Of a DNA stretch of 64,000 nucleotides, positions 1 through 64,000 are shown in pieces. The stretch comes from an uncultured Candidatus Saccharibacteria bacterium (GTDB taxonomy: Bacteria > Patescibacteriota > Minisyncoccia > Phycocordibacterales > CAYQYW01). The stretch covers positions 2,203-66,202 of the forward strand of contig CAYQYW010000005.1 of assembly GCA_964421995.1 (NCBI GenBank), read 5' to 3'. The first letter of the stretch is position 1. Every line of letters starts with the position of its first letter. Made by a program: the position numbers and the translations under genes. The notes beneath the pieces were generated by a model. That model had not been told where the DNA came from. It searched no databases and was given only the letters and a program-made list of their open reading frames with translations.

Positions 1-319
1 CTCCCATACCACCGGCAAGAAATATCATGTCTGATCCTTTCAGAGAATCCATGATTTCTTCTTGTGTCTCTGCAGCAGCACGTTTTCCAATAGTTGGATC
101 TCCTCCTGCTCCAAGTCCTCGTGTTAGATTTTTACCAATGTGAATTTTCTTTTTTGCATTTGAATTATGTAAATCCTGTGCATCTGTATTAATTACAATA
201 AACTCTACTCCTTTCACTTTAGAGTCGATCATGTGATTTACTGCGTTTTTTCCTGAACCTCCTACTCCAACAACACGTATTCGAGCAAAAGCTTCGACGT
301 CTGGTTTAACCTGCTTCAT
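1..319 (-). CDS. ftsZ: Cell division GTPase FtsZ, N-terminal part; the gene runs off the window start
   Basis: Reverse translation of 1-319 gives MKQVKPDVEAFARIRVVGVGGSGKNAVNHM...GLGAGGDPTIGKRAAAETQEEI, the tubulin/FtsZ GTP-binding signature GGGTGTG-like. Sits downstream of ftsA on the same strand. Confidence 0.88.
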   Translation of the reverse strand, partial: MKQVKPDVEAFARIRVVGVGGSGKNAVNHMIDSKVKGVEFIVINTDAQDLHNSNAKKKIHIGKNLTRGLGAGGDPTIGKRAAAETQEEIMDSLKGSDMIFLAGGMG

Positions 320-405
320 GAAATTTTCCAATTACCTCGTTAATAATCGTGTGTATATAGTATCAATCTGAAGGATAAAAGAAAAGATCTTGACTTTAGT
401 CCTAA

Positions 406-1572
406 CTATGGCAAAAATTGCTTAATAATAGATATGAGCGTGCTTTGTGCACGCCGTGCTACTGACAGACCAGGGGATTCCTGGTCTGCAGAAAACCCAA
501 AAATACATAGGCCATAAGCCACCGCCCATGATGCGTCTTTTACTTTTGGATCCTGCTTCCACTTAAGCCTCGATTTCTTTGATGGAAGTTTTAGAATACC
601 TCTTGCTAAATCCTCGATGGTGGCAATGCCTGAACTTCCTCCGGTAATGATGATTCCGGCGGGAAGCAACCCATTCTTTCCAATTCGTTTTAGATGCGCT
701 TCTATCAAATCAAACATTGTAGACAATCGAGCCATGATTATCTTGTCTAACTTATCATTTGGGTAGCTTCTGCTGCTATATTTCCCAATTTTAATATCCT
801 CAGCCTCACTCAATGAAACTTGAAGACCGAGTGCAATGTCATTTGTAATATTAGTACCGCCAATAGGGAACACCTTCACTGAAATGGGTACGTTGTTTTC
901 AAAGACTGCAATTGATACCGTTTCGGCTCCAATGTTTGCAAGAAGCACACCAGCAGTTTTCTGTGCTTTGGTAAGTGTTACAAATGAGGCAGCGATGGGG
1001 GAGGCCATCACATCAAGTACATCAACCCCAATGCTTTCAATCACTGAAATTAAATCTTGGATATGCTGTTCAATGGCAACAACGAATAGGGTCTCCACTT
1101 CAAGTTTGTTGCCCTTCATTCCCTGAGGTCGTCCGAGTACTTTTTCTCCATCTATTTTGTATTGAATAGGAATGGCATGAATGACTTTTCTATTAATGAT
1201 TTTTGAGACAACTTTTTCTTCGCTATCTTTTACTGCCTTTTCAATATCTAAATTAGTAATCTCGGTATCTGCTCGAGATACAATTGCTTCTCCCTTGGAA
1301 CGAATTTCTTCGAGCCCTACGCCGCCAATCGCTAAGTATGCTTTTCGTATAGAAACACCACTTGATTCTTCTGCTTGGCGTATTGCCTCGGTAATACTCT
1401 TTGTTGCGTCAATGGTGTTGACGATGTATCCATGTCGAAGACCTTTTGAGACTACATACCCCGTTCCGAGAATATTTGGGATACTTGTTTTTATACTCTT
1501 ATTGCGTTCTGAAACAACAATTTTAATTTGATTCGTCCCAACATCTATTCCTACTGTTATATTTTTTGACAT
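406..1572 (-). CDS. ftsA: Cell division protein FtsA (actin-like ATPase)
   Basis: 388 aa. N-terminal GIDVGTNQIKIVV sugar-kinase/actin fold motif. Canonical ftsA-ftsZ gene order. Confidence 0.9.
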   Translation of the reverse strand: MSKNITVGIDVGTNQIKIVVSERNKSIKTSIPNILGTGYVVSKGLRHGYIVNTIDATKSITEAIRQAEESSGVSIRKAYLAIGGVGLEEIRSKGEAIVSRADTEITNLDIEKAVKDSEEKVVSKIINRKVIHAIPIQYKIDGEKVLGRPQGMKGNKLEVETLFVVAIEQHIQDLISVIESIGVDVLDVMASPIAASFVTLTKAQKTAGVLLANIGAETVSIAVFENNVPISVKVFPIGGTNITNDIALGLQVSLSEAEDIKIGKYSSRSYPNDKLDKIIMARLSTMFDLIEAHLKRIGKNGLLPAGIIITGGSSGIATIEDLARGILKLPSKKSRLKWKQDPKVKDASWAVAYGLCIFGFSADQESPGLSVARRAQSTLISIIKQFLP

Positions 1573-1630
1573 ATAGTATTACAAAATTCACAACAACGTT
1601 ATATGTTGTGTTCACCCTTCTCGATTCGTA

Positions 1631-2026
1631 TTATCGGTCTGGATATTTAAAATCAAACAACTTGCAAAGTCGTTTCTCTTCTCTTTCCATTGTACTACCG
1701 TGGTCATGTCCTTTCAAATGGAGTAATCCGTGGATAAACATAAACGCGGTAAGATTTTTAGTATTTAACCCAAATAGTTTTCGTTCCCGCTCAATCGCCC
1801 TTGTGTTAATAAAAAGTTCACCGTTCGCATCATCAAGAGGAAAGCTGAGTACGTCAGTTGGCGTATCCTTACCCCGATACTCTTTATTAAGCCTTCGTGA
1901 TCGCTTGTCTCCAATAAAAGCAACACTCAAAAGGTATTTTTTTCCAAGTACTTCATTTTTCATTAACTGAAAAGGCAAGTTTGGTAACTTGCCTTTTGTG
2001 GTGCTCATTATATCAACGGTGTTCAT
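1631..2026 (-). CDS. ybeY: Endoribonuclease YbeY (rRNA maturation factor)
   Basis: 131 aa with HGLLHLKGHDH zinc-binding motif (HxxxHxxGxxH) typical of UPF0054/YbeY. Confidence 0.85.
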   Translation of the reverse strand: MNTVDIMSTTKGKLPNLPFQLMKNEVLGKKYLLSVAFIGDKRSRRLNKEYRGKDTPTDVLSFPLDDANGELFINTRAIERERKLFGLNTKNLTAFMFIHGLLHLKGHDHGSTMEREEKRLCKLFDFKYPDR

Positions 2027-2268
2027 TATCTCCTTCCGTAAGTTTTTTCAGGTATTTTACCAAGTTTTGCATCTCGTTCGTACTCTACCTTCTTTTGAAG
2101 TGACTGTAATGTCTGTTTTTTCTGAACGTAGGCAGATAGTTTTCGTTGGTGGTATCGAATTGCTCGCACACGACGAAGTACCCCAGAACCTTTCATTCGC
2201 TTGGTAAATCGACGAATCGTGTTCGTTGAACTTTCGTTATTTGTCTTGGTTACTGATGCATTTATCAT
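2026..2268 (-). CDS. rpsU: 30S ribosomal protein S21
   Basis: 80 aa, highly basic. NESSTNTIRRFTKRMKGSGVLRRVRAIRYHQRK aligns with the S21 core NExFExALRRFKR..GIL.EVRRR.HYEKPS. Confidence 0.55.
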   Translation of the reverse strand: MINASVTKTNNESSTNTIRRFTKRMKGSGVLRRVRAIRYHQRKLSAYVQKKQTLQSLQKKVEYERDAKLGKIPEKTYGRR

Positions 2269-2307
2269 AACGAAAGAATAATACCATATATTGTATAGCG
2301 ATACAAA

Positions 2308-3438
2308 CTATTTAAGGTAGTTTGGAAGGTCAGCAATCGGCACAATCTCTTGAGCTCTGGTGTCTATATTTCGAACAATAACAGTTCCCTCATTAGCCTC
2401 TTTTTGTCCCATAATCACAATTCGCTTGATTTTCTGCTCTTCTGCGTGTTCAATTTGCCTTGATAGCTGATCAGTGCCTACCATTTGAGATAGAGGAATA
2501 TGTGCTTTGTGGAGCACTTCAATTACGTTAAGTCCTTTTCTTTTTGCATCGGGTCCGATTGATATAAAAAAGACTTTTGGCTTTCGGTGACGCGGTGTAA
2601 CCATTTTCTCTTCTCGATTCCGGTTAATTATAAAGGTGATGCCCACTGCTGGTGCTGTCACCTTAAATACTTTCCTTGAAAATTCATCATATCGTCCACC
2701 ACGCGCTAACACGGTCTGTTCATCATTATTCTCCCGTATTTCAAATAAAGTATGACGATAACACTCTCGATTCCCCATAACGGTGTTATCAATTTCATAG
2801 GGTGTTTCAAGTGCTTCTAAATATTCTAGTACTTCTCTGAAGTACCGTCGATTATCCTTTGATAGAAACTCAATTGAGCGAGGTGCATCATCAGACAGTT
2901 CAAGTTTTCTCTTCTGGATATACTCTAGCGCACTAATAGGATTGTTTTTGAACGCAACCTGTCCTACTGGAGGAATGTCGTTAATGTTTTTGCGTAGATA
3001 ATTATTGAGTTCCTTATTAAATTTAAATGAAGAATCTGCATCCCCCAAACTATTTACGTGAATACGATAATTGTACATTCCCATTTCATCTAATATTGTC
3101 CCCGCTGTCTTAATGAGTAGTGCCTCGGCAATACTTTGGCGTGTCCCTATGATACCAAGACAAAACGTAAGTGTTTTGTTTGACACATTGGCATGATAAA
3201 GCATTGTTGGATTTTCTTCATTTACGACATTGTACTCCAAACATTTTTTTATCGTCCTAATAAACTCTCCCCCCTGAGAATCAATCTTTCGATATTTTAC
3301 GTTAACGGGGAATTTTCCACCGTTTTTTTTTCTATTAGCCAGCAGTGCTTTGAGCGAAGTAAATCCATAATCATTTGAAACATTGATTGCTTTCCTGTAG
3401 AAGTCTCCCGCTAAAAAAGGTTGTGGTGCTGTTTTCAT
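2308..3438 (-). CDS. hisS: Histidyl-tRNA synthetase-like class II aaRS (divergent N-terminus)
   Basis: 376 aa. LARGGRYDEF matches the HisRS motif 3 GGRYD. IHVNSLGDADS matches the HisRS LELNSLG region. C-terminal anticodon-binding-like domain present. Motifs 1 and 2 are poorly conserved. Confidence 0.5.
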   Translation of the reverse strand: MKTAPQPFLAGDFYRKAINVSNDYGFTSLKALLANRKKNGGKFPVNVKYRKIDSQGGEFIRTIKKCLEYNVVNEENPTMLYHANVSNKTLTFCLGIIGTRQSIAEALLIKTAGTILDEMGMYNYRIHVNSLGDADSSFKFNKELNNYLRKNINDIPPVGQVAFKNNPISALEYIQKRKLELSDDAPRSIEFLSKDNRRYFREVLEYLEALETPYEIDNTVMGNRECYRHTLFEIRENNDEQTVLARGGRYDEFSRKVFKVTAPAVGITFIINRNREEKMVTPRHRKPKVFFISIGPDAKRKGLNVIEVLHKAHIPLSQMVGTDQLSRQIEHAEEQKIKRIVIMGQKEANEGTVIVRNIDTRAQEIVPIADLPNYLK

Positions 3439-3989
3439 ATTTTTCCTGGCAATAATCCTAATTGAGTAACGGGAAGCACTCGGACAAGAGCTCTTCCAAT
3501 GATTAAGTCTTTTTTAAGAGGTCCCCACAGTCGTGAATCTGCACTTGCACGTCGGTTGTCTCCCATGACAAAGTACTCATCGTTTCTAAGGATGACTGTT
3601 ACCGTATCGGGGCGGGCGTTTTCAGGCACTACGTATAGCTCATCTAGAATAATAGCTTCCGTGCTGTCTCTAGTACGTATTGATACGGTAGATCCCTTTA
3701 TTTCCACAATTTCTCCGGGTAATCCAATGATTCGTTTGATGAAAAATTTAGATTCATCTTGTGGAAATTTGAAAATAATTACATCCCCCCGTATCGGTTC
3801 TTCAAATCGATAGGTTACTTGGTCAATGATGAGGTACTGGCCAGTTTCAAAAGTGGGAGACATTGATGCGCCACTCACAACGAATGGTTGCGCAATAAAC
3901 ATTCGAAAGGGAACAACAATTAGTATGGCGATAAGAGCAAACTTTAAAATTTCTTTTACAAAACTTTCTCTATCTTCGTTCATGTGCAT
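3435..3989 (-). CDS. lepB: Signal peptidase I (S26 family)
   Basis: VSGASMSPTF (catalytic Ser box), KRIIGLPGE, GDNRRASADSRLWGP boxes. One N-terminal TM helix. Start moved to internal MHMNE (3989/3983) because the upstream extension in the ORF track looks non-coding. Confidence 0.85.
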   Translation of the reverse strand: MHMNEDRESFVKEILKFALIAILIVVPFRMFIAQPFVVSGASMSPTFETGQYLIIDQVTYRFEEPIRGDVIIFKFPQDESKFFIKRIIGLPGEIVEIKGSTVSIRTRDSTEAIILDELYVVPENARPDTVTVILRNDEYFVMGDNRRASADSRLWGPLKKDLIIGRALVRVLPVTQLGLLPGKI

Positions 3990-4046
3990 ACAGTTTATTA
4001 TAAAAAATCGTTTGACACAATATTTTCTTTCGTGTTGTATCTTGGT

Positions 4047-4748
4047 ATGAAAGAAAAAATTAAAAACAGAGACGGAAAAAATATTTCTGTTGTCATTGAA
4101 GAAAACAAAAATCAAACAGGTCTTGTGTTTTTAGTTCATGGACTTGGTGGGTGTAAGGAGCAAAAGTTTTTAGAAGAATCAAAGAAAAATTTGTACGCGC
4201 TTGGTTACTCGGTCGTGTGCTATGATTCTACCAACACGTTTGGAGAGAGTGATGGAGAATTTGAATGTGCATTAACCACACAGTATCTTCATGATTTAGA
4301 AGATGTGATTCTGTGGAGTAAGGATAAGGAGTGGTATCAACCATTTTTACTTGTTGGACATAGTTTAGGTGGATTGATTATTTCAAGATACGCAGAACAT
4401 AATCAAGTTGAGGAAGTGGTGGTACTCAATCCTGCAATCTTTGGGAGACAAGAAAACAAAAAATGCTTTACTACAATGACAAATCCATTAACCGGTAAGG
4501 TACATTACCTCAATAAAGATTTTGTTGAAGATTACGTACAATATGATCTCGTGCTCTCAATGAACGCACTTGCTATCAGAAAGGTAGTTATTTGTGGAGA
4601 TAAGGACTATTCTAAAAATAAAGAGCGGTATGATGAAATTCAATGCGAGCTTATTATACTAAAAGATTCAGGACATAATTTTAATGGAAAAGAGGAGGAA
4701 GTTGGTCGAAGTGTTGGTTCTTGGGTACAGGAGAACATGATAGAATAG
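4047..4748 (+). CDS. Alpha/beta-fold hydrolase
   Basis: GHSLGG nucleophile-elbow motif and HG oxyanion motif (LVHGLGG). Start taken at internal MKEKIK (4047). Confidence 0.6.
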   Translation: MKEKIKNRDGKNISVVIEENKNQTGLVFLVHGLGGCKEQKFLEESKKNLYALGYSVVCYDSTNTFGESDGEFECALTTQYLHDLEDVILWSKDKEWYQPFLLVGHSLGGLIISRYAEHNQVEEVVVLNPAIFGRQENKKCFTTMTNPLTGKVHYLNKDFVEDYVQYDLVLSMNALAIRKVVICGDKDYSKNKERYDEIQCELIILKDSGHNFNGKEEEVGRSVGSWVQENMIE

Positions 4749-4752
4749 TGAC

Positions 4753-5328
4753 ATGTATTACATTGTAGGACTTGGAAATCCAGGAAAGGAGTATGAAAAT
4801 ACGAGACACAATGCGGGACGCATTATAGTAGAAGATATTGCCAAACATTTCAATTTTCCGCTATTTGAAAAAGATAACTATATGAACGCTGATGTTTCGG
4901 TGGGAGTTATTGAGAAGAAAAAAGTAACACTTATCCTTCCAAATACCTTTATGAACAAATCAGGAAATTCTGTTAAAGGGATTAAGAAAGCTGAGAATAT
5001 AATTGTGGTTTACGACGACATTGATTTACCACTCACTAAATTTAGAATTGCATATAACAGAAGTTCAGGAGGCCACAATGGAATTGAGTCAATAATTAAG
5101 TCTTTAAAAACAAAAGAGTTTGTTCGTGTTCGTGTTGGAATAACTCCAACCACTCCGCTTGGGAAGTTAAGGAAGCCACGTGGGGAGGGTACTGTATTAG
5201 ATTTTTTAATGGGGAACTTCAAGAAATCAGAAATGCTAGTTTTTAAAAAGACGTCAAAAAATCTCAGAGAAGTACTTGCACGTATTTTGACTGACGGAAG
5301 AGTTGTGGCGATGAACGAGTTTAACTAG
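4753..5328 (+). CDS. pth: Peptidyl-tRNA hydrolase
   Basis: 191 aa. N-terminal YIVGLGNPGKEYENTRHNAG is the Pth family signature. Confidence 0.9.
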   Translation: MYYIVGLGNPGKEYENTRHNAGRIIVEDIAKHFNFPLFEKDNYMNADVSVGVIEKKKVTLILPNTFMNKSGNSVKGIKKAENIIVVYDDIDLPLTKFRIAYNRSSGGHNGIESIIKSLKTKEFVRVRVGITPTTPLGKLRKPRGEGTVLDFLMGNFKKSEMLVFKKTSKNLREVLARILTDGRVVAMNEFN

Positions 5329-5570
5329 AAGGAAAAAAGAAAAGAGGAAAGTAAATAAAACCCCCGCATTAATTTGTGTGGGTTGTAACTCTATTGACAA
5401 TTTTTTTTTTAAAGCGTTACTGTTGAATAATTATGAAATTAGTATTAGTAGAAGTGCCACCTAAACGTAAAGTTAATAGCGGTCCACAATTAGCAAAGCT
5501 TAATGGCCAAAGGTCTGCTAGAACCCATGGTGAAAGAAGTAACTTAAATAGAATAAAACCGATCAAAAAG

Positions 5571-5602
5571 AAATCCCGCTCGTAATGCGGGATTTATTCT
5601 TT
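5571..5602. terminator. Bidirectional rho-independent terminator between pth and rpsA
   Basis: Stem ATCCCGC / GCGGGAT with a 7-nt loop, flanked by T-runs on both strands. Confidence 0.6.
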
Positions 5603-6764
5603 AGGACTCTTTTTTAAATGACAGGGTCATTCGCTGTTCTTCTGGTTCAAAGAGGGTAATCTTGAACTTGTAGCTCTTTCCAAGTTCAAGATTTTCTCTA
5701 AGATTTTCTTCGTTTTCAAACTCTGATACATGTACCAGACCTGCAACTCCTTCTTCAATGGATACCAGCGCGCCATGTTTGTTGTACTTGATGACTACTC
5801 CACTTACTTCGTCAGCCTTCTTGTACTTGTTACTTGCTTCCTTCCATGGATTGTCTAACAGTGCTTTGATTGAAAGTGAAATTTTTCCATCTTTTATTTC
5901 AATAATCTTAGCATCTATTTGTGTTCCAATGGGGTAGAGTGATTTGGGATCTTCTACGAGTCCCCAATCAATTTCTGAGATATGAACAAGTCCTTCAAGT
6001 CCCTCTTCAATCTTCATAAATAATCCAAATTCTACTGCTCCGGTTACGGTCCCGTGTACGGTGTCTCCGACATTGTACTTGTCTACCATTACTTCCTTTT
6101 CTTTCTGTTCAGGTCCCTTTTCTGAGAAGATAAGCTTACCTTCCTTTGGATCAGCAGTAATGATGATTACTGATATTCTCTCACCAATGAGACTCTTTAG
6201 TTCTTCTTGAATTCTGTCCTTGTCTCCGTCATTTACTCGAGGGTAGTGTTCTGCTTTGAGTTGAGATGCTGGAAGGAATCCCTGAATTCCTTGCCACTCA
6301 ACGATGAGGCCGCCTTTGTTTGCATCTTTTACTAGAACTTCAAATATGGTTTTTGCAAGAATTGCATGTTCCGCCTCAGACCAGATTAATGCTTGTCGCG
6401 CCTCTCTGAGAGACAACTCAGTGTATCCTTCTTCGTTTTCCACCATTACTACCTTGGCAGCAATCGTGTCCCCAACATTTACTTTTCGAAGTACATCACT
6501 TGCACTTAGGTATTCTCGTCCATAGATAATTCCTACTCCATAGGGAGGAAGATCAATAAATATTTTTTGCTTTCCAATGTTTACAACTTTTCCTTCTACC
6601 AGGTCTCCCACAATTGGAGGATTCGCTTGGTCGTGAATTTGAGTTGAAAATTGAGACATTACACTTGTCTCTTCAATTGTTTTTTCAGTCATTATATTTT
6701 TGATAGAGTGTCCACCACTTGTGGGATTAGTCTCTATACTATGTGTTTTGTTAATAAAACCCAT
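5601..6764 (-). CDS. rpsA: 30S ribosomal protein S1 (short, about four S1 domains)
   Basis: Repeated S1 OB-fold motifs (GDLVEGKVVNI..., VGDTIAAKVV..., GDTVHGTVTGA..., GVVIKYNKHGALV...). True start may be an internal Met. Confidence 0.8.
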   Translation of the reverse strand: MGFINKTHSIETNPTSGGHSIKNIMTEKTIEETSVMSQFSTQIHDQANPPIVGDLVEGKVVNIGKQKIFIDLPPYGVGIIYGREYLSASDVLRKVNVGDTIAAKVVMVENEEGYTELSLREARQALIWSEAEHAILAKTIFEVLVKDANKGGLIVEWQGIQGFLPASQLKAEHYPRVNDGDKDRIQEELKSLIGERISVIIITADPKEGKLIFSEKGPEQKEKEVMVDKYNVGDTVHGTVTGAVEFGLFMKIEEGLEGLVHISEIDWGLVEDPKSLYPIGTQIDAKIIEIKDGKISLSIKALLDNPWKEASNKYKKADEVSGVVIKYNKHGALVSIEEGVAGLVHVSEFENEENLRENLELGKSYKFKITLFEPEEQRMTLSFKKES

Positions 6765-6953
6765 CTACTGATGGGCATTAAAATATACCTTATTTTGCAG
6801 TATTTGACAATGGGAGGTAGAGAGTAGTAGGGTCAGAAGAGCATAAAAGCAAAAAAAGAATTGCTTATACCTACATGTGTAATAGATAGTAGAAATTAAA
6901 AAAGACCGTACTGGTCTCTTTTTTTAACTCTCAAACTCTGTTAGAATTGCCGT

Positions 6954-7565
6954 ATGGTAATAACACACTATGGTACCGAATTCTTCAAAGTGACCTTTGG
7001 AGATATTACGCTTGCCTTTAATCCAGTTTCAAAGAAGTCCAAAAACAAAACAACAAGTTTTGGTTCTAATATTGTACTTTCCACCATTAATCATAGAGAC
7101 ATGAACGGAATCGATCAGGTGAGTAGGAATGATAAAATCCCCATTGTAATAAACGGTCCGGGGGAATATGAGGTAAGTAACGTTTTCATTAAAGGTTTTC
7201 AGTCGGAAGGAATTGATGGAATGATTAATACCATTTACCTCGTTACGCTTGAGGGAATGAGCCTCTGTTTCTTAGGAGCGCTTGCTTCAAAGAAGTTACC
7301 TTCAAAAATAAAAGAAGCGATTGATGTAGTAGATGTTCTCTTTGTTCCAATTGGTGGAGAAAAAATGATCACTCCAAGTGACGCAAATCAAATTGCAACA
7401 GAACTTGGTGCAAACATCATTATTCCAATGCATTATGATAAAAAGACATTGGATAAATTTTTGAAGGAAACAGGAAATGAGAAAATACAGGCAGTTGAGA
7501 AGTTAAGTATTAAGAAGAAAGATGTAGATGAGAAAGAAGGAGAAGTTGTAGTGCTTTTGTCATAA
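6954..7565 (+). CDS. Metallo-beta-lactamase-fold metal-dependent hydrolase (COG2220-like)
   Basis: 203 aa. N-terminal HYGTEFFKV..., central and C-terminal His/Asp-rich motifs (HRDMNG, PMHYD) typical of the MBL-fold UlaG-like family. Confidence 0.5.
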   Translation: MVITHYGTEFFKVTFGDITLAFNPVSKKSKNKTTSFGSNIVLSTINHRDMNGIDQVSRNDKIPIVINGPGEYEVSNVFIKGFQSEGIDGMINTIYLVTLEGMSLCFLGALASKKLPSKIKEAIDVVDVLFVPIGGEKMITPSDANQIATELGANIIIPMHYDKKTLDKFLKETGNEKIQAVEKLSIKKKDVDEKEGEVVVLLS

Positions 7566-7768
7566 TGTTTATTTTTTTAGAAAAGTTGCGAAAAAAGTCA
7601 GAAGCTGAAAGAAAAACGTTTGTTTATCTTGCTTCGTTTACGATTACTGGAATCATCTTCTTTATGTGGATTTCGGCTTTTGTGTTTGATGTGAGTGCTC
7701 CAAATGTCACCGTGCCGAAGATAGATTTTTCTATTTTCTCTGGCGTGTTTGATGTGTTTAGGTGGTAG
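7565..7768 (+). CDS. Hypothetical small membrane protein
   Basis: 67 aa ORF with one predicted TM helix (ITGIIFFMWISAFVF). No recognisable family. Confidence 0.25.
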   Translation: MFIFLEKLRKKSEAERKTFVYLASFTITGIIFFMWISAFVFDVSAPNVTVPKIDFSIFSGVFDVFRW

Positions 7769-7972
7769 TTAAGGAATCTTTACTAGGTGTTTTTTATTGA
7801 CGGAAATAGAACCGCCAATTTTTTGATAGAGCCTAACCATATCACCATTTTGCCGGTCGACAATATAGGTGTTGTTTTGCTGAAATTCTGGAAACAAAGC
7901 ATCTTTGGCTTCTTTTGGTAAGTCTGATTTTAGGCGTACCCTATCATTAGATTGAAAACATTCATTTGACAT
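7769..7972 (-). CDS. Hypothetical small protein
   Basis: 67 aa ORF, convergent with the preceding ORF. No recognisable motif. Confidence 0.25.
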   Translation of the reverse strand: MSNECFQSNDRVRLKSDLPKEAKDALFPEFQQNNTYIVDRQNGDMVRLYQKIGGSISVNKKHLVKIP

Positions 7973-8061
7973 TTAGCAATTATAACAAACTTTGTTAGGC
8001 GTTTCAAATGGAGATTTTTTAATGCAAAACTTCACAAAATATGATAAAATACATCTAATAT

Positions 8062-10518
8062 ATGGCAAAGAAAGACGATAAAGAAGTTCCTGTAGAAAGG
8101 AGTAATATTATTCCACAGAGTATTACGGAAGAGATGAAGACCTCATATCTAGACTATGCTATGACTGTGATCGTCTCAAGAGCGCTTCCTGATGTTCGAG
8201 ATGGGCTAAAACCAGTACACAGAAGAATCCTCTATACCATGCAACAGATGGGATTAAACAGTTCCGCTAAGTTTAGAAAATCAGCTGCGGTAGTTGGAAC
8301 TGTACTAGCTCAATATCATCCACATGGGGACACAGCAGTTTATGAATCAATGGTAAAAATGGCACAGAATTTTTCATTTCGATACCCACTTGTGAAAGGA
8401 CAGGGAAATTTTGGATCAATAGACGGTGACTCAGCTGCGGCGATGCGATATACCGAAGCAAAGATGTCGAAACTTTCTTCTGAGCTTCTTCAAGATTTAG
8501 AAAAGGATACGGTAAATTGGAGTCCAAATTATGACAATACAAGAAAAGAACCACAGGTATTTCCTGCAAAAATTCCTAACGTTCTATTAAATGGAACACT
8601 TGGGATTGCGGTGGGAATGGCAACCAACATTCCACCGAATAATATTTCAGAACTTTGTGGAGCAACTATTCATCTTCTGGAGAATGAGGACGCTACCATG
8701 GAAGATCTATTTGAATATATAAAAGGACCTGACTTTCCAACAGGAGGTATTATTTTTAGTGAAAAGGATATTCACCAGGCCTACTCACATGGGAGAGGAG
8801 GTATTGTCACTCGAGGAGAAGCTGAAATTGTTGAAGACAAGAAGGGGAACTTTACTATTGTGATTACTTCAATTCCATATCGAGTGAATCGGGCAGATAT
8901 GATCATTAAGATCGCAAATCTTGTTCGCGACAAAAAGTTAGAGGGAATTAAAGACCTTCGAGACGAATCAACGGTAGACACGCGAATTGTTATTGAATTA
9001 AAGGGCACCGCACATCCCCAGAACGTATTAAATTATATCTACAAGCACACACAGCTAGAGGATACTTTCCATGTAAACATGGTGGCATTAGTTGACGGTG
9101 TACCACAGACACTCTCCGTGAAGCGGATTCTTGAAGAGTTTATTAAACATCGAAAGACCGTCATTAAACGGCGTACGGAGTTTGACCTCAGGAAAGCAGA
9201 AGACAGAGAGCACATCCTTCTTGGTCTCAAAATTGCACTTGATAAGATTGACCTTATCATCAAAGCTATCCGAGCTTCAAAAGATGCACCTGAAGCGCAC
9301 GCAGTCTTGATGAAGAAGTTTACATTCTCAGATCGACAAGCGACCGCAATCCTCGAAATGAAACTGCAGAAACTTGCTGGACTTGAGCGAAAGAAAATCG
9401 AAGACGAATTAAAAGAAATTCAAAAACTGATTGAATCATTGAAGGCCATTTTGAAGAGCGCTAAAAAAGTAGTTGGTGTCATTGTGAAAGAGTTGCAGGC
9501 AGTTATTACTACCTATGGAGACGAACGAAAGACAAAGGTAATGAAGCGAGGGGTGAAGATGGTTGCTCCGGAGGACCTAATACCCGATGAAGAAAGTATT
9601 CTTGTTCTAACTGAGGGAGGCTATATAAAAAGAACAAATCCAGATGAATACAAGAAGCAGAAGCGTGGGGGTGTTGGTGTTATTGATTTAAATACAAAAG
9701 AAGAGGATGTCGTAACGATGTTTCTGCGAACCAGTTCACACAGTGATCTACTGTTCTTCACGAATAAAGGAAAGGTGTATCAGATCAAAATGTACGACGT
9801 GCCTGAAGCACGCCGTGCAACAAAGGGTAAGTCTATTATGAATTTCCTTTCTTTGTCCTCTGACGAATCGGTAACGTCGGTGCTTGCAATGACGAAGGAG
9901 ATAAAAAAAGAAGATCTTGCTCTCATGATGTTTACCAAACATGGTGTTGCCAAGAAAACAACAGCAGACGCATTCCACGATGTTCGAAGAAGTGGATTAA
10001 TTGCAATCAAATTAAAAGATGGTGATCAGCTCATCAGAGCGCTGTTTGTAGAAAAGGGAGATACAACCATGGTTGCAACAAAGAAGGGACAGTCAATTAG
10101 ATTTAAGGAGGCAGATGTTCGGGAAATGGGACGAGCCGCTTCAGGAGTTACCGCGATTAAACTAAGTGCAGGAGATGAAATTATTGGAGCAGGAGTTTTG
10201 AAGAAGGCACGAAAGAATGAGGAAATTCTTGTTCTTTCAAGTGCTGGATACGGAAAGAAGACAAAATTGAGTGAATACAAAATACAGAATAGAGGAGGTT
10301 CAGGAATTAAGACAATTAATGTAACAGCAAAAACGGGAGATCTTATTGCGATGAGAATTGTGGTAGGAAACGAAGGAGAGTTAGTTGTCGTTTCAAAGAA
10401 AGGACAAGTGATTCGAACTGATCTTTCAGAGATTCCTTCACTTGGTAGATCTACACAAGGGGTAAGGATTATGAAAATGAAAGGAGGGGATAGTATTGCC
10501 TCAACTACACATCTCTAA
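8062..10518 (+). CDS. gyrA: DNA gyrase subunit A
   Basis: 818 aa. [12 protein letters not shown], active-site [16 protein letters not shown]-like beta-pinwheel repeats in the C-terminal domain. Confidence 0.95.
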
Positions 10519-10677
10519 CAGTTAGTCTGAAGAAAAATTTAAATTACCATTTCTTAGAATAGTACCGAAGACAAACAGACTATATACGAATGAAGTTGTT
10601 AATGAAAGAGATAAGCCTAAAACCACTTGGTTGCGTTTGCTGTGGGTTTTTGTCTATGCCAATACACTGGTATACTA

Positions 10678-11985
10678 ATGACATCTATGAATAATATAAA
10701 TCTTTTTCAGATGGTTATACTCGGCGTCTTCGTTTTTCTTGCAGCGGCGGGTGTTTTTGTTTTTGCTACGTTTAGTAATTTTGGAGATAAATCTTTTAAT
10801 AAAGTTATTATTTGGGGCACTATCCAAAATAATACAATGAATTCATATATCAGTGAGCTCAAGCGAGAGAATTCTGGATTAAAGGATGTTGAATATGTAG
10901 AGAAAGATAAGCGGATGTACGTAGAAGAGATCGTAGAAGCACTAGCTGCAGGAACTGGACCTGATCTTTTTATGCTTCCACATGAGTCTCTACTCAGACA
11001 GCAAGATAAGATTGTTCTTATACCCTATGATGCCTATTCAGAGAGAGAGTTCAAAGATACGTTCATAGAAGAAGGAGAGTTGTTCCTCAGTGATGAGGGG
11101 ATCTATGCACTACCATTTCTTGTAGACCCACTTATTATGTATTGGAATAGAGATTTATTTGCGAAAGAAGGACTTTCTAGTCCTCCAAGGTTCTGGGATG
11201 AATTATTTACACTTAGCGAAACGCTTACAAAAAGAGATCAGGCAGGAAATATAGTGCAGAGCACTGTTGCATTTGGAGAATATAGGAACGTTACTAATGC
11301 AAAGGAAATACTGACTGCGCTACTAATGCAGTCGGGAACGCCAATCACCAGCCGCGATGGGGACAAAGTACTCTCACGATTAACTGAGAAATTTGATTTT
11401 GTCACGCCGCCAACGGTTGCAGCGCTTCGCTTCTATACTGAATTTTCTAACCCTGTTAAGTCGGTATATTCCTGGAATAGAGGATTACAGAGCTCTCGAC
11501 AAGAATTTCTTGCGGGAGACCTAGCGATTTACTTCGGATTTGCAAGTGAACTTCAAGATATACGAGAATTAAATCCAAATCTTAACTTTGATATTGCAGA
11601 ATTTCCACAGTCGAGAGATGCATTAAAAAAATTAACCTACGGAAAAATGACCGGTCTTGCTATTTCAAAGCAGTCTCTTAACAAGCAAGGTGCTCTTCAG
11701 ACTGCGATAGCCCTTACGGGAGCATCCGGACTTTCTCTATTTACGGAGTCCACTAATCTTCCTCCGGTTAGAAGAGATTTACTACGTTCTATTCCAAGTG
11801 ACTCATATAATGGTCTTACCTACGTATCAGCGGTATTTTCAAATGCATGGCTTGATCCAAACGTAAAAGAAACCGATCTTCTCTTCAAGGAGATGGTGGA
11901 GTCAGTGACCTCTGGAAAGGAGAACCTAAGCTCTGCAGTTGGAATTGCGGATAAAGAGATGGAAAATCTATTGCGTAGTAGGTAG
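10678..11985 (+). CDS. Extracellular solute-binding protein (ABC transporter substrate-binding protein, family 1-like), membrane anchored
   Basis: N-terminal TM/signal anchor, then GPDLFMLPHE, IPYDAYSE, PFLVDPLIMYWNRDLF motifs typical of sugar-type SBPs. Start moved to MTSMNN (10678) because the upstream part of the ORF overlaps a hairpin and T-run that follow gyrA. Confidence 0.5.
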   Translation: MTSMNNINLFQMVILGVFVFLAAAGVFVFATFSNFGDKSFNKVIIWGTIQNNTMNSYISELKRENSGLKDVEYVEKDKRMYVEEIVEALAAGTGPDLFMLPHESLLRQQDKIVLIPYDAYSEREFKDTFIEEGELFLSDEGIYALPFLVDPLIMYWNRDLFAKEGLSSPPRFWDELFTLSETLTKRDQAGNIVQSTVAFGEYRNVTNAKEILTALLMQSGTPITSRDGDKVLSRLTEKFDFVTPPTVAALRFYTEFSNPVKSVYSWNRGLQSSRQEFLAGDLAIYFGFASELQDIRELNPNLNFDIAEFPQSRDALKKLTYGKMTGLAISKQSLNKQGALQTAIALTGASGLSLFTESTNLPPVRRDLLRSIPSDSYNGLTYVSAVFSNAWLDPNVKETDLLFKEMVESVTSGKENLSSAVGIADKEMENLLRSR

Positions 11986-11995
11986 AATACTATAT

Positions 11996-12331
11996 ATGAG
12001 AATATTACTTTTTAACGCATTATTATTACTTCCCATGATTGCACTCGCGACACATGGAGGTGGAGCTTTTGAGAATCCACTAGGATATAACACCATTGAA
12101 CAATTTCTTACTGCAGTACTTGGTGCAGTGGTAGTGATAGCCTTTCCGTTTATTGTGTTGTTTCTTGTCTATGCTGGATTTCTATTTGTAAGTGCACAGG
12201 GAAATGAGGAAAAGCTTAGTACCGCCAAAAAAGTATTCATGTGGACGATTGTTGGTGGGTTGCTTGTTCTTGGAGCACAAGTACTTTCATATGCGATACA
12301 GGGTACCATACAAGAAATAAGCTATTTCTAA
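11996..12331 (+). CDS. Small secreted two-helix membrane protein, TrbC/VirB2-like (T4SS-pilin-like) paralog 1
   Basis: Signal peptide (MRILLFNALLLLPMIALATHG), then hydrophobic helix, charged loop (SAQGNEEKLSTAKK), second helix. Shares this architecture with the next four genes. Confidence 0.45.
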   Translation: MRILLFNALLLLPMIALATHGGGAFENPLGYNTIEQFLTAVLGAVVVIAFPFIVLFLVYAGFLFVSAQGNEEKLSTAKKVFMWTIVGGLLVLGAQVLSYAIQGTIQEISYF

Positions 12332-12332
12332 T

Positions 12333-12590
12333 ATGAGAATAAGAACATTAGAAGACCTTATCTTTATTCTTACTGATCTAGTAAGTGCTCTAGTACCTGT
12401 GTTGTTTGCTCTTGCATTCCTCGCCTTCTTCTGGGGGTTAGCCACCTTTATCCTAAACGCAGGAAACGAGGAAGGAAGAACGAAAGGAAAAACAACACTT
12501 GTTTGGGGTTCAATTTCTTTGTTTGTAATCTTTAGTATTTGGGGAATATTAACGTTATTAAAGAATACATTCTTCTTGTCGTATGTATAA
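12333..12590 (+). CDS. TrbC/VirB2-like pilin-like small membrane protein, paralog 2
   Basis: Conserved block LAFLAFFWGLATFILNAGNEEGRTKGKTTLVWGSISLFVIFSIWG shared with paralogs 3-5. Confidence 0.5.
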   Translation: MRIRTLEDLIFILTDLVSALVPVLFALAFLAFFWGLATFILNAGNEEGRTKGKTTLVWGSISLFVIFSIWGILTLLKNTFFLSYV

Positions 12591-12861
12591 TTTATATGGA
12601 GTCATTAATCAAGTATTTTATCTAATTAAGAATGCAACATATATCGTTGCTAGCCTTGCACTTCTTTATTTCTTTTGGGGACTTGCAGAATTAATACTAA
12701 AGTCATCTGACGATGAGAAAAGAAAAGAAAGTATACAGAAACTAATATGGGGACTGGTAGCACTGTTCGTGCTACTCAGTATTGCAGGGATTATAAATTT
12801 ACTTCAATTTTCTTTTGGATTAGATGTACATTCTTCATGGCACTTGCTGGAGAGATTGTGA
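12583..12861 (+). CDS. TrbC/VirB2-like pilin-like small membrane protein, paralog 3
   Basis: LALLYFFWGLAELILKSSDDEKRKESIQKLIWGLVALFVLLSIAG. Same two-helix and charged-loop architecture. Confidence 0.5.
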   Translation: MYNLYGVINQVFYLIKNATYIVASLALLYFFWGLAELILKSSDDEKRKESIQKLIWGLVALFVLLSIAGIINLLQFSFGLDVHSSWHLLERL

Positions 12862-12944
12862 TATACTATCATTATCCACAAAGTGTTATTTGCATATAGC
12901 TTCTAGCTCTTTTATTATTAGTACATACATTTAATAATTTTATA

Positions 12945-13289
12945 ATGAACACAATGAAAAAACTAAGTTTTGTCGGCATCCTATCGTTAACCCCATTTCT
13001 TGCATTTGCTCAAACCGCAGGAGATGTATTAACTACGATCGGTGAGTTAATTGGGACTGCTACACCGATTGTCGTTGCACTTGCACTTCTTTATTTCTTT
13101 TGGGGACTTGCGACATTTATTCTTTCGGCCGGAGATGAAGATAATAGAAAAAAAGGAAGAGAAGTTATGATATGGGGCATTATTGCGCTATTCATTATTG
13201 TTTCAGTGTGGGGGCTTATCGGACTTGTACAGCAAACACTTGGTCTTGATACTGATTCAACAATTACTGTTCCCTCAGTAGAACTATAG
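12945..13289 (+). CDS. TrbC/VirB2-like pilin-like small membrane protein with cleavable signal peptide, paralog 4
   Basis: Signal peptide ending LAFA-QT. Then LALLYFFWGLATFILSAGDEDNRKKGREVMIWGIIALFIIVSVWG. Confidence 0.5.
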   Translation: MNTMKKLSFVGILSLTPFLAFAQTAGDVLTTIGELIGTATPIVVALALLYFFWGLATFILSAGDEDNRKKGREVMIWGIIALFIIVSVWGLIGLVQQTLGLDTDSTITVPSVEL

Positions 13290-13292
13290 TAT

Positions 13293-13568
13293 ATGAATCA
13301 AGTGGGTCAGTTAATGCACAGGATTAATGATGTAATTATTAATCCACTTATTGGTTTATTGTTTACCGTAGCGTTTGTGATCTTTCTGTGGGGGGCAGTG
13401 AGTTTCATTTTTAATGCTTCAGATGCTGAGGCTCAAAAAAAAGGAAAAAAAAACATGGTATGGGGAATCCTTGGAATGTTTATCATGGTGTCCGTCATTG
13501 CAATATTAAGTATTGTACTCCGAACCTTTGGTGTTGATACGTTGAATACTGGTAGAGGATTTTTCTAG
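13293..13568 (+). CDS. TrbC/VirB2-like pilin-like small membrane protein, paralog 5
   Basis: VAFVIFLWGAVSFIFNASDAEAQKKGKKNMVWGILGMFIMVSV. Same family block. Confidence 0.5.
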   Translation: MNQVGQLMHRINDVIINPLIGLLFTVAFVIFLWGAVSFIFNASDAEAQKKGKKNMVWGILGMFIMVSVIAILSIVLRTFGVDTLNTGRGFF

Positions 13569-13609
13569 AACAAAACCCGCAAGAGCGGGCTTACTTTTTA
13601 TCCACCATA

Positions 13610-13695
13610 CTTGGTGGGCGAGAGAGGACTCGAACCTCCACGCCTTGCGGCACTAGTTCCTAAGACTAGCGTGTCTACCATTTCACCACTCGCCC
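13610..13695 (-). tRNA. tRNA-Leu (anticodon TAG), CCA encoded
   Basis: Reverse complement GGGCGAGTGGTGAAATGGTAGACACGCTAGTCTTAGGAACTAG...GGTTCGAGTCCTCTCTCGCCCACCA. Anticodon loop CTTAGGA. Long variable arm (class II). Confidence 0.85.
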
Positions 13696-13711
13696 AAAGT
13701 AAAGAACAATG

Positions 13712-13784
13712 TCCGCCCGGTAGGACTTGAACCTACGACCTTATGGTTAAGAGCCATCTGCTCTACCAACTGAGCTACGGGCGG
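13712..13784 (-). tRNA. tRNA-Lys (anticodon CTT)
   Basis: Reverse complement CCGCCCGTAGCTCAGTTGGTAGAGCAGATGGCTCTTAACCATAAGGTCGTAGGTTCAAGTCCTACCGGGCGGA. Anticodon loop CTCTTAA. No encoded CCA. Confidence 0.8.
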
Positions 13785-13835
13785 ATTGCGTTACATAAAT
13801 GTACACTAAAACTACATATAATTCAATACTTTTTG

Positions 13836-13919
13836 TGCCGGGAGCGGGGATCGAACCCGCACAAGCTTTCGCTTACAACATTTTAAGTGTTGCGTGTCTA
13901 CCATTTCACCACCCCGGCA
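13836..13919 (-). tRNA. tRNA-Leu (anticodon TAA)
   Basis: Reverse complement GCCGGGGTGGTGAAATGGTAGACACGCAACACTTAAAATGTTG...GGTTCGATCCCCGCTCCCGGCA. Loop CTTAAAA. Long variable arm. Confidence 0.85.
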
Positions 13920-13920
13920 T

Positions 13921-13995
13921 GGAGGCCTGAGCCGGAGTCGAACCGGCGCATAGAAGTTTTGCAAACTCCTGCCTTAACCACTTGGCTATCAGGCC
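13921..13995 (-). tRNA. tRNA-Cys (anticodon GCA), CCA encoded
   Basis: Reverse complement GGCCTGATAGCCAAGTGGTTAAGGCAGGAGTTTGCAAAACTTCTATGCGCCGGTTCGACTCCGGCTCAGGCCTCCA. Loop TTGCAAA. Confidence 0.85.
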
Positions 13996-14316
13996 TTAAA
14001 CTTGTAAAAGTTCATCAATCCTCCTTCTGTTTTTGTCTCCTTCATCTATCTTGAAGTCAAAGTAGGGAACTCGTTTCATATTTGTTTTTGACATAACAAA
14101 TGTTCGAAAGTCTCTACCTCTTCTCATCAAGAAGTGAATTACCTCTTGCTCTTTTTCCTCAGGCATGACCGTAATATAGATAGTTGCATTGCTGAAGTTT
14201 GGTGATACATCAGCATCAGTCACGGTAACAAGAGATTCTCTATTAGATTCTTGGCTAATAAAGTCTCCTGCAAACTGCAGCAACTGTCCTTTTACTTGTT
14301 CTTGCCTCTGCGTCAT
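13996..14316 (-). CDS. rbfA: Ribosome-binding factor A
   Basis: 106 aa. KH-like RbfA pattern (ESNRESLVTVTDADVSPNFSNATIYITV). Located downstream of infB, the canonical infB-rbfA order. Confidence 0.8.
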   Translation of the reverse strand: MTQRQEQVKGQLLQFAGDFISQESNRESLVTVTDADVSPNFSNATIYITVMPEEKEQEVIHFLMRRGRDFRTFVMSKTNMKRVPYFDFKIDEGDKNRRRIDELLQV

Positions 14317-14324
14317 ACTCTATA

Positions 14325-15794
14325 TTATTTTATCGCAATAATAAAGGTCTCGAGGATATCTCCCTCTGCAACATCAAACGGCGAGGTGACTTCTGATCCA
14401 AACTCACCTTCCTCAACTTTATTTGTTTGAGCTTTTTGCTGTTGCAACCCCTCTATTGTACCATTTGCAATGGCCTCCTCTTTTCTCACTATCGTGAACG
14501 TATCACCAACCGAAATTGATCCTGTTTCAATTCTTCCCCCAATTACTTGCTTGTTTTTTGTCTTATTAAATATCTTTAATACTTTCATTTTGCCAGTCAC
14601 CTCTTTCACCTCCATCCTTGGGGTACGTTTCTTGATTGCCTCTTCTAACCATTCAGTGAGCTTGTAGATAATATCAAACCGAGCTACCTCAATTTCCGTT
14701 CTTCTAGCCAATTCTTCAGCTGGTGCATCGATGGATACATTAAATCCTGCAACGATTGCGTGATCAGACCCTCCTGCAGTTTTAATATCATTTTCGGTAA
14801 TTGTACCGACGCCGCTGTGGATTATTTTACTATGCACTCGATCACTTTTCATTTTATTGATTTCATGGAGTACTGCGTCTAGTGTCCCAAGTGCATCTGC
14901 CTTCACGATAATCGGGATGGTATGTTGGTCGCCAACAGTTTTGTTTACCACTTGCTTTTCCTTCTTGAATGTTGCTGTTAGTCGTTCAGCTTCTTTTTTA
15001 CTTGTTACGGTAGTGAATGCAGACCCCACATCAGGAATTGTATTGAACCCAATGAGGGTTACTGGACTTGAGAAGGTTGCTTCTTTAATGCTGTCTCCAA
15101 GAAAATTCTGCATGATTCGTGTAGGGGAGTAACTATTTCCTGATACCACAAACGATCCAGATGAAAGCGTTCCATCTTTAATAATTAATGTTGCTGAAAT
15201 TCCTTTCTTTGGGTCACGGTGTGACTCAATAATAATACCTTCTGCATACTTCTCTTTGTCTCCTTTAAGCTCCTCAACTTCGGAAACCAGAAGCATCATG
15301 TTCAACAGATCAGGAATTCCTTCTCCTGTTTTTGAAGAGATCGCAACATAGGGAACGTCACCCCCGAGCCCCTCAAGATATATTTCGTGCTCAAGAAGAC
15401 TGTTTTTTACTTTCTCAACATTTGCACGTTCTTTGTCTATTTTGGTGAGTGCAACAATGTAGGGGATTCCAGCGTCCGTAATTGATTGAAGGGCTTCTAT
15501 TGTCTGCGTCTTTGGTCCTTCTTCAGCTGATATAATGAGGATAGCAATATCTGCCACCTTACTCCCCCGAGCACGCATTTTTTGGAATGCCTCGTGTCCA
15601 GGTGTATCAAGGAAGGTTATTAACTTTCCCTTGTGCTTTACTTCGTACGCTGAAAGGTGCTGGGTGATTCCTCCCGCTTCACTTTCTACAACTTTGGTGC
15701 TTCTAATGTAATCGAGTAGTGCAGACTTACCATGGTCGATATGTCCCATTATCGCAATTACGGGCGGTCGTTCTTTTTCTTTGATATCTTTCAT
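14325..15794 (-). CDS. infB: Translation initiation factor IF-2 (short form lacking the N-terminal extension)
   Basis: G domain motifs GHIDHGKS, DTPGHEAF, LTKIDK. C-terminal beta-barrel domains. Confidence 0.9.
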   Translation of the reverse strand: MKDIKEKERPPVIAIMGHIDHGKSALLDYIRSTKVVESEAGGITQHLSAYEVKHKGKLITFLDTPGHEAFQKMRARGSKVADIAILIISAEEGPKTQTIEALQSITDAGIPYIVALTKIDKERANVEKVKNSLLEHEIYLEGLGGDVPYVAISSKTGEGIPDLLNMMLLVSEVEELKGDKEKYAEGIIIESHRDPKKGISATLIIKDGTLSSGSFVVSGNSYSPTRIMQNFLGDSIKEATFSSPVTLIGFNTIPDVGSAFTTVTSKKEAERLTATFKKEKQVVNKTVGDQHTIPIIVKADALGTLDAVLHEINKMKSDRVHSKIIHSGVGTITENDIKTAGGSDHAIVAGFNVSIDAPAEELARRTEIEVARFDIIYKLTEWLEEAIKKRTPRMEVKEVTGKMKVLKIFNKTKNKQVIGGRIETGSISVGDTFTIVRKEEAIANGTIEGLQQQKAQTNKVEEGEFGSEVTSPFDVAEGDILETFIIAIK

Positions 15795-15805
15795 AATTCA
15801 TGTAG

Positions 15806-16279
15806 TTATTGCATTTTTGCTTTTGCCTTTTTGAGTGCTGCCTTTTCCTCATTAGAAAGATCAAAAGGTGAAGTAAACCCATCAAGGGGCTTTGCGAAGA
15901 CACTCATTCGGTCTCTTGAGTAGATACTTGAAAGTATTACCCCAGTACCTTCCTCATTAATAAACGCAGTGGCAAAGCTTTGATTTCCACCACCTGCACC
16001 CTTAAATGGATTAAATCGTATGGTATCAACTCCACGAACGCTCTTTTTGAGTCGTTTTTCTACCTTTTCAAGGTATGATTCCATCTCAGTTCTAAACTGA
16101 TTCATGTCCTTTTGATTTTCAATCAACGAAAGAATTGAACCCTCGAGACTTTTTCCATTTTTCCCTCGAAGGAGTTGCCCCATCTTTAGTTCAAGGCGCA
16201 CAATCCAAACAACAAGCAAAAAAATACCAGTTGATAGTACTACAATAGTAGGGTTTATATACATTAGTAGGTCTGTCAT
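15806..16279 (-). CDS. DUF4446-family membrane protein
   Basis: N-terminal TM helix, coiled-coil region, then RFNPFKGAGGGNQSFATAFINEEGTGVILSSIYSRDRMSVFAKPL, matching the DUF4446 core (G-x-GG-x-QSF ... VLSS). Confidence 0.5.
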   Translation of the reverse strand: MTDLLMYINPTIVVLSTGIFLLVVWIVRLELKMGQLLRGKNGKSLEGSILSLIENQKDMNQFRTEMESYLEKVEKRLKKSVRGVDTIRFNPFKGAGGGNQSFATAFINEEGTGVILSSIYSRDRMSVFAKPLDGFTSPFDLSNEEKAALKKAKAKMQ

Positions 16280-16359
16280 AGAAAGGTTTGCTTAATTAAC
16301 CTATTATACACACGGTTACCTCTTTTGCAAAAAGTGAAATTACTTGTACAATCATGTGA

Positions 16360-17511
16360 ATGAATAGAGTTTATTTAGATAATGCTGCTTCCACCTCGGT
16401 AGATAAGCGAGTGGTGAAGGCAATGATGCCATACTGGAGTGAACAATACGGTAATGCGGGAGGTATTCTTCATGATGAGGGAATGGAAGGAAGAACCGCA
16501 ATCGACACTGCTCGGCAAGAATTGGCAGGGTACATCAACGCACAAGAAACTGAGATTGTTTTTACTTCAGGAGGAACTGAAGCGAATAACTTAGCTATTT
16601 TAGGCGTAGTGCGAAGGCTTGAGGATGAGGGTACTCCACTTACAGACATGCATATCATTACCACCGAGATTGAGCACTCTTCGGTACTAGATATTTTCAA
16701 ATTTCTTGAAAAAAAAGGAGTACAGATGTCCTATGTACAAGTAGATATTGATGGACTAATTCTCATTGAAGACGTACAGAACGCACTACAGGACAATACT
16801 GTACTGGTATCAGTTATGATGAGTAATAATGAAATTGGAACGGTGATGCCCGTTTTCGAGATTGGAAGAATGATTTTGGCAAAAAAGAAGGGAAGAGCGT
16901 TACCGCTTTATTTTCATGTAGACGCAAGCCAGGCTGCACTTTTCTTCAAGATAAATGTGTTGACCTTACACGCTGACCTCATCACTTTTGATGCGCAGAA
17001 AATGTATGGACCGAAGGGGGTTGGGTTTTTGTACAAAAATCAGAAGGTAGAGTTGCAACCACTAATGCTTGGTGGTAATCAGGAATTTGGATTGCGTCCC
17101 GGAACACCAAACACTCCATTAATTGTTGGATACCATAAGGCATTTGAACTAGTTGAGGAGAGTAGAGAAAAGCATAACAAGCAGATGACAGAGCTTCGTA
17201 ATTATTTTATTGCTGAAGTAGAAGCACGAGGGGCGACTCTAAACGGAAGTCGTGAGAAGCGTGTACCCAGCAATATTAATGTGTCCTTCGAAGGATACGA
17301 TGCTGAGTTTTTTGTGATTTCATTAAATAAAAAAGGAGTAGCTTGTTCGGCAAAAAGTGCCTGTCTTGGATCAAACAAAGATGGCTCATATGTAGTGAGA
17401 GCTCTCGGTGGAAAAGGTACGAGCTCGGTTAGGTTTTCACTCTCAAAATATACGACAAAAAAAGAGTTAGATTTTACCTTAAGGATGATAGAAGAAATAT
17501 TGAAAAAATAA
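16360..17511 (+). CDS. iscS: Cysteine desulfurase (class V aminotransferase, IscS/NifS family)
   Basis: VYLDNAASTSVD, FTSGGTEANNLAILG, SxHK-type PLP-lysine region, C-terminal SAKSACLGS active-site Cys loop. Confidence 0.85.
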   Translation: MNRVYLDNAASTSVDKRVVKAMMPYWSEQYGNAGGILHDEGMEGRTAIDTARQELAGYINAQETEIVFTSGGTEANNLAILGVVRRLEDEGTPLTDMHIITTEIEHSSVLDIFKFLEKKGVQMSYVQVDIDGLILIEDVQNALQDNTVLVSVMMSNNEIGTVMPVFEIGRMILAKKKGRALPLYFHVDASQAALFFKINVLTLHADLITFDAQKMYGPKGVGFLYKNQKVELQPLMLGGNQEFGLRPGTPNTPLIVGYHKAFELVEESREKHNKQMTELRNYFIAEVEARGATLNGSREKRVPSNINVSFEGYDAEFFVISLNKKGVACSAKSACLGSNKDGSYVVRALGGKGTSSVRFSLSKYTTKKELDFTLRMIEEILKK

Positions 17512-17535
17512 TAAAATGTACTATAATATGTATAT

Positions 17536-18333
17536 ATGGATGTTGAAGAACTAACAAAATCACAAATTATTCTTTTAACCCTTCTAATCAGCTTTGTTAC
17601 CTCAATTGCAACAGGTATTGTGACGGTGAGCCTACTTGATCAAGCGCCTCCTGCAATTACCCAGACGATAAACAGGGTGGTAGAGCGGACAATCGAGCGA
17701 GTGGTTCCTGACACCACGCAAGGAGCAGTAGTAACGAAGACGATTGTTGTAAAGGAAGAAGATTTAATTACTGAATCAATTGAACGAAATTCAAGGAGTC
17801 TTGTGCGAATCTACAATACTGAAGAAGTATTTCTTGGACTTGGGTTCTTTGTTGATGGTAGAGGGGTTATTGCAACTGATGCATCAATCATTGGTCTTGA
17901 CGAAGAATATTCTGTGGTGACGCATGACGGAAATACATATACTGCAGGTTTACTTGAAGATTCATTTCTCAGTATTTCCGAAGCGCAGGAAGTTTCATTT
18001 GAATCAGTGACGTACGCAGACCTTACTTCTTTGAAACTAGGTCAAACGGTAATTGCATTAAGTGGAAAAGAGCGCACCGGTGTATCAATGGGAATTGTTT
18101 CAGGATTTCTTGAAACACAAGAAGTAATTGAAGCGACAGAAGAAAAAGAAGAATATACCGTCAGTGTGCTTGCTGAAATTGAAACTTCAGTTAATTTACA
18201 AAAAGTAATCTTTGGAAGTCCGCTCGTGAATATGTTCGGTGAAGTTGTTGGTATTCATACAACAGCGTCAAATGGGTACGTTCCACTACCACCTACCCCT
18301 GTTATAGAAGAGGAGGAAGTGATCACTGAATAG
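17536..18333 (+). CDS. Membrane-anchored trypsin-like (HtrA/S1C-like) peptidase-domain protein, probably catalytically degenerate
   Basis: N-terminal TM helix. LGLGFFVDGRGVIATDASII aligns with the HtrA GSGFII..GYILTNNHVV block but the catalytic His is replaced. FGSPLVNMFGEVVGIHT resembles the GDSGGPL box. Confidence 0.4.
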   Translation: MDVEELTKSQIILLTLLISFVTSIATGIVTVSLLDQAPPAITQTINRVVERTIERVVPDTTQGAVVTKTIVVKEEDLITESIERNSRSLVRIYNTEEVFLGLGFFVDGRGVIATDASIIGLDEEYSVVTHDGNTYTAGLLEDSFLSISEAQEVSFESVTYADLTSLKLGQTVIALSGKERTGVSMGIVSGFLETQEVIEATEEKEEYTVSVLAEIETSVNLQKVIFGSPLVNMFGEVVGIHTTASNGYVPLPPTPVIEEEEVITE

Positions 18334-18337
18334 AGTT

Positions 18338-21013
18338 ATGGCACCGTTTAACAACTTCACTACAAAAGCAAAAGAGGCAATACGAAAGGCTCATGAGTTG
18401 GCTATTGAGCGTGGTCAAAATCATGTGAATCCATTGCATTTACTTACCGCACTCGTGCTTCAAGAAGAAAGCACCGTATATTCAATTTTAGAGAAACTAG
18501 ACGCAGATACCATCTTCCTAACCGATTCACTCATGGACTTACTTGAAACTCCTGAGACTGCACCGGTTATGTCGCAGTCATATCAGCTCTACCTTACTCC
18601 TGAATTAGCACAGGTACTCGAAGGTGCTACAAAGCTTGCACAGCAAATGGGCGATCAGTTTGTTTCGACAGAACATTTATTTATTGCTATTTTTGACTAT
18701 CCAGGTCCTGCACAAGAGATTTTGGTGCAGTTTCAATTTGATCGACAGACTGTCCTGGATATCGTTGAGGAGCTACGAGAGAATAATATTTCAGACATTA
18801 AGCAACCAAAAGGAAATCGATCAATTCAAAAGTACACACGAAGTCTTACAGAACTTGCACGAGATAATAAGTTAGATCCCGTCATTGGACGTGAAATGGA
18901 AATTGGTAGAGCAATACAAATACTTTCTCGTCGTACGAAGAATAACCCAATCTTCATTGGAGAGGCAGGAGTTGGAAAAACTGCAATTGCAGAAGGGTTG
19001 GCGCAGCGCATGGCAACGGGTGATGTTCCAGAATCTCTAAAAGAAAAAGACTTAGTAATGCTCGATCTCGGTCTTTTGATTGCAGGAACAAAATATCGAG
19101 GAGAATTCGAAGAACGATTGAAGGGTATTATGAAAGAAGTTGAACGGTCTGAAGGACAGATTATTCTCTTTATTGATGAGATTCATACCATTGTTGGAGC
19201 TGGAGCTGTTGAGGGACAAATGGATGCATCTAATATGCTAAAACCTGCTCTCGCAAGAGGAGAATTACGGGTAATTGGTGCTACTACGCTTAAGGAATAC
19301 CAAAAGCACATTGAGCGTGATCCTGCGCTCACACGCCGATTTCAACCTATCCACGTACAAGAACCATCACTTGATGATGCTATTGCGATTCTTCGAGGAC
19401 TTCGAGAAAAGTATGAGTTATTCCATGGGGTTAGAATTACCGATGATTCTATTGTTGCCGCAGTTACGTTAAGTAGTAGGTATATTACTGATCGTTTCTT
19501 GCCGGACAAGGCAGTTGACCTTATTGACGAAGCTGCTTCTGCGCTTCGAATTTCACTTGAGAACAAACCACCTGAACTTGAAGATGCACATCGAAAGATA
19601 CTACGTCTTGAGATTGAGAAGCGGGCAGTTTCAAAGGATGATAACAAGAAGGCAAAGGCACGAGTACGAAAAATAGAAAAAGATATTGCAGACTTAAAAG
19701 AAAAAACGTCTGAACTTGAGTTAAAATGGGGAAATGAGAAAGAGACGTTAGTTGATATTAAAAACATTAAAGAGGATCTTGAATCAATTCGTCTTGAGGC
19801 TGAGGCAGCTGAGGCAATCGCTGACTTAACGAAAGCTGCGGAGCTTCGATATAGCACGATACCAACATTGGAAAAAAACCTTGAAGTAAAGATAAAACGA
19901 TTAAAGAAACTACAAAAATCTCGGCGTATTTTGAAAGAGGAAGTTACCGAAGAAGATATTGCTGCGGTTGTTGCAGGGTGGACGAACATACCTGTCTCAC
20001 GAATGCTTGAGGAAGAAGCAGAGAAGCTTTCACGAATGGAGGCAACATTACGTAAACGTGTGGTTGGTCAGGAGGATGCCATTTCCATGGTGTCCGACGC
20101 GGTGAAGCGATCACGTGCCGGAGTGTCTGACCCCAATAGACCAATTGGCTCATTCCTTTTCTTGGGTCCGAGTGGAGTAGGAAAAACAGAACTTACTAAA
20201 GCGCTTGCCGAGTTTATGTTTGATGATGAGAAGGCATTACTACGAGTAGATATGTCTGAGTACATGGAGAGACATTCAGTGTCAAAAATTATTGGTTCGC
20301 CTCCCGGATACGTAGGACACGAGGAAGGAGGAAATCTTACCGAGTTAGTTCGTCACCGGCCGTACTCAGTGATTCTCTTTGATGAAATTGAGAAGGCTCA
20401 CCCTGAAGTATTTAATATATTACTCCAGGTATTAGATGACGGTCACCTAACGGATGCAAAAGGAAGAAAGGTTAATTTCAAAAATACGATTATTATTCTT
20501 ACCTCAAACATTGGTTCAGAGCATATTGACAAAATGACGAACCTTGGATTTGCACAGGATAATAAAAATGACGAAGCCCAGTACGTTCAAACAAAGGAGA
20601 AGGTCATGGATTCTCTTAAGGAATTTTTCCGGCCTGAGTTCTTGAATCGATTGGATGACAATATTATCTTTGATATTTTGAAGCCCGAGGTTATTAAGGA
20701 TATTGTAAAGATTCAAATTGGCATTGTTATTAACCGACTGAAAGAAAAGGAAATTAGACTGAACGTATCTCATACTGTTTTGGATTACATGGCAAAAGAG
20801 GGATACAATCCACAGTATGGAGCTCGTCCACTAAAGCGATTGATTCAGAATAAAATTCTTACCAAAGTAGCATCGCTCATGGTATCACGTGGTGTGATGG
20901 AAGGAGGGTCTGTCTCTGTAGGAATGAAGGGAGACGAGTTTACCTTTGCAGTTACTAAGAAAAGAGTACCTATTAAAAAAGCTTCAAAAAAGAGAGAAAA
21001 AGTGTTAGTCTAG
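18338..21013 (+). CDS. clpB: ATP-dependent chaperone ClpB
   Basis: 891 aa. Clp N-domain, two AAA+ modules ([30 protein letters not shown]), long coiled-coil middle domain, [18 protein letters not shown]. Confidence 0.95.
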
Positions 21014-21020
21014 GCTCTAT

Positions 21021-21106
21021 GCGTCGGTGGCAGAGCGGTCAAATGCACGAGGCTGTAAACTTCGCGACTTCGGTCTACGCAGGTTCGAATCCTGCCCGGC
21101 GCACCA
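21021..21106 (+). tRNA. tRNA-Tyr (anticodon GTA), CCA encoded
   Basis: GCGTCGGTGGCAGAGCGGTCAAATGCACGAGGCTGTAAACTTCG...GCAGGTTCGAATCCTGCCCGGCGCACCA. Loop CTGTAAA. Long variable arm. Confidence 0.8.
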
Positions 21107-21118
21107 AAATTAGCTACC

Positions 21119-21991
21119 ATGAAAATTCTTATCACTGGAGATGCAGGCTTTCTTGCTTCAAGGGTCATGGACGCTTTATTCAAGGCAGGATATGATGTTG
21201 TGGGTTATGATAAAGTTCGTGGGGATGACTTGCTTGATCTAGCACACGTTGAAGACGTGGTAAGCAGTGTTGATGTTGTTTTTCATATTGCCGGGGAAGC
21301 AGATTCAGTAAAAATGAGTAACTCACTTCCTGCTGGCAGAGCGGGTGTTTTAAATAATGTTGATGCGACACACAATATAGCATATGCATGTGCAAAACAT
21401 AGAAAGTGGATTATTTTTTCATCAACCATATGTGTCTATGGTAATTCTACAAAATATGTTGAAATCCCGAGCCCTGTTGGACTATATGCATGTTCGAAGT
21501 ATGTGGCAGAATTACTTATTAAAGGATACGGAAGTAGTCATGGATTGCCTTGGACGATTCAAAGATATTCAACTGTGTATGGTCCTGGTATAAATACTGC
21601 CCTCACACTCCACAAATTTTTTAAGCAGGCCATAAATAATGAACCAATTATGCTTTATGGCGATGGTAATCAGGAAAAAACAATGGTGTATGTTGATGAT
21701 ATGATTCAAGGAATTATTTCAGTTCTTGAGCATCCTGAAGACGCAAAAAATGAAATTTTTAATCTATCAAATACGGTAGCAATTCCAGTTCGACAAATTG
21801 TAGAAGATATTATTGCTATATCCGAGTCCTCTTCAGAAATAGTAATGTCATTAGAACAGGGAAAACAAACTACACATGGAGGATTTACTACTAAAAAGAC
21901 AAAGGATCTTTTACACTGGGAAGCTACTACCTCATGGGAGTATGGTCTCAAAGAAACTTATCATTGGATGAAATCGCACTATGGTAGATAA
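21119..21991 (+). CDS. NAD-dependent epimerase/dehydratase (extended SDR family)
   Basis: N-terminal Rossmann ILITGDAGFLAS. Catalytic YACSKYVAE (YxxxK). S-T-Y-K geometry consistent with UDP-sugar epimerases. Confidence 0.7.
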   Translation: MKILITGDAGFLASRVMDALFKAGYDVVGYDKVRGDDLLDLAHVEDVVSSVDVVFHIAGEADSVKMSNSLPAGRAGVLNNVDATHNIAYACAKHRKWIIFSSTICVYGNSTKYVEIPSPVGLYACSKYVAELLIKGYGSSHGLPWTIQRYSTVYGPGINTALTLHKFFKQAINNEPIMLYGDGNQEKTMVYVDDMIQGIISVLEHPEDAKNEIFNLSNTVAIPVRQIVEDIIAISESSSEIVMSLEQGKQTTHGGFTTKKTKDLLHWEATTSWEYGLKETYHWMKSHYGR

Positions 21992-23084
21992 ACTATTACT
22001 CAAAGATATACTTGTTAACAAAAAGAAGATTCAGCTTCTTAGTGTTGTATTAAAGAAAGCATACCCAACGTTAGACCAGAAGAAATTTGAAAAAGATATC
22101 GTAAAGAAATTTCCTCAACTTGAACTGAAGGAACGTATTCATTGGATTACCAAAAATATTAAAGAATATTTACCGAATGATTATGAGGTTACGTTACAAA
22201 TACTTATACATTCACTAAAAGATGAAGAACAAACTGATATGTTTGTGTATGCTTCGTATTCAGATTATGTAGAGATGTATGGTAGTGACAAGAAGTATTT
22301 AAAAAAGTCACTAACAGCTCTTGGTGAATTCACGAAACATTTTTCGGCTGAGTTTGCCATTAGACTATTCATCAATAAATTTCCAAAAGAAACATTTGAG
22401 AAAATGCAAAAGTGGTCCATGAGTAAAAATGTTCACCAAAGAAGATTAGCATCAGAAGGATTGCGTCCAAAGCTTCCGTGGGCAGTTGGAATTACATTTG
22501 ATTACAAAAAAGGAGTCAGTGTTCTTGATAATCTCTTCTATGATGCAGAGCGATATGTTACAAGATCAGTTGCAAATCACTTAAATGATATTTCAAAATT
22601 TGATCCTGATTTTGTTGTTCAGATATTAAAGAAATGGAAAAAGTCTAAAAAGCAAAATGATGTTGAAATGAAATACATTATTCAGCATTCTTTGCGAACT
22701 TCTATTAAAAAGGGTCACACGAGTACACTTGCGTTTTTGGGATATAACTCAGATTGTAGTGTTGTGGTAAACAAACTAAAGCTAAAAGAAAAAGAAATTA
22801 AGATAAATGAATCCGTTGAATTTTCGTTTGAAATTGAGGGAAAAAAAGAAGAGAATTTAATTATTGATTATAAGATAATTTACCCCAATCCAACAAATAG
22901 ACACTCAGAGAAAGTTTTTAAGATCAAAACAGCTACGATAAAGAAGGGAGAAAGGTTGGTAGTAGTTAAAAAACACGCATTTAAGGTAATGACTACCAAA
23001 AAATTATACTCAGGTGAATATACGCTAGAAGTACAAATTAATGGTAGGACCTTGGCATCGACTATGTTTAGCCTAGAGGTGTAA
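21981..23084 (+). CDS. HEAT-like-repeat DNA alkylation repair glycosylase (AlkC/AlkD family) with C-terminal Ig-like domain
   Basis: RRLASEGLRP and TRSVANHLND motifs of the DNA_alkylation (PF08713-like) family. About 100-aa beta-rich C-terminal extension (EFSFEIEGKKEEN...YTLEVQINGRT) like the Ig-like domain described for AlkC. Confidence 0.5.
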   Translation: MVDKLLLKDILVNKKKIQLLSVVLKKAYPTLDQKKFEKDIVKKFPQLELKERIHWITKNIKEYLPNDYEVTLQILIHSLKDEEQTDMFVYASYSDYVEMYGSDKKYLKKSLTALGEFTKHFSAEFAIRLFINKFPKETFEKMQKWSMSKNVHQRRLASEGLRPKLPWAVGITFDYKKGVSVLDNLFYDAERYVTRSVANHLNDISKFDPDFVVQILKKWKKSKKQNDVEMKYIIQHSLRTSIKKGHTSTLAFLGYNSDCSVVVNKLKLKEKEIKINESVEFSFEIEGKKEENLIIDYKIIYPNPTNRHSEKVFKIKTATIKKGERLVVVKKHAFKVMTTKKLYSGEYTLEVQINGRTLASTMFSLEV

Positions 23085-23100
23085 CCCTCTTCTTTGGAAG

Positions 23101-23472
23101 ATGTTTTCCGTATACAATAAACAAATGAGAACTGCACTACTTATCATTCTTTTTGTACCTGTTGTTGCTTCAGCGCAAGTTATGCAGTGCGACAGTATAC
23201 AGCTAATAGATAACATTATTAAATTTCTTGTAGGGTTAGCTGTTGTGATTGCAACACTTTTCTTTGCTTTTGTTGCTATTAAATATATTACGTCTGGCAC
23301 GAAGCCAGATAAAGTTAGTGAAGCTCATAAAATATTCTTTGATATACTATTTGCTTTAGTAATTGTTCTTATACTATGGTTTACTGCTGATGTGATTCTT
23401 CGGGTGATTCCTATAGAAAATATAGAACGGAGCGGGATAACCCCGTGGTCAGAAGTGATTTGTATAGATTGA
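23101..23472 (+). CDS. TrbC/VirB2-like pilin-like small membrane protein, diverged sixth paralog
   Basis: Signal peptide (VVASA-QV). Helix LVGLAVVIATLFFAFVAI, charged loop SGTKPDKVSEAHK, helix FFDILFALVIVLILWF. Same architecture as the 12-13.5 kb array. Confidence 0.4.
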   Translation: MFSVYNKQMRTALLIILFVPVVASAQVMQCDSIQLIDNIIKFLVGLAVVIATLFFAFVAIKYITSGTKPDKVSEAHKIFFDILFALVIVLILWFTADVILRVIPIENIERSGITPWSEVICID

Positions 23473-23504
23473 CTAATATTCCCAAAACCCTTATAGTAGT
23501 ACCC

Positions 23505-23672
23505 ATGTCACAGGACAATTTAGTAAAAATGAAATCTACAAAATCAAAGCATATTCTTTGGACCAGTAGAAAGAAGAACGCTGCCAGCGTGCAGTGGCGA
23601 GAGAAGCTTGAATTTATCAAATTTGACCCGACCATACGAAAAAGGGTTTTATTCAAGCAAACAAAGAAATAG
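23505..23672 (+). CDS. rpmG: 50S ribosomal protein L33
   Basis: SKHILWTSRKKNAASVQWREKLEFIKFDPTIRKRVLFKQTKK aligns with L33 ([31 protein letters not shown].K). Start at MSQDN (23505); alternative start at MKST (23529). Confidence 0.65.
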   Translation: MSQDNLVKMKSTKSKHILWTSRKKNAASVQWREKLEFIKFDPTIRKRVLFKQTKK

Positions 23673-23712
23673 TCTCACAAGGGACTATTTTTTTGATATA
23701 CTAGAGATTCAC

Positions 23713-23787
23713 GGGCCCATAGTTCAATGGTTAGAATTACGGTTTCCAAAACCGCCGATCGAGGTTCGAATCCTCGTGGGCCCGCCA
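23713..23787 (+). tRNA. tRNA-Trp (anticodon CCA), CCA encoded
   Basis: GGGCCCATAGTTCAATGGTTAGAATTACGGTTTCCAAAACCGCCGATCGAGGTTCGAATCCTCGTGGGCCCGCCA. Loop TTCCAAA. Confidence 0.85.
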
Positions 23788-23868
23788 AGAATACTTATTA
23801 TCGGAAGACCCTAAGGCCTTGATATATAAAGTAGCTGGGTCTATATAGACAATTTTTCTATAACTATT

Positions 23869-24216
23869 TTATTTCTTAACCTTATACAACATTCCAAACT
23901 TCTCCAGCTCATCAATCGCAGGTTTTAAGTGAAGCCCTCTTTTTGTAAGTTTGTATTCCACTTTTGGAGGAACAACAGGATATACTTTTCGCTCTATCAG
24001 TCCATCACTCTCAAGTTCTCGAAGAGACTGAATAAGCATTTTATCGGTCACTTTTGAAACTTCATTAATCCCTTTTTTTATCTCTCCATATCGAGCAACT
24101 TTTGCGTCATAGAGAAGCATCCAAACAATAATTCCTTTCCATTTCCCCATAAGCACACTCAAGGTGAGCTGTAGTGGACACACATATTCTTTTTTATTTA
24201 TTCCGTACAGAGTCAT
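23869..24216 (-). CDS. HxlR-family winged-helix transcriptional regulator
   Basis: CPLQLTLSVLMGKWKGIIVWML...RYGEIKKGINEVSKVTDKMLIQSLRELESDGLIERKVYPVVPPKVEYKLT is the HxlR (DUF24) signature. Confidence 0.75.
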   Translation of the reverse strand: MTLYGINKKEYVCPLQLTLSVLMGKWKGIIVWMLLYDAKVARYGEIKKGINEVSKVTDKMLIQSLRELESDGLIERKVYPVVPPKVEYKLTKRGLHLKPAIDELEKFGMLYKVKK

Positions 24217-24317
24217 ACTGTCATTATAGTGAGTAGTATACTTTTTTGTGTATATTGCACAATAGATAGGAAATATTTATACTTAGTTATATTAATTACT
24301 CATTAACTAAATGTATT

Positions 24318-24710
24318 ATGCAAAAAACAATCACCGCCTTTGAGATTCCTTCAATAGATTTCGATCGTGCAGTCAAATTTTATAGTGCTGTCTTAGGAGG
24401 AGAGGTTAACATCGTAGACTTTGTAGGTCACGAAGGTCTTAAAAAAGGTATCTTACCCCATGCAGAGGGCGGAATAGCAGGAGCTATTGTTTGCGTACCA
24501 GAATATACAAAGCCAAGCGATCAAGGAGTTAATGTCTATTTATATGTATCTGATCTTGATACTGCACTACAAGAAACTGAAAAGATGGGTGGAAAAATCG
24601 TGGTTCCAAAAACAGATGCTGGAGAGACGGCTACGGGTGAAAAAGCTGGTGAATTTGCATGGATTATAGATAGTGAGGGTAATCGAGTAGCGTTAAATCA
24701 ACCTGAATAA
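24318..24710 (+). CDS. VOC-family (glyoxalase/bleomycin-resistance-fold) protein
   Basis: 130 aa, divergent from the HxlR regulator (a typical pairing). beta-alpha-beta-beta-beta pattern with GGKIVVPKTDAGE...WIIDSEGNRVAL. Confidence 0.6.
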   Translation: MQKTITAFEIPSIDFDRAVKFYSAVLGGEVNIVDFVGHEGLKKGILPHAEGGIAGAIVCVPEYTKPSDQGVNVYLYVSDLDTALQETEKMGGKIVVPKTDAGETATGEKAGEFAWIIDSEGNRVALNQPE

Positions 24711-24738
24711 ATAAGTAGATGTGTATAAGAAATTTTTA

Positions 24739-24879
24739 TGGCAGGATTGAGTTCTGAAAATAAACTGCGAGATATTTACAATATACGTATTGTAAAAATC
24801 TTTGCAAAAAGAATTAAAAAGACATACCCCGCTTTCAATGAGCGTGGTTTTGTTATGGCTATTCAGGCAACATTATAAT
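24739..24879 (+). pseudogene. Possible remnant of an AlkC/AlkD-like gene N-terminus
   Basis: 47-codon ORF ...IVKIFAKRIKKTYPAFNERGF... resembles VVLKKAYPTLDQKKF of the 21981 gene. Followed by out-of-frame further similarity. Sits in a 300-bp otherwise noncoding gap. Confidence 0.2.
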
Positions 24880-25021
24880 CACTTAGTTTTGGTGATCGTT
24901 CAAAGGTTGCTATCGGTGAACCACATAAGTGTGATGAACTACGGTAGGTAAAAATAGATGAGCTGCCAGAACCAATGTACTCACAGTTTCCATTGTTTTT
25001 GGAGCGGTATAGAGAGAAGTT

Positions 25022-25888
25022 TTAAACAAACCTCTCAACCAAAGCATCAATCTCACCAGTCTGATCAACGTAAAACCAGTTAATTAATGGATCTCTCTTG
25101 AACCACGTCTTCTGTCTTTTCGAGAATTGAACGATCTTTGTTTCCAATTCTTCTATCATTTCTTCTTTAGTTATCTTTCCTTGTAGGAATCTAGAAACAT
25201 AGCGGTACTCAAGTCCTAATTGTTCCAGTCTTTCTAGTGATAGGTGGAGACCTTCAACTTCCTCGATCATTCCGTCGTCTATTCTTTTTAGTAGGCGATC
25301 GTGGATTTTTGCTCGTAGGTCATCTGTTTTAATTCCAATTTGAAGTACGTTGTACTTTTTATTTATTGTAAGACTAGGAACCTTACCAAGCGTCTCAACG
25401 ATTTCAAGCGCCCGTATTAATCGTGGCTTGTTATCTCTATCTACAGTCTCTGCTCTATCAGGGTCTTTTTCTTCCAATTCTTCTAACAGTTCATTGATTG
25501 ATTTTTTTTCAAGTTTTTTTCGTAATTTTTTATTTGGCGGAACTTCAGGAATAGACATGTTGTGTATGAGTGCATCTACATAGAAACCAGTACCTCCTGC
25601 GATGATGGGTATATTTCCTCTTTTAGTAATTTCTTCTATTTTTTGCTCTGCAAGTTCCTTGAAGTTGGCTACCGTAAATACATTTTTGGGGTCCTCCACA
25701 TCCAGGAGGTGATGCGGAATACCTCCCATTTCCTTTTTGGTGATTTTTCCGCTTCCAATATCAAGTCCTCGATAGACTTGCCGGGAGTCTGCTGAAATCA
25801 CCTCTCCGTTGAATTTTTTTGCAATATGCACTGCTAGATCACTTTTGCCAGAAGAAGTAGGTCCAATAATTGTAATTATTTTACGCAT
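25022..25888 (-). CDS. miaA: tRNA dimethylallyltransferase
   Basis: 288 aa. N-terminal P-loop IIGPTSSGKSDLA, ADSRQVYRGLDIGSGK. Confidence 0.9.
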   Translation of the reverse strand: MRKIITIIGPTSSGKSDLAVHIAKKFNGEVISADSRQVYRGLDIGSGKITKKEMGGIPHHLLDVEDPKNVFTVANFKELAEQKIEEITKRGNIPIIAGGTGFYVDALIHNMSIPEVPPNKKLRKKLEKKSINELLEELEEKDPDRAETVDRDNKPRLIRALEIVETLGKVPSLTINKKYNVLQIGIKTDDLRAKIHDRLLKRIDDGMIEEVEGLHLSLERLEQLGLEYRYVSRFLQGKITKEEMIEELETKIVQFSKRQKTWFKRDPLINWFYVDQTGEIDALVERFV

Positions 25889-25920
25889 AGTGATACTATA
25901 TACAGGATTAGTAAATAAAC
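25856..25920. repeat. 65-bp perfect direct repeat, copy 1 (miaA first 11 codons plus 32 bp upstream)
   Basis: AGTAGGTCCAATAATTGTAATTATTTTACGCATAGTGATACTATATACAGGATTAGTAAATAAAC, identical to 26728-26792. Confidence 0.9.
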
Positions 25921-25940
25921 AATATTTTACTTCCTCCAGA

Positions 25941-26636
25941 ATGAAGATTTATGATATGGATTTACAAGAATTTAAAACTCAATTTATAAAAAATGAACTG
26001 GAGATTACCAATAAATATGGAAAAATATTTTCTTTTATTGATTTTTCAAATGTAAATAATTGGTTTGAAAATGATACACAAGATTGGAATAATAAGCTTA
26101 TAGAAAAAAATGAAAAAATTGGAATTGATATTGCTAAATTAAAAAGATTTTCAGATATTTTTAGTCATAGAGTTAGGACCTACTATGGAGAAGATCCAAA
26201 AAATCCTAAATCTCTTGGTTTTACTCATGTTACAAGAAAGATTTTTAATAGAAGAAACGTTGTCACTAAAGATTTACAAAAAATTAAGCATTATATAGAG
26301 ATTGACAATAAAAAGGAGGAAAAATTTATTACTACAGATAGTGATGGCAATAATTACATAGAAATTCGTAAGTGTAATTTTGACGTTGAGATTTCAGTTG
26401 ACGCAATTAAAATGCTCAATCACTATGATACTTTTTGTATTTTTTCTGGAGATGCAGACTTTGTATACTTGAATAATTTTTTAAAGAAAAAAGGTAAAAA
26501 AGTGATTATTATAAAAGGAGGTTATATAATGACAAAATTAAGAAAATCTGCAAATTTAGTAATTAATGCTCAAAATATTAAAAAACATATAGCAAAAATA
26601 GAAAAAAGACCTGACAAGTCAGGTCTTTTCGGATAG
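25941..26636 (+). CDS. NYN-domain (LabA-like, PIN-like nuclease fold) protein
   Basis: FIDFSNVNNW near the N-terminus and FCIFSGDADFVYLNNFLKKKGKKVIII near the C-terminus are NYN/LabA hallmarks. Extremely AT-rich. Start set at MKIYDM (25941), so the gene no longer overlaps miaA. Confidence 0.6.
   Translation: MKIYDMDLQEFKTQFIKNELEITNKYGKIFSFIDFSNVNNWFENDTQDWNNKLIEKNEKIGIDIAKLKRFSDIFSHRVRTYYGEDPKNPKSLGFTHVTRKIFNRRNVVTKDLQKIKHYIEIDNKKEEKFITTDSDGNNYIEIRKCNFDVEISVDAIKMLNHYDTFCIFSGDADFVYLNNFLKKKGKKVIIIKGGYIMTKLRKSANLVINAQNIKKHIAKIEKRPDKSGLFG
26608..26629 (+). terminator. Rho-independent terminator overlapping the end of the NYN gene
   Basis: GACCTGAC-AA-GTCAGGTC hairpin followed by TTTT. Confidence 0.5.
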
Positions 26637-26727
26637 TTCTCCCGAATTAACCTCGGGCAGGTATGTGCATAATATATCATGTTTAACTTAGAGAATCAAT
26701 TGTATTCAACAACTTATTACCCTGTGT

Positions 26728-26792
26728 AGTAGGTCCAATAATTGTAATTATTTTACGCATAGTGATACTATATACAGGATTAGTAAATAAAC
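26728..26792. repeat. 65-bp perfect direct repeat, copy 2 (a non-functional duplicate of the miaA start and upstream region, now directly upstream of the peroxiredoxin gene)
   Basis: Identical to 25856-25920. Confidence 0.9.
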
Positions 26793-26804
26793 GATAAAAA
26801 TAAT

Positions 26805-27425
26805 ATGGACGATTATGAAGAAGATTTAATGATGTACCCGCTTCGTGTTGGAGAGATAGTTCCAGACATGGAGTTTGAGGTGTATCACAAGAATGATAGT
26901 AAAAAAATGAGATTCTCAGACTTTGATGGAAAGTGGCTGATTGTCTTTTTCTATCCTGCAGACTTTACCTTTATTTGTCCAACTGAATTAGGAGAAATGG
27001 CAGCTATGTACAAGGATTTTATTAAGGAAGGCGCTGAGGTACTGTCAGTGAGTACTGATACGGTGTACACCCATAAAGCATGGCATGACACTTCAAACAC
27101 AATTAAAAAGATTGAGTTTCCAATGATGGCTGATCCAAGTGGAAAAATTTCACGATTGTTTGGAACATACGTAGAAGAATTTGGAGAAGAACTTGTCGAT
27201 GATGAAGGATTGTCACTTCGAGGGAGTTTTATAATAAGTCCAGAAGGAGTAGTACAATCACTTGAAATTAATGCCAATAATATTGGGAGGAGTGCAAAGG
27301 AATTGTTAAGAAGGCTTCAGGCTGCTAAGTTTGCTGCAGAACATGATGGTCAAGTTTGTCCAGCGGAGTGGCAACCGGGAGATGATACGTTAGAGCCTGG
27401 AATGGATCTCGTAGGAAAGATTTAG
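26805..27425 (+). CDS. Typical 2-Cys peroxiredoxin (AhpC/TSA family)
   Basis: Peroxidatic Cys motif DFTFICPTE and resolving Cys GQVCPAEW. Confidence 0.9.
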   Translation: MDDYEEDLMMYPLRVGEIVPDMEFEVYHKNDSKKMRFSDFDGKWLIVFFYPADFTFICPTELGEMAAMYKDFIKEGAEVLSVSTDTVYTHKAWHDTSNTIKKIEFPMMADPSGKISRLFGTYVEEFGEELVDDEGLSLRGSFIISPEGVVQSLEINANNIGRSAKELLRRLQAAKFAAEHDGQVCPAEWQPGDDTLEPGMDLVGKI

Positions 27426-27447
27426 AAAAAACACCCCTTACGGGGTG

Positions 27448-27529
27448 TTTTACTTTGTGCCGCGAGAGAGAATCGAACTCTCACTCCCGAAGGAACACGA
27501 TTTTGAGTCGTGCGCGTCTACCAATTCCG
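27448..27529 (-). tRNA. tRNA-Leu (anticodon CAA)
   Basis: Reverse complement GCCGCGGTGGCGGAATTGGTAGACGCGCACGACTCAAAATCGTG...GAGAGTTCGATTCTCTCTCGCGGCA. Loop CTCAAAA. Long variable arm. Confidence 0.85.
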
Positions 27530-27579
27530 CCACCGCGGCATACCTGCTAGTTTAGCAAATATGTTATAATAATTCCAAC

Positions 27580-28494
27580 ATGCCACAGCCAAGTCAATTT
27601 CATAGTGATTCAATATTTTGGATTGATGTCGAAAAGATAGCACCTAACCCATATCAGCCACGTCGTGATTTTGATGAGAGCAAACTCCAGAGTCTTTCTG
27701 AATCAATACGACAATACGGCGTTTTACAGCCTATTGTGGTTACTCGTCATGAGACCTTGAGAGATGACGGAAGTCTTGTGGTTGATTATGAGCTTGTTGC
27801 AGGAGAGCGGAGGCACCGTGCATCAAAGTTGGCTGGGATCAGTCAAATTCCTGCAGTGATTAGAAATCCAGACGAATCTGACCAGATGAAACTTGAACTG
27901 GCGATTATTGAAAACATCCAACGAGAAGATTTAAACGCAATTGATCGAGGAAAAGCCTTTGATCAATTAGCAAAGGAGTTTGGATTTAAGCACACACAAA
28001 TTGCAACAAAGGTGGGGAAGAGTAGGGAGTATGTTTCCAACAGCATTAGACTCCTTGCGCTTCCTGAAGAGATACAGCAGTCAGTGGTGGATCAGCAAAT
28101 TTCAGAAGGGCACGCTCGTTCACTTCTCATGTTGGTTGGTAGAGAAGCAGAGCAAACAACATTGTACAAAGAAATTAAATTAAAGAAGTTAACGGTACGA
28201 GAAACAGAGCAAGTTGCACGAAGACTAGCACTTGATAAAGTTAGAAAAAATGATTTATCTGATCCTCGAATACTCCAGTTGGAAGGTGAGTTAACTGAGA
28301 CATTAGGAACTCGAGTACAAATTCAACAAAAGCAAGTTGGAGGACGGGTGGTGATTGAATATTTCTCCCAGGAAGATTTAAAGAATTTGCTAGAGCAAAT
28401 ACAGAAAAGAGATTTATCTGAAGAGATAACCGTGGAGAAAGTAGTGGAAGACTCTGAAGAAGATATGTACTCTATTAAAAACTTCTCTATCTAG
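27580..28494 (+). CDS. parB: Chromosome partitioning protein ParB/Spo0J
   Basis: ParB N-terminal box LQPIVV..., GERRHRA arginine patch, HTH, C-terminal dimerisation region. No parA adjacent. Confidence 0.85.
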   Translation: MPQPSQFHSDSIFWIDVEKIAPNPYQPRRDFDESKLQSLSESIRQYGVLQPIVVTRHETLRDDGSLVVDYELVAGERRHRASKLAGISQIPAVIRNPDESDQMKLELAIIENIQREDLNAIDRGKAFDQLAKEFGFKHTQIATKVGKSREYVSNSIRLLALPEEIQQSVVDQQISEGHARSLLMLVGREAEQTTLYKEIKLKKLTVRETEQVARRLALDKVRKNDLSDPRILQLEGELTETLGTRVQIQQKQVGGRVVIEYFSQEDLKNLLEQIQKRDLSEEITVEKVVEDSEEDMYSIKNFSI

Positions 28495-29956
28495 CTTTGT
28501 TTAGGTACGCGTTTATCTTTCGCTGTGCTACTGATGATTTTGCATAGTCGAGCCACTTCACTGTTGGATGGCTAGATTCTTTTGTAGTGATTTCTACTAT
28601 GTCGCCGTTTTTTAATTTAGTACTAAGGGATACTAATTTACCTCCAATTTTTGCACCACTTAAATGATCTCCAATGGCGGTATGTACTGCATAAGCAAAA
28701 TCAATTGGTGTTGAGTTAATAGGAAGGTCAATGGCATCTCCTGCTGGAGTGAATACAAAGATTCTAAAGTTGAAGAAGTCTGATTTAAGATTTTCAAAAA
28801 ATTCATTAGTGCCAACTTGTTCAAGTGCAGCAATGTCATGTAGCCATGCCGGTGCTTCTGTTGTATCTTCTTTCCGACTCTTTTTTGGAAGAAATTGTTC
28901 AAACCAATTTTGTTGGTCTGGCCGAAGTTCCCTTTTGTATGACATATGAGATGCAATACCATACTGTGCAATCTGATCCATTTCTTCGGTTCGTATTTGA
29001 ATTTCAACTAGTGAGCCATCTCCGATAAAGACGGTAGTATGCAGGCTTTGGTATCCATTAAGTTTTTCGTTTCCAATATAGTCTTTAATCCTTCCTGGAA
29101 GTGGTTTCCAGAGATTATGAACTACACGGAGGACTTTGTAGCAGTCATCTATTGATTGCACAACAATTCTAATTGCAGAAATGTCATAGATTTTATTAAT
29201 GTCATTTCCTTTTCTTTGTAATTTTTTAAATAAACTATAGAGCCCTTTTACTCTAATTTCAGTTCTAAACTTGGTAATATTTACTCGTGCAAGTTCCTTT
29301 TTGACAGACTTAAGTGCCCTATCAAGATGTCGCTCATTTTCCTTACTTTTTTGTTTTCGAAGGAGTAGCACCTCCTTATATTTTATAGGGTGTACATACG
29401 GGAAGGCTAAGTCCTCTAGCTCTTTCCGAAGTGTTCCAATACCAAGTCGCCCCGCAATGGGAGCGTATACCTGAAGTGTTTCAAGAGCGATTCGTTTTCG
29501 TTTATCTTTTCGAACATGCTCAAGTGTTTTCATATTGTGGAGACGGTCTGCAAATTTAATAATGAGAACGCGAACATCTTGTGAAGTTGCAACAAGAAGT
29601 TTTCGAAGACTCTCAATGTGTCGTTCCATACCTCGGTACTTTACTCTTCCAAGCTTCGTAACTCCATTTACAAGAAATAACACCTCGTCCCCAAATAATT
29701 CTTTCACCTCTTCTTCTAGTGCAACTGCATCTTCTACAGAATCGTGAAGTAATCCTGCAACAATAACTTTGCTACTCATTCCGAGTTGTGCCAAGGTTTT
29801 TGCAACTTCTATGGGATGTACAAAATAGGGTTCTCCAGATTTTCGAAAATGTTTATCGTGTGCCCTTTTTCCAAAGTCATATCCACGTGTCACAAATTCC
29901 CTTTCTTTTTTGGTAGGGAAGCTCATCAAATCAATTATCTCGCTGACTGGTGACAT
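28487..29956 (-). CDS. rel: Bifunctional (p)ppGpp synthetase/hydrolase, short Rel/SpoT homolog (HD, synthetase and TGS domains; no ACT)
   Basis: HD motif HPIEVAKTL...LHDSVED. Synthetase RIKDYIGNEKLNGYQSLHTTV. C-terminal TGS domain. Confidence 0.85.
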   Translation of the reverse strand: MSPVSEIIDLMSFPTKKEREFVTRGYDFGKRAHDKHFRKSGEPYFVHPIEVAKTLAQLGMSSKVIVAGLLHDSVEDAVALEEEVKELFGDEVLFLVNGVTKLGRVKYRGMERHIESLRKLLVATSQDVRVLIIKFADRLHNMKTLEHVRKDKRKRIALETLQVYAPIAGRLGIGTLRKELEDLAFPYVHPIKYKEVLLLRKQKSKENERHLDRALKSVKKELARVNITKFRTEIRVKGLYSLFKKLQRKGNDINKIYDISAIRIVVQSIDDCYKVLRVVHNLWKPLPGRIKDYIGNEKLNGYQSLHTTVFIGDGSLVEIQIRTEEMDQIAQYGIASHMSYKRELRPDQQNWFEQFLPKKSRKEDTTEAPAWLHDIAALEQVGTNEFFENLKSDFFNFRIFVFTPAGDAIDLPINSTPIDFAYAVHTAIGDHLSGAKIGGKLVSLSTKLKNGDIVEITTKESSHPTVKWLDYAKSSVAQRKINAYLNKAR

Positions 29957-29981
29957 ATATACCCATTCTACTGTAAAGGTT

Positions 29982-32297
29982 TTATTTGTCTAATAGATTT
30001 ACTGCGTCCTCTAGGGTAAACGTAGTAAGCTTAATTTCTTCACCAAGGTAAATGTTTCTTCTTCCTTTTTTAATAAATAACCCAGACTTATTTTCAAATA
30101 CATTGATCTGTTTTTTTTCATGTTTTCCTAACCTCATTGCAATTTTCGCACCGTGTGGGATTTTCTCTTCCGCAAGTAGTTCAACTGCACGTTCTAGTGT
30201 AATCTCGTACACATCATCCGGTGCTTTGATAGATCTAAATTCTCCGTCGTGAACAACGTATGGACCGAAGCGTCCAATACTTGCTTTTATTTCTTTATTT
30301 GTTTCAGGGTGCTTTCCTAGTGTTCGTGGAATGCTTAGATATTTAACTGCCATCGCTTCCGTAATGTTTTCCAGATCAACTTCCTTCGGAACACTTCCTC
30401 GCTTTGGCTTTGGGTTCTCTTTTGTTTTTTCTCCAAGTTGTACGTAGGGACCGAATCGTCCGTGGAGGAGGTAAATGTGGTCACCTGTTTCTGGGTCCTT
30501 TGCTATTGGTTCGTCTGGCTGTAACTCTAACCCTTCAATAGTTCGAGCGCCGTCGCAATCAGGGAAGGTAGAGCAACTTATAAACTTACCACCTCTTCCG
30601 AGCTTGATAATCATATTCTTACCACATTTAGGACAGGTAAACTCTTCTGGAGCGTCTCCCAGATTGGTGATTTTTTCAATGTCTTCCTTTGATTGCACTT
30701 GCTTGAGGAATGGTCCATAGAAGTCAGTTAAGGTTTTTTTGTATGTTCTCTTTCCTTCTGCAATCTCATCCAATTCCTCCTCCATTTCTGCGGTAAAATC
30801 ATCACTCACATATTTAGTAAAGTGTTCTTCGAGGAAGCTGCTTACTACATCTCCAGTGTCCGTTGGGATCAGTGTTTTTCCTTCTTTATCTACGTAGCCG
30901 CGTTCAATAATGGTACGCATGATTGAAGCGTAGGTTGAGGGACGTCCAATACCTCTTTTTTCAAGTTCCTTAATAAGGCTAGCTTCAGAGTATCTGTTTG
31001 GTGGTTGTGTTTGTTTTGCTTCCGAATTAATCTCTAGGAGTGTAAGTTCATCATTAATAGAAACGTTTGGTACCTCAGTATCTTCTCCTGAAGCAGCGGG
31101 ATCTGCTTTTAACCATCCTAGAAAGACCACCCGTGAACCATTTACCGCAAAGTCTGGAATCGTTCCATCTCCTACGGTCACGAGCAGTTTTGTCTTTTTT
31201 AGTTTTGCATCCGTCATTTGTGAAGCTACCGTTCGCGACCAGATTAGATTATAGAGTTGTTTCTGTTCGTTAGTTGTTCCCGCTACCTCCTTAGAACTAT
31301 TAGTTGGTCGTATTGCTTCGTGTGCTTCTTGTGCACCTTTACTCTTTTTTTTGAAGGTACGAAATTCTAAGTATTCCTTTCCATAGTTTTTTTCAACAAC
31401 GGTCTTTATCTGAACCAGTGCTTGACTTCCAAGCGTAGTACTATCGGTACGCATGTAGGTAATGTGTCCTGCTTCATATAGTTTCTGTGCAATACCCATG
31501 GTTTTACTTGGTGCAAATCCAAGTCGTGAACTTGCAGTTTGTTGAAGTGTTGACGTGATGAAGGGGGCTTTTGGAGTTCGCTTCATTTCAGATTCTTTTA
31601 TAGTACTCACTATCCACGAATTAGTCTTTCCGTACTCAAGGATTTTCTCTACTAATTTTTTGTCACGTGGTTCTTCTACGCAGCCAATTTGGAAATTTCC
31701 ATCTGCATTAGAAACATTCGCAATGATCGTCCAGTAGTCTTCTGGGACGAAGGCGCGTATCTCTCGCTCCTTTTCCATGATGATTCGAAGTGCTGGTGAT
31801 TGTACGCGACCGGCTGAAAGTCCATACCGAACCTTTTTCCAGATGAGTCCTGACAGATCGTATCCTACCAGCCTATCGAGTACTCGACGCGCCTCCTGGG
31901 CACTTTTTAGATTGTCGTCAATTTCACGCGGGTGGTTAATCGCTTCTTTGACCGCATCTTCGGTAATTTCATGGAAAACGATTCGTTTCGGGTTCTTGAG
32001 CTTCAGAATTTCCTTTAGATGCCATGCAATAGCTTCTCCCTCACGATCGGCATCCATTGCGAGGACTACCTCTTCTGATTTTTTCGCTAGTTTCGCTAGT
32101 TCATCAATAACATTCTCTTTTCCCTTTGAGATTTCATAGTGGGGGATAAATCCTCCAGGGATATCAATCGCTTTCTTATTACTCTTCGGGAGGTCACGAA
32201 CATGACCAACAGAAGCTTTCACGATATACCTATCGTCCAGATATTTTGATATGGTCTTCGCTTTCGCGGGAGATTCTACGATCAATAATTTACTCAT
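29982..32297 (-). CDS. topA: DNA topoisomerase I
   Basis: 771 aa. Toprim LLIVESPAKAKTI, active-site Tyr region, C-terminal zinc ribbon CPKCGKNMIIKLGRGGKFISCSTFPDC. Confidence 0.95.
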   Translation of the reverse strand: MSKLLIVESPAKAKTISKYLDDRYIVKASVGHVRDLPKSNKKAIDIPGGFIPHYEISKGKENVIDELAKLAKKSEEVVLAMDADREGEAIAWHLKEILKLKNPKRIVFHEITEDAVKEAINHPREIDDNLKSAQEARRVLDRLVGYDLSGLIWKKVRYGLSAGRVQSPALRIIMEKEREIRAFVPEDYWTIIANVSNADGNFQIGCVEEPRDKKLVEKILEYGKTNSWIVSTIKESEMKRTPKAPFITSTLQQTASSRLGFAPSKTMGIAQKLYEAGHITYMRTDSTTLGSQALVQIKTVVEKNYGKEYLEFRTFKKKSKGAQEAHEAIRPTNSSKEVAGTTNEQKQLYNLIWSRTVASQMTDAKLKKTKLLVTVGDGTIPDFAVNGSRVVFLGWLKADPAASGEDTEVPNVSINDELTLLEINSEAKQTQPPNRYSEASLIKELEKRGIGRPSTYASIMRTIIERGYVDKEGKTLIPTDTGDVVSSFLEEHFTKYVSDDFTAEMEEELDEIAEGKRTYKKTLTDFYGPFLKQVQSKEDIEKITNLGDAPEEFTCPKCGKNMIIKLGRGGKFISCSTFPDCDGARTIEGLELQPDEPIAKDPETGDHIYLLHGRFGPYVQLGEKTKENPKPKRGSVPKEVDLENITEAMAVKYLSIPRTLGKHPETNKEIKASIGRFGPYVVHDGEFRSIKAPDDVYEITLERAVELLAEEKIPHGAKIAMRLGKHEKKQINVFENKSGLFIKKGRRNIYLGEEIKLTTFTLEDAVNLLDK

Positions 32298-32515
32298 TCA
32301 CTACAATAAATACTTCAAAAACTAATTCTTGTCAAATTTCTTGCAGAATACTTCATTTTATTTTTGAATATTATATTTTTTTTAAAATTTTATATCAAAA
32401 TAATATTGAAAATACATGGTTATTCTCTGTACATTATTGACACCCATTTTTTTATAATTCGTTATATCTTATCCACCTCTCTAGATCAGAACTCGGCGCT
32501 ATACTAGACTTAACG

Positions 32516-32543
32516 AGGCAGTCCACTTGGTGAGGGACTGCCT
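32516..32543 (+). promoter_or_regulatory. Perfect 9-bp-stem hairpin in the topA/nrdA divergent intergenic region (possible nrd leader structure or operator)
   Basis: AGGCAGTCC-(10 nt)-GGACTGCCT. Not followed by a T-run. Confidence 0.25.
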
Positions 32544-32613
32544 TAAGTAACTCTCATGATGTCACCCTGACGCTTTATACTTTAGAAACCTTATCCGCAT
32601 AATATAGATACAT

Positions 32614-35406
32614 ATGCCTACCATAGAGAAAATTAAGAAACGGAACGGACAGATTGTTGATTTTTCTGTAGAAAAGATTACCAAAGCGATTGAGAATGCC
32701 TTTATTGATGAATTCCAAGACCCACGTACTACTGAAGCACACTCAATAACTGATCAGGTGGTTCGGAAGCTTGAGGAGGGTGAAAGCGTTCCTTCAGTTG
32801 AACTCATTCAAGATCTCGTAGAACAGGCACTTATGGAGCGTGGTTTCTATATCGTGGCAAAGAATTACATCATTTATCGTTACCAACACGAAAAAGTACG
32901 AGAAGAGAAGAAAGAAGAAATGCTACAGAAAATTGATAAGAATGTGCTCATGATTACGAAGAGTGATGGATCATGTGTTGCATTCAGTACCAACAAGATC
33001 AAAAAGACACTTGGATTTGCTGCTATTGGCTACGAAGCTGATATCGATCAAGATGCAATTGTTGCGCAGGTAAAAAATGAGGTGTATGAAGGAATGACCA
33101 CTCATGAAGTTTCTCAAATTCTCATTATGGTTGTGCGATCATTTATCGAACGAGACAGTGTATATACAAAAGTTGCTGCACAACTTTTGTTGTTCACGAT
33201 CTATGAAGAGGTTCTTGGAGAAGTTGACTATACAAAACTTGAGGAACTTCATGCAGAAGCGTTTATGAAGAATATTAAACAAGAAGTTGAGAACGGGAAA
33301 CTAGATAGTCGAATGCTGGAGTTTAATTTAGAAAAGTTAGGGAAAGCAATGAAGCTTTCGTTTGATAAGGAGTTCAAGTATCTAGGACTTCAAACGCTCT
33401 ATGATCGTTATTTCCTACGAAGAGATAAGTTGGTAGTGGAGACACCGCAGATGTTCTGGATGCGTATCGCAATGGGAACTGCACTTAAGGAAGTTGATAA
33501 GGAAAAGTGGGCGCTTGAGTTCTACAACATCATGGCGACCATGTTGTATACTCCATCAACACCAACACTCTTTCATGCAGGAACATCGAAGCCACAGCTT
33601 TCATCATGTTACTTGAGTACTGTTGGTGACTCACTTGATCAGATTTTTAAGAACTACTCAGACAGCGCACAGCTTTCAAAGTGGTCAGGAGGTCTTGGAA
33701 TTGATTGGACAAGCGTTCGCGCAACTGGGTCTAACATTAAAGGAACCGGAGTTGAGAGCCAGGGAGTGATTCCGTTCTTGAAGATTGCAAATGATGTAAC
33801 GGCAGCCATTAATCGCAGCGGACGACGACGTGGTGCAGCGTGTGTGTATCTTGAAACATGGCACTTTGATATTCTTGATTTTATTGAACTCAGGAAGAAT
33901 ACCGGAGACGAGAGAAGAAGGACACATGATCTGAACACGGCGAACTGGATTCCTGATCTATTCATGAAGCGTGTTGAGGAAGGAGGGAATTGGACACTTT
34001 TTAGTCCAAGTGATGTTCCTGAACTCCATGAGATATATGGAAGGGAATTTGAAAAAAAGTATGAAGAATACGAGGCGATGGCGGAACGAGGGGAGTTAAA
34101 GAGTGATACAAAGAAGATAAAGGCGGAAGAGCTTTGGAGGAAGATGATGGCAATGTTGTTTGAAACAGGCCATGCATGGATTACCTTTAAGGATCCATCA
34201 AATATTCGGTCCCCTCAAGACCATGCTGGTGTAGTACATAGCTCAAATCTTTGTACAGAGATTACCCTTAACACCTCAAGAAACGAAACTGCGGTATGTA
34301 ACCTTGGATCATTGAATCTTGCGAAGTTTGTAAAAAACGGTGTCTTTGATAAAGGATTGGCAGCAGAGGTGGTGCCAACTGCAATGCGTATGCTCGATAA
34401 TGTGATTAATCTAAACTTTTATCCTACCAAGGATGCAAAGCGATCAAACATGAAGCACCGACCAGTAGGGCTCGGAGTCCGAGGACTACAAGACGCTCTC
34501 TATCAACTTGGCATTAACTTTGATTCTGATGCAGCAGTACAATTTTCCGATGAGAGTACTGAAGTGATTGCTTACTATGCAATTCTTGCGTCTAGTCTTC
34601 TTTCAAAAGAACGAGGAGCGTATGAAAGTTTTAAGGGAAGCAAGTGGGATCGAGGTATTTTACCACAAGACACCTTAGCACTGCTTGAAGCAGAACGAGG
34701 TATGACAATTGATGTACCACGAAATGAACGAATGGATTGGAGTGTGGTGCGTGACTCAATCAAAGAACACGGCATGCGAAACTCAAACACCATGGCAATT
34801 GCACCTACCGCAACTACCGCAAACATCGTGGGCTGTTTTCCAACAGTTGAACCGATTTACAAAAATCTTTACGTGAAGAGTAATCAAGCAGGTGATTTTA
34901 TTGTAACGAACGACTATCTCATCAATGATCTAAAAAAGCTAAACCTTTGGAATAAAAAGATGCTTGACCAGATTAAATTTCATGATGGAAAACTACATAC
35001 TATCGCTAGTATTCCTCAGGAAATGAAGGATAGGTATAAGGAAGTGTTTGAGATTGAACCAATGTGGTTGGTAAAAGCAGCAGCGTATCGCGGACGATGG
35101 ATTGACCAGAGTCAGTCACTCAATATCTACTTCAATGGAACATCAGGAAAGGTTTTAACCGAAGTGTACTTCTACGCATGGAAGATGGGATTGAAGACGA
35201 CGTACTATTTGCGCAGTGAGGCAGCAACACAAGTTGAGAAGTCTACCGTGAATGCAGCAGAATACGGATCAACACATACACGAAATGAATTTAGTAATAC
35301 GGTTGGAGTTCCTGCAACTGTGGGCGAAGTGACTCCACCAGTTCCTGCACCAGTTGTTGTTTCTCGAGAATCAGATGGAGGAGTTTGTGAATCATGCGAA
35401 GCGTAA
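32614..35406 (+). CDS. nrdA: Ribonucleoside-diphosphate reductase alpha subunit (class I) with N-terminal ATP-cone
   Basis: 930 aa. ATP-cone at N-terminus. Catalytic NLCTEI and C-terminal Cys pair (CESCEA). Confidence 0.9.
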   Translation: MPTIEKIKKRNGQIVDFSVEKITKAIENAFIDEFQDPRTTEAHSITDQVVRKLEEGESVPSVELIQDLVEQALMERGFYIVAKNYIIYRYQHEKVREEKKEEMLQKIDKNVLMITKSDGSCVAFSTNKIKKTLGFAAIGYEADIDQDAIVAQVKNEVYEGMTTHEVSQILIMVVRSFIERDSVYTKVAAQLLLFTIYEEVLGEVDYTKLEELHAEAFMKNIKQEVENGKLDSRMLEFNLEKLGKAMKLSFDKEFKYLGLQTLYDRYFLRRDKLVVETPQMFWMRIAMGTALKEVDKEKWALEFYNIMATMLYTPSTPTLFHAGTSKPQLSSCYLSTVGDSLDQIFKNYSDSAQLSKWSGGLGIDWTSVRATGSNIKGTGVESQGVIPFLKIANDVTAAINRSGRRRGAACVYLETWHFDILDFIELRKNTGDERRRTHDLNTANWIPDLFMKRVEEGGNWTLFSPSDVPELHEIYGREFEKKYEEYEAMAERGELKSDTKKIKAEELWRKMMAMLFETGHAWITFKDPSNIRSPQDHAGVVHSSNLCTEITLNTSRNETAVCNLGSLNLAKFVKNGVFDKGLAAEVVPTAMRMLDNVINLNFYPTKDAKRSNMKHRPVGLGVRGLQDALYQLGINFDSDAAVQFSDESTEVIAYYAILASSLLSKERGAYESFKGSKWDRGILPQDTLALLEAERGMTIDVPRNERMDWSVVRDSIKEHGMRNSNTMAIAPTATTANIVGCFPTVEPIYKNLYVKSNQAGDFIVTNDYLINDLKKLNLWNKKMLDQIKFHDGKLHTIASIPQEMKDRYKEVFEIEPMWLVKAAAYRGRWIDQSQSLNIYFNGTSGKVLTEVYFYAWKMGLKTTYYLRSEAATQVEKSTVNAAEYGSTHTRNEFSNTVGVPATVGEVTPPVPAPVVVSRESDGGVCESCEA

Positions 35407-35407
35407 T

Positions 35408-36445
35408 ATGTCATCAATTAAAAAAACAACAGAACGAACTAATGTTAATAATCGAAGGATTATTAACGGAAAAGATGCAGATGTAATTCAGCTCTATCCA
35501 ATACGACATACCTTTGCGTGGGACGCGTACTTGGCTGCCAACGCAAATCACTGGCTGCCAACGGAAATAAATATGCAGAAGGATGTTGAGCAATGGAGAT
35601 CTTCTTCAGTGCTTACCGATGACGAGCGACAAGCATTTGAGACCGTGTTGGGATTTTTCTCGACAGCTGACTCTATTGCAGCAAATAATGTGGTAATGGC
35701 CACCTACCCCCATATTACGTCTCCTGAGTGTCGTATGTACCTCCTTCGACAGGCATATGAGGAGGCAATTCATACCCATGCATATCAACACATTGTAGAG
35801 ACGCTTTCATTAGACGAAGGAAAGATCTTTAACATGTATCGAGAAGTTGAAGCAATTTATGCAAAGGATGATTTTGCACTTACCTTTAATGAAGGTATCT
35901 TTAATCCTGCTTTCAAAACAGGAACTTTCGATGCTGACCAATTATTCCTTGAAAACATGTGTGTTTTTTCACTTGTCCTCGAGGGAATCTATTTCTATAC
36001 TTCATTTGCCGTAGTCTTTGGATTTCAACGACAGAATAAGATGGTTGGTTCTGCTGAACAGATTCAGTACATCATGCGGGATGAATCAATGCATCTTAAC
36101 TTTGGCATTGATATCATTAATACGATTAAAGACGAGCAGCCTGAACTATGGACACCAGGATTCCAGGAACGAATTATTACGCTGGTGAAGAAGGCAACTG
36201 AACTTGAATATACGTACGCGAGGGAAGTATTCCCTCGAGGAATTTTCGGCATGAATGCGGATGGATTCAAGCAGTACATTGAAAATATTGCAGACAGACG
36301 TTTGAACCGAGTAGGACTTCCTTCTCAGTTTAATGTAGAAAACCCATTTCCATGGATGTCTGAGGCAATTGATCTTTCAAAGGAGAAGAACTTCTTTGAA
36401 ACAAGAGTTACTGAGTACAAGATAGGAGGTACGCTTGATTGGTAG
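35408..36445 (+). CDS. nrdB: Ribonucleoside-diphosphate reductase beta subunit
   Basis: Ferritin-like diiron motifs EEAIHTHAY and MRDESMHLNF. Start placed at MSSIKK (35408), immediately after the nrdA stop. Confidence 0.9.
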   Translation: MSSIKKTTERTNVNNRRIINGKDADVIQLYPIRHTFAWDAYLAANANHWLPTEINMQKDVEQWRSSSVLTDDERQAFETVLGFFSTADSIAANNVVMATYPHITSPECRMYLLRQAYEEAIHTHAYQHIVETLSLDEGKIFNMYREVEAIYAKDDFALTFNEGIFNPAFKTGTFDADQLFLENMCVFSLVLEGIYFYTSFAVVFGFQRQNKMVGSAEQIQYIMRDESMHLNFGIDIINTIKDEQPELWTPGFQERIITLVKKATELEYTYAREVFPRGIFGMNADGFKQYIENIADRRLNRVGLPSQFNVENPFPWMSEAIDLSKEKNFFETRVTEYKIGGTLDW

Positions 36446-36446
36446 T

Positions 36447-36626
36447 ATGCCTAAAAGTATTGAATCATCAGGTGATGAAATACGAGAGAAGAAGCGTGTT
36501 GAACGTATTCGTGAACTTGACGCTCTTTCTTACAAAATTTTGCGTACCGGAAAAAACAAAACTGAGCGTGAAAATATCTGGGAAAAAATAAAAGACTTTA
36601 GAGATCAAGTTGATAAGCTTGTGTAG
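36447..36626 (+). CDS. Hypothetical small charged/coiled-coil protein
   Basis: About 60-aa ORF directly after nrdB. No family recognised. Confidence 0.2.
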   Translation: MPKSIESSGDEIREKKRVERIRELDALSYKILRTGKNKTERENIWEKIKDFRDQVDKLV

Positions 36627-36631
36627 TGTTG

Positions 36632-37480
36632 TTATACCCGCTTCATCTTTCCAAGTCTCTCCTGAATTAATCCTTTAATACTCATTGTGTGAAGCATTAT
36701 TTTCGCTTCTCTCTCTGACATATCCATTTGATTGATGAGTCCTTCTTTTGACATAGGTTCTCGCAATAGCCAGAGAACCTTTTTTTCTTTTTCAGTAGGT
36801 ATGGGGAGTTCGTGTTGAATGGTTCCAAGGTGTAGTGCTTCAATAATATCCTCACTTTTGGTAATGGGTGTAGCACCAAGTCGTATTAACATGTGTGGTC
36901 CGTAGGAGGTTGTATGGAAAATTGAACCAGGAATCGTTAGTACATCTCTGTTATAATCCAGCGCGAGTCGTGAGGTAATGAGTGTCCCCGATTTGTTCGT
37001 TGCTTCGACTACGAGTGTTGCATGACTCATTCCTGCCATGATTCTATTTCTTTCTGCAAAACTTCTCGGCATCGCTCGAAACTCAGGATCAAACTCAGAA
37101 AGCAGTGCGCCTCCTGACTCCATAATCATGTGTGCGAGTGGCTGATTTGTTTTTGGATACAGTACAGAGTCATCGAGCCCTGAACCTGGAACGGCTACCG
37201 TGTGAAGTCCTGCGGCTAATGCTGAACGGTGTGCAATTGCATCAATACCGAGCGCAAGTCCGGAGACGATTGAAATGTTGTGTCCTTTGAGCCCTGAAAG
37301 CAGTTTTTCACAACAATATTGCCCGTATGCTGAATATTTCCGAGAACCCACCACACAAAGTAATTTAGTAGTTAAACTCGGGAGCTCTCCTCGGACAAAG
37401 AGTTGTTTGGGTGGATCGGGGATCTCCTTCAGCAATTCTGGGAAGGAGTTTTCCGAAAGTTGTCTGATTGCACGTGTCAT
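36632..37480 (-). CDS. dprA: DNA processing protein DprA (Smf)
   Basis: Rossmann-like core VVGSRKYSAYGQ...IVSGLALGIDAIAHRSAL...VAVPGSGLD. Confidence 0.85.
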   Translation of the reverse strand: MTRAIRQLSENSFPELLKEIPDPPKQLFVRGELPSLTTKLLCVVGSRKYSAYGQYCCEKLLSGLKGHNISIVSGLALGIDAIAHRSALAAGLHTVAVPGSGLDDSVLYPKTNQPLAHMIMESGGALLSEFDPEFRAMPRSFAERNRIMAGMSHATLVVEATNKSGTLITSRLALDYNRDVLTIPGSIFHTTSYGPHMLIRLGATPITKSEDIIEALHLGTIQHELPIPTEKEKKVLWLLREPMSKEGLINQMDMSEREAKIMLHTMSIKGLIQERLGKMKRV

Positions 37481-37524
37481 TGTACTATAATAATATTGTA
37501 TATTAGAATAGTGTCTATAAAGTT

Positions 37525-38790
37525 ATGCTAGATATTAAATTTATTCGAGAAAACCTAGATTTAGTCAAAGAGGGGGCTAACAAGAAGTACATTAATGTTG
37601 ATATTGATGGACTGTTAGTAGTGGATGATGAGCGGAAAAAATTGATTGGGTCGCTTGAAGCAAAGCGGGCAGAGCAGAATTCTTTTACTGCAAAAATTGC
37701 ACAGGAGCAGGATCCCGAAATAAAGAAGAAAATGATTGAACAGATGCGGACTCTAAAGGATGGAATGCAGGAAGAAGAGGAAAAATTAAAGGAAGTGATG
37801 CGAGAGTGGCAAACACTCATGATTCAAGTTCCTAATGTTCCTGACATGACAGTTCCTGAGGGAAAGGATGATGCTGATAATCAGCAAATTCGAGTTTGGG
37901 GAGACAAATCAGAATTTCCATTTGAACCAAAAGGTCATATTGAGCTCATGGAAAAGCATGACATGCTAGATCTTGAACGAGGCATCAAGGTTTCAGGATT
38001 TAGAGGATATTTCTTGAAAAATGACGGTGTACTCTTGAACTTTGCACTATGGCAATTTGCTGTTGAACACTTTACGAAACATGATTTTACTCCACTTCTA
38101 GCACCTTCACTGGTTCGAAGAGAGACACTTCTTGGTACGGGATATCTTCCTCAGGGAGAAGATGATCTATATAAGACACAAGATGATGAGTATCTAGCGG
38201 GGACTTCAGAAGTTGCAGTGATGAATTACTATTCTGGAGAAGTGTTGAACAAGAAAGACTTGCCAATAAAATTTTTTGCTTTTTCTCCATGCTTCCGAAG
38301 AGAAGCGGGAAGTCATGGAAAAGATACAAAAGGGATTATGCGAGTGCATGAGTTCTTTAAATTTGAGCAGGTGGTGCTTTGTGAGGCAAGTCATGAAGCG
38401 TCAGTAGCGCTTCATGAAGAGATCAATAGTAATACTGAAGCATTACTGCAGAAGTTAGGAATTCCATATCAAGTCGTGGTAAATTGCGGAGGAGATTTAG
38501 GACTTGGACAAGTAAAGAAATATGACATTGAGCTATGGGTTCCTTCAGAAAAAAACTATAGAGAAATTAGTTCAGCTTCTTACTTCCATGATTTTCAATC
38601 AAGAAGACTTAATATTCGGTATAAAGATACGGATGGCAAATTAAAGTTTGTTCATTCATTAAACGCAACAGCACTTCCGACACCGCGGTCACTCATTGCG
38701 GTAATTGAAAACAATCAACAAGCAGATGGAACCATTAAAGTACCAGAAGTACTACAAAAATACATGGGTAAGGAGGTGATTGGTAGATAG
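37525..38790 (+). CDS. serS: Seryl-tRNA synthetase
   Basis: N-terminal coiled-coil arm, class II motifs (FRRE-type, GSHGKDTKGIMRVHEF), C-terminal GTxxA. Confidence 0.9.
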   Translation: MLDIKFIRENLDLVKEGANKKYINVDIDGLLVVDDERKKLIGSLEAKRAEQNSFTAKIAQEQDPEIKKKMIEQMRTLKDGMQEEEEKLKEVMREWQTLMIQVPNVPDMTVPEGKDDADNQQIRVWGDKSEFPFEPKGHIELMEKHDMLDLERGIKVSGFRGYFLKNDGVLLNFALWQFAVEHFTKHDFTPLLAPSLVRRETLLGTGYLPQGEDDLYKTQDDEYLAGTSEVAVMNYYSGEVLNKKDLPIKFFAFSPCFRREAGSHGKDTKGIMRVHEFFKFEQVVLCEASHEASVALHEEINSNTEALLQKLGIPYQVVVNCGGDLGLGQVKKYDIELWVPSEKNYREISSASYFHDFQSRRLNIRYKDTDGKLKFVHSLNATALPTPRSLIAVIENNQQADGTIKVPEVLQKYMGKEVIGR

Positions 38791-39568
38791 TATGAAGAGA
38801 GGGCTTCGATCTAGAGCACTCGTGCAAAAAAAACGTAAGATTCTATTACAGAAATTTACGGCTCTTTCTTTTATTATTGTTTTTATTTTGAGCTCGTACT
38901 CCGTTTTGTCTCAACTTAAGAGTATCACCATTTCAACAATTGAGGTGCAGGGGAATAACGTAGTATCAGTTCAGGAGCTCACCACAATTGCAGAGAATGA
39001 GTTAGCGGGAAATTATTGGTATTTATTTTCTAAATCAAACATAGCACTGTATTCAGAAAAGAACATCACTGCTTCTGTGTATGATTTGTACAAGAGGATA
39101 AAAAAGATTGATGTGGGAAGGAGAAACCTACAGACTATCTATATGAGAGTTGAGGAGCGGGAGCCATACGCACTATGGTGTACGGATGTTTGTTACTTCT
39201 TAGATGATCGAGGGTACATTTTTGCAGAAGCTCCTGAGTTTACCAGCATGGTGTACTTTACGTATGAAATTCCGCTATCGTCTGACCCCATTGGAACACA
39301 ATTATTTACAGAAAAAGAATTTAGTGAAATAGAGTTGTTATTAAAATCACTTAGAGATTTAGGATTAGTTCCGATAAAGATTTCATTAATTGACGAAATT
39401 GATTTTGAGGTTCAGTTGAAAGATGAAAGCGCCATTATGTTTAGTAGGAATCAAGATTTTGCTGAGGTGTTTGATAATCTTGAATCGGTATACAATGAAA
39501 TTGATGGACTACTAGAATATATTGATTTTAGGTTTGGTAGCAAAGTATATTACCGATATGTGGAATAA
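38780..39568 (+). CDS. ftsQ: Cell division protein FtsQ/DivIB-like (TM plus POTRA)
   Basis: Basic N-terminus, one TM helix, POTRA-like IEVQGNNVVSVQEL region. Start may be the downstream MKRGL. Confidence 0.55.
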   Translation: MVDSMKRGLRSRALVQKKRKILLQKFTALSFIIVFILSSYSVLSQLKSITISTIEVQGNNVVSVQELTTIAENELAGNYWYLFSKSNIALYSEKNITASVYDLYKRIKKIDVGRRNLQTIYMRVEEREPYALWCTDVCYFLDDRGYIFAEAPEFTSMVYFTYEIPLSSDPIGTQLFTEKEFSEIELLLKSLRDLGLVPIKISLIDEIDFEVQLKDESAIMFSRNQDFAEVFDNLESVYNEIDGLLEYIDFRFGSKVYYRYVE

Positions 39569-39610
39569 TTTAAAAAAGCCGTTTTTTGTGATGGCGCCGA
39601 TGGCAGATGT
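39522..39610. repeat. Source copy of an 89-bp segment (ftsQ 3' end / dus 5' end) duplicated in inverted orientation at 42767-42855
   Basis: Appears to be a perfect reverse-complement match to 42767-42855. Confidence 0.8.
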
Positions 39611-40499
39611 AACTGACGCTGCATTTAGGCAGATTATCAATACGTACGGAAAGCCAGATGTTTTCTATACCGAGTTTGTCTCAGCGGACGGACTTTTCCT
39701 CGGTGGCTATGACGCCTTAATTAAAGATCTTTCATTCACTGAAGCTGAACGACCGATTGTTGCACAATTTTTTACCTCAAAGCCTGAATTAATGGAGAAG
39801 GCTGCAACGTTAGCAAAGGAATTAGGGTTTGATGGAGTTGATATAAATATGGGGTGCCCTGATAAATCAATTGAGAAACAAGGAGCTGGTGCATCACTTA
39901 TGAAAAATCCCGCTTTAGCTCAAAAGTTACTGTATGCTGCCAAGAAAGGAGGGCTTCCTGTGTCGGTCAAAATTCGTATTGGATATAATACAAATGAGTT
40001 GCATACCTGGCTTCCTACTATATTAGAAACAGAACCAGAAGCAGTGATTGTACATGCCCGCACTAGAAAGGAAATGTCAAACGTTCCCGCAGACTGGACC
40101 CAAATTAAAAGAGCAGTGGAACTACGAGACGAATGTAATTCTAAATCACTCATTGTTGGAAATGGAGATGTTCTGTCAGTAGAAGATGGTAGACAGAAAA
40201 TAAAAGAAACAGGATGTGATGGAGTGATGATTGGCCGGGGCATATTTGGCAATCCATGGTTGTTCTCTGAAAAGCATGTTTCGATTAAAGAAAAACTAAG
40301 CGTGATGGTGGAACATACCAAATTGTTTGAAGAACTACTTGGAGATGTAAAGAATTTTGCAATCATGAAAAAACATTATAAAGCATACGTTTCTGACTTT
40401 GCTGGAGCAAAAGAACTGCGAATAGAACTAATGAAAGCAAAGAGTGCTGAGGAGGTAGGAGTACGTGTGAATAACTTTATTGAACAGAATCTCGTTTGA
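39558..40499 (+). CDS. dus: tRNA-dihydrouridine synthase
   Basis: FVMAPMADVTDAAFR, TIM-barrel FMN motifs, catalytic Cys region NMGCPDK. Confidence 0.85.
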   Translation: MWNNLKKPFFVMAPMADVTDAAFRQIINTYGKPDVFYTEFVSADGLFLGGYDALIKDLSFTEAERPIVAQFFTSKPELMEKAATLAKELGFDGVDINMGCPDKSIEKQGAGASLMKNPALAQKLLYAAKKGGLPVSVKIRIGYNTNELHTWLPTILETEPEAVIVHARTRKEMSNVPADWTQIKRAVELRDECNSKSLIVGNGDVLSVEDGRQKIKETGCDGVMIGRGIFGNPWLFSEKHVSIKEKLSVMVEHTKLFEELLGDVKNFAIMKKHYKAYVSDFAGAKELRIELMKAKSAEEVGVRVNNFIEQNLV

Positions 40500-40573
40500 T
40501 GTAGAATAGGAAAGATTATGAATATAGGCAAGCAAAAAACTAAACGCAACTCTATATCATTATTTTGTATTTA

Positions 40574-40597
40574 AACCCTCCGTTGGAGGGTTTTTTA
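40574..40597 (+). terminator. Rho-independent terminator after dus
   Basis: CCCTCC-GTT-GGAGGG followed by TTTTTT. Confidence 0.65.
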
Positions 40598-40615
40598 TTA
40601 GCTAACTAAATAACT

Positions 40616-41440
40616 ATGATACATAATCACATACCAATCAAAGACACCAGGAGCTATAGCTTTGCAATTAATAAGCTACGATCGTTTTTCTTGGAAAAAG
40701 GATTTTTTGAGGTGCACACGCAGGATAGGCTGAGTATATTAGCGGCGTGCGAAGACCCTGATACCGTGGCAACCTACGAATATGGTGGTCAAGTATGGCC
40801 GCTTCCACAAACGGGTCAAATGTGGCTTGAGTATGAGCTACTTTCTAATCCAGATCTTAATGGGGTGTTCTGTGTTAGCACAAGCTACCGGAATGAACCG
40901 AATCCAATTCCTGGAAGACACGAAACAATTTTCCCTATGTTTGAATTTGAGTCAAAGGGAACGCTCGATGATCTACGGCAGTTAGAAATTGATCTTTGTA
41001 CATATCTGGGGTTTGGAGACTCCTTTGTACATAAAACATATGATGAGCTCTCTAAAAAATATGGCACCGATGACTTAACTTCAGAAAATGAATTTGAAAT
41101 GGAGAAAGAGTATGGAAAGGTAGTATTTTTAGAACACTTTCCTGAAACATCCTCACCCTTCTGGAATATGAAAAGAAATGGAAAACTTGCAAACAAGATA
41201 GATGTCATCATGCATGGTATGGAAACGATTGGATCTGCGGAACGAAGTTGTGATCGAGATGAAATGAGAGAGCGATTCAACACCATTAGTAATGGAGGGT
41301 ACGCACAGTTACTCTTCGACAAGTTTGGTAAAGAACGAGTAGAGAACGAACTAGATGATTTTCTTACCTTAGAGCTCTTTCCTCGATATGGAGGTGGAAT
41401 TGGAATGACACGGATGGTTCGCGCGCTTCAAAGTTTGTAA
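40616..41440 (+). CDS. Class II aaRS catalytic-core paralog without anticodon-binding domain (AsnRS/AspRS-like; candidate archaeal-type asparagine synthetase AsnA, or an amino-acid ligase)
   Basis: 274 aa. Motif-1-like KLRSFFLEKGFFEVHT, motif-2-like STSYRNEPNPIPGRHETIFPMFEFE, motif-3-like GGGIGMTRMV. Confidence 0.5.
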   Translation: MIHNHIPIKDTRSYSFAINKLRSFFLEKGFFEVHTQDRLSILAACEDPDTVATYEYGGQVWPLPQTGQMWLEYELLSNPDLNGVFCVSTSYRNEPNPIPGRHETIFPMFEFESKGTLDDLRQLEIDLCTYLGFGDSFVHKTYDELSKKYGTDDLTSENEFEMEKEYGKVVFLEHFPETSSPFWNMKRNGKLANKIDVIMHGMETIGSAERSCDRDEMRERFNTISNGGYAQLLFDKFGKERVENELDDFLTLELFPRYGGGIGMTRMVRALQSL

Positions 41441-41501
41441 TCTGTACCAGTTTGGTATATAGTCAAAAACGGATGTAGGGAAACCTACAGCTATAATTCC
41501 T

Positions 41502-41530
41502 AGACCCCCTTTGCCGAGGGGGTCTTTTTA
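41502..41530 (+). terminator. Rho-independent terminator
   Basis: AGACCCCCT-TTGCCG-AGGGGGTCT followed by TTTTT. Confidence 0.7.
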
Positions 41531-41553
41531 GTGCGTGTGGTATACTACGTTAC

Positions 41554-42567
41554 ATGAATGAAGTTGCATTATATAGAAAATATAGGCCGGGATCTTTTAA
41601 AGAAACGTTGGGCCAGGATGATATCGTATCTGTCTTGGAGGGAGCAATACGTCGTGGAAATATATCACATGCCTACCTCTTCTCAGGGTCACGTGGCACC
41701 GGAAAGACAACCTTTGCTCGTATTTTTGCCAAGGCAATTGGCACAACCACTAATGACCTCTATGAAATTGATGCCGCCTCAAATAGAGGAATTGATGATA
41801 TTAGGGAATTACGAGATGCAGTGAATGTACTACCGCTTGAGTCTAAGCGAAAAGTATACATTATTGATGAGGTACATATGCTTACCAAAGAAGCATTTAA
41901 TGCGCTTCTCAAAACGCTTGAAGAGCCACCACGACATGTGATGTTTATTCTTGCAACGACTGAATTTGAAAAACTACCTGAAACCATCATATCTCGTTGT
42001 CAGTCATTTACGTTCAAAAAACCTTCTACTCATGTATTGCGTAAGATGATCACCTCGGTAGCAAAGAAGGAAGGGGTAAAAATTGACGCTGCGGGTGCGG
42101 AATTAATAGCACTTCTTGCAGATGGATCTTTTCGTGATGCTCATGGCGTCTTGCAGAAAGTGCTTGCTTCAGCGGAGTGTGAAATTACAGTAGCAGACGT
42201 AGAGAAAATTACGGGAGCGCCTAAGGGATCATTAGTAAATGATTTAGCTTTAGCACTCGGAAATAAAGATGTAGCAAAGGCGTTGAATTCCGTACATTGT
42301 GCAGTTGAAGGGAATGTTGATATGAAAGTATTTATAAAATTGTTGCTACATAAGCTGCGTGCCGTGTTGCTACTTCGATATGCGCCTGACATTAATCAAA
42401 AAAGTCATTTTTCAGATGAAGACTACATGTTCTTAACTTCATTAAGTAAGGAGAAGGGAATTGATGCTTCTCTCTTAAAAGAATTTCTAGAAGCATATAG
42501 TGGGATAGGTTCTGCAAGTGTTCCTCAGTTACCGATTGAATTGGCTATTGTGAATATTATAAAATAG
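41554..42567 (+). CDS. dnaX: DNA polymerase III subunit gamma/tau (short form)
   Basis: YRKYRPGSFKETLGQDDIV, P-loop GSRGTGKTT, box VYIIDEVHMLT, sensor region SRCQSF. Confidence 0.85.
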   Translation: MNEVALYRKYRPGSFKETLGQDDIVSVLEGAIRRGNISHAYLFSGSRGTGKTTFARIFAKAIGTTTNDLYEIDAASNRGIDDIRELRDAVNVLPLESKRKVYIIDEVHMLTKEAFNALLKTLEEPPRHVMFILATTEFEKLPETIISRCQSFTFKKPSTHVLRKMITSVAKKEGVKIDAAGAELIALLADGSFRDAHGVLQKVLASAECEITVADVEKITGAPKGSLVNDLALALGNKDVAKALNSVHCAVEGNVDMKVFIKLLLHKLRAVLLLRYAPDINQKSHFSDEDYMFLTSLSKEKGIDASLLKEFLEAYSGIGSASVPQLPIELAIVNIIK

Positions 42568-42585
42568 TGTTTCAATACGTCTATT

Positions 42586-42656
42586 ACCGGATCGTCTAAT
42601 GGTAGGACGCTTGGTTTTGGTCCAAGAAATCGGGGTTCGAGCCCCTGTCCGGTAGC
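42586..42656 (+). tRNA. tRNA-Gln (anticodon TTG)
   Basis: TACCGGATCGTCTAATGGTAGGACGCTTGGTTTTGGTCCAAGAAATCGGGGTTCGAGCCCCTGTCCGGTAG. U1-A72 pair as in bacterial tRNA-Gln. Loop TTTTGGT. Confidence 0.75.
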
Positions 42657-42766
42657 CGTTTGAATATTTGAACCGATTTGCAAGCTCCGCATACGGAGTA
42701 TTGGCTTTCTTCCCTCTACGACACAGTTCGAGGTAATAATTTTCAGCAATCTGCGCTTTCCAAGCA

Positions 42767-42855
42767 CATCTGCCATCGGCGCCATCACAAAAAACGGCTT
42801 TTTTAAATTATTCCACATATCGGTAATATACTTTGCTACCAAACCTAAAATCAAC
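42767..42855. repeat. Inverted perfect 89-bp copy of the ftsQ/dus junction (39522-39610), lying in noncoding DNA downstream of tRNA-Gln
   Basis: Reverse complement reads TTGATTTTAGGTTTGGTAGCAAAGTATATTACCGATATGTGGAATAATTTAAAAAAGCCGTTTTTTGTGATGGCGCCGATGGCAGATGT. Confidence 0.8.
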
Positions 42856-43050
42856 ACATTCCATTGGTCCAAATGTTCAGCCAACAAATCATTACTATGC
42901 AGAAAGCGTCGAATAATTTGTTTAGTGAATATCCTCACGCAGATTTGTGGTGATTCTTTTATCAAATTACACTGTCGTGTTTAAGATTTGTTTCTGATAT
43001 ACACTTAACTATCTCAAATGCTTCAAAAGTTGAGACACTAAGTCTCCAAA

Positions 43051-43083
43051 AGAAGTTCGAGGTGCGTCCCGTTGCGGGTAGCA
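43051..43083 (+). repeat. Degenerate copy of the tRNA-Gln 3' end (att-like scar A)
   Basis: AAGAAGTTCGAGGTGCGTCCCGTTGCGGGTAGC versus tRNA 3' end GGTTCGAGCCCCTGTCCGGTAGC. A shorter GTTCGAGGT fragment also occurs at 42727-42735. Confidence 0.45.
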
Positions 43084-43184
43084 TCAGTCATTAATGTACT
43101 ATTACTGTGTCATGTATAAATAGGAGTGACATGTTCTATTAGTTGTAGAGTTGTACGCATACTGATAATGCAAGATCTCATGAT

Positions 43185-43685
43185 ATGCTGTATTTTATGA
43201 AGTCCAATTATGCATTTATTGATGCACAAAATCTTTATCTCGGTTCGAAGCAAGCTAACATTAATCTCAGTTATCGGAAGTTTCGTGTTTACTTAAAGGA
43301 AAAATATAATGTAGAGCGTGCATATATTTTTATTGGATACTTGCCAGAAAATCGAGAGCTGTATGATTATCTGCAAGACAGAGATTATCTCTTAAAATTT
43401 AAGCCAGTACTTCCAGCTGGAAACGGTCAAAAACAAAAAGGTGATGTTGATGCTGACATGGCATTTAATACAATGCGCTATTATCAGGAGTATGGTAAAG
43501 CAATTTTGGTAACGAGTGACGGAGACTTTGATACGTTGGCGAGTTTTCTACGAACAAAAGACAAATTGGGTGGTGTGATCAGTCCTAATAGAGATAAGTG
43601 TTCTTCTCTTCTGCAAAAAGCAGCAAAAGGTAAAATGTTTTATCTTGAGGATGTTGGAAAGAAAATAATGAAAAAGCACCGCTAG
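43185..43685 (+). CDS. NYN-domain (LabA-like) protein, second copy
   Basis: AFIDAQNLY near the N-terminus. KGDVDADMAF and LVTSDGDFDTLASFL are NYN acidic-residue motifs. Confidence 0.6.
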   Translation: MLYFMKSNYAFIDAQNLYLGSKQANINLSYRKFRVYLKEKYNVERAYIFIGYLPENRELYDYLQDRDYLLKFKPVLPAGNGQKQKGDVDADMAFNTMRYYQEYGKAILVTSDGDFDTLASFLRTKDKLGGVISPNRDKCSSLLQKAAKGKMFYLEDVGKKIMKKHR

Positions 43686-43803
43686 AGGACGGAACCTATA
43701 GCAGTGCTTTTTCCTGATGATACATATATCATTACACAGATGAATAATAGAAGCAAGTGTGGTCCTACTATAAGGAAAGCATTACATGATATAATATATC
43801 CTG

Positions 43804-43834
43804 AAAAGTTCGAGGTACGCCCCTGTCCGGTAGC
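43804..43834 (+). repeat. Degenerate copy of the tRNA-Gln 3' end (att-like scar B)
   Basis: AAAAGTTCGAGGTACGCCCCTGTCCGGTAGC, that is the tRNA-Gln 3' end with a 5-nt insertion. Ends 6 nt before the next start codon. Confidence 0.5.
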
Positions 43835-43840
43835 AATTAT

Positions 43841-44977
43841 ATGATCAATATGATAAAACAGAAATTTCTTGATTATCATCGTTCGCATGGATTTAAAATT
43901 TATGACTCATTTCCACTGGTGATTGATGACCCTACTGTTCTTTTTACTAATGCGACCATAACACCTTTTAAGTCTATGTTTACAGGAGAAGTAAAAATGG
44001 AAAACTATGCTCTCTCACAAAAATGTTTACGTTTGGGTGGTACGGCAGGAAATCTTGAGACGTCTCGATCTGATATAAATTATACATCTTTGTTTGATAT
44101 GCTTGGCAGTGGTTTTTTTAATGTGAGCATGAATGAAGCAGTACATTATTTTGTAGAGCTACTCTCAGAAATAGGTTTTTCACAGGATCGTCTCATATTT
44201 TCAACCCTATCGGGCGTCGGTTTTGATGAAGCACTTAAATGTGCAGGCGTTGCTTCTCATCAAATATTTTTATTTGATCCCTCTGATAAGACTTTTCTTC
44301 ATGAATGGAGTTTTGGAGAAGGAGATTTACACGGACACGGTATAGTAGTTCGAGTTATTCCTGAGGAAGAGGTAACTCTTTCTAAAGACAACATAGTCGA
44401 TAAGTTTTCAGAGTATATTCAAATTGGAAGAATAGTTCATATTAATGGTATATCACATGAAAATAAAACTGTTGAAGAATTTCCATATATGGCTTTTGAT
44501 GTGGGACTTGGTTTAAGTAGAGTTGAATGTGCCCTTTTAGGAAATTCTGAATCATCAATGCGCCCATGGAGAGAAATTTCATATAATCTTCAAGGTGTGA
44601 TTCCTGGATTATCTAAAGGTGATGCTCATTATATTGCAAATTTATATTATGTAGCTAAAAGTCTTATAAGCGAGAAACTAGTACCTGGGAAAAAGAAACA
44701 TTCCTATGTTCTGCGGAAAATTATACGATTATTTATTGAAGAACTTTGGGTTAAGTCAAAAAAACTTGTAGATATTGTTGAACTTATTAGTCAACCACAG
44801 AGGTTATCAGATAATGAACTATTTTTTGAAATTATTTCACAAGAAGAAAAGGCACTTCGTAAGATACTTTCTAAAGCATTGAAAAAAAGACAGGAATACT
44901 CTACTATGAGCCCTGAAGAGTTATGGTCTACTTTTGGCATTAAAGGTAATCTCCTTAATCTTTTGAAACAAGATTAA
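43841..44977 (+). CDS. Mini-AlaRS paralog: alanyl-tRNA synthetase catalytic plus tRNA-recognition domains only (no editing or C-Ala domains)
   Basis: Collinear with E. coli AlaRS residues about 1-440. [36 protein letters not shown] matches [51 protein letters not shown] matches [28 protein letters not shown] matches [24 protein letters not shown] matches RGYVLRRIIR. The conserved FFEMLGNFSFGDYF block is degenerate ([11 protein letters not shown]). Confidence 0.6.
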   Translation: [378 protein letters not shown]

Positions 44978-46443
44978 ATATCGAGCGTAACCAATGGATT
45001 TTCATTTTGATATAGAAGAGCATTTGATTGATAAATTCCACTCATTATTTTTACTGGCATGGTCTGTGAATCTATATTAGATTTCAGATCTTCTTTTTTA
45101 ATATTTCCAAGCATAAAATTAAGATATTCTAAGATTACCCGATCTTTTGCTTTTTCAATGGTTAATTGGCCGTCAATGTTTTTTTCGATATCTTTTCCTG
45201 TAATCTTTTTAAAAGAACTTCCAGACCCAAACATTTTATTATTTCGGAAAATATAGATATCAAAGTGATTGTTGCCACCGATATCAAATTCGTCTGTGTT
45301 ATCAATATCATGCATATCTTCTGACTGATAATTGTGAACATGAATAGACTGGAAAGGTCCTTGTTGAATTATGAACTGTTGATGTTTTACTCGACCATTT
45401 CCTTTATATAAATCTTTGTTTGGAATTGCCCAAGCACGCTTCGAAAAGCTATTGTGTAATAAGTTAATAGACACGTTACAGATATTTTCACCATTTTTTA
45501 AGAATCGTAAAATATTAAATGAGTCAATTTCTCCATATTCTTTAGTTTCCTCTACATATTCTTCTCGAGTTAGATTAGATTCTTGGTATTCTGACTTAAA
45601 ATAGTTACGATAATCTCGTTCAGTTATATTCACCCTAAAGCCACTTGGAAATAACGCAGAAGAAAAAATTTGCATACTATTCGGTTGTTTTTCTTGGACT
45701 ATTCCAGCTTCATATAATTGCCAAACCATATCAAAAATATGATATCCACTGTGCGAGCATTTACCATATCCATCCTGATAGGAGTGTGATTTTTGAAAAA
45801 GTATTTCTTTTGGAAAGACCCACGTTCCATCAGCATGCATTGCTTGAATTGAAGTAACGGGTATGTTAAATTTTTCCTTTGCTTCTATAATTAGTTTTTT
45901 TACTTTTTCAAAACCATAATCGTATCTTCGTTGTATATTTATTGAAAAAATTGTTGATTTTTTATCCTGCACTTTCTTGTATGACTCAAGAAGATCATAA
46001 TAATCCTCCAATACTCCGACAGCTTGAGAGAGTTTTGTATTCTGAAATTTTCTTACAGAAATAGGTTTATCCATAAGAATGTGTAAATTTCGCTTAAGAG
46101 CCCATTCTGCGTATACTTTGTGAGATAAGGGGTCTGTTGAGATAATCACTCCAGTAATATTGAACTTATCTACAAATGCATCAAGTTCACTAATAACATT
46201 CTTCTGAAGACTTAACCCTAGTTCAATGGAATTAGAATCCAAATAATCAGTGTCCAAATAAATCATTTCAAGATCATAATTGTTTTCATGTAAATATTTC
46301 TCTATAACGTCTTTTTGTGAAGTTAGATCTACACCACCAACTAAGGTAATTGGCATAGATTTTGAATATCTTATTAGTGTAGGAATGTATATTCTTCGAG
46401 CATGAAATCCCGCTCCTATGAGCATAATGTTGATTGAAGCCAT
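44974..46443 (-). CDS. Gfo/Idh/MocA-family NAD(P)-dependent oxidoreductase
   Basis: N-terminal Rossmann IMLIGAGFHARRIYIP. MDKPIS resembles the family EKP motif. About 30% GC. Confidence 0.55.
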   Translation of the reverse strand: MASINIMLIGAGFHARRIYIPTLIRYSKSMPITLVGGVDLTSQKDVIEKYLHENNYDLEMIYLDTDYLDSNSIELGLSLQKNVISELDAFVDKFNITGVIISTDPLSHKVYAEWALKRNLHILMDKPISVRKFQNTKLSQAVGVLEDYYDLLESYKKVQDKKSTIFSINIQRRYDYGFEKVKKLIIEAKEKFNIPVTSIQAMHADGTWVFPKEILFQKSHSYQDGYGKCSHSGYHIFDMVWQLYEAGIVQEKQPNSMQIFSSALFPSGFRVNITERDYRNYFKSEYQESNLTREEYVEETKEYGEIDSFNILRFLKNGENICNVSINLLHNSFSKRAWAIPNKDLYKGNGRVKHQQFIIQQGPFQSIHVHNYQSEDMHDIDNTDEFDIGGNNHFDIYIFRNNKMFGSGSSFKKITGKDIEKNIDGQLTIEKAKDRVILEYLNFMLGNIKKEDLKSNIDSQTMPVKIMSGIYQSNALLYQNENPLVTLDI

Positions 46444-46513
46444 TTGATTTACTTAAATTTGATAATAAAATCTATCATAGCATTTTTTTACATTTATTGT
46501 ATAATTGTGATTA

Positions 46514-47322
46514 TGTTAGATACTACTTGGAAAGTCAAAAAAATAGAGTCTAAAAATGATTTTGATCCAGGTATACTACTTCCTCAACTTGCGAACAATG
46601 ACATTCCAGCAATACAAATAGCCAATTTTTATTCACCGGATGTGCTAGATACAATTGTGAAGAATATATTTTCACAGGGGATTCTATGGTATCAAAATTT
46701 TGAATACAAACAGGGTAGAATTGGTGTTTGTGCGACTGAGTATTATTCGAAACTAAATGGAAAAGCAGCTTATTTTGCGCTTGAACCAGAACATTCTCGT
46801 ATTAGAGAAAACATTTTTTCTACTACTCTAGATCCAGTTAACAAACTGATCGAGTTATTTTCTATTAGTTACAAAACAAACATTGCTCGTGAGCCTACTA
46901 TGGGGAATTTAAAATATTTTTCTGGTATTATTCGTGCAATGCAACAAAAAAGTACTGCACATTTTGACTATGCCACTCATCAATTACCAGGGTGGTGGGT
47001 TTCAAACATGGAAGCACAGTTCGGTATTGTTATTTATTTACAAATGCCTGAATTAGGAGGAGAGTTAACTATATATAATCGACCGTGGATACCTGAGGAT
47101 GATAAATATAATCAAGACGTAGAAGAAAAGGGTCCAAAAGGTTTTGATGAAGGACTTTTAAAAAATGTTCCTTCAACAACAATTACTCCTCATGTAGGTG
47201 ATGTAATTATTTTTAGCACAAGAAACTTTCATCAAGTTGATGGTATTAATTCTGATACTATTCGTTTGACTTGTAATTCATTTGTAAGTCTTAAAGACAA
47301 CAAACTTTATTTGTGGAGTTAA
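46514..47322 (+). CDS. 2OG-Fe(II) oxygenase-superfamily-like protein (PhyH-like)
   Basis: Putative facial triad AHFDYA (HxD) ... HVGDVIIFSTRNFHQV, with RLT 11 residues after the distal His (RxS/T 2OG-binding-like). Start moved to MLDTTW (46514). Confidence 0.4.
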
Positions 47323-47334
47323 TAGAATATTTTC

Positions 47335-48171
47335 TTACCACAGGTCTGACAACGTGTAGTCATGGAATTGATTCATAACTGTTTTTGTGATTAATCCAAC
47401 TTTACCATCTCCAACAGGATTATTGTCTATTTTAGTGACGGGAACCACCTCTTTAGCACTTACCGACAAGAACACTTCTGATGCATTCTTAAGATCATCT
47501 ACTGAAAAGTCTTCAACTACAATTGGAATATCAAGTGTTAGGGTTTCAAGTAATACTCCTCGTGTTATTCCATATAAAATGTTATTTTGCGGAGTAAGAA
47601 GCCTGTTGTTTATAACAGCAAAAATATTACTACAAGCACCCTCTCGCACTATATTATCTGAATGGTAAATTAGTTCAGCAATACTTAATGATTCAAAAAG
47701 ATGTATGTTCCGTACTAATTCAATATAGTTATTAGTTTTTGCGTTTGCTTTGTACCGTTCAAATTCAATCAGGTGTACACTTACTCCATCTTCATACATT
47801 TCTTTTGCAAAAACAAAAAACGAATCAACAATAATCATTATGGTCGGTGTTTTTGGTGGAACTAAAGTGTTTGAGGGTCCGCCTGAAATAACAATTCGGA
47901 GAACTTTTTCATCAGCAGTTTTATTTTTAGCAAGCGTATCGAAAACCCACTTAATGATTTGTTTTTTCTCCCATGGAATTGAAAGACTTATACTAGCTGC
48001 CGATTGATAGAGTCGATCAATATGTTTTTTTAGTATAAACGGTTTATGGTGTGGATATGTTCTTATCAATTCAAAAACTGCATATCCTCGAGAATACCCA
48101 AGATCTCGTGGAGAGATAAGAAGTTCTTCCTCAGAAACAAATGATCCATTTAAAAAGTGAATATTAGTCAT
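47335..48171 (-). CDS. Class IV PLP-dependent aminotransferase (D-amino-acid / branched-chain aminotransferase or ADC-lyase family)
   Basis: GYAVFE, TNNYIEL and EGACSNIFAV blocks typical of fold-type IV enzymes. PLP-Lys region present. Confidence 0.65.
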   Translation of the reverse strand: MTNIHFLNGSFVSEEELLISPRDLGYSRGYAVFELIRTYPHHKPFILKKHIDRLYQSAASISLSIPWEKKQIIKWVFDTLAKNKTADEKVLRIVISGGPSNTLVPPKTPTIMIIVDSFFVFAKEMYEDGVSVHLIEFERYKANAKTNNYIELVRNIHLFESLSIAELIYHSDNIVREGACSNIFAVINNRLLTPQNNILYGITRGVLLETLTLDIPIVVEDFSVDDLKNASEVFLSVSAKEVVPVTKIDNNPVGDGKVGLITKTVMNQFHDYTLSDLW

Positions 48172-48283
48172 TGTGTTTTATTATACTGCATTAGTATTAC
48201 ATATGTAAAAATCAGTGCAACAAAGTAATAAAAAGCTTATTTGACATTTTTATAATATTTCTGATATTCTATTATAACTAATT

Positions 48284-50155
48284 ATGGAATACAGTGAGGC
48301 TAGAAAGCGATATCTTAAATTTTTTCAGAAACGAAAACATGCGATTGTTCCATCTGCATCACTTGTACCAATAAATGACCCAACCACTTTATTTACTGGG
48401 TCTGGAATGCAGCCAATGGTACCGTTCCTCTTAGGTGAAGCACATCCTAAAGGATCTAGGATTGTTGATTTACAAAAATGCTTTCGTGCAGAGGATATTG
48501 AAGAAATAGGAGATAATCGTCACACAACATTTTTTGAAATGATGGGGAACTGGTCTTTTGGTGATTATTTTAGAAAAGAACAACTTTCTTGGTATTTTGA
48601 ATTTCTCACAGACGAGATGGATATAGATCCAAAGAAACTTTATGTAACGGTATTTGCAGGAGATAAAGATTTTGATTTAAAAAGAGATGACGAAGCTATT
48701 AGTATTTGGAAGAAACTTTTTGCTGGAAAAGGTATAGAGGCAAAAGATATATACGTAGGAAGCGAAGAGCATGGTGCTAATTTAGATATAGGCGATGCTC
48801 GTATTTTTCAATATACCGCAAAGAAAAACTGGTGGTCTCGAGCCGGGATACCAAAAAATATGCCAGTCGGAGAAATGGGAGGTCCAAATTCTGAAGTATT
48901 TTTTGATTTTGGTACTCCACACGACACCGCTTACGGAAAATATTGTCATCCAAATTGTGACTGCGGAAGGTTTGTAGAGCTTGGAAACTCTGTTTTCATA
49001 ACTCACCTAAAAACAGATGACGGAAATTTTGTATTATTACCAAAAAAGAACGTAGATTTTGGTGGGGGAATAGAACGTCTTGTTGCTATTGCGAATAAGA
49101 ATCCTGATATATTTTCAATCAATATCTTCCAGGGGGTGATTGCAAAGCTTGAAGAACTTTCTGGAAAATCTTACGATCAAGATAAACATGCATTCCGGAT
49201 TATCGTTGATCATATTCGGGGAGCTCTCTTTATGATTGTTGATGGAGTTGTTCCTTCAAACACTGAACAAGGCTATTTCTTACGAAGGCTTCTACGACGA
49301 ATGATAGTACATGCTGATCGACTTACTATTCCTAAATATGGTCTTATAGAACTTCCTGAAATTATTGCTGTTGAGTATAAAGATGTCTACCCAGAATTAG
49401 TTGAGAAGATTTCATATGTACAGAAAATTTTTAGAGAAGAGGAAGAACGTTTCCGTGTCACTCTCACAAAAGGTCTTAAAGAATTTAAAAAGCTTTCTCA
49501 TAACACAAGTTTTATCTCTGGACACGATGCATTTATTCTTTTTTCTACATACGGATTTCCGTTAGAAATTACTATAGAATTTGCTGAAGAATGTGGAATT
49601 ACTGTTGACGAAGAGGCATTCCATGAAGAAATGAAAAAGCATCAAGAGGAATCACGAAAAGGGGTAGGGCAGAAATTTAAAGGAGGTCTTGCAGACAACA
49701 ATGAAAAGATAACTATGCTCCATACCACAACACACCTTATGCTAGCAGGACTTAGAAAATACTTGGGCAAAGATGTACACCAGGCAGGATCGAACATAAC
49801 TGTTGAACGTACTCGTTTTGATTTCACTCATTCTGAAAAAGTTAGTAGAGAAATTCTAAATAAGGTAGAAGAATATGTTAATAGGGCAATTCAAAATAAA
49901 TGTAATGTCATCACTGAACAAATACCAAAAGAAAAAGCAAAGGAACAGGGCGTCGAAGGAAGTTTTTGGGAGAAATATCCTGATACGGTGAATGTGTACA
50001 GCGTTGTTTGTTCAGACGGAACTGTCTATTCAAAAGAATTATGTGGCGGACCACATGTTAAAAACACAAAAGAAATCAAGGGCACCTTTAAAATCAAAAA
50101 AGAAGAGGCTAGTTCTGCAGGGGTAAGAAGAATAAAAGCTATTTTAGAAGAGTGA
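48284..50155 (+). CDS. alaS: Alanyl-tRNA synthetase (catalytic, tRNA-recognition and editing domains; no C-Ala domain)
   Basis: 623 aa. TTLFTGSGMQPMVPF, RHTTFFEMMGNWSFGDYF, GGGIERL. Editing-site HTTTHLM (HxxxH) and CGGPHV (CxxxH). Confidence 0.9.
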   Translation: MEYSEARKRYLKFFQKRKHAIVPSASLVPINDPTTLFTGSGMQPMVPFLLGEAHPKGSRIVDLQKCFRAEDIEEIGDNRHTTFFEMMGNWSFGDYFRKEQLSWYFEFLTDEMDIDPKKLYVTVFAGDKDFDLKRDDEAISIWKKLFAGKGIEAKDIYVGSEEHGANLDIGDARIFQYTAKKNWWSRAGIPKNMPVGEMGGPNSEVFFDFGTPHDTAYGKYCHPNCDCGRFVELGNSVFITHLKTDDGNFVLLPKKNVDFGGGIERLVAIANKNPDIFSINIFQGVIAKLEELSGKSYDQDKHAFRIIVDHIRGALFMIVDGVVPSNTEQGYFLRRLLRRMIVHADRLTIPKYGLIELPEIIAVEYKDVYPELVEKISYVQKIFREEEERFRVTLTKGLKEFKKLSHNTSFISGHDAFILFSTYGFPLEITIEFAEECGITVDEEAFHEEMKKHQEESRKGVGQKFKGGLADNNEKITMLHTTTHLMLAGLRKYLGKDVHQAGSNITVERTRFDFTHSEKVSREILNKVEEYVNRAIQNKCNVITEQIPKEKAKEQGVEGSFWEKYPDTVNVYSVVCSDGTVYSKELCGGPHVKNTKEIKGTFKIKKEEASSAGVRRIKAILEE

Positions 50156-50253
50156 CTTTAATCTCTTCTAAAATAGCTTATAACCTTGATGATTAAGGCA
50201 ATAAAAAGTATTAAGATAAATTCACAATTTTATTGTAGATCATTGAAATAATT

Positions 50254-50610
50254 ATGAAAACATTAAGAACAGTAAAAGGAGAGGCCATCTATTCGAAGCA
50301 TAAAAAGAATCGAAAAGACGATCCTTGTCCTCTGTGTAATGAAGAACTATTACACCATTTTACGTATTGGAAAGTAATTACCAATAGTTTTCCATATGAT
50401 CGTATTGCTCGTGTTCATGATATGGTTGTTCCAATACGACATGTTGTGGAAAATAAACTCACTAAAGATGAATTAGAAGAATATGAAGAATTAAAAAATG
50501 GCTTTTTAAGCGAAAAGTATACATATTTCATTGAGGTTTCAGCAAAAGAAAAAACAATATTAAATCATTTTCATATTCACCTTATAAATCTAAAAACAAG
50601 TTTTTGCTAA
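50254..50610 (+). CDS. HIT-family (histidine triad) nucleotide hydrolase/transferase
   Basis: C-terminal NHFHIHLI histidine-triad motif. N-terminal CPLC. Confidence 0.55.
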   Translation: MKTLRTVKGEAIYSKHKKNRKDDPCPLCNEELLHHFTYWKVITNSFPYDRIARVHDMVVPIRHVVENKLTKDELEEYEELKNGFLSEKYTYFIEVSAKEKTILNHFHIHLINLKTSFC

Positions 50611-50616
50611 CTAATT

Positions 50617-50766
50617 TATATATCATCGTACTCTTTCTCACATTGAGGGCAACACATTCCAGGTAAAATGCACAGCCAACTACAACATTCTTTTCCAGGT
50701 TCAGGTTTGTAGTCCGGATTGTCTCTAAACTCTTCCTCAAGGGGGAATTTTTCTTGAATACTCATT
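50617..50766 (-). CDS. Unannotated 49-aa cysteine-rich mini-protein
   Basis: Hand-translated: MSIQEKFPLEEEFRDNPDYKPEPGKECCSWLCILPGMCCPQCEKEYDDI. Six Cys arranged CC-x3-C-x6-CC-x2-C. ATG to TAA in frame. Fills the gap between the HIT and NUDIX genes. Below the ORF-track length cutoff. Confidence 0.3.
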
Positions 50767-50956
50767 TTAGAATATTACAGAATTATTTTACTAAAATCAA
50801 ACAATGTCTCCGCCCTATGGGGTTACTGGTCCCATATGGATAAGACCATTGTCCATCTAAATATGGACGCTTTTTTGACAGTTCAAAAAACTCACAAAAA
50901 AAGTTACTTAGAATGGTAGGTCTCTGAATTAAGAAACTGGTATAGTATATGAGCAT

Positions 50957-51388
50957 ATGAAAAAGGATCAATCATTGGGAGTGGTAGTAGTTTGCAAGGG
51001 AGCTGTACCTAGATATTTATTGGTACATCACCAAACGGGACATTGGGCTTTCCCTAAAGGTCACCAAAAAGAAGGAGAAACTTCAATTGAGACGGTACAA
51101 AGAGAGCTGTATGAAGAAACGGGACTCAAGAATATTACAATTCTTGAAGATACTAGATTTACTGAAAAATATATTATGAATAATGATACTGAAAAAACAG
51201 TTCATTTCTTTATTGGTTTTTCAAATGAAGTTTGTGGAGGTCCAATTGATAAGTTTAAATATGAAATTTCTGAAGCAAAATGGGTAACGTATGATGAAGC
51301 AAAAGAATTACTTACCTATGTTGAAGCGAGAAATGTACTAGACGAAGTACTTGAGTATTTGAAAAAAAATGAAAGCACTAATCTTTGA
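50957..51388 (+). CDS. NUDIX hydrolase
   Basis: Nudix box GHWAFPKGHQKEGETSIETVQRELYEETGL (Gx5Ex7REUxEExGU). Confidence 0.75.
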   Translation: MKKDQSLGVVVVCKGAVPRYLLVHHQTGHWAFPKGHQKEGETSIETVQRELYEETGLKNITILEDTRFTEKYIMNNDTEKTVHFFIGFSNEVCGGPIDKFKYEISEAKWVTYDEAKELLTYVEARNVLDEVLEYLKKNESTNL

Positions 51389-51971
51389 TTTTGATGGAGT
51401 GATTGTAACAACGTCAGACTTTTCCTATGACATATTACATGAAATAAAACCTAGCTTGTCGAAAGAGAGGTTTTTACGGATGTTTGATGGAAATGTTAAT
51501 CATGGATTACAAAGAGAAAATATAACTAGTAAACTTCTTATCAATTACTTTTTTGGAAAATATTCAACTAAAATAATGAAAGTTGATCCTGTTGCTAAAA
51601 TAGATAGGGTGATCCGGAAAACATCAGAATCGTGTACTTTATTTATTGTGTCAGCTTCTTTGACATTCATCATTAACGAGTATTTAGAGAAAAATAACCT
51701 ACGTCGTTATTTTGAGGACATTCTTGGAAATGATATTGCGTATAGTAAGACAGAAAAAATAAATAGTATTTTGGAAAAATACACCCCAGAAGATTGTTTA
51801 TTTATTACTGATACGCTTGGTGATATTCTTGAAGGTAAGAAAAGTAAAGTGAAAACAATAGGTGTTACTTGGGGATATCATGATAGGGGTTCTATAGAAA
51901 GGGGAAATCCAGATTCTATTGTTACTAATCCCAAGGAACTACTTGAAAAGTTACAAAGTAGCTTTCTTTAG
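51369..51971 (+). CDS. HAD-superfamily hydrolase (subfamily IA-like)
   Basis: Motif I IFDFDGVIV. Downstream motifs consistent with phosphatase and beta-PGM-like HADs. Confidence 0.7.
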   Translation: MKALIFDFDGVIVTTSDFSYDILHEIKPSLSKERFLRMFDGNVNHGLQRENITSKLLINYFFGKYSTKIMKVDPVAKIDRVIRKTSESCTLFIVSASLTFIINEYLEKNNLRRYFEDILGNDIAYSKTEKINSILEKYTPEDCLFITDTLGDILEGKKSKVKTIGVTWGYHDRGSIERGNPDSIVTNPKELLEKLQSSFL

Positions 51972-51995
51972 ACTTTAAGAGTATTATTAGAGTAG

Positions 51996-52409
51996 ATGAC
52001 AGAGTTAGCTACATTTGGTGCAGGATGTTTCTGGGGGCCTCAATTAACCTTTAGCAAGCTTCCTGGTGTTGTTAAGACGGTTGTAGGATTTGCTGGGGGA
52101 GATACTGACAATCCAACCTATGAGGAAGTCAGTCAGGGAACTACGGGGCACAGCGAAGTAGTGAGGGTTGAATATGATCCAGAGAAAATTTCCTATAAAG
52201 CGCTTCTTGAGGCGTTTTTTTCTATGGATGCACCATACGAAGAGGCGATCACACAGTATAAATCTCTTATTTTTTTTCATACAGACGAGCAGGAAAAGAT
52301 TGCACGAGAACTGTTACCAGAGAATATTAAAACAGAAATTCTTCCGGCTGGAATGTTCTATGAAGCAGAAGAATATCACCAGGGTTATTTCAAAAAACAA
52401 GGAAGATGA
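51996..52409 (+). CDS. msrA: Peptide methionine sulfoxide reductase MsrA
   Basis: Active-site GAGCFWG at the N-terminus. About 137 aa. Confidence 0.9.
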   Translation: MTELATFGAGCFWGPQLTFSKLPGVVKTVVGFAGGDTDNPTYEEVSQGTTGHSEVVRVEYDPEKISYKALLEAFFSMDAPYEEAITQYKSLIFFHTDEQEKIARELLPENIKTEILPAGMFYEAEEYHQGYFKKQGR

Positions 52410-52771
52410 AAAGATATATATTACCCATGATGGTCCTTCTCTTGATTGCATTTATTACGTATCAGACCTTTGAGATTCAGGTGCATGATTTTGAATCCTG
52501 TGTAGAGAAAACTGGTACCGTAATGGAATCGTACCCACGACAGTGTATATATAGCGGAATAACGTATATAGAAGATATATCGGTTCTTTGTACTGAGGAG
52601 CAAAGAGACGCTCAATTTTGTACTGCAGATTATGCACCGGTCTGTGCAACAGTTTTGGTTCAGTGTATTACCGAACCATGTGACAGAGTGCAACAAACAT
52701 TTTCTAATTCATGTGGCGCGTGCTCTAATCGATTGGTGGGGTCTTATGTTCCCGGCGAGTGTCCTTCATAG
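52406..52771 (+). CDS. Secreted cysteine-rich protein with Kazal-like domain
   Basis: Signal anchor, then CTADYAPVCATVLVQCITEPCDRVQQTFSNSCGAC. Resembles the Kazal pattern C-x-DY-x-PVC...Y.N.C..C. Confidence 0.35.
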   Translation: MKRYILPMMVLLLIAFITYQTFEIQVHDFESCVEKTGTVMESYPRQCIYSGITYIEDISVLCTEEQRDAQFCTADYAPVCATVLVQCITEPCDRVQQTFSNSCGACSNRLVGSYVPGECPS

Positions 52772-52821
52772 AGGAGATTAAAAAGCTACGATAATTTACC
52801 ATTATAGGGTAGTATATAGAT

Positions 52822-52914
52822 ATGAAAAAAATTACTATAAAACAAGGAGTTGTAATGGGGGTCGCTCTCCTTGTAATATTTATTTTGTTTGGATTTGGAA
52901 ACCCCTTTTCATAG
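52822..52914 (+). CDS. Hypothetical 30-aa membrane mini-ORF
   Basis: MKKITIKQGVVMGVALLVIFILFGFGNPFS. Followed by a terminator hairpin. Confidence 0.15.
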   Translation: MKKITIKQGVVMGVALLVIFILFGFGNPFS

Positions 52915-52937
52915 GAAGCGAAGTTAGTATTGAATTT

Positions 52938-52968
52938 AAACAGCCCGCCTTGTGGGCTGTTTGTGTTT
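52938..52968 (+). terminator. Rho-independent terminator upstream of tgt
   Basis: AAACAGCCC-GCCTTGT-GGGCTGTTT followed by GTGTTT. Confidence 0.6.
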
Positions 52969-52982
52969 AACGTATAGTTTGT

Positions 52983-54152
52983 GTGATGAAATTTAGTATA
53001 CAGAAAAAACTTACTACTACGCTTGGTAGAGCGGGAATTCTTGAAACCCCACATGGGGTAATTAAAACCCCAGCGTTTGTTGCTGTTGGCACCAAGGCAA
53101 CACTCAAGGCAATGACACCAGAACAAATTGATGAATCAGGTGTACAGGCGGTTCTTGCAAACACCTACCATTTATATCTTCAACCGGGAGATGAGGTGGT
53201 GCGCGACGCAGGCGGCTTAAATCAATTCATGAACTATAGTGGCCCTACGATGACTGATTCGGGAGGATTCCAAGTATTTTCACTTGGTGCAGGGTTTGAT
53301 AAGACGGTCTCCAAGTTTACTACTCATACAAAAGAAGAATCCTTAGCGGTATACGACGAAGGAATACGCTCACAACATGGGCAACTTGCTATTGTTGATG
53401 AAGAGGGGGTGAGTTTCACCTCTCATATTGACGGAAGTTTGCATCGGTTCACACCAGAACGGTCAATTGAAATACAACATAACATTGGTGCAGATATGAT
53501 ATTTACTTTTGATGAGTGTACGTCTGCTGACGCACCATACAGCTATCAACAAGAAGCAATGAATCGAACACATCGCTGGGCAGGTCGTTCCCGTAAAGCT
53601 CATCGCCAAGGATTATCAAAACAAGCGTTGTTTGGAATTGTGCAAGGTGGAAGATACGAAGATTTACGAAAGCAGAGTGCGAAAATTATTGGAGGAATGA
53701 ATTTTGATGGATTTGGCATCGGAGGATCATTTTCAAAGGAAGATATAGGAACTGCAGTAAAATGGGTAAACGAAATTCTACCAGCTGATAAACCGAAGCA
53801 CTTGCTTGGTATAGGAGAACCACTTGATCTATTCTTGGGGGTTGAAAATGGTGCTGATTTGTTTGACTGTGTTGCACCCACTAGACTTGGACGAAATGGA
53901 ACCGTATATACAGAACATGGTAGAGTGAATTTATTCAATGAGAAATATATACGAGATATTACTCCGTTTGGGAACTATACATATGCGTATATGTCGCACT
54001 TATTCAGAGCAAAAGAAATGTTAGGTAGCACCCTTGCATCGATGCATAATGTTCGGTTTATTTCAGATTTAGTTAAAAATATTAGACAGTCTATTTTAGA
54101 CGATCGATTTTTTGAGTACAAAGAGGAATTTTTAGGAAAGTATTATGTTTAA
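52983..54152 (+). CDS. tgt: Queuine tRNA-ribosyltransferase (Tgt), variant lacking the zinc-binding Cys/His cluster
   Basis: Conserved TGT blocks (TPAFVAVGTKATLK, MTDSGGFQVF, LFDCVAPTRLGRNG). Where E. coli has CxCxxC...H this protein has GNYTYAYMSHL. Confidence 0.85.
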   Translation: MMKFSIQKKLTTTLGRAGILETPHGVIKTPAFVAVGTKATLKAMTPEQIDESGVQAVLANTYHLYLQPGDEVVRDAGGLNQFMNYSGPTMTDSGGFQVFSLGAGFDKTVSKFTTHTKEESLAVYDEGIRSQHGQLAIVDEEGVSFTSHIDGSLHRFTPERSIEIQHNIGADMIFTFDECTSADAPYSYQQEAMNRTHRWAGRSRKAHRQGLSKQALFGIVQGGRYEDLRKQSAKIIGGMNFDGFGIGGSFSKEDIGTAVKWVNEILPADKPKHLLGIGEPLDLFLGVENGADLFDCVAPTRLGRNGTVYTEHGRVNLFNEKYIRDITPFGNYTYAYMSHLFRAKEMLGSTLASMHNVRFISDLVKNIRQSILDDRFFEYKEEFLGKYYV

Positions 54153-56112
54153 ACTTATATCAGACTACCTACCTGCTGGAGATCAGGTGGAAGCAATAAA
54201 AAAACTCATTGCTGGAATTGATAAACAACATCAGACGCTTTTAGGTGTGACAGGGTCTGGAAAGACGTTTACCATTGCAAACGTAATAGAAAACGTGCAG
54301 AAGCCAACACTTATTATTGCTCATAATAAAACATTGGCTGCGCAGCTTGCGCTTGAGTTTCGAGAGTTTTTTCCAAATAATGCAGTACATTACTTTGTTT
54401 CGTACTATGACTACTACCAACCAGAAGCCTATGTACCCGTAAGTGATACCTATATCGAAAAAGAGGCGCAGATTAATGAAGAGATTGATCGATTACGACA
54501 TGCAAGTACACAAGCGCTCCTTTCTCGGAAAGACGTAATTATTGTTGCTTCTGTTTCGTGCATCTATGGACTTGGTTCACCCCTAGAATACAAGAAAGTA
54601 CATATTGAGTTAAAGGTGGGAGGCATCGTCAATCGTACCGAGTTGATACGAAATCTAGTGCGGGTCTATTTTGAGAGGACAAATGCTGATTTACTGCCAG
54701 GGAAATTCCGATCAATTGGAAACACTGTTGAAATTATGCCTACTGCTGAAAAAGTAATTTACCGAGTTTCATTTTCTGGGCCTTTGATTGTGGCAATTAC
54801 AAAACTAAATGCAGTATCGCGTAGTGTGATCGAAGAAGTTGATTCCTATTTTCTCTTTCCTGCAAAACATTTTATAACTCCTAAAGCAGAGCGAAAAAGG
54901 GCGACTCGAGATATACAAAAAGAATTAGACGCGCGCTTGAAAGTGTTTGATGCTGAGGGAAAGATTCTTGAGGCTGAGCGGCTAAAAAGAAGAACAAACT
55001 ATGACTTGGCACTGATTAAGGAAATTGGATATTGTAATGGCATTGAGAATTACTCACGGCATTTTGATGGAAGGATGGAAGGGGAGCCAGCACATACATT
55101 GCTTTCCTATTTTCCAAAAGATTTCCTAACGGTTATTGATGAATCCCACGTTACGGTGCCGCAGATTGGAGGAATGTATGCAGGAGACCGATCACGAAAA
55201 AATACTTTAGTAGAGCATGGATTTCGTCTTCCTTCTGCGGTAGACAACAGACCCTTAACTTTTGATGAGTTTGAAGAGCGTGTTGGTTCAACCATATATA
55301 CGAGCGCCACGCCAGGTGTCTATGAGTTGGAGCATAGTGGTGAAGTGGTGGAGCAGATCATTCGGCCAACAGGACTTCTTGATCCAAAGATTGAAATTGT
55401 TCCTCTAGAAAATCAAGTGAAGCACTTCATTACTGAAGTAGAAAAAGAAATAAAGAAGGGAGGCAGAATACTGGTAACCACACTAACGAAAAAAATGTCA
55501 GAAGACTTGAGTGAATTCTTTAAGGAGAAGAAAATTAAGTCAGAGTATCTCCACAGTGATGTGAAGACCATTGATAGGATTATTACCTTAACAGATTTCA
55601 GGAAAGGGAAGTTTGATGTGTTGGTTGGGGTGAATTTACTTCGAGAGGGGTTAGATTTACCTGAAGTTACGTTGGTTGGAATACTAGACGCTGACAAAGA
55701 AGGATTCTTACGTTCTGAAACGTCACTCGTTCAAACAATTGGTAGGGCTGCTAGAAATGTCTCTGGTCGTGTGATTCTCTACGCTGACAAGATTACTGGG
55801 TCAATTGAGAGGGCTGTTGCTGAAACGAATAGAAGAAGGAAAATTCAAGAGGTATATAACAAGAAGCATGGCATCACACCCAAGACAATTACCAAAGCAA
55901 TTAAAGATATTACTGATCAAATGCAGTCAGAGCATCAAAGGACAGTGTCTACGTTGCTGATGGTAGATCGTGAGCTATACAAGAAAAACCCTAAGAAGCT
56001 CATTAAGCAAAAAGAACGACAAATGAATGCCGCAGTGAAGATTCTTGATTTTGAAACTGCTGCGATATTACGGGATGAGATTCGAGAGTTGGAAGAAGAA
56101 AGGTATAACTAA
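54145..56112 (+). CDS. uvrB: Excinuclease ABC subunit B
   Basis: 655 aa. GVTGSGKTFT Walker A, helicase motifs, C-terminal UVR domain (ILRDEIRELEEERY). Confidence 0.95.
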   Translation: MFKLISDYLPAGDQVEAIKKLIAGIDKQHQTLLGVTGSGKTFTIANVIENVQKPTLIIAHNKTLAAQLALEFREFFPNNAVHYFVSYYDYYQPEAYVPVSDTYIEKEAQINEEIDRLRHASTQALLSRKDVIIVASVSCIYGLGSPLEYKKVHIELKVGGIVNRTELIRNLVRVYFERTNADLLPGKFRSIGNTVEIMPTAEKVIYRVSFSGPLIVAITKLNAVSRSVIEEVDSYFLFPAKHFITPKAERKRATRDIQKELDARLKVFDAEGKILEAERLKRRTNYDLALIKEIGYCNGIENYSRHFDGRMEGEPAHTLLSYFPKDFLTVIDESHVTVPQIGGMYAGDRSRKNTLVEHGFRLPSAVDNRPLTFDEFEERVGSTIYTSATPGVYELEHSGEVVEQIIRPTGLLDPKIEIVPLENQVKHFITEVEKEIKKGGRILVTTLTKKMSEDLSEFFKEKKIKSEYLHSDVKTIDRIITLTDFRKGKFDVLVGVNLLREGLDLPEVTLVGILDADKEGFLRSETSLVQTIGRAARNVSGRVILYADKITGSIERAVAETNRRRKIQEVYNKKHGITPKTITKAIKDITDQMQSEHQRTVSTLLMVDRELYKKNPKKLIKQKERQMNAAVKILDFETAAILRDEIRELEEERYN

Positions 56113-56306
56113 CGTGAGTGTTTAATAGCTGAAAGCGCTAGGATAAAAGCAGTAGGTACTGCTACCCAACTTACCCAAAAAGGTATGAGAGTTCCATTCA
56201 CCGCAAGCTCCCATCCATTGTATGCTCTCACTCCATGGAGGAGTCCTACAAATGTAAAGATTACTCCACTGACAATTATATAGAATTGTTTACTTATGTG
56301 TATCAT
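56109..56306 (-). CDS. Hypothetical two-TM small membrane protein
   Basis: 65 aa ORF between uvrB and uvrA. Two hydrophobic segments. Confidence 0.25.
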   Translation of the reverse strand: MIHISKQFYIIVSGVIFTFVGLLHGVRAYNGWELAVNGTLIPFWVSWVAVPTAFILALSAIKHSR

Positions 56307-56414
56307 TACTTTAGTATACTACTCTCCAGTAATCTTGTAAGTGGATAGTTCCTTTGCTATAGTGCATACATCCCCACTCACGGGGAGATTTAGCGTATAG
56401 CCATAGGGCACAGG

Positions 56415-58988
56415 ATGGAAAGCAAGAAAATAATAATAAAAGGGGCAAAAACACATAATCTAAAGAATGTGACGGTGGAGATGCCTCGAAATAAAATGAT
56501 TGTATTTACAGGGCTCTCAGGTTCTGGTAAATCTTCATTGGCGTTTGATACGATCTTTGCGGAAGGGCAGAGAAGGTATGTGGAGTCTTTGTCAGCGTAC
56601 GCTCGACAGTTTTTGAATCAGATGCAGAAGCCAGATGTAGAGGAGACGATTGGACTTTCCCCCGCTATTTCAATAGACCAAAAGAGTAGATCAAATAATC
56701 CTCGATCAACGGTTGCGACGATTACGGAAATTTACGACTATCTGCGAATTCTCTACGCGAGAGTTGGGCAGCCCTACTGTTTAAATGATGATGTTATTAT
56801 TAAACGACTCACGAAGGAGGAAATTATTAAGATCATCATTACAAAAATTGAGAAAACTAATCTTACTACAAAAAAAGCGCTCGGTATTGAATATAGTGAT
56901 CAAAAGATTTCAATCTATGCACCTGTGGTAGTTGGAAGAAAAGGTGAATATTATCAGCTTTTGTATGACCTTCTAGGAAAGGGATTTGAGTATGTAATGG
57001 TTGACGGAAAGAAATTTGCACTTCGAGAGAAAATTACGCTTACCAAAACAAAAAAACATGACATCGATGTACTTGTTGATGAGGTGTACGTCAGTGAGTT
57101 TAAAGAGAGTAAAGAAAACACACACGAGAGACTATCAGAGGCGATTGAGTTGTCGCTGGAAGAGGCAGATGGATTGATTAAAATTGTTAATGTTGATGGA
57201 ACTGAAGAGATTCTCTCTGCCAAGTTTATTTGTCCTATTGATGGATCTTCTTTTCCTGAGATAGAACCACGACTGTTTTCCTTTAACTCGCCGTACGGGG
57301 CGTGCCCAGAATGTAATGGTTTAGGAACTGCAGGATTTTTTAACCATGAAATATGTTCGGTGTGCCATGGAGCACGCCTTCGACCTGAGGCACTACGAGT
57401 ATACATTTCAAACGATAACGGAATCGGAAAGAATGTTGTTGATCTCACCAGTCTTTCAATTAAAGATGCAAAAGATTTCATTGATACCATTGAGTTAACT
57501 GAACAACAGAAGGAAATTTCTAACGTAGTGGTGAAAGAAATACAGAATCGTCTTCAGTTTATGATTAATGTTGGAATTGAGTACCTGGCGCTTGATCGAC
57601 GTGCCAACACGCTTTCAGGTGGAGAGGCACAACGAATACGATTGGCCTCTCAACTAGGCTCTGGGTTAGTTGGAGCGATGTATATACTTGATGAGCCAAC
57701 TATTGGATTGCACCAGAAAGACAATGATCGATTAATCAAAACACTAATAACATTAAGAGATTTAGGTAACACCATTATTGTGGTGGAGCACGATGAAGAT
57801 ACTATTTTTGCAGCAGACTACCTAGTAGATATTGGACCGGGTGCAGGAGTGCATGGTGGAGAGATTGTAGTTTCCGGAGATTTAGAAAAACTACTCACTG
57901 CAAAGACAAATCCATCAAAGTCGATAACACTTGATTACCTTCGAGGAGACAAGGTAATTGAAGTTCCGAAAACTCGAAGGAGCTCAAATAAAGGTACCCT
58001 TAAAATCCGTGGCGGAAAGATATTTAATATTAAAAACATGAATATTGATGTACCGCTTGGACGACTGATAATGATTACTGGTGTGTCTGGATCAGGTAAG
58101 TCTACTTTCATGTATGAAATTTTGAATAAGAATCTCCGAGCACGATTCGATCGGAAGTATAGAACAAATAAAGTATTTAACTGCAAGCGTTTTGAGGGAA
58201 GTGAATATGTTGGAAGAACAATTTTGATTGACCAGTCTCCGATTGGAAGAACACCGCGTTCAAACCCAGCTACCTACACGGGCGCGTTTACCCACATTAG
58301 AGATTTGTTCTCTGCTACCGAAGAAGCACGAGCACGAGGGTGGAAGCCAGGCCGATTTTCTTTCAACGTGAAGGGTGGACGGTGTGAAGCATGTCAGGGT
58401 AATGGACTAATTGCAGTAGAGATGCATTTTCTACCGACGGTATACGTAACCTGTGATATTTGTAATGGAAAGCGGTTCATGAAAGAAACGCTGAGCGTGT
58501 TGTACAAAAAGAAAAGCATTCATGATGTGTTAAAGATGACTGCCGAAGAAGGGCTAGAGTTTTTCAAAGATATCCCTGCAATCTATGATCGACTGAAAAC
58601 ATTAAATGATGTTGGTCTTGGATACCTGGAGCTTGGGCAATCTGCAAAGACACTTTCTGGCGGAGAGGCACAGCGAGTGAAGATATCTTCAGAGTTATAC
58701 CGACAGCATACACAAAAAACCATCTATCTTCTTGATGAGCCAACTATTGGACTGCATTATGAGGATGTCAAAAAGTTGATTGAAATTTTACAAGAACTAG
58801 TAAATAGAGGAAATACGGTAATGGTGATTGAGCATAGTATGGACATCATTAAAAGTGCCGATTATGTTATTGATATTGGCCCAGATGGGGGAGTGAATGG
58901 TGGAACTATTGTTGCAAAGGGAACTCCAGAGGAAGTCGCGAGGACGAAGGGGTCTCATACGGCAAAATATCTAAAGAAGGTGTTATAA
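56415..58988 (+). CDS. uvrA: Excinuclease ABC subunit A
   Basis: 857 aa. Two ABC modules ([14 protein letters not shown]..., [14 protein letters not shown]...), LSGGEAQR signatures, zinc-finger Cys clusters. Confidence 0.95.
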
Positions 58989-59084
58989 GCTTATGTAAAT
59001 TGTTTGACAAAAATAATCTATATGTTACATTTAGCTCTTAGTATTTAATTACATAATATGAGTATATTTGAAAGGAAAGGAAAG

Positions 59085-59189
59085 ATGGGAGTTGGGTGTA
59101 CTCCAAAGATGGGGCACTGTGGACGTGGGCTCTATTGCAGCGTAGAAACTAGAACCTGCCAGCCAAAAAATACAAAAAGAGAAAACTAG
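59085..59189 (+). CDS. Unannotated 34-aa cysteine-rich mini-protein
   Basis: MGVGCTPKMGHCGRGLYCSVETRTCQPKNTKREN. Four Cys. Preceded by the purine-rich GGAAAGGAAAG, Shine-Dalgarno-like. Lies in the uvrA-uvrC intergenic region. Alternative upstream start at 59058. Confidence 0.3.
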   Translation: MGVGCTPKMGHCGRGLYCSVETRTCQPKNTKREN

Positions 59190-59264
59190 TATCAAGGAAT
59201 TCTAAAAACTTGATTGATTAACAATACCTGCTCTAACAAGTAGGTTTTGCTATAGTATACAAGT

Positions 59265-60431
59265 ATGAAATTAGATTTACCTGACAGTCCAGGAGTGTAT
59301 TTCTTTATTGGTCCCCACAGTGAAATTCTGTACATTGGCAAGGCTACTTCATTGAAGAGTAGGGTAAAGAGCTACTTTACTACGGACATTGCGGTAAAAC
59401 GAAGCGTGCTTATCGTCCAGATGATAGAGAAGGCGATAAACGTTGAGTATAAAGAAACTGACTCTGTTTTGGAGGCGTTGCTACTAGAAGCAAATTTAAT
59501 AAAGAGACACAAACCTAAATACAATTCAATCCAGAAGGATGACAAGAGTTTTAATTACGTTGTATTCACGAAGGAGAAATACCCAAGAGTTTTAATTGTA
59601 CGAGAAAAAGATTTAGGAAATTTTAATCCAAAGTATTTGTTTGGACCCTTTCCTCATGGGGGGCAATTAAAAGAAGCATTAAAAATAATTAGAAAGATTT
59701 TCCCCTTTTTTGACACAAGAAGACCGCTTGAGGATATGAACGCACAACAACTTACCTTTAATCAGGAGATTGGATTGTATCCTAAGGAAGTGAGTGACTA
59801 CGGAAGGACCATTACTCACTTAAAATTATTCTTCGAGGGGAAAAAGAAAACACTGCTTCGGAGACTTGATAAGATCATGCTGGAGCATGCGAAGAAGCGT
59901 GAGTTTGAAATGGCGATGGTGGTAAGGAAGCAGATTTTTGCATTACATCACATACAAGATGTTTCCTTGATTAAAGAGGAAATGGCTACTCCAAAGGAGT
60001 ACTTTAGAATTGAGGCATATGATGTAGCGCATATGAGCGGGAAGAATACGGTTGGTGTAATGACGGTTGTTGAAGACGGGGAACTGAAAAAGGGAGGATA
60101 TCGGAAGTTTAAAATCTCCATTGATCAAAATAATGATATTGCCTCACTCAAAGAATTATTAGAGAGGAGGCTAAACCACGATGAGTGGGTATACCCCAAG
60201 TTGATTGTTGTAGATGGTGGAGTTGCTCATAAAAGAGTAGCTGAGTCTGTCTTGCGTAACTACGGATTAGAAATTAGTGTTGTTGCAGTAGTTAAAAATG
60301 AAAAACATAAACCAAAAGATATTCTTGGCAGAAAAGAAATAATTAAAAAGTATGATAGAGGAATATTGTTAGCAAATAGCGAGGCACATCGTTTTGCAAT
60401 TTTGTATCATCGGGCATTAAGAAATTATTAA
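59265..60431 (+). CDS. uvrC: Excinuclease ABC subunit C, short form (GIY-YIG plus RNase H-like endonuclease domain, no C-terminal HhH)
   Basis: GIY-YIG GVYFFIG...LYIGKAT. Mid RIEAYDVAHMSG (DxH endonuclease-V-like motif). Confidence 0.8.
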   Translation: MKLDLPDSPGVYFFIGPHSEILYIGKATSLKSRVKSYFTTDIAVKRSVLIVQMIEKAINVEYKETDSVLEALLLEANLIKRHKPKYNSIQKDDKSFNYVVFTKEKYPRVLIVREKDLGNFNPKYLFGPFPHGGQLKEALKIIRKIFPFFDTRRPLEDMNAQQLTFNQEIGLYPKEVSDYGRTITHLKLFFEGKKKTLLRRLDKIMLEHAKKREFEMAMVVRKQIFALHHIQDVSLIKEEMATPKEYFRIEAYDVAHMSGKNTVGVMTVVEDGELKKGGYRKFKISIDQNNDIASLKELLERRLNHDEWVYPKLIVVDGGVAHKRVAESVLRNYGLEISVVAVVKNEKHKPKDILGRKEIIKKYDRGILLANSEAHRFAILYHRALRNY

Positions 60432-60579
60432 TATACATACGTATATAGTTCTTTCTGTGGTTCAGACCAGGGAATCATTAATGGTAGTTTAATAGTAGGG
60501 GTCGTGCCAACATTTAAAAAACAATAATTCGGGGATAACTTCATACACAAACGTATAGCACTCCTGGTATTATTTCACT

Positions 60580-61494
60580 ATGGAAGAAGATATAAATATC
60601 TCGTCGGAACCTGCACAAAAGGAAAGCATGTTCCCGCCATTTATTCTTGTTGCATTAGTTATTGTCGGAATTATTGTAGTGATTTTTATTCTTCTGAGAT
60701 TTGATAATGGTCAATCTTCATCGTTTAATATTCCAACTGATACTAATCACGTCATTCTATATGACAACAATACACTCTATGCGTTTGAGCCTGTCTCTGG
60801 TGAGTTAAAAGAACTTGGAACTTTTTTACTTGAGGGAGGAGAAATAAATGAAGCGGCATTATCCTCTGATTTAGTAAGTATTTTGCTTTCATCAAGCGGT
60901 AGCATTTTACAGTTCACTTCGTTTACAAGTGGTGAAGTTATTGGAACAAGTGCAGGCAAAATAAAAGATATAGCAATTTCAAATAAGTTAGTCTTGTTTT
61001 CTTCAGGAGAATTAAATGATAGAAATGAACGAAGTGTGTACAAGATACAAGACAAAGAAATAGAAATATTTGATCTTGGAAGTACTCCATTTTTCCTTAA
61101 TGATGGAGCGTATGCTGCACTTGGTACCTCTGATGGGTTTAGATTATTTGATTTTGAATTTGGGGACTACCTTGATACCGAAACACCAACCATTCCGGTT
61201 GCCAGTACGATACAGCCATCTAGGTCTGGGAATAAAATTGCACTAGTGAGCACTAATAACTCAGTTCATATATACAGTGTGCTTTCTCTGCGACCACTTA
61301 GCTTACTCGAGGACTTTTTTTTAGTGATCCCAGGTGTGTATGATGCTGCGGTGTCAGATGATGGAAGGATTGCATTATTAAAACGTTTAAATGAAAGAAC
61401 ATATATATCAGTTTGGACTTCAAACAATAAAGAATTATTAAGCAAAGAATTGCCCGTGAGCAAGAATGCAAAAATGTTATTATGGAGTAAATAA
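60580..61494 (+). CDS. Membrane-anchored beta-propeller-like (TolB/WD40-like) protein
   Basis: N-terminal TM helix, then repeated beta-strand-rich about 40-aa segments (LVLFSS..., AALGTSDGFRLFDF..., IALVSTNNSVHIYSV..., IALLKRLNERTYISVW...). Confidence 0.35.
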   Translation: MEEDINISSEPAQKESMFPPFILVALVIVGIIVVIFILLRFDNGQSSSFNIPTDTNHVILYDNNTLYAFEPVSGELKELGTFLLEGGEINEAALSSDLVSILLSSSGSILQFTSFTSGEVIGTSAGKIKDIAISNKLVLFSSGELNDRNERSVYKIQDKEIEIFDLGSTPFFLNDGAYAALGTSDGFRLFDFEFGDYLDTETPTIPVASTIQPSRSGNKIALVSTNNSVHIYSVLSLRPLSLLEDFFLVIPGVYDAAVSDDGRIALLKRLNERTYISVWTSNNKELLSKELPVSKNAKMLLWSK

Positions 61495-61495
61495 T

Positions 61496-63529
61496 ATGAA
61501 TATACGTAAAGGAAAATTTATAATCGCATTGTTTCTACTTCTATCGATGTTTGTTGCGTCCGATGCTGATGCAAGACGATCTATATTTGGTAATGGCGGT
61601 GAACCGATTTTTGCGGGAACTAGTATCACCAATCCAGAAACGACTTGCCCAGCTGGATATGATTTTTTTGAAACAGTTGATAACCCGTATTCGTTGGAGA
61701 GTTCTGGTACGGGTCCACTGTATGTTGGTTCTGGAGTTTTAATGATCTGTGTGAAAAGTGATCTGTGTGATCAATATGGTAATGGGTGGCCTCACATTGG
61801 TATAGACACCGAAGTAGATGCTCGAGTTGCGCCGTGCGGTATTGTTACTAGTACAACCGCGACACTTGTTGCAAATTCTTCGGCGATTAATGTTGGAAAT
61901 GCTTCAACACTTACCTGGGGTAGTTCTGGAGCAACAAGCTGCGCTGGTTCTGGTTTTCTAACAGGAGGAGCGTTGTCTGGAAGCGTTAGTGTTTTGCCAA
62001 ACATTACCACTACGTATTCAGTGACTTGTACTGGCTCATCGGGGTCTGCGATTGCAACTGCTCAGGTTTCGGTTTCAGCATCTCTAGATTTAGTTGCAGG
62101 AAGACCAACTTTGAAAACAGGTAATTTAAATGGAGCGGGTAAACAAGTATCGTTTGAATCAGTTATTTCTAATATGGGGGACGCACGTGCCCTAGGTGAA
62201 ATACTAAATGTATTTGAGTTAGATATTAATAATGACGGAAGCTTTGATGTGCTCCTTACTTCGGATTCTCTTTCTGATCTTGATGGCAAAAATAGCAAAA
62301 AAATATCATCAACAAATTGGACGACCGTTCTTGGCACACATTCCATTCGAGCTGTTGTGGATGTTGGTTCTGCAACAAGAAGAACTGAAGGTGAGTTGAG
62401 GACATATGCATGTCCGGCCACAACTGCGCTTTGTGGTCCATTCTGCATTCCTGAGCTTAATGATGGAGGAGGACCTAGCATAGTATGTAGTGTTCCAACG
62501 ATGATGTTGGTAGCAGACGATAGTTCAATTACTGTTGGTGAATCAACAGATATTTCTATACAGGATCCAAAGAATGAACAGTTGTGTACTGCGGTGCAAA
62601 GGGAATTAAATCCTCTTCTGTCTGGTCAGGGATCAGTAACCGTTTCTCCAATGGTTACTACAACGTATCGATTAGACTGCGAAGATGGATATGGTGGAGT
62701 ATATTCTCCGACAGTTAAGGTTGTTGTTTCTGGTCAAACTACCAGTACCTGGGAGTATTTTGATACCGACTATACAGATTTTTGGTGCCCTATAACTGAT
62801 ATAAACAACGCATATCAAAGTCTGTCGGTATGTCCAGATGATCCAGAAGGAAAGATTTGCTCTGAGCCGAGCCTATGCAAAATTAATAGCATTAATAATA
62901 GTTGTGTAATTAAGACAATACTGTATGTCTGCGACGCGGATGGTAGTACTGGTGGTTCAGGGAGTACCGGAACTACTAATCCCGGAAGTATTGTTGAAGT
63001 AAATGAATTAAATAATACAAGTTCAACATATGTATTTACAGTGGGTGAACCTCAATGTTCTGATGGTATTGATAATGATGGTGACGGAGATATTGATTAT
63101 CCAAATGATGTTTCGTGTTCAGGGGCGAGCGATTTAACTGAAGGTCTACCAACACAGTGTTCTGATGGTATTGATAACGATAGTGATGGAGATATAGATC
63201 TTGCTGATGCTGGATGTAGTTCTGCTGGAGATAATAGTGAAGCTCAATCAGCTATCTTAAATCCAACGGTAGATATTGCAACCGTACCACCTGTTGCACT
63301 GGTTAGAAAAAGAGCTCAAATAACTGTTGTTTGGACAGCACGTGATGTTAGTTCATGTGTGGTAACTGGCCCATCGGTTGCCGAATCATACAGCACGACA
63401 AGAGTTAGTGGTCAGCAACGAGTGGCGATTAATGAAAAAAGCACGTACACCATTACCTGCAATTCAGACACGGGAGTAATTAGTGACAGTGTTACTGTTG
63501 GTATTGCCCCATCATTTAAAGAGGAATAA
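61496..63529 (+). CDS. Large secreted Cys-rich surface protein with Ig-like beta repeats and two TSP3-like calcium-binding repeats
   Basis: Signal peptide (MNIRKGKFIIALFLLLSMFVASDADA). Gly/Ser/Thr-rich beta repeats with TLTWGSSGATSCAGSG and TTTYSVTCTG. Two copies of QCSDGIDNDGDGDID...D...C near the C-terminus. Start set at MNIRK (61496). Confidence 0.45.
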   Translation: MNIRKGKFIIALFLLLSMFVASDADARRSIFGNGGEPIFAGTSITNPETTCPAGYDFFETVDNPYSLESSGTGPLYVGSGVLMICVKSDLCDQYGNGWPHIGIDTEVDARVAPCGIVTSTTATLVANSSAINVGNASTLTWGSSGATSCAGSGFLTGGALSGSVSVLPNITTTYSVTCTGSSGSAIATAQVSVSASLDLVAGRPTLKTGNLNGAGKQVSFESVISNMGDARALGEILNVFELDINNDGSFDVLLTSDSLSDLDGKNSKKISSTNWTTVLGTHSIRAVVDVGSATRRTEGELRTYACPATTALCGPFCIPELNDGGGPSIVCSVPTMMLVADDSSITVGESTDISIQDPKNEQLCTAVQRELNPLLSGQGSVTVSPMVTTTYRLDCEDGYGGVYSPTVKVVVSGQTTSTWEYFDTDYTDFWCPITDINNAYQSLSVCPDDPEGKICSEPSLCKINSINNSCVIKTILYVCDADGSTGGSGSTGTTNPGSIVEVNELNNTSSTYVFTVGEPQCSDGIDNDGDGDIDYPNDVSCSGASDLTEGLPTQCSDGIDNDSDGDIDLADAGCSSAGDNSEAQSAILNPTVDIATVPPVALVRKRAQITVVWTARDVSSCVVTGPSVAESYSTTRVSGQQRVAINEKSTYTITCNSDTGVISDSVTVGIAPSFKEE

Positions 63530-63551
63530 TCAATTGTGATATACTAAACAT

Positions 63552-64000
63552 ATGTCAAAGCATACTGTCGGTGTCTTGCGAGGTGGACCCAGTAATGAAT
63601 ACGATATCTCTCTTATGAGTGGAAGTCGGGTTCTTACTAATCTCTCCTCAGATAAATATAGTGTTCGAGACCTCTTTATTGATAAAGCAGGTGTTTGGCA
63701 CCGAAATGGAAGACCGGTGTCTCCTCAAAAAGCGTTACAGGACATTGATGTTGCTATGATCGCGCTTCATGGTGAGTATGGAGAAGATGGTAAAGTGCAG
63801 CGGCTCCTAGAAAAGTTTGGAGTGCCCTATACGGGATCTAACTCCTTCTCGTCGGTTATTGGAATGAATAAACCACTTGCCAAAGAAAAAGTTTCTATTT
63901 TAACACCACACTACAAGACGCTCGGGGTGACGAACACCTTACACAACGATGTAGTAAATTTATTTAGAAGTTTTCCTATGCCGTGCGTTATTAAACCCAC
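63552..64000 (+). CDS. ddl: D-alanine--D-alanine ligase, N-terminal part; the gene continues past the window end
   Basis: VGVLRGGPSNEYDISLMSG, HGEYGEDGKVQ and PCVIKP (ATP-grasp) blocks. Confidence 0.85.
   Translation, partial: MSKHTVGVLRGGPSNEYDISLMSGSRVLTNLSSDKYSVRDLFIDKAGVWHRNGRPVSPQKALQDIDVAMIALHGEYGEDGKVQRLLEKFGVPYTGSNSFSSVIGMNKPLAKEKVSILTPHYKTLGVTNTLHNDVVNLFRSFPMPCVIKP

Follow-up and report, generated by a model that had tools for sequence, protein, structure and literature searches.

A truncated alanyl-tRNA synthetase paralog in a recurring gene cassette of Patescibacteria and its possible role as an alanyl transferase

Introduction

What purpose is served by a protein resembling the catalytic core of alanyl-tRNA synthetase (AlaRS) when a genuine alaS is encoded nearby? 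The question is raised by a locus in a 64,000-nucleotide stretch of DNA (the window) from an uncultured Candidatus Saccharibacteria bacterium. A preliminary description had read positions 43841 to 48171 as one system of four genes, encoding an AlaRS-core paralog (AlaRSp), an oxidoreductase, an oxygenase, and an aminotransferase, and had suggested that AlaRSp charges tRNA or ligates an amino acid. The open reading frames that it had placed there were confirmed, and all AlaRSp motifs that it had quoted are present.

Results

AlaRSp (43841..44977, + strand; 378 aa) comprises the aminoacylation and tRNA-recognition domains, without an editing or C-Ala domain. Residues 5 to 360 matched positions 2 to 386 of the 552-position Pfam profile tRNA-synt_2c (PF01411; E=1.7e-28), and the C terminus lies just past the TFGI motif, at about E. 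coli residue 405-412 and ahead of the editing domain. This match and the AlphaFold2 model (pLDDT 87.7) agree with the domain boundaries assigned earlier, and the top Foldseek matches of the model were the AlaRS catalytic fragments 3HXU, 1RIQ, and 9JC7 (TM 0.72 to 0.75). With 93.5 bits, AlaRSp scored far under the alaS equivalog cut-off of 457. A misassembled duplicate of alaS was rejected as an origin, given 22% identity to the alaS of the window and an identical junction between AlaRSp and the oxidoreductase gene on a separate JGI contig (L001).

Phylogenetically, AlaRSp falls in a deep clade of proteins of about 370 aa that stands apart from canonical AlaRS and is almost confined to Patescibacteria, the main clade having 100% neighbor-joining bootstrap. 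Among representative proteins, taken at one per 50%-identity cluster, full-length members of the family reached 302 to 532 bits and canonical AlaRS at most 169 bits, leaving a clear gap. Fifty columns were invariant among 24 family members, and the active-site Arg, Asp, and Gly were conserved throughout. These findings support AlaRSp as an AlaRS catalytic-core paralog that is neither a dead nor a recent duplicate, and its main clade appears to be distinct and under selection.

On E. coli AlaRS numbering, AlaRSp keeps the motif 2 Arg (R69), the adenine-stacking Phe (F90), D235, G237, and the motif 3 Arg (R242), all invariant or nearly so, together with the small-side-chain pocket residue V214 and, in the tRNA domain, PGNKKHAYVLRKxIR and TFGI. 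Replaced are K73/H74 (by T/G), R85 (by N), E183 (by V/I), E209 (by Q), and N212 (by R). In the light of the structural literature on AlaRS, K73, R85, E183, and E209 presumably serve the ATP/Mg site. Since several residues of that site are replaced, a standard tRNA-charging or adenylate-forming enzyme seems less likely than an aminoacyl-tRNA-dependent transferase; of the earlier suggestion, the AlaRS core stood, and charging or ligation lost ground. Positions that read G3:U70 were not strictly retained (N303 is Lys in the AlaRSp of the window, and D400 is Ser/Ala).

Profile matches upheld the names given to the three neighbors. The long Gfo/Idh/MocA-type NAD(P) oxidoreductase (44974..46443, − strand; 489 aa) scored 26.6 bits with PF01408 (cut-off, 24). 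Its profile yielded only weak N-terminal matches in the PDB, and the C-terminal approximately 300 aa had no sequence match there; the gene is present in all cassette loci, with conserved GxGxHA and ILMDKP motifs and alignment columns that average 76% identity across the orthologues from cassettes. The WelO5-family Fe(II)/2-oxoglutarate (2OG) oxygenase (46513..47322, + strand; PF22814, E=1.7e-20) is encoded in a frame that opens at TTG 46444, with homologues beginning at Met 46513. Its C-terminal half aligns with WelO5/WelO15 structures, KSTxHFDYA and RNFHQ are invariant in 12 orthologues, and the HxD...H triad points to hydroxylation, not halogenation, as the predicted activity. The divergent class IV (fold type IV) pyridoxal phosphate (PLP) aminotransferase (47335..48171, − strand; PF01063, E=3.6e-36) fell under every equivalog cut-off for branched-chain aminotransferase, D-amino-acid transaminase, and ADC lyase, and its catalytic Lys lies within an invariant AKT.NY.

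All three enzymes were co-conserved with AlaRSp in every related locus examined, which bore out the idea of a single system; the set of four proved incomplete, because a gene for an S51 peptidase belongs to the canonical cassette as its fifth member. The usual order is aminotransferase, hydroxylase (on the opposite strand), oxidoreductase, S51 peptidase, and AlaRSp, with the oxidoreductase and peptidase genes overlapping. It was found in 11/11 distinct main-clade genomes of a species-representative scan, and further metagenome-assembled genomes and metagenome loci carry the set. The host genomes are labelled Saccharimonadia, Nomurabacteria, and Levybacteria, and the cassette flanks are unrelated between genomes. 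Across cassettes the HxD...H triad, PLP lysine, Rossmann and DKP motifs, and S51 Ser/His/Glu are invariant; judged by these predicted active-site motifs, the enzymes look competent. The genes in the window are a rearranged copy of this conserved accessory cassette that recurs across Patescibacteria, with the three-enzyme block inverted and the S51 peptidase absent, and this copy may function differently from the standard one.

The four genes of the window alternate in strand (+ − + −), an arrangement absent from the preliminary description; they therefore do not form one operon. Cassette GC was 32.5% (genes, 31.4 to 34.1%) against a window mean of 38.3%, and only 1.3% of same-size windows were as low; the earlier contrast of 28-33% with about 40% had the right direction and slightly overstated the size. 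The genuine alaS (48284..50155, + strand) encodes a short-type enzyme of 623 aa with an editing core and a tRNA_SAD domain (NF002436, 641.5 bits; cut-off, 529), as had been proposed. The 112-bp spacer between the aminotransferase gene and alaS holds divergent promoter-like hexamers, and a promoter scan was not above chance. A position directly upstream of alaS, taken earlier as a feature of the system, did not hold among relatives, as most of their cassettes lie elsewhere; pairing with an AlaRS gene or another aminoacyl-tRNA synthetase (aaRS) gene does recur. We regard alaS as a neighbor and possible supplier of Ala-tRNA, outside the conserved cassette.

Upstream lies a tRNA-Gln(UUG) gene (42585..42657, + strand; ARAGORN and Rfam), whose 3' end is repeated as an exact, att-like 14-nt copy at 43821..43834 (+ strand), located 7 nt ahead of the start codon of AlaRSp. 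This repeat indicates that 42658-43834, which holds an NYN gene, is a later insertion and that the cassette originally abutted the tRNA gene. Cassettes abut tRNA genes in other genomes too; no tRNA-Ala gene accompanying the cassette was found.

Some cassettes have a mini-AlaRS of about 430 aa beside them (L016, L018, and L036) or directly after AlaRSp (L009, L023, and L024), and these proteins keep the alanine/ATP-binding residues R69, F90, W170, E183, E209, N212, V214, D235, G237, and R242. Two loci (L033 and L042) carry the aminotransferase, hydroxylase, oxidoreductase, and S51 peptidase genes with a HisZ/HisRS-fold class II core in place of AlaRSp; its GIGTEL segment, putatively motif 3, lacks the Arg. 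The paralogs of a sister clade lie with genes for a PLP decarboxylase, methyltransferases, and an S66 peptidase resembling MccF, and with dCTP-deaminase-like genes; this microcin-C-like cassette adjoins a dedicated mini-AlaRS.

Discussion

Most likely, AlaRSp places alanine on the small-molecule product of its neighbors rather than serving protein synthesis. In the ascamycin pathway of Streptomyces sp. 80H647, the truncated AlaRS-like enzyme AcmF, which lacks activation residues, moves alanine from Ala-tRNA to an amine, the cluster AlaRS AcmD makes the Ala-tRNA, and the hydrolase AcmE reverses the AcmF reaction (review PMC12945691; Zheng et al. 2024, ACS Catal 14:3533). By analogy, we put at about 40% the probability that AlaRSp is an AcmF-like alanyl transferase and that the cassette joins an alanyl group to a small amine and, in its normal form, also splits this conjugate. 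In a free small molecule, which is probably a basic amino acid, the hydroxylase would place a hydroxyl group at an unactivated carbon; the dehydrogenase would convert the resulting alcohol to a ketone and the aminotransferase the ketone to a new amine, an order proposed purely on chemical logic. AlaRSp, still holding the alanyl group and its acceptor-stem-binding domain minus the ATP/Mg-site residues, would then move L-alanine to this amine, most likely from Ala-tRNA(Ala) provided by the adjacent alaS in the window and by the dedicated mini-AlaRS in some relatives. In the standard cassette, the S51 Ser-His-Glu peptidase would later detach this alanine, as a means of immunity, activation, or recycling. 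We infer this chemistry, the alanyl donor, and the substrate, as we would any antibiotic or prodrug role.

Against such a transferase stand the imperfectly kept G3:U70-reading positions, the lack of an accompanying tRNA-Ala gene, and the differences from the AcmF active site; AlaRSp may also still form an adenylate, since it has kept R69, F90, and the motif 3 Arg. With D235, G237, and V214 also kept and a complete class II core in the model, AlaRSp could be an ATP-dependent ligase that adenylates alanine, or else a small modified amino acid from the neighboring enzymes, for transfer to a small-molecule amine or hydroxyl, a tRNA, or a modified tRNA nucleoside, comparable to AsnA, EpmA, GluQRS, and MshC-type paralogs. 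Both acidic residues of the ATP/Mg site are gone, however, as are K73/H74 of the motif 2 loop and R85, and an Arg has been brought in at N212; the strongly conserved tRNA-recognition domain would be superfluous for a tRNA-independent ligase, and the dedicated canonical mini-AlaRS of relatives suits the supply of a donor better. We consider a ligase rather doubtful. The remodelled ATP site would also fit a noncatalytic sensor or regulatory subunit that, by the logic of HisZ or GCN2, controls the neighboring enzymes or serves as their scaffold and has as its ligand alanine, uncharged tRNA, or a compound resembling an aminoacyl adenylate. Among aaRS paralogs, HisZ is the textbook case of a regulator, and the HisZ-like core without the motif 3 Arg in L033 and L042 raises the possibility that the aaRS-like cassette partners are regulatory, not catalytic. 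Such a role is nevertheless unlikely for AlaRSp: its catalytic-site Arg and Asp and whole pocket are strictly conserved, its family is consistently accompanied by an amide-cleaving enzyme (S51 or S66), which points to the formation of an amide bond, and AcmF, the only characterized AlaRS-like paralog, is catalytic.

Natural mini-AlaRS enzymes exist, as in Tupanvirus and the split enzyme of Nanoarchaeum, gene clusters for aaRS inhibitors often carry a resistant aaRS copy, and the cassette lies repeatedly beside aaRS genes, so that AlaRSp might be an editing-less back-up that charges tRNA-Ala under inhibition, for instance by the product of the cassette itself. We find this quite improbable in view of its low score against the alaS cut-off, its replaced activation residues, and the separate canonical-looking mini-AlaRS that relatives encode besides AlaRSp in cases that appear to call for a resistant or supplying copy. 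That four unrelated genes share a low-GC patch by chance, as the alternating strands and the promoter scan might suggest, is hardly credible when the genes stay together in every main-clade locus, in genomes of three lineage labels and with unrelated flanks.

Comparison with known systems

Canonical AlaRS fragments (E. coli AlaRS441 and A. aeolicus AlaRS453) and natural mini-AlaRS share the fold and domain order of AlaRSp, along with R69, D235, G237, the motif 3 Arg, and the YVLR(R/K) acceptor-stem helix. AlaRSp differs in its approximately 21% identity, in the substitutions listed above, in being about 60 residues shorter, and in coexisting with a genuine alaS. Stand-alone synthetase cores in nontranslational roles, class II except for the class I GluQRS, include HisZ (regulatory), EpmA/PoxA (modifying EF-P), AsnA (making asparagine), and GluQRS; none is derived from AlaRS or linked to the enzyme set of AlaRSp.

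In related loci rather than in the window, the sister-clade cassette recalls the aminoacyl-nucleotide pathways of microcin C type (MccB/D/E/F): its S66 peptidase resembles MccF, its Orn/DAP-type PLP decarboxylase the N-terminal domain of MccE, and its methyltransferase-fold proteins MccD. Both share the logic of an aminoacyl conjugate and a cleaving peptidase, but the cassette has an AlaRS-like protein instead of an MccB-like ThiF enzyme or precursor peptide. Dipeptide prodrugs of bacilysin type, in which an N-terminal L-alanine caps a modified amino acid and is released by a peptidase, would resemble the proposed product, a similarity of speculative function only; the bacilysin ligase BacD is an ATP-grasp enzyme, unlike AlaRSp.

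Closest in kind among described proteins appears to be AcmF, which we compared by description only. Both are truncated to the domains for aminoacylation and tRNA recognition, both carry changes in the activation site, and each belongs to a clade apart from canonical AlaRS, and relatives of the window encode alongside AlaRSp a canonical-type AlaRS, like AcmD, and a hydrolase that could undo alanylation, like AcmE. The active sites differ, AlaRSp having Arg at N212 and keeping D235 where AcmF carries the changes N to Q and D to E, and so do the hydrolase (S51 versus alpha/beta), the host (Patescibacteria versus Streptomyces), and the partners, which for AcmF are nucleoside-sulfamate enzymes. The preliminary description had held that no AlaRS-core paralog was described in such a context; AcmF (PMC12945691) is an earlier example of a truncated AlaRS-like enzyme that works in biosynthesis, and what is undescribed is the enzyme context of AlaRSp, with its Fe/2OG hydroxylase, Gfo/Idh/MocA dehydrogenase, and class IV aminotransferase.

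An AlaRS-core paralog of separate lineage

The open reading frames named in the preliminary description were found where it had placed them, among them gene 43841-44977 (+), which encodes the 378-aa AlaRS-core protein called AlaRSp here. AlaRSp matched the Pfam family tRNA-synt_2c (the class IIc core of AlaRS) with 99.9 bits (gathering threshold, 30.3; E = 1.7e-28) over profile positions 2 to 386 of 552. An AlphaFold2 model of the protein (pLDDT, 87.7), for which 24 homologues served as input, was matched by Foldseek to 3HXU, 1RIQ, and 9JC7, the catalytic fragments of Escherichia coli, A. aeolicus, and human AlaRS, with TM scores of 0.72 to 0.75. No tRNA_SAD match, and thus no editing domain (HxxxH/CxxxH), was found in AlaRSp, whose chain ends with the tRNA-recognition domain. 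Its scores were below the alaS equivalog cutoffs of TIGR00344 (93.5 versus 457) and NF002436 (39.5 versus 529). The genuine alaS of the window (48284-50155, +), which is of the short type with the editing-domain core present, scored 641.5 bits against a cutoff of 529, and the two proteins are 22% identical.

Among 5.8 billion proteins, a word-indexed search found approximately 104 clusters of relatives of 360 to 390 aa (32 to 59% identity). The few taxon names on these clusters were Saccharimonadales, Nomurabacteria, Levybacteria, Moranbacteria, and "Patescibacteria group," and NCBI names relatives of AlaRSp "alanine--tRNA ligase-related protein." The family profile, run exhaustively with HMMER against 1.84 billion representatives, retrieved three representatives of the main clade, to which AlaRSp belongs (467 to 532 bits), 10 full-length representatives that on inspection were of the sister clade (302 to 378 bits), and a few intermediates; canonical AlaRSs of 850 to 900 aa appeared only at 169 bits or less. 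Clusters were looked up for 10 of the representatives retrieved, and none carried an informative name, nine being unnamed and one being named "alanyl-tRNA synthetase" (JGI); no AcmF-like name occurred among the nearest HMMER hits, which were metagenome proteins. A family member was present in 14 of 185,579 species representatives. In a neighbor-joining tree, the main clade had 100% bootstrap support and all paralogs were placed on one long branch, nearest to which were short AlaRSs of the Patescibacteria type and the mini-AlaRS genes found beside some of the gene sets described below. We judge the paralog lineage to be old and separate from alaS, and the family to be conserved and almost restricted to Patescibacteria, a poorly understood radiation. 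A recent duplicate or a misassembled copy of alaS was ruled out by the 22% identity, the deep clade, and the presence of the AlaRSp-dehydrogenase junction of the window on an independent JGI contig; a dead duplicate was ruled out by 50 invariant columns among 24 members that are 30 to 59% identical to the window protein.

A probably degraded activation site

Residues were mapped onto E. coli AlaRS (Ec numbering; sequence from the MG1655 record). Kept were R69 of motif 2, F90, V214, D235, G237, and the motif 3 Arg, together with the acceptor-stem helix motif P(G/S)NKKxxYVLRKxIR and a "TFGI" element. Replaced throughout the family were K73/H74 (by T/G), R85 (N), E183 (V/I), E209 (Q), and N212 (R). 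Most members of the sister clade have Glu at D235, and the main clade keeps the Asp and has Arg at N212. D235 is the residue that holds the α-amino group of alanine, and the lost residues are presumably those that handle ATP and Mg. On these presumed roles, the alanyl-holding site and the tRNA domain would have survived while triphosphate handling was degraded.

A conserved cassette, rearranged in the window

Conservation was assessed in 11 separate genomes of the species scan and in additional contigs from MAGs and metagenomes. Most often, the genes run aminotransferase (+), WelO5-like oxygenase (-), dehydrogenase (+), S51 peptidase (+), and AlaRS paralog (+), and these genes recurred in every main-clade locus with sufficient flanking sequence. 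The dehydrogenase and S51 peptidase genes overlap in this standard cassette. The flanks are unrelated between genomes, and the cassette usually lies against a tRNA gene (for Asn, His, Ser, or Tyr). Optional extras include a kinase of the APH type, an FAD monooxygenase, a ligase of the YbdK type, and a gene with weak similarity to YqcI/YcgG. The last of these is an optional sixth gene between the S51 peptidase and the paralog, encoding a highly conserved protein of 216 to 223 aa with a subthreshold YqcI/YcgG match (L017 9296-9958, L019 6569-7231, L021 9317-9988, L039 10167-10817, and L048 2974-3627). At one locus (L012 5617-17371), the unit of tRNA-His and the five-gene cassette is present as two tandem copies whose match statistics are identical, which is either a true duplication or an assembly artifact.

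The window copy of the cassette is atypical and rearranged. Relative to the paralog, its block of aminotransferase, hydroxylase, and dehydrogenase genes is inverted, with the same junction on an independent JGI contig; its strands alternate (a feature on which the preliminary description was silent), and no S51 gene was found within the whole 64-kb window; nor were S66, APH, YqcI-like, or HisZ-like genes found elsewhere in it. The dehydrogenase (44974-46443, -; 489 aa) is of the Gfo/Idh/MocA type (PF01408, 26.6 bits versus 24), with an N-terminal Rossmann domain in which GxGxHA and "DKP," an EKP-type motif, are invariant; its C-terminal 300 aa had no match among PDB sequences, where sequence searches were uninformative. 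The WelO5-family Fe/2OG oxygenase (+; PF22814, 74.2 bits versus 27) has its probable true start at Met 46513. Its motif is HFD in 12 of 12 orthologues, that is, HxD and not HxG/A; the HxD...H triad predicts a hydroxylase, and a halogenase was ruled out by the HxD motif. The class IV aminotransferase (47335-48171, -; PF01063, 125.6 versus 28.5) was below the cutoffs of the NCBIfam equivalogs for BCAT, D-amino-acid transaminase, and ADC lyase (best, 172.8 versus 363). By their motifs, the partner enzymes look catalytically competent: HxD...H in the oxygenase, the PLP lysine in the aminotransferase, the Rossmann domain and "DKP" in the dehydrogenase, and Ser/His/Glu in the S51 peptidase.

The GC content of the cassette was 32.5%, compared with 38.3% for the window (5.8 points lower), and was as low in only 1.3% of windows of the same size. 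The tRNA-Gln gene at 42585-42657 is the sole tRNA gene near the cassette; Rfam gave nothing else, and no dedicated tRNA or T-box leader was found near the paralog. Downstream of the tRNA-Gln gene are two further copies of its 3' end: a diverged one near 43053-43083 and one at 43806-43836, the exact core of which (14/14, the last 14 nt of the tRNA) lies 7 nt upstream of the AlaRSp start codon. These copies bracket only the segment with an NYN-domain gene (43185-43685) and leave the cassette outside. Of the features of a tRNA-adjacent genomic island, the cassette thus shows deviant GC, a neighboring tRNA gene (here and in most relatives), and variable flanks, but not flanking direct repeats. With a tRNA 3'-end copy beside the paralog, the NYN segment looks like a later insertion at the tRNA gene. 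A promoter and terminator scan gave no enrichment over shuffled sequences.

Two further features were noted upstream. The gene at 40616-41440 (+), 3 kb upstream of the cassette, encodes a second stand-alone synthetase-core paralog, a 274-aa class II core of the Asp/Asn/Lys type that is without an anticodon-binding domain and weakly matches AsnRS, archaeal-type asparagine synthetase A, and EpmA. A 106-nt inverted repeat (39505-39610 and 42766-42871; 95% complementary), was also present, in which the 5' end of a dus-like gene is duplicated in reverse. Between its arms lie that dus-like gene, the gene for the class II core, a short dnaX-like gene, and the tRNA-Gln gene, and the repeat may mark an invertible segment or be a rearrangement scar.

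Synthetase partners and cassette variants

A mini-AlaRS of approximately 430 aa without an editing domain adjoins the cassette in three main-clade loci (L016, L018, and L036). In the sister clade, it directly follows the paralog in L009, L023, and L024, and none follows it in L022. Most main-clade loci have no mini-AlaRS beside the cassette; in the window, the housekeeping alaS is adjacent. The sister-clade cassette (L009 3600-10474, L022 3462-9732, and L023 6992-12453) encodes an S66 peptidase, a PLP decarboxylase of the Orn/DAP type, two methyltransferase-fold proteins, and two dCTP-deaminase-like proteins. We take its peptidase, decarboxylase, and methyltransferase to resemble MccF, the N-terminal domain of MccE, and MccD of microcin C, respectively.

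Two loci, L033 and L042, have the same four enzymes (44 to 58% identity to the genes of the window or the reference genes) without the AlaRS paralog. Its slot is taken there by a protein of 376 to 385 aa from a family without a Pfam assignment (L033 4967-6124 and L042 6043-7173; also L111-L114 8001-9140). Comparison with PDB sequences was uninformative for this protein, and the assignment came from the fold search: its model (pLDDT, 78.6) matched HisZ and HisRS cores (Foldseek E of approximately 1e-12). The predicted fold indicates that a second, unrelated class II core occupies the slot of AlaRSp in these loci. Elsewhere, this HisZ-like family accompanies an S66 peptidase, a UbiE-type methyltransferase, and a 377-aa AsnRS/AsnA-like core. 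L033 also has a gene for a leucyl-tRNA synthetase that carries a NUDIX domain insertion at residues 411 to 515 (10239-13088), followed by TyrRS; these genes directly adjoin the S51 gene of the cassette.

The closest homologues of the window dehydrogenase (60 to 68% identity) lie between class I and class II lysyl-tRNA synthetase genes (L028 6418-11949 and L115 7728-12887), and L028 has a WelO5-like gene nearby as well. The class II LysRS-like gene of L028 encodes 824 aa, with an unassigned C-terminal extension of approximately 320 aa. More distant dehydrogenase relatives (37 to 52% identity) belong to another gene set (L025, L026, L047, L049-L052, L054, L056, and others). There, a gene for a TPP-dependent enzyme usually comes directly after that of the dehydrogenase, and genes for an SHMT-like protein, an SDR, or an alanine racemase are often present as well; the set is separate and apparently undescribed.

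Proposed reaction and alternatives

The preliminary description had read the paralog and its neighbors as one system. That reading withstood the objections of duplication, misassembly, and lack of co-conservation, and is corrected here by a fifth gene (the S51 peptidase), by the rearrangement of the window copy, by a published precedent (AcmF, of ascamycin biosynthesis), and by the function of the paralog, which is probably a transferase and not a charging enzyme. By analogy with AcmF, we tentatively propose (probability of approximately 0.4) that the three enzymes make an amine that the paralog then alanylates from Ala-tRNA. The hydroxylase, dehydrogenase, and aminotransferase would convert C-H to C-NH2 on a free small molecule, AlaRSp would alanylate the resulting amine with Ala-tRNA as the donor, and the S51 peptidase, lacking in the window, would reverse the alanylation. 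A basic amino acid is a possible acceptor, of which the link with LysRS genes and the optional YqcI/YcgG-like gene each give a weak hint. A puromycin-type acceptor is also possible by analogy, with a 3'-keto and then a 3'-amino nucleotide being formed before aminoacylation, as with Pur10 and Pur4.

The paralog might instead be an ATP-dependent ligase that still forms the adenylate itself. We consider this unlikely; of the canonical alaS activation-site set, AlaRSp keeps R69, D235, and G237, and K73, H74, R85, E183, E209, and N212 are replaced. Less likely still is a regulatory or sensor subunit in the style of HisZ, a family whose fold is predicted for the protein in the paralog slot of L033 and L042. 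There is little to recommend AlaRSp as a back-up or resistant mini-AlaRS: the mini-AlaRSs beside some cassettes keep R69, F90, W170, E183, E209, N212, V214, D235, G237, and R242. In these proteins and in the window alaS, the motif 2 loop is short and K73/H74 have no counterpart, and some mini-AlaRSs are altered at R85, F89, and E91. A chance neighborhood is already contradicted, and we give it almost no weight.

Possible significance

The ultrasmall Patescibacteria are thought to be nearly devoid of specialized metabolism. A wider reading, which we regard as speculative and rather doubtful, combines a modular, previously unrecognized Patescibacteria route to aminoacyl conjugates with a window product that would be an alanyl-capped Trojan-horse antimetabolite or translation inhibitor. 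Such a route would use neither NRPS nor ATP-grasp enzymes; AlaRS-like, HisZ/HisRS-like, and AsnRS-like class II cores would serve as transferases, moving aminoacyl groups from charged tRNAs to purpose-built amines or nucleotides, and every core would have an S51 or S66 peptidase as its partner. The window product would be an alanyl-capped basic-amino-acid analogue aimed at the host or at competitors. This role would account for the recurrence of the cassette and its dehydrogenase beside AlaRS, LysRS, LeuRS/TyrRS, and ProRS genes. If true, a conserved and horizontally mobile cassette would provide Patescibacteria with a small-molecule tool against hosts or rivals, AlaRS-derived transferases would become a family in which AcmF is no longer a single case, and a new alanyl-transfer enzyme would be available for biocatalysis. 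The interchange of AlaRS-like and HisZ-like partners within one cassette is a clean natural experiment in the repurposing of synthetase cores.

Comparison with AcmF

The literature searched contained no description of this Patescibacteria paralog family or of its enzyme context. The closest precedent, AcmF, is a truncated AlaRS-like enzyme with only the aminoacylation and tRNA-recognition domains, and it is without most activation residues (N219Q and D232E) (PMC12945691). It moves alanine from Ala-tRNA(Ala), made by AcmD, the AlaRS of the cluster, to the sulfamate nitrogen of dealanylascamycin, and the alanine is removed again by the hydrolase AcmE (PMC12945691). AlaRSp shares with AcmF the two-domain truncation and a clade apart from canonical AlaRS. 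Its apparently degraded activation site resembles that of AcmF in part. The logic of the partners may be similar too, with a putative supplier AlaRS beside the paralog in some relatives and a hydrolase that could reverse the alanylation. Unlike AcmF, in which the equivalents of Ec N212 and D235 are changed to Q and E, the AlaRSp main clade has Arg in place of the Asn and keeps the Asp, and the tailoring enzymes and the type of peptidase in the cassette differ from those of the AcmF cluster. Aminoacyl transfer driven by a synthetase paralog in small-molecule metabolism is a known type of system, of which the cassette described here would be a new variant.
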